DNA of 20,000 nt, taken from NCBI GenBank assembly GCA_905331295.1, contig CAJNYD010000589.1, positions 46,312 through 66,311 of the forward strand, written 5' to 3'. Numbering within the stretch: position 1 is the stretch's first letter; every line of letters begins with the position of its first letter. Below the pieces are notes generated by a model. It did no database searches, had not been told where the DNA came from, and saw nothing but the letters and a program-made list of their open reading frames with translations. Of this stretch, positions 1 to 20,000 are shown piece by piece. The DNA is from Rotaria socialis. Lineage: Eukaryota. Both the position numbers and the translations under genes were made by a program.

Positions 1-362
1 GAAGAATAGCCTGCCTTTCGGCTACCTTACGGTGTGGGGTGTTATCCGAGGACAATTTCAAGGGCCCTATTTTTTCCTACATCTATTACTAAATGTAGCT
101 CTGGACAGAAGGCCGGCATGACTCAGAGTTCTTCGCGCTGAATTGCTTAAACTTCCCGTACACACTGACTAACAACATACTAGCTACAAGAGCTATTTAA
201 TGTATGCCATACGTAGTCAGTTTGCTATCGGATTAGTGATCCGAGATAATATAGCCGTTAGTAACTTATTCAAGGCCATTCTATAACTGGATGGAGCCGA
301 GGTTCGATCACATTATCTTGTGGATATGTGTCAAACATCTTAACCATTCAGCCATAGCGGCC
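1..362 (-). mobile_element. tRNA-derived SINE (head ~362-293; body probably runs off the window start)
   Basis: Minus strand reads GGCCGCTATGGCTGAATGGTTAAGATGTTTGAC...GTGATCGAACCTCGGCTCC. Pol III A box TGGCTGAATGG (354-344) and B box GATCGAACC (309-301) have tRNA-like spacing, but there is no clean cloverleaf. The body is GC-richer than the flanks. Its extent is inferred. Confidence 0.65.
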
Positions 363-1440
363 ACATAAAATTAGCATCATCATGCACGTACTATCATGGA
401 AACATCTTCTTCCCAAGTACCAAAGCTATAGAAAAATAGCATCTTCTAAAGGAGGAAAATTTAGAGTACATGAATTGTTAACCTAGATTTACACTCATGT
501 TTATTCTCAGCATGTATAGTCGTGATGAAAATAAGTTGTTCTCTTGCGATTAATTGAGATTAACTTTCATTTTAACAGGATAAGTTCCTATTACTTAGGC
601 AAAAATCTCTCAAGTTTATAAGCCTCCTCAGTCGAGCTTCTGCTTCTGATACTAATCGTCTAAGCCAAATAGATTGCAGTATTTATTAGGACCCATGCAC
701 CAAAAATAGCATTAATTAATAAAGCAATTAATTTCTATGAGTACCAGTGTACAAACCATATTAACCTTAACTTTAACCAAATAATTCTAGATTCGCTTTC
801 AAATCGAAAATTTGCTAAACTTTAATCCACTAGAATTTTAATTTTTGTAAAATTAAATGATTCAAAACTATCCAAAAACAGATATCAAAATACAACATAA
901 CTAATACTACGTACTTATTCGACTCTTTTGAACTGTGACAGTTCCAGTTCTCTATTGAAACTTCATCAAAAATTACTTGGTGTAACTCTGCCGTTCTCTT
1001 TCTAAGTCCCCCTAGTACTACTGAGCTAGTATCGTGTCGTCTCATTTGCGAACATAAAATCGAAAATCAAAATGTTTTAAATTAAATTTAAATCGAAGAT
1101 TTTAAATTTTCGTTTTTTGTATATTAAACACTACTTGAGAACAATTTTAATAAAATTGATATGTTCAGTTTTGCTAGTAACTATCTGGAATTTGTAGAGT
1201 GCGCTAAACTATTGTGTTCGTTTTTTATTAATTCAAATGTAATATATGAGGTTCAGTAGAGAAAAATGCTGCTATCAATATCATGATCTATTTGTCTGAG
1301 GTTCATTATAAAATCTATAGGGTATAGTCAAGATCTATTTACGCTTTTATTCGAATATTTTTTATATCAACCGTATTTGTTTTGCATTTTGACGCTCTTT
1401 GCTCGTTTATTACAACTAAAAATTCGTCAAGATGGAAACA

Positions 1441-1785
1441 ATAGAAATAGAACTAGATAATACTCATCTTAACTTTGACGCAACTTCATTTATTTCTATC
1501 CATTTTTTGCCCTTGCTCGTATTTATCACTAATATTTCATGAGTAAGAATTGAAAACATACGACTCAATATGCATTTCTACTTTGATTTGAAAAATTAGC
1601 ATCTAAGCCAAATTGAAATCTATAACATATGCATTATGCTCGTTAATTGATCCAAAAAGAAAAAGAAAGATAGAAATAAACTATATAATACTCATTTTAA
1701 CTTCGACTCAGCTTCTTTCTACGTATCCCCATTTTGTTTGCTCTTGCTCATCTTTGTACTACTATATATTCACTATTAATGAGAA
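1441..1785. repeat. Degenerate direct repeat, two ~110-bp copies ~229 bp apart
   Basis: ATAGAAATAGAACTAGATAATACTCATCTTAACTTTGACGCAACTTC...CATTTTTTGCCCTTGCTC (1441) vs ATAGAAATAAACTATATAATACTCATTTTAACTTCGACTCAGCTTC...CATTTTGTTTGCTCTTGCTC (1670). Confidence 0.75.
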
Positions 1786-3884
1786 CATTAGATTATTATT
1801 GATCTTCATATCTGCATATTTCTAGAAATCAACTGAAATATGTCTTGATAATAAATATTCGCCATTAACAAGCTATATGTTCTACGTATTCAATCGAATC
1901 TGTTAAAACAATGGACTCTATATTAAAAAAACATTTCATTAAGAAAATGAACTAATTTTCTTTACAAGAACTCTCTCTTCAGAGAAACAATTCCATCTTT
2001 ACTATTTTCACCAATTTTTTAGAACTGAAAAGCCTTTTATTATCAAAAACTTATGTCCTGCACAAATTGCAGTAATTATTCAAACTTTAGATGTTTTCTA
2101 TTCTAAAAGATTAACATCCTCTATAAATCGCAGTAAACTTATAAAATTAACTTCAAATTTCAATCGTTTTGAAACAAATTCGAAATAATAAACTTTAAAA
2201 TAAAACGAAACTTTTAAGTTTGAATTTAGTTAAATTCATTCTCTTTATGTTCGCCAATGAGAAGTAGCCCTTTATTATAACAATGCCTACCCGATCAGCC
2301 ACTAAATTGTGTTTTCTAATAAATATTGGTAGCATACCAAGTAAGCGTACACGTACGACATGTAAATATTCTATGCATAAGTACAGGTGAAATGCAGTAG
2401 CGCCCAAATCATAGAGAAGAGCACTTTTTCTTATGCCTACTCATTTTTCTATCTTTTTTCGAGCCAAAGTTACGCACCAGCGGCTCTCTCTTCAAGCGTT
2501 TAAGTATAAGCGAGAATATGAGTATATGGCTTTGTAGTGCGTAGTAGTCAAGCTTTTAACATATCATTTTTTCTTTAAGCCTCTTTATGAATTGACTTAA
2601 TTCAACCGCAATTCAGATGGTTATTTAATCGTTGAAAGTTTGTATGGCTATACAGTTTTGATTTAATTCTTCAACATTTTTCACATCTATTAGAGTTAGG
2701 GGTGTCACATTTAAATTTAGCTAAATTTAAATTAAATTGTCTCAAATTCAAATTAGTTCAATTTTGAAAACTAGTAGATAACGATAGCTTTTGACTCGAT
2801 TGCTATTATTTAAATTCAAATTTGAGTATGTTTTTTGTTTTCGAAAGTTAAAGGTAGCCATTATTCTACGAATTGTGCTATTAAATATATTTTTATGAGT
2901 ATTACGGTATTTTGAAGAAGAGAGATGGCTGTAAATTGACACCACTAATACAAAGTGAATTATATAGAGGGATCCACATTAGGTATCAGGTGAAATTGAC
3001 AGATAGGCACTTGTGGACGTCGAAAGAAATTTGACAAATGTTTACTCCATTATACATTTTCATTCAACGAGGTTCAAACCTGTTACAGACGGAACCAATT
3101 TGAAAGAATTTTCCATGTCCTTTCGTAATACCTACCACAATTTCGACACGCATTCACCTGACTTCTAGGTGATGCACACAGCAAAAAAATTCTTCAGGGT
3201 ATCACTCAAGTTCTAAAACTTGGACAACGTCCATATTTTTCTCGAAGCAGTTCGAGAGAAAACCACAGTGAGAATCGCTCAGGCATTTGTAACAAAACAA
3301 CAGTCCATTATATATTTCATTTCACCTGCATCTCAAGTGAATCTGTTACAGAAGAAGTATTAAACTGATTTCCTAACTCTTGAAGAAGCCGTTCGTTTGT
3401 ATTTCTCGCCAGATGCATGATGTTTGACATTTATTCATCGAAGAGTAACGATGAAATTGGCATAAATAAATACTCCTCTTTTTATTACATAGCATGGTCC
3501 CTACGTACAGTGGCCGTCGCTGTTAGATATATTTATGAAACAAAGTAAAAAATATAAATCTCTAATCATCTCTATTCTATCGGTTATAATATCTCATCGA
3601 TATTAATAGGTTTCAGTAATTTTATTTCACGAAATAATATGAACTGCCTAACTTTTAATATATCAAAATTATTCACCCACTTCCAAAAACTTCCTATCTT
3701 TCCGTAATCTAAACAAAAGTCTTAAGTAGTTTAGTAGCGTGCTGGGTGTCATTTCATTTTAATATACTCATTTAATCTACTTGTAACAGCACCAAGTAAT
3801 ACGGGTGAAACAGTTCTCAGATCTAAGGGAATGCCTGAAGAGTTCTTTTGATAGGAACTAAACCTGAACTATCATACCCCTACC

Positions 3885-4540
3885 AATCAACTTTGCGAAC
3901 ACAGACAACTCAATCTTATTGCATTCCTCGATGATTCACAACACCAATTCTTCTCTATTGTTTGGATGACATTTTTTCATTCGATCTTGCAATGCACCCC
4001 AAAGATTTTCAATGAGATTGAAGTCCGGAAAAGAAGATGGCCATTTCAAGACTGGAATTCCATTTTTCTTCAACAAATCCTTGACGAGAGATGACGTGTG
4101 GTTGGGAGCATCATCGTTCATGAATATGAAGTTGCTGCCGACTCCCAGCTTGCTCATTGAGGGTACCAGATTCTCTTCTAATATTTGTCGGTAATAAAAA
4201 TGATCCAAGGTAAGATCTAAAACACAGTTTGCCATGATTGCTTTCGTAAAACAACCCCACAGTATCATAGAACCACCCCCATGCTTCACTGTTGGAAATC
4301 GTTCACTTTGGATCGAACTCTTCCTTCAACGTTCTACACACCATCACTTTACCATTTAAACCGAATAAGTTAAATTTCGATTCATCCGCCCAAATTACAG
4401 TATCCTAAAAACCTAACGATTTTGCCAACGTTTCTCTTGCATATTTGATGCGTTTCATGCTCTTAATATTATTAACATGGGGTTTGTTACGAGCAACTCA
4501 ATTGAATAGCTCTATTTCAGGTAATCGACACCGAACAAAA
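3885..4540 (-). pseudogene. Tc1-family (DD34E) transposase pseudogene, truncated
   Basis: Manual translation gives VARNKPHV..KRIKYARE..TVIWADESKFNLFG..(frameshift)PTVKHGGGSMILWGCF..FMNDDAPNH..WPSSFPDFNLIENLW, with 34 residues between the second D and the E. Several in-frame stops and a frameshift near 4295. No TIR pair found. Confidence 0.93.
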
Positions 4541-4599
4541 ATGATCATACATATTGATTCGTGTAGGTCTCATAGCAAGGATTAAAAATCCATTCAGTG

Positions 4600-5330
4600 T
4601 ATTTACATAAAAAAGGTCGTTCTACATTTTATGATATATTGTAAATTTCTCAAGAACAGTATGAGATAGACAGCTGAATTTTTGACTGCTTATGTAACTT
4701 TTAGAACTATATCTTCGGTAAAAATTTGAGCGAAAATAATCAAGCTGTTCAGGAGTTATTCAGATAATAATTTTCAAAAAGTCGTTCTACAAAGTGAGTC
4801 AAACTCGATTTTTTTAAAAATAATCGATATTTTTTACCGAAAAGAAAAATCATTTAGAAAGATTTCTTTCTACTATTTTGTTGCTCTTTCATTTGTCTTT
4901 CTTTTGCCTACCTTTACTCTCCTCCCAGTCCCACATAGACGACGTAAATTGAAACATAAGGTCGTTCTACACAAAGATGGCAGTGTGTGTAATTAATAAT
5001 TTTAGACGAATGAGTGTGAAAAGAAAAAGAAAAACATATATGATACATACCATTTGATAGAGCATTTTAAGCTGTACAAAGCTGACTATTCATTATATTT
5101 CTTTTCTTTTCTTTTATACCCAGCAGATATTCTTTTCTGAGTACATGTCCATATAAAATACGATTTTTTCACAGTATACGCTTAATAACTCAGGGACTGT
5201 AGTAGCTAGAGAGCTGAAATTTTGGGTGACAGTGGAACACTCAAAGACCAGCAACATATCAAAAATTGGTCAAAATTGGCTTAGCAGAGAAAAAGTTATT
5301 AGCGAGAGATACAGCTAAAATTGCAATTGT
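4600..5330. repeat. Unclassified non-coding repeat/TE fragment with three GTCGTTCTACA copies
   Basis: Exact 11-mer GTCGTTCTACA at 4616, 4781 and 4961. No ORF. It abuts the truncated 5' side of the Tc1 remnant. Boundaries are approximate. Confidence 0.4.
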
Positions 5331-5908
5331 ACCAAGAAGTTCCAGTTCACTCATATATACGATTTATAAACAAACAACCAAAGTATTTCGAAGAAAACTT
5401 TTGCAGACTCAGCATATCCGATTGCCAAGAGACTAGACCAGAGATATTTCGATTGTCTGACTCATAACTTTCCTCAATACATATTAGGATTCTGCTAGTG
5501 TGATATATGATAATATCTTAGTATAAAAATCATAAAAAAAATTTTTAGACTAGTCGGTCCTAAAGGACTCTCCGACCAATGGATTACCGATACGTGTTGC
5601 ACCGCTATCCGGCATACACACAATATTTTTTAATATGATCACAAGTAATGACTTGGGGTTTTCGTATTGTTAATCTACGCACATTTCTAAAAACCAAATA
5701 AAGTATGAATCACTGGATATATCTCCCAATTTAATTTTCAAGACATATTTATAGTCTGAATTGGACTTACTCATACGATTATTGTGTAGCGTGTAATATA
5801 AGAATGTTTTTCTCGCGCTACACTGCCTACTCTGTTCTCTTAGAGAAATAAAATAAAATGAGTTTAGTGATTCATGACTGATGCAAGTATACGAAGTTTT
5901 TATTTAAG

Positions 5909-6667
5909 ATGACACACAATACTGCTGCTGGTCCAATTCCGAAATCACTACCGTGTACAGAAGAAATACTATCATATGAATTCCAATACGAAGATGATGT
6001 GTCGGAAGCAGTTGAATGCCCACCTGAAATTCATTTCACAATACCTGAAGGTTTTGAAATAAGGAGAGCTCGTTACGGCATCGGTATTTATACGACCAAG
6101 TTTATCCCTAAAAATGATTATATGTTCACGGCATATTATATTCCTATACATGACAAACAGCTAAAAGTCAAAGAAATCACAGATCGCGGAGACATAATAG
6201 AAATTGATACATCCACACACTTTTTGAATGCTGGTAATGGCACTTATCTACTAGATCCATGTGCAGCGCTAATAAATCACAGTTGTGATGCGAATGCTAA
6301 CAATATAGATGAAATAATTGGTATGAAAGTGACTCGTCGAAGCTCTTATTATGCGGTGCGTGACATACAACCGAATGAAGAGATAACAATAAACTATTTG
6401 TTAGCAGTATATGAAGCTCCACGTAATTATGAGAACGAAGAGATCCACTTTAAACTTTAAGTTCTTCTATTTTTTTCTCTAGCCAACTTGCATCCTATTG
6501 ACCCATGTGAATGTGGCAGCCCAAAATGCTTTGGGAGTATGCGAGGCTTTAAAAATTTGCCAGAAAGCGCAAAACAAGCATTATTACCTTACACTTTGCT
6601 ACATGTTCGTGTCGCCCACTTTATGGACAAACAGAAAAAAGTAGATAAGAAACTTGACCAAAACTAG
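5909..6667 (+). CDS. Stand-alone SET + post-SET domain lysine methyltransferase, 232 aa; exons 5909-6422 and 6483-6667
   Basis: SET motifs YGIGIYT, LINHSCDAN and AVRDIQPNEEITINY. A 60-nt intron at 6423-6482 (GTAATT...TTTTTTCTCTAG, phase 1) splices in frame to PNLHPIDPCECGSPKCFGSMRGFKNLP...DQN*, which supplies the post-SET CxCx4C zinc cluster. Confidence 0.92.
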
Positions 6668-7253
6668 ACTTTTATTTCTTTATTTTCTAACTGAGCACAA
6701 TAAAGTCTACATTTTCCCAACAGATTCAAATAAATACGATAATTATAATCTACTGAAACAAGCCACAATGTCGCTTTACCTAATCCAAGAAATTGAAATG
6801 CTTTCCAGGCGCAAGTATGAGTTTCTGTTGAAGTATATTCAACAAAACATAGAACACCGATGATACATTTGAAATGAGCTTCACCATTATTTCCAACTGC
6901 ATAATTTCGCGCAACGGTTAGTGTTGTAATCGTTGCCACAGACATTTCACTCACAATTGTCTGAGCTGGAAAAAATTCTCAGAACGGGTTTAAATTCGCA
7001 ATCGTAAACCACGACTGTGATCTGTTGACGTTTATTTAAAAAGCGTAAGAAACGAAATATTTTATGCGAAATGGTAATTTTTAAACCGCAAAGCAACGAA
7101 ATTTCTAAAAACTAAATGTTTAAATATAAGAGATGACAAAATTTTAGACTCCCCTTAATGTTTATGCCCTTTCTTTTTTTGATTTCATTCGAAATCAACT
7201 TGCTCACTACCTTTTCACCCTGATAAACTTTACACAATTTTGTTATAAAAGTA

Positions 7254-8400
7254 ATGGGACGTAAAACTATTGATATTGGTATAAAAAGAGGTATTATTCA
7301 GCTACGTGACAGTGGTATGTCTTAACATGTCTCGAAGATTGAATATTGCAACGATTAATTAACTTGATTCCAATTTCACAATTACGTCAATTTTCTTTTT
7401 ACGATTCAATTCTACGCTTGTTTGATTTTAATTTTCCGTTTATATCAATTCATCTTTTCGACTAATTCTGCTTACTTTAATTTGCATTCTCTTTCGAACT
7501 AGAGAACAGTCAGCAGCGAAAGGAAGATAACGTTTCAAGGGGGAAAAGGGCGACTTCCGTACTTCGAAGTACGTGAAGTACGGAAGTCGCGCCTTTTCCC
7601 TTTGTAAGGTTTACATATAAAAAATTAAAAACATGGAAGAAAGAGAAAAGATTAAGTCATATATCGTAATGATGAGGCTATACAATATCGATTCAAAGGA
7701 TGCCCGTCTTCTATTATGGACCCGCTCATTTATGACTGGACGTTCTCTACTACTTCCATTTCTCAAACGATCTTTCCCTGTATTGATGATGTCTTTTTTT
7801 GGCAGAAAAATTTCTCGACATAATGTTCACCAAACTATTCAAAATTTTAATGAATTTCACACGGTTGCTACAAAATCTAGAGCCAAACGTCATTCAAAGC
7901 TAACAGATCGTTAAAAACGAGCAATTAAATTACAACAAGTTCGTGATGATACTCTTTGTTTGAATGATCTTGTCCGGCATGTTCAAACAAGTTTCAATCT
8001 TACTGTCAGTCGTCGAACAGTGAGCCATATCCTTCATGAATTTTACTAGATTTCTGATATTGTACTAAGAAAGGCTCGAATAAATTATAAATAAATATAT
8101 GCTCGTCTTCATTGGTGCGATGAACATTTAACGTGGGGTGAAAAATATTGGTCAAATTTCATGTTTATAGATGAAAGTAATTATGTAATATTAAGTTGAA
8201 AGAATTGGATCTATATAACTCGATTTCGAAATGATTTAAAGCGATTTGAACGATCTGACCAGCGGGTAAATAGAGGTGTTGGTGTTGGTATTTGGTCTTC
8301 TCTAATATGTCAAGGCCTTGGACCACCTGTTTTGTTAAGATGGTTCCTTAAATTAAGATAAATATATGGGTCTATTCTAGAAGCATTTAGCAACAGCGTT
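7254..8400 (+). pseudogene. Second Tc1-like transposase pseudogene, split by a ~460-bp insertion (~7347-7809)
   Basis: N-terminus MGRKTIDIGIKRGIIQLRDSGMS*H..SRRLNI (7254-7349) resumes at ~7810 as ISRHNVHQTIQNF..KLTDR*KRAI..VSRRTVSHIL..LRKARI..RLHWCDEHLTWGEKYWSNFMFIDES..VGIWS..GLGP. This covers the HTH region and first catalytic D. Multiple stops; C-terminus not recognisable. Confidence 0.88.
7536..7604. mobile_element. 69-bp palindromic mini-transposon (TIR-only MITE) with 8-bp TSD
   Basis: CAAGGGGGAAAAGGGCGACTTCCGTACTTC-gaagtacgt-GAAGTACGGAAGTCGCGCCTTTTCCCTTTG, flanked by TAACGTTT (7528-7535) and TAAGGTTT (7605-7612), 7/8 identical. Confidence 0.8.
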
Positions 8401-10344
8401 TGAAAATTTTCCACGAGAGAAGCAGACATGCACAGATAAAGACAAAGATAGAGGAACCAATGATTACTGGAGAGTGAAACCAATCTTGGAAAATTTTATA
8501 TGATAACTAAAATAAAGTACCATGTGATGAGTATAATACTAATATCTTACAGATAAGAAAGATTATTTAAGTATACATGACTTGAATGCTGATTGAATAA
8601 AACATTTTAAAACTAATGAACTATTATATTTCTTTTTTGAAGTCTCCAATAGACATAAATGCTGTTTTATCGCTTTCATTCGACCGCTACCGATGAGCTT
8701 TTCCATGTACGCACATAATTTAAGATGCATCAGAGACTAAAACATAGGGGTATCTAGAAAAATGCGCCTAAACTAGGAAGAAATCGATCAGCGAAAGTGT
8801 TTAAATTGAGGGTTCTGCATAAATGTAAGAGTGAAAGTCGTTTGATGAGCTTATTCGCGTTTCAATTACTATAATTCACTTCGATCTATTGTTAATCTCT
8901 TAATCGATTGCTGAGTTTAGTCAGCTCCTATGTACAATAATCGGTTATAATTCATTTATTTTCTAAAGGATTACGATATTTCTGTCGATTGTCGTTCGAT
9001 CTTTTTTCAAAGCTGGCAATTACTTTTAGAAAAATCAGATTTGTTAGTCATAATAAAGAATAATAGAAATTTATTTAGAAATTTTTCATTTGGTTTGCAA
9101 GACGAATTGTAATTATATAAGCGAGAGCGAATATCGCAAACAAAGCATAATCAAAAGTCTTGTATTTATCAAGGGTTTTAATCTTTCATGCTTAAATATT
9201 TTAATTTGGCATGCATATATTTTGAACTTCTTTTCATCGCATAACGTATCAAAATCGGTTATTACTTGCGGTCAAAATTCAATACAACAGTTCAGATGCA
9301 CTTGCAAACGATTTCACATAAATAAGAGAACCTATTTTTGAAAGTCCCAGATCAAGTAAATTTGGCCTGGCGGCTTTATACGCTAACGACAAATTCAGGT
9401 GAACCCTGCTTGAATAATTCTTCAGCTATTCGTTTATTTTTTGTGCTTGACATAGTATACTACAAGGTTTTATGAAAATTGTTTGATGAAGGATGGATAA
9501 GAACATATGTGGATTTCCAGAAAACAAAAAACCAATTAAGGTGGGATTTTCTGTGCTTCAGCAATTAATTTAGTTCTTCAGATGCCATACACTTAAAATC
9601 AAAATCTCAACTGTTTTTATCCGATGAATTGTACAGTTTAGGAAAAACTAACTTTTTGGATGGCTTCAACCGTTTATGTTGCTAGTTTCAACATTGACAG
9701 AAGGTAAATATTTTGAGTACAAATCATTGCTCATTTTAACTTATTACTACCCGGACTAAATCTGTCTAGGCGTTAATTACTCGTACAGTGTGGATAAGAA
9801 AAAAGACTCCTTGTCGAAAAGTCGCCTGTTCACTTCGATTTTTGCCGTACATAAATTTCAGTTTGTTCGAATAATGTGTCTAAGTTTCAAGTGCGGTTAA
9901 ATATACTATATTATTTTTAATTACTCGTATAGAGTAAACTAAACAATGAGTGATGGTTCAAGGTGAAAATCTGAAAAAATGAATAGCTTTCCAAAACATT
10001 TTACGAGTAGACAACGTTTTTTTTTGGAGCAATGGAAAACTTCTTTGCATAGCTCTGGCCTGGAAATCTTAATTATTGTCGTAATGTTAACCATATAAGT
10101 TATACTAAAATGACTAAAAACGCAGAGTCGATAAAAATCACGTTTAAAGTAATTTAATTCTAGAATACAACAACTGATTACCCATATGTATTGATCTCCG
10201 ATGTCATAAGTTCCTATTTGTTTTTCGAAAAAACTATTGTGAATCAATAATAGATAATCGAAGATTTTTCATACTTTTTCTGTAGGAAAGTTCAATATAA
10301 AGTCATACTATAGATACTCCGCATATTATCGAGCGTCAGTCATT

Positions 10345-13300
10345 TTAGTCGCAGTAGATGTAAACAGCCATATCTGGCTTCATAGTTTCGCCAAGTTGAA
10401 AATGACGCCCAGTATTTTTTTCTGGGCCACCATCGACAAATGTAAAATGTTGCATTAAGCGAGTTATCATTGTTTTTAACAGTAGCCGGGCTAAATCTTG
10501 ACCCATACACTGACGGGGCCCTCCTCCAAAAGTATTTAATGCATAGCGGTGATGATCTTTATCTTTTGCATCCAAACCAAAAAATCTTTCTGGAATGAAT
10601 TGGATTGGATCTAACTTCCAATAGCGTTTATCTTTGTGCATATTATAGTAAGCCACCAAAACAGTATCGCCCTTAGCTAATTTTATTCCATCGATCTCAT
10701 CATTTTGTTTAAGAGTTTTCATAGTTGAACTGAAAATAGGTGCATGTCGTAACAATTCTTTTACAACACAGTCCACATATTGAAGTTTCTCCAATAATTC
10801 ATTGGTCAAATATGTCTCTTTTGTTATACCATTGGCCATCAATTCTTGTTTAATTTTTTCTTGCACTACAGGATATTTACTCATGTAGTAAATCCACCAA
10901 GATATCGCTGTGGCTGGTGGATCCGTACCGGCTTCAATTATTGATAAAATCTCTTGAAATAGTTCTTCACGCGATAAGCCTAAAAAGAAAGCTACACATA
11001 TTTAACTTTTCATATTCTTATTCCGCATTGTGTACATCAGTATTTGTCCGCGTCTTTGCTTGATTTTTATTTAAACTTTCAAATATATCAGTGTTTTCTA
11101 ACGAAAATCTAATAACTATTGATGTTGTTTCTTTGTAATTATTAACATTAGGATTTCTACTAACTATCAAATATTTCTGCTCAGATGAAAGTAGGAATTC
11201 AGAATGAATTCATTATTTTTATTTTGGCATCATAAACTGAGTAAGTGAGCAATTTGGTTCATAATTTTCGAAGCCAGACATTGATTGGTTAATGTTCGAT
11301 TTAATTCAAAAACACACTAACCGATCACAATACAACTGCTGACTAATGCTTTAGAAAATGAAAGATCACTAATGCCTTGTAAATTCATGAAAAATTTCAT
11401 TTCGCAGGGATGTAGTTGAACTCGAATCGTACCAGCCAGTAGTACATTCATAAGGGGTGAATTTAACTTGGGAAACAATAAAGCAGTTTAAACAATCTCA
11501 ACCTGACGACTAGGTACGATTGTTATTATTCTTTTATCCTATTCCTCTGTACATGAATGAGTAAAACTCTCTCAACATTAAATTTGATCGTACAGATTTT
11601 GTTATTTTCCTGAAAATTCTATCTCCTAACTGCTAGGCAATAACTACATGGTTGAGCATATATTCGGAGTTCATTAAGCAGTACCTTAAACAAAAGAGAA
11701 GCTATTTAGTCTATCTTGAATGTGACACTCATTCCGATTACTTGAAATATATTTAACGGGGAACATTACCTTTTGTTTCAAACTGATTTAATAATATCAG
11801 TACACTTGTAATCAAATATACTATTATAGAAAGCTTGAACTGATCATGTTTTTGTTGTATAATAAGCATCAAAACGATTGTTAAACAAATGTTTAGCAAT
11901 TGTCGGATAAATATTCGATAAACCTGATCTGCTTTTATTTAAATAAATAACTATTACTTCTTCGTCATCATTAGTCAAATTTCATTTAGAATTAATCGTC
12001 TATGGTGCCTTCTGTACTTCTTGGCGAAGTATGCCGCGCAAAATAACGAGATGAAAAAATTGGAAGAAGTTGACCACTATTCTATCTTACTTTTCCAATC
12101 ATCTAACAAGAAAATCGTGTTTCATGGCTACTGTCAGATGATTATAACGCTTAACAGTTTAAATAATTTTTTTTGCTTTCTTCAAATTTCAAGATTCACA
12201 ATTTCATTCCGATTGTTCTTTGAAAAAGTAGCTATATTAAATAATCAAATATTCAGGATTATTTCGATTCTAACGAATAAATCATAATCGTTAAGCTTCT
12301 CATTCGAATGTTAATATGTCAATCGACTATATCATCCAAAAAACTTACAAAGGAATCAATAAAGTTGACGAAACGCATTCAATAGTAGGATCGAAACGCA
12401 TCACTGTTATATACTCGTTTTTACATAACATTGGATTAGATGAGGGCGTGTGTATCGGTGTGTATAGCGTCCTAATCCAGGTGCAGATCTACACCCACAC
12501 CCTTAAAGTCTAAAAAAAGACCCTTATTTTCGCTTTACTTTAACTTTTGAAGTTAAAGTGCCACCCCTAGTTCGGTACCCATCAATTCTATCTTAATTCA
12601 GTCAGGAACCACAGGTGCAGCCGTGCCGACTTCCATGTTCTTGAAAATGCAATATTAGAAAGTCTAAATGAGGTTCGCGATTTTTTACTTCGATTCAATG
12701 TCTGTTTAGTACATACTGATAAGTTATAATTCACTGATTAAGTGGCACTTTCTTTTTCATAAAATACTGCTTAATGGATTACAGAGTACCTTAGTGAAGC
12801 ATCTTGCTAGCTATTGACCAACAGATTGGCTACATATTTATAAGACCTTAGGCACGTATTCCTAAGCTCTTGAATTGTAATATGATAAAATGGGTTGTGT
12901 TCATCATGATTTGTGACAGAGCAGCATAATACATTATCAACGCACGATTTGATCCTATAACATAGTACGCTCATTCATTTTTACTTTATTGTGATTTTAA
13001 AGATTCTAACTCAGCATAACTGCAGTAAATCAGACCTTGGAATTTGCCTGAATTGGAGATTATGTGATCTTTATCAGACTGCTTCAGGGCTATTCACCCA
13101 CGATCACTTATTGACATTAATATAATCATAATCATGAGCGGAAGTAGCCGAGAAATAGTATGAAAAGAAATTATTCTCACAATCTATCTTTTGTAATGTG
13201 TTGAACTGAATTGTTTATGTGTAGCTTCATTTGAACAAATAGTCGTTAAATAACTAACTAATATGTGAACACATTAGTATTATCACCTTTTTATTTCATT

Positions 13301-16300
13301 GAAGATCTTTTGAGAAGATAATAATAAACCAAATCTTTTCTATGTTCATGGCAAAATCTTATTAGATACATATACATCTAAAGTAACCAAGCTGTCGAGG
13401 TAAAATCATCTTTTCACGATCTTGATAAGATTTTACTCGCAAGATATTTTACTGGGGTATCAAATTCTACGATGTGTAAATACTACATATTAAAAAGAAC
13501 AGAATATTCTATTTAAAAGTTTAGCATAGCGGCATTAGCTACAGTTTGTGATTCTATTTGTCATCTCGGAGATCTGAATGGTGTTTCAAATATGTTCTCC
13601 TTTCTGAAAATTATGGAAAGACTATTTTACATCAATATATTCATTCAATCCAATCCATTCGGTCCTGAATTACTTAGATGTTGAAACAACAAGGGGGGAA
13701 AGCGGATCCCGGGATCCATCGAAATTCACTGATCTCATTAGCATAATTTATTCTTTTATGCGTTTACAAGAACAAAAGAAATTAACTTGACGTGTATTAT
13801 AAGAAATTTAACATCAATATATACGCAGAACAACTGTACCGATATTACTAAATGTGCCATAACTGCAACTTATCTATGGGATATTTTTTAATATTTAATT
13901 ACTAAGTGAAGATTTTACCACTTCTCAGCACACTGGAAGCTAACCATTAAGGCATTCAATTGTGCATACTGTATTATGACTATCCATATGCATCAGTTCA
14001 AAATAAAGTTTCTGTCCTGAACTATTTCTGTGATGATGTCTGTTGGCATATTGAATAGTTTGTCATGTTGAAATGAAGGTCTCTGATTTAAACATTAATT
14101 ATTCACTTATGTTCATCAGGAAAAATCAGTAGTGTCATATATCCAAAATTTTGGAGAAGTGCTCACATTTTTGCCGGAAGATGCAGCACAAAGTGTGAGA
14201 GTTGTACATCTCTCAATGACCTGACACATCTCCAACAGCAAATCCCCGCATCTCCTGTGAAAGAAGTGAGCACTACTCGGAAAAATAATACTATTGTCGA
14301 GATAAAATAAATTCTTTGCAATGGTTACTGAATATAGGAAAAATTTGGCACTTTTCAAAGTTTATTGATGTTTTTTATTCATTGCAAGTTCAATAGCAGC
14401 ATTTGAACAACACCTAAGAATTTTTGAACAAAAATTGATTGTTATTCAGCTGAGTAGAAAAAGATTTCTGATAGGAATTTATTTTAATCAGCAGTCGGTA
14501 TATAACTTGTACTGAATGGTAAAAATATAGGTTTTTTTGACGAAAATTGTATGATTATTGAAGAAAATGATGATTTCTATCAGAATTAAGAATCTCATGA
14601 CGAAGCTAATTTATCGGATTCTATTATCTCATCTTAAAATCGGTTAGTCTCTATCGAAATTCAACTAAAATCTAGTGATCTCGGAATGTGATATGAAACC
14701 TAGTTAAATAAGATCAGCTTATGACCAAATTTTATCGAGTCTCATCGGATTCCAGGAACATCTGATGAAATCTGAATTGGATTGGGTTGTACGTGGCTGA
14801 ATTTTTGAGCTAGGATGATAAATTACAAAAATATATAATTGCCTTTAATATTATTCAGCTAGTCTCAGTTCAAACTTCTGTCTGTTTTAACATATCTCAA
14901 TATGAATTGTGATAGATTGATGTGAGATGTTATAAAATTACTCAATGTATATGTCTTTCTTTGTTAGAATAGAATTTGAATTTTACATATTAATCCCTTC
15001 CCCATATTAATAAGGCTTCACGAGAAAATGTTCGTCAGAAACAATAGAAGATTGTATTAGTGATTTGTCATTAAAATATGCCTTTTTCTCCTGTTTTTGA
15101 GCTTGAAATATTAAACGTGCCTTCAGAATTATCATTACACTCTTAAAATTCTTAAAATTGTTTTGGTTCTTGGCAAAACTTTTGAATAAAATATTGGAAA
15201 AACAATTTGAAACTCAATAGGAAAATCCACTGAAAAAGTTTTACAATGGAGCGTAATAGAAGAGCCAGAGTCTTTCGTTACGGAGAAAGGGAAATTGCGC
15301 ATCGTTCTCATTACCCCACTATGTTTTATCTATTTGCTATACAACAATAAAATTTTGCGGCATCTAGTATGATCCGCTGGAGCTGATGGGATCTACTGCG
15401 ATATGCTGGGATCTGGGTTCCTGTTTATCCCCCTTGTAAAACAATAAGCATTTTTATGAGATAAATGTCGTTTCTACGCATTCATGTGATGATTCATCTA
15501 GCATCTAATAAGAAAAAAATATGACTAAGGACGACTGCATCATTCAACAACTATCATCCTTGTTCTCGATCACTCACCTTGTTTTTCTTCTTCTCGCTTC
15601 TTCATTTCTTTTGCCTCATCCGTTTGCAATGATGCTACCACCGATGCGATCAAATTTGTTCTTTCATGTTTTTCGATTTGACGCAACCTATCCAATTCTC
15701 GATTTATAATATCGTTTATAAATTCTCTCCATATATTTTGCGCTTTTTGATATTTTCTATTGAATCTTAAATACATACGAAGTAAGCAACTTGGCAAAAA
15801 AATTGATAAGCTTAATGCAGAATAATTTATGTCAGATACAGTTTGCAGCGCTGAACTCAAAACTTGTTGCCGATTTATATATACTTCATGCAAATCTTTG
15901 TCTGATAGAAGTAAAGCCATCAGAATATCAAACGACAAACTTTGTGTTTCTTCGACAATTTTGCTATTTAAATAATGAGGACCATTGTATGTTTTCCAAT
16001 TGCTAATAAATTTATCCATGCTATCAACAATTTTATTCAAATGCTTTGTGACTTTATTTTTTCTTAACAGAGGCATAAATGCACGAGCGTGTCTTTTATA
16101 TTTTGCAGATTTAATTGCAAAGAATCCATGTTCATAAATCAAACTGAAACTATTTTGGACAATATCACCTAGATCATAAATTTGCCGGTTACTAAATATT
16201 TGCTGTGCGTGTTCGGCTTTATTAAATACATAAAAATGATAAGTGCCTAACCAAAACTGAAATATATCTCCATAATCTTTTTGTAATTTAGAATACACGT

Positions 16301-16466
16301 TAACTAACGATTCACCATCAAGAACACCTGTTTGTAACACATTACCCAACAGAAACTGTGGTTTCAGACCTGGTGCAATGCCACGTAAGGTGAAGTATTT
16401 TATCTTCAGATAAAAATAGAGTACGATAATAAATGATAAAATTACGACGATTGTTGTTAGTAACAT
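10345..16466 (-). CDS. Cytochrome P450, 507 aa; exon 1 16466-15578, exon 2 10979-10345, single 4598-nt phase-1 intron
   Basis: N-terminal TM anchor and PG..P..LGN hinge. Donor G|GTGAGT at 15577 and acceptor TTTTTAG|G at 10980 join in frame (EEKQ-G-LSREELFQEILSIIEAGTDPPATAISWW). K-helix ExxR (KELLR), PERF (FIPERF) and heme motif FGGGPRQCMG are present. No stops in the spliced product. Confidence 0.95.
13690..15436. mobile_element. Non-autonomous/decayed TIR DNA transposon (hAT- or P-like) inside the P450 intron
   Basis: Left end CAAGGGGGGAAAGCGGATCCCGGGATCC; reverse complement of the right end is CAAGGGGGATAAACAGGAACCCAGATCCC. Flanks TGAAACAA (13682-13689) and TAAAACAA (15437-15444) match 7/8. 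Subterminal GGATC/GATCC motifs occur at both ends. No transposase recognised inside. Confidence 0.72.
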
Positions 16467-17046
16467 TTTTTAATTCATCACAATGAGCCCCCAGAGAATC
16501 AACTTTTGTGAGTAGTTTTGTTTTGATCTACTCCTTTTTATATTAAAGGTCTGTACAGTCAGAAACGAGCAACAAAATTACTTTTTTTTCATCGTCACAT
16601 ACCGATGGTTTTCTTTTCTGCTCCTGTAATCTAACTATAGCGTGCGCTTGTGGAGTGTTTTACTGTGACAAAATGAGCTACTGAATCAGGCTTTTTTTCT
16701 ACTTACGTGACCGACATCAAGGATATTGATAACAGTGATGGGACCAGTACGGTTAAAAATTTCTAAAAAAAATTATCTTTCAATTCGGCTCGTTTTCAAT
16801 AATATTTGGTTCGGTTCGACGACCTTCAAATTAAAGTATATATTTTTTTAAATGAAAGAAACGAAAAAGAAAATATACGTTTATACAGGGTTTGCATTAA
16901 AAAGGTGACTCTGTGTGGATACTAACCATGAGAAATCACTCCATCTACCTAAAAACAGATATCATTAATAGCAATAGCGCATGTATGTATATATCTCTAT
17001 TTAGAACGCTTCTGATTAGTAACTTCTATATTTGAATAACGGACGC

Positions 17047-17066
17047 GGGTGTGGGGTGTGGGTGTG
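17047..17066 (+). repeat. Short interstitial telomere-like tract (TGTGGG)n, i.e. (CACACC)n on the element strand
   Basis: GGGTGTGGGGTGTGGGTGTG, separated by 7 nt from the 3' end (minus strand) of the hammerhead at 17074. TGTGGG is the described bdelloid (Adineta) telomeric unit. Confidence 0.7.
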
Positions 17067-17073
17067 AACAGCA

Positions 17074-17117
17074 GTCAAGACTAGTTTCATCCTTGCTGAA
17101 GGGAATCATCAGTTGAC
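17074..17117 (-). ncRNA. Minimal type I hammerhead ribozyme (copy 1, 3'-terminal)
   Basis: GTCAA CTGATGA T TCC CTTCAGCAA GGA T GAA ACTAGT C^TTGAC. Stem I GTCAA/TTGAC, core CUGAUGA and GAAA, palindromic helix III ACUAGU. Predicted GUC cleavage after 17079. Confidence 0.88.
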
Positions 17118-17259
17118 AAATAATCTAAATGATAAAATTAAATTTAAATAAATAAATTTAAAAAATCACAAGATAAAAATATATCTGACATAAATATAGA
17201 ATTAAATTAACTCATATATAAATGTTGATAATTTCAAATAACTGTAGTGTGAATTAGCT

Positions 17260-17304
17260 GCCATGATCTAGATTTCATCCCGGCTAAAGGAATCATCAGA
17301 TGGC
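17260..17304 (-). ncRNA. Minimal type I hammerhead ribozyme (copy 2)
   Basis: GCCAT CTGATGA T TCC TTTAGCCG GGA T GAA ATCTAGAT C^ATGGC. Stem I GCCAT/ATGGC covaries with copy 1, the core is the same, and helix III is the palindrome AUCUAGAU. Predicted AUC cleavage after 17265. Confidence 0.88.
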
Positions 17305-17844
17305 TTAAAATATCTTGAATTATTCTTAATCGAAAATTCAAAACAAATTCTAATATCTTCAAGAATTTACAAAATTATATAAAAATAATAATGTAATAGA
17401 AGATTTCCTTTCACAAATCATTATTCGGTTGGTGATCGTTGTTGAATGAATGATATTACTGTTGTTTGATTTTGTTTTGCTGAATTAATTTTTTTGTTGG
17501 TTTTTCGTTGGTTGGGTTATGTTGTTGTTCCGGTGGATATAAGCAGTGGGATTGTTTGATTTCATATGAAGTAGGTTGAAAGACTACTGTTGTTTCGCTA
17601 TTTGCTGTTGGTGTTTTTTTTATATCATTATTGAGTCTTGAAAAATATGTAATGGTCGTATTTATAGTATCTGAAACAGAAACGAAATGAATTTTGAAGT
17701 AGTGATTTATATTCGGTTGTTTGTTTTAGATCTTGTTTTAAATATTTTTTTTTCGAATGCTATTGAACTGAAATGTATTGCAGACAAAGATGCGTGAATA
17801 CAAATACAATTTGTACTCTGAAAAATTATATACCTATACAAATC

Positions 17845-17961
17845 AGAATAGGTGGCTATGTACTATCATGTAAAGTCATGTAAAGTCATGCACTCTGAGA
17901 ATATATCCAAAAAACTTAGAATAGGTGGTTATGTACTATCGTATATAATCATGTACTCTGA
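17845..17961. repeat. Degenerate direct repeat, ~73-bp period
   Basis: AGAATAGGTGGYTATGTACTATC at 17845-17867 and 17918-17940, each followed by ..TCATGYACTCTGA. The first copy has an internal TCATGTAAAG duplication. Confidence 0.75.
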
Positions 17962-18478
17962 TTAACTGTTTGAATTAAGACAGGCAAGGTAGATATGTAT
18001 GAGAACTACAAATATTTAAGATTTTCTTATCTCTAAAATAGCCGTGAATGGTGGGAATGTGTTTACACAAATGAATTATGAATGTGTTGACGTTCGGTTT
18101 AAAGTATTGGAAATGTCATGCTATATAGCAATAAAGAATCGAGTTGTATATGAAATATTAGCAAGTTATATATTGTCATTCTTATGAAAATCCACTGTTT
18201 TCTTTGTTGTATAGGTTGTTCTCCTATTTTGTAGTTAACAATATGTTATATTTTCGATTAGAAAAAGACGCAAAACATGTAGAGGTATGTATGAAAAAAA
18301 ATCAGAGAAAAAAATAATGAGTTGTATGAAAGAAACTACGCGCAAGTTCTATGTATTGTGATATCATTGACAAATCAAGGTTTTTGATGATCTAAATATG
18401 AACAAGTTATGAATATGGATTAAATATCGTGCTATTCATGGCTGTAGTTTAAGAAGAAAGCTTACCAAGTAACGTTTT

Positions 18479-20000
18479 TTAAAATGGATTGCCGACGTTA
18501 TTGTCTGTATCCATAACGGAACAGCTAATCATACATGTCGACGAAGAGGAGCCTAAATAAAACACATATAACCAATTGTGAGTTGGTGACTTTGTTATCG
18601 TTTCTTTCTTTTTTTTAGAGAAAAGTTTTCAGAAGTGTTCGCAAAACTAACCTTTAACGTATTTTCGACTATATTCGAATTGATTGTCACAAGTATTACG
18701 TTCACAATTCATCAGATGGAATAATACCAAATAAGCAATACGAGCTTTCTTTGATGAGTACGATGATAGAGCATTGTGATATTGTTTCAAGACACTGTTT
18801 CTTTGTTCCGCAACTTCAGTATTAATACTTTTAGCTGCTTCATCTGTGTGAATGTAGTCTAAGTTTCTTTCTTTTTGGCACATAGGCCGTTTGTGATTCG
18901 GTTGATGGAATCGATCGATGAAGAAGGAACATTCAGAAATAAATTTTGATGATAATGTTTGTGGAATATGTCGATTACGATCGCTTTTGCCATATCGATT
19001 CCAAAAGTAGATATTTAAGCTGCAAGCGTTATCATAAATAATCATTTTTGGTAAGTATTGATGATATTGACTATTGATAACATGTATACTTTTGAATAAA
19101 TGTCGTAAAGCGATAAAGCAAGATTCTGATCGAAAAATTTCATAAAAGCCGACAACTATTCCACACGGAGATAATGTGTAAATAATACCTTGTGATGATC
19201 GCTTTTCTAGGCCCACGAAACTAGAAAATAAACTATCTATGCTAATATCGATATACTACCAACATACCGATCTCCTCTAGAAACATTGCATCCCATCAAT
19301 GGATCATCATAAATCCCTTTGTCATCATCAGTTAATAAAGATGTTTCACTATCTTTTAATAAAATGGATTCACGGCATGGTTCACATAAGCCGGACTTTG
19401 CTTTCGGTGTGTTACCACAGCCGATGTAAATTCCATCAGGAAATTCTTCGGTACATTCCTGTTTATTCTTATTGGTACAAATTGGTCTCGCAACTTTTGC
19501 ATGCCATCCAAGACAAAACATCTCATACAGCCAGGATCTATATTCTTTCTTGTTGCTGCACATGGATGTGTTCGATGATGAGTTGCCCAATGATTAACAA
19601 AATCATTGTACCATTGATCGTAGTTAATATAGAAAAAGTCATAGATAGAATTATTATCTAATAAACCTGGTATTTCAAATTCACGAAGATCATTCATAAA
19701 AAATGTATATAACGATAACTGATATATAAACCAAATGTTGGAAAAATATTCTCGACTAATTTCAGATGTTATCTCATGTGCCTGAAATAAAAATGCCAAA
19801 ATAGGTTTCAAAAACAACTTCTCCAGTGGAAAAACAGCAAATCAAAAGAAATGAGTACTTCTGCGTACAAAAGAAATATATATATAGAAAAAGCTTATCG
19901 ATTTCTCCAATACTAAATATCTATACTTACGGCACTTTTATTTGAATTCAGATTGTGATATTTTTTAAGAGATAGATTATACGAATTTTCGAAGTTTTCA
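18479..20000 (-). CDS. KDZ (Kyakuja-Dileera-Zisupton)-type transposase with upstream Cys cluster (CxC6-like); spliced, 5'-partial, one apparent 1-nt frameshift near 19495 (possible pseudogene)
   Basis: Motifs CFVLDGMQK..RPIC..GCGNTP....LC, PCGIVVGFYEIFRSES, IIYDNACSL, FIDRFHQPNH....C and INTEVAEQRNS. Predicted in-frame GT-AG introns: 19930-19782 (phase 0), 19267-19221 (47 nt, GTATGT..TTTTCTAG, giving GDR-FVGLEKR) and 18651-18553 (phase 1, adding GSSSSTC..GNPF*). Family assigned by motif recognition, not an HMM search. Confidence 0.82.

Follow-up and report, generated by a model that had tools for sequence, protein, structure and literature searches.

The minus strand of the window (by which we mean the whole stretch of 20,000 nucleotides that was analysed) carries two type I hammerhead motifs followed by a short telomeric tract, and this arrangement is very probably the 3′ end of a 5′-truncated Athena/Terminon element, in which the ribozymes would cleave only as dimers of like units and the tract would serve in priming. 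As an annotation the find is ordinary, one more Athena/Terminon tail. The role of the hammerheads in these elements is still called unknown in reviews (PMC7761336, in the part available), and the two neighbouring copies differ from each other in a way that makes this natural mixed pair a built-in negative control for dimer specificity. A predicted pseudoknot and a predicted rule of pairing like with like would together add a small structural twist to the known tail.

The hammerhead pair and the telomeric tract

Both motifs lie on the minus strand, where the initial annotation had placed them. HHR1 (17260..17304) has a 5-bp stem I (GCCAU/AUGGC), the core CUGAUGA, a U10.1 and a U11.1 that flank UCC/GGA, then GAA and an 8-nt palindromic helix III (AUCUAGAU); its C17 is at 17265 and the predicted cut falls between 17265 and 17264. 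HHR2 (17074..17117) has the same core and the same U10.1-U11.1, with a 5-bp stem I of GUCAA/UUGAC and a 6-nt palindromic helix III (ACUAGU); its C17 is at 17079 and the predicted cut falls between 17079 and 17078, leaving an inter-cut piece of 186 nt (17264-17079). The conserved CUGANGA, GAAA and NUH of the hammerhead core are present in both copies, as had been read from the sequence earlier (there as CUGAUGA), and the open-ended stem I, the hairpin stem II and the compensatory changes identify the type as I.

A relaxed descriptor run over both strands of the 20 kb matched HHR1 and HHR2 only, while among 500 Markov-simulated windows three contained one match and none contained two. The search with hammerhead models that had been proposed thus succeeded in part: the descriptor recovered both motifs, but a scan of the window with the Rfam models gave no hammerhead match at E ≤ 1. 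Neither motif folded better than its shuffles (z +0.38 and -0.49), and no third hammerhead was found in the window, the model R1 returning its two training copies and four matches at E 2.5-4.9. Given the Rfam result and folding scores close to those of shuffles, the case for the hammerheads is one of core conservation and covariation, not of stability. The two type I motifs are real by these measures, and self-cleavage is predicted from their sequence.

Seven nucleotides past stem I of HHR2 begins a reverse-complement telomeric tract (17066-17047 read along the minus strand; 17047..17066) of three ACACCC units and one extra C, which likely marks the element's 3′ end and the point of its attachment. 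The window has the tandem hexamer a single time and none of 200 shuffles has it; fold prediction leaves the tract unpaired. The repeat family to which the hammerheads belong ends here: in sequencing run X1 the summed depth fell from 428 (17052-17062) to 11 (17041-17051), and in run X5 from 1358 to 28, a collapse at about 17052. TGTGGG is the bdelloid telomeric repeat (PMC7943196, as far as the available text goes). The 3′ end of Athena/Terminon elements is described as a hammerhead followed by (ACACCC)n or (TCACCC)n, and their copies as mostly 5′-truncated (PMC6431247, available part); the excerpts at hand of 10.1101/2021.04.23.441226 and PMC5537684 support the same 3′ layout. A bdelloid rotifer as host is indicated by the SET (5909-6460) and KDZ (18647-19216) proteins, each of which is 99% identical to proteins labelled Rotaria socialis.

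The window therefore shares with the published 3′ module (PMC6431247, same portion) the bdelloid host and a type I hammerhead directly followed by (ACACCC)n, and also the multi-copy family and a truncated copy among host genes. The initial annotation had assigned the pair to the Penelope-like type with palindromic helix III, which proved correct, and had missed the tract that marks it as an Athena/Terminon end. The window differs from that module in having no reverse transcriptase or accessory ORF and in that its adjacent units are of different sequence type. Over the 2.7 kb available upstream on the same strand there was no Athena reverse transcriptase or other Terminon ORF, and no ORF of at least 80 aa separates the hammerheads from a CxC5/KDZ transposase gene at 18647. 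The element is thus probably a truncated copy and, because the CxC5/KDZ gene stands upstream in place of a Terminon ORF, its identity is read from the terminal module by itself. An A/C-rich stretch upstream of the motifs (17305..17700, minus strand) is likely its 3′ untranslated region, with an uncertain upper boundary; 17400-17700, A/C-rich on the element strand, has the strongest strand skew in the window. The gene model P0002 ends in a peptide from the same stretch (about 17460-17670, minus strand), probably a mis-joined last exon.

Copies elsewhere and covariation

Contigs of five public sequencing runs, out of 24, were compared with the window, with summed depth that is not to be read as copy number. 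In run X1 the flanks had a depth of 9-18, compared with about 3060 at HHR2 and 600 at HHR1. The AT-rich spacer of the HHR2 repeat unit (17118..17253, minus strand) has HHR2-type ribozymes on both sides in other genomic copies, with loose ends at 17062 and 17253 in three contigs each (run X1), and a joint from 17405 to 17244 in runs X1 and X9 puts the HHR1 unit (17244-17405) in tandem with itself. Both unit types are therefore multi-copy and each occurs in same-type tandem arrays elsewhere in the organism. Contigs of run X9, guessed to be RNA, span parts of both units, with no strand, ends or level readable from them. Among the runs compared no contig across both units was listed, so that the one-plus-one layout of the window may be real or may be a collapsed assembly. 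An origin of the two units by recent duplication was considered and rejected, as 17118-17253 aligned with 17305-17446 at 92 matches versus 92.5 in shuffled sequence. In other copies the spacer 17118..17253 is joined to a unit of a third type, whose palindrome has 10 nt (loose ends at 17252, run X1). In the same run an 810-nt contig over 16273-17082 has a depth of 8.75 versus 17.9 in its neighbour, a weak hint of a stretch present in one haplotype.

A metagenome scan returned at least 119 loci; of the matches listed, the filter retained only L024, L057 and L107. L104 is related but degenerate, and the other 115 loci were left out of the covariation set. L107 holds three hammerhead units of 172-173 nt followed by four TCACCC-type repeats, its middle hammerhead being identical to HHR1 at 44 of 45 positions, and L057 holds one hammerhead followed by two TCACCC-type repeats. 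In the window as in L107, a telomere-complementary seed follows the hammerhead in each unit and the telomeric repeats come only after the last unit. A prokaryote scan gave 42 loci, of which none passed the filter for palindromic type I motifs, and these were taken as chance. L002 and about 53 matches like it make up a large repeat family that is dispersed in two metagenome assemblies and has a candidate hammerhead core with U10.1-U11.1.

Covariation was scored on seven related copies, i.e., the two of the window, the three of L107, and those of L024 and L057. Both sides had changed in three of the five stem I pairs, which confirms the stem I covariation first seen between the window copies, and in one of three stem II pairs (4/10 tested pairs overall). 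The score was reached in 0 of 500 shuffles, for copies that are related rather than independent and a structure derived from the same sequences; across these homologues the core and the stem covariation are both kept. Helix III is self-complementary in 7/7 aligned copies with four different sequences, a count biased by the filter, which required it. Among the 15 variant rows listed for four runs the core is untouched except at N7, and the others affect stem II pairs, loop II or the flanks.

The U10.1-U11.1 of both copies had been called unusual, which overstated the matter. The listed run variants include paired variants at 10.1/11.1 and 10.2/11.2, and in run X10 U10.1 to G and U11.1 to C dominate the depth (6087/7962 and 5265/7480). 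The sister units of L107 have G-C (unit 1), U-U and G-U at this pair, and U10.1-U11.1 also occurs in type III hammerheads (five loci, by eye) and in a phage type I locus (L313). It is a minority variant, with 10 viral stretches matching the U-U pattern and at least 135 the G-C pattern; Perreault 2011 (PMC3088659, available excerpt) describes it as able to open stem II in natural hammerheads and as cleaving more than any other mismatch. The first U could be taken for an extra base after A9, but on inspection this was rejected, since stem II is then left unpaired.

The hammerhead variants of PLEs described by Cervera and de la Peña 2014 (PMC4209133, in the portion available) are reported for rotifer Athena elements too, and share with the window copies the type I layout, the short helix I, the palindromic helix III suited to dimers and the covarying variable families. 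The consensus of these minimal hammerheads has an extra nucleotide after A9 and a G10.1-C11.1 pair, whereas both window copies have the palindromic helix III with neither of the other two, and add a short 3-bp stem II and a predicted pseudoknot; an extra base between 9 and 10.1 is present in L107 unit 3.

Loop II, the 3′ tail and the choice of partner

On the minus strand, the 3′ tail of HHR1 (GCUAA, 17254..17258) complements its loop II (UUAGC, 17287-17283), and that of HHR2 (UGCUG, 17069..17073), which joins stem I to the telomeric tract, complements its loop II (CAGCA, 17098-17094), a predicted pseudoknot in each case. Each window copy would form five Watson-Crick pairs with its own tail and three when loops and tails are swapped; the probability is about 0.01 each relative to random 7-mers of the window, for a pairing that was spotted after the fact in these copies. 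Pairing of the kind described by Perreault 2011 comes, by computation, to at least four pairs in 5/7 related copies (outside the window, L107 unit 1 has four, unit 3 five and L057 four), and the pairing fails in two of the seven (L107 unit 2 with 3 bp, L024 with 2 bp). In an automatic alignment three of the five pseudoknot pairs change on both sides and 49% of cells pair, a low figure that is due in part to the L107 tails lying one column off. For HHR2, folding also places the loop II/tail pairing within a competing non-ribozyme hairpin.

An unselected test was provided by viral loci, where 149 core matches were reduced to 82 distinct type I hammerheads by setting aside 67 duplicates and matches that are not type I. 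Among the distinct phage hammerheads 33/82 have at least four pairs with their own 3′ tail, where 1000 permutations gave 10 on average and 19 at most, and only 3/82 have at least four pairs to the 5′ flank. The phage and bacterial pseudoknotted type I hammerheads (Perreault 2011, PMC3088659, as excerpted) share with the rotifer copies a stem I of 4-6 bp, a stem II of four positions and a loop II of 7-10 nt that complements the tail directly 3′ of stem I, as well as the occasional U10.1-U11.1 (L313), and some phage copies (L162, L217, L285) have a loop and tail near-identical to the rotifer ones. They differ in helix III, which is a stable hairpin in the phage copies and only a palindrome in those of the rotifer, and in that the phage copies lie next to phage genes. 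In L162 the phage type I hammerheads (815-868 and 2996-3043) lie on either side of a vWA gene, itself downstream of an AAA ATPase, and one of them nearly matches HHR1 in loop II and tail; the tail motif of L162-L164 was partly selected by the search pattern. That L162-L164 are misfiled rotifer contigs was rejected, as they are gene-dense, phage-like AAA/vWA regions with an RVT_1 match in 0/3 records.

Pseudoknots in hammerheads are published, and the type II ribozyme tested gained orders of magnitude in rate from its pseudoknot (PMC3088659, excerpt). The motifs of PLEs and Terminons are called minimal, lacking loop-loop contacts (PMC7761336, available part); the initial annotation likewise called the window copies minimal and overlooked the five complementary pairs between loop II and tail in each copy. 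This complementarity suggests that the motifs may not be minimal, and the pseudoknot is predicted to be able to supply the contact between stem I and stem II needed for fast cleavage. The predicted pseudoknot is a difference from the Terminon motifs of the reviews, where the parts available do not have it; loop II/tail pairing in rotifers was not found in titles and abstract openings, and it may be in Arkhipova 2017, Lunse 2016 or supplements. If the tail is needed for activity, constructs ending at stem I would underestimate cleavage; the weak activity given in PMC4209133 (partial text) belongs to motifs from other species.

In a double hammerhead the 3′ strand of stem I of each core comes from the partner (PMC4209133, available text). 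The initial annotation, which had predicted poor pairing between the two neighbours from their palindromes, was right in this and had not seen that stem I, too, is shared between the partners of a dimer, a further handicap for the mixed pair. The native mixed pair would have U-U and A-A at the cut-site pair, an added C-A mismatch and a bulged helix III. With the structures fixed, the monomers scored -2.1 and +3.5 kcal/mol and the homodimers -21.2 and -9.8, and the mixed dimer stood at +2.9; when stem II was taken as 3 bp long, the homodimers came to -18.6 and -9.8 and the mixed dimer to +4.2. The 141 nt between the motifs make an extended helix possible, between the 3′ side of HHR1 and the 5′ side of HHR2. 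The constrained mixed fold was at -23.5, versus -26.4 for both monomers together and -47.2 for the minimum, and hammerhead folds lay 9 to 24 kcal/mol above the minimum-energy fold in a 281-nt region. The native mixed pair is thus predicted by modelling to be largely silent in cis. The three units of L107 cross-pair well (-16.8 to -18.4), which means that mismatch between units is not a rule of the family. The poor pairing of the mixed dimer makes the covariation within units fit a selection on like-with-like dimers, which the same-type arrays would allow. Minimal PLE hammerheads of other species cleave poorly in vitro even as dimers (PMC4209133, part available), and weak in vitro cleavage of related motifs appears also in the accessible parts of PMC6765202 and PMC6466107.

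Mechanism and alternative readings

The telomeric tract, judging from the literature on these elements, would anneal to a G-rich chromosome-end overhang and thereby prime reverse transcription. The orientation fits, with the G-rich strand on the plus strand and the element extending toward higher coordinates. Attachment at a chromosome end or a break would be carried out by an Athena reverse transcriptase from elsewhere and be followed by internalisation. Cleavage by either ribozyme is predicted to require a like unit as dimer partner. The pairing in stem I, in helix III and in the pseudoknot would then run between the two partners, giving three sequence keys that favour like with like. Cutting at 17079 would detach the tail from the template, with only stem I and the pseudoknot left to hold it, and this severing of the tail favours dimer-gated over constant cutting. 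A more elaborate scheme, which we consider unlikely, has the Terminon hammerheads as phage-style pseudoknotted type I ribozymes whose helix III has shrunk to a palindrome, so that they would be fast, sequence-keyed switches working only with an identical twin; same-type arrays would then give unit circles that the Athena reverse transcriptase rolls onto telomere overhangs, and a mismatched pair would keep template and tail uncut.

Circles are also the centre of another reading, in which the units are a telomere-targeted, retrozyme-like mini-element whose arrays are cut to circles of 176-186 nt and rebuilt by rolling-circle reverse transcription from the telomeric overhang. The telomere-complementary seed in each unit, with telomeric repeats only after the last (window and L107), and the existence of same-type tandem units speak for it, and a unit size within the 170-400 nt of metazoan retrozyme circles (PMC7229834) and the circular intermediates proposed for PLEs (PMC4209133), both as given in partial texts, are in line with it. 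The metazoan non-LTR retrozymes likewise have type I hammerheads and tandem units of about 170-400 nt (PMC7229834, part available), to which the 186-nt spacing in the window, the 172-173 nt of L107 and the same-type arrays correspond. Theirs, however, are canonical loop 1-loop 2 hammerheads and highly self-paired circles (same excerpt), whereas the window unit is rich in AT, appears weakly paired and is linked with a telomeric tract: its 186-nt piece has 22% GC and is 63% paired, weakly more than 200 shuffles (z -1.9). A circle from the window locus would moreover have an A-A mismatch at the ligation-site pair, and unequal crossing-over or re-priming would account for the arrays equally well, so that this reading appears quite improbable. 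The 186-nt RNA that the initial annotation had expected from double cleavage and circularisation is matched by the spacing of the cuts; its circle found no support, and it is doubtful here, as both cuts are needed, the mixed dimer is predicted to be unstable and the same-type arrays lie elsewhere.

Cleavage might also be beside the point, the motifs being structural and rarely or never cut, with a fold that presents the telomere-pairing tail, since the cut at 17079 severs that tail from the template. The unstable monomer folds, the unfavourable mixed dimer, a tract predicted to be unpaired and a U-U that weakens stem II would all suit such a role, and the available part of a review (PMC6431247) stresses exposure of the repeat by the fold, with cleavage as auxiliary. 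The listed variants of four runs (15 rows), however, spare the catalytic core except the freely variable N7, and a palindromic helix III persists throughout the families, something that a fold presented by a monomer would not need; we regard a purely structural role as highly improbable. That the pair is instead part of a non-telomeric Penelope element with an endonuclease, or of the KDZ transposon nearby, and that the telomere-like tract is no more than an insertion target, is barely credible. Hammerheads are reported in all canonical PLE repeats (PMC4209133; 10.1101/2021.04.23.441226; both in part), and the KDZ gene is co-oriented and 1.3 kb upstream, but the module of a hammerhead and reversed telomere repeats is described as unique to telomere-associated PLEs (PMC6431247, partial text) and recurs in L107 and L057. 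The KDZ contigs of organisms B and C, moreover, match 17917-20000 and stop short of the hammerhead region, so that the KDZ gene looks separate from the hammerheads.

The CxC5/KDZ transposase gene itself (18647-20000, minus strand) is about 95% identical at the DNA level to the sequences in organisms B and C, from which it differs by several 1-nt indels. Short direct repeats at 17828-17973 (region about 17780-17970) are multi-copy and may be an end of the KDZ element. On the other side of the tract, two halves of a cytochrome P450, N-terminal (15570-16466) and C-terminal (10345-10884), lie about 4.7 kb apart on the minus strand and are likely one gene, whose start is 0.6 kb from the telomeric tract. 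A 36-nt inverted repeat at 14149-14283 has high depth in organism B and is possibly the end of a small mobile element, and a remnant of a DDE_3 (Tc1-type) transposase was found at 3936-4289 (minus strand). At 7529-7611 a 37-bp hairpin, 84% complementary, resembles a microRNA precursor, with an Rfam match at chance level (E 0.87).
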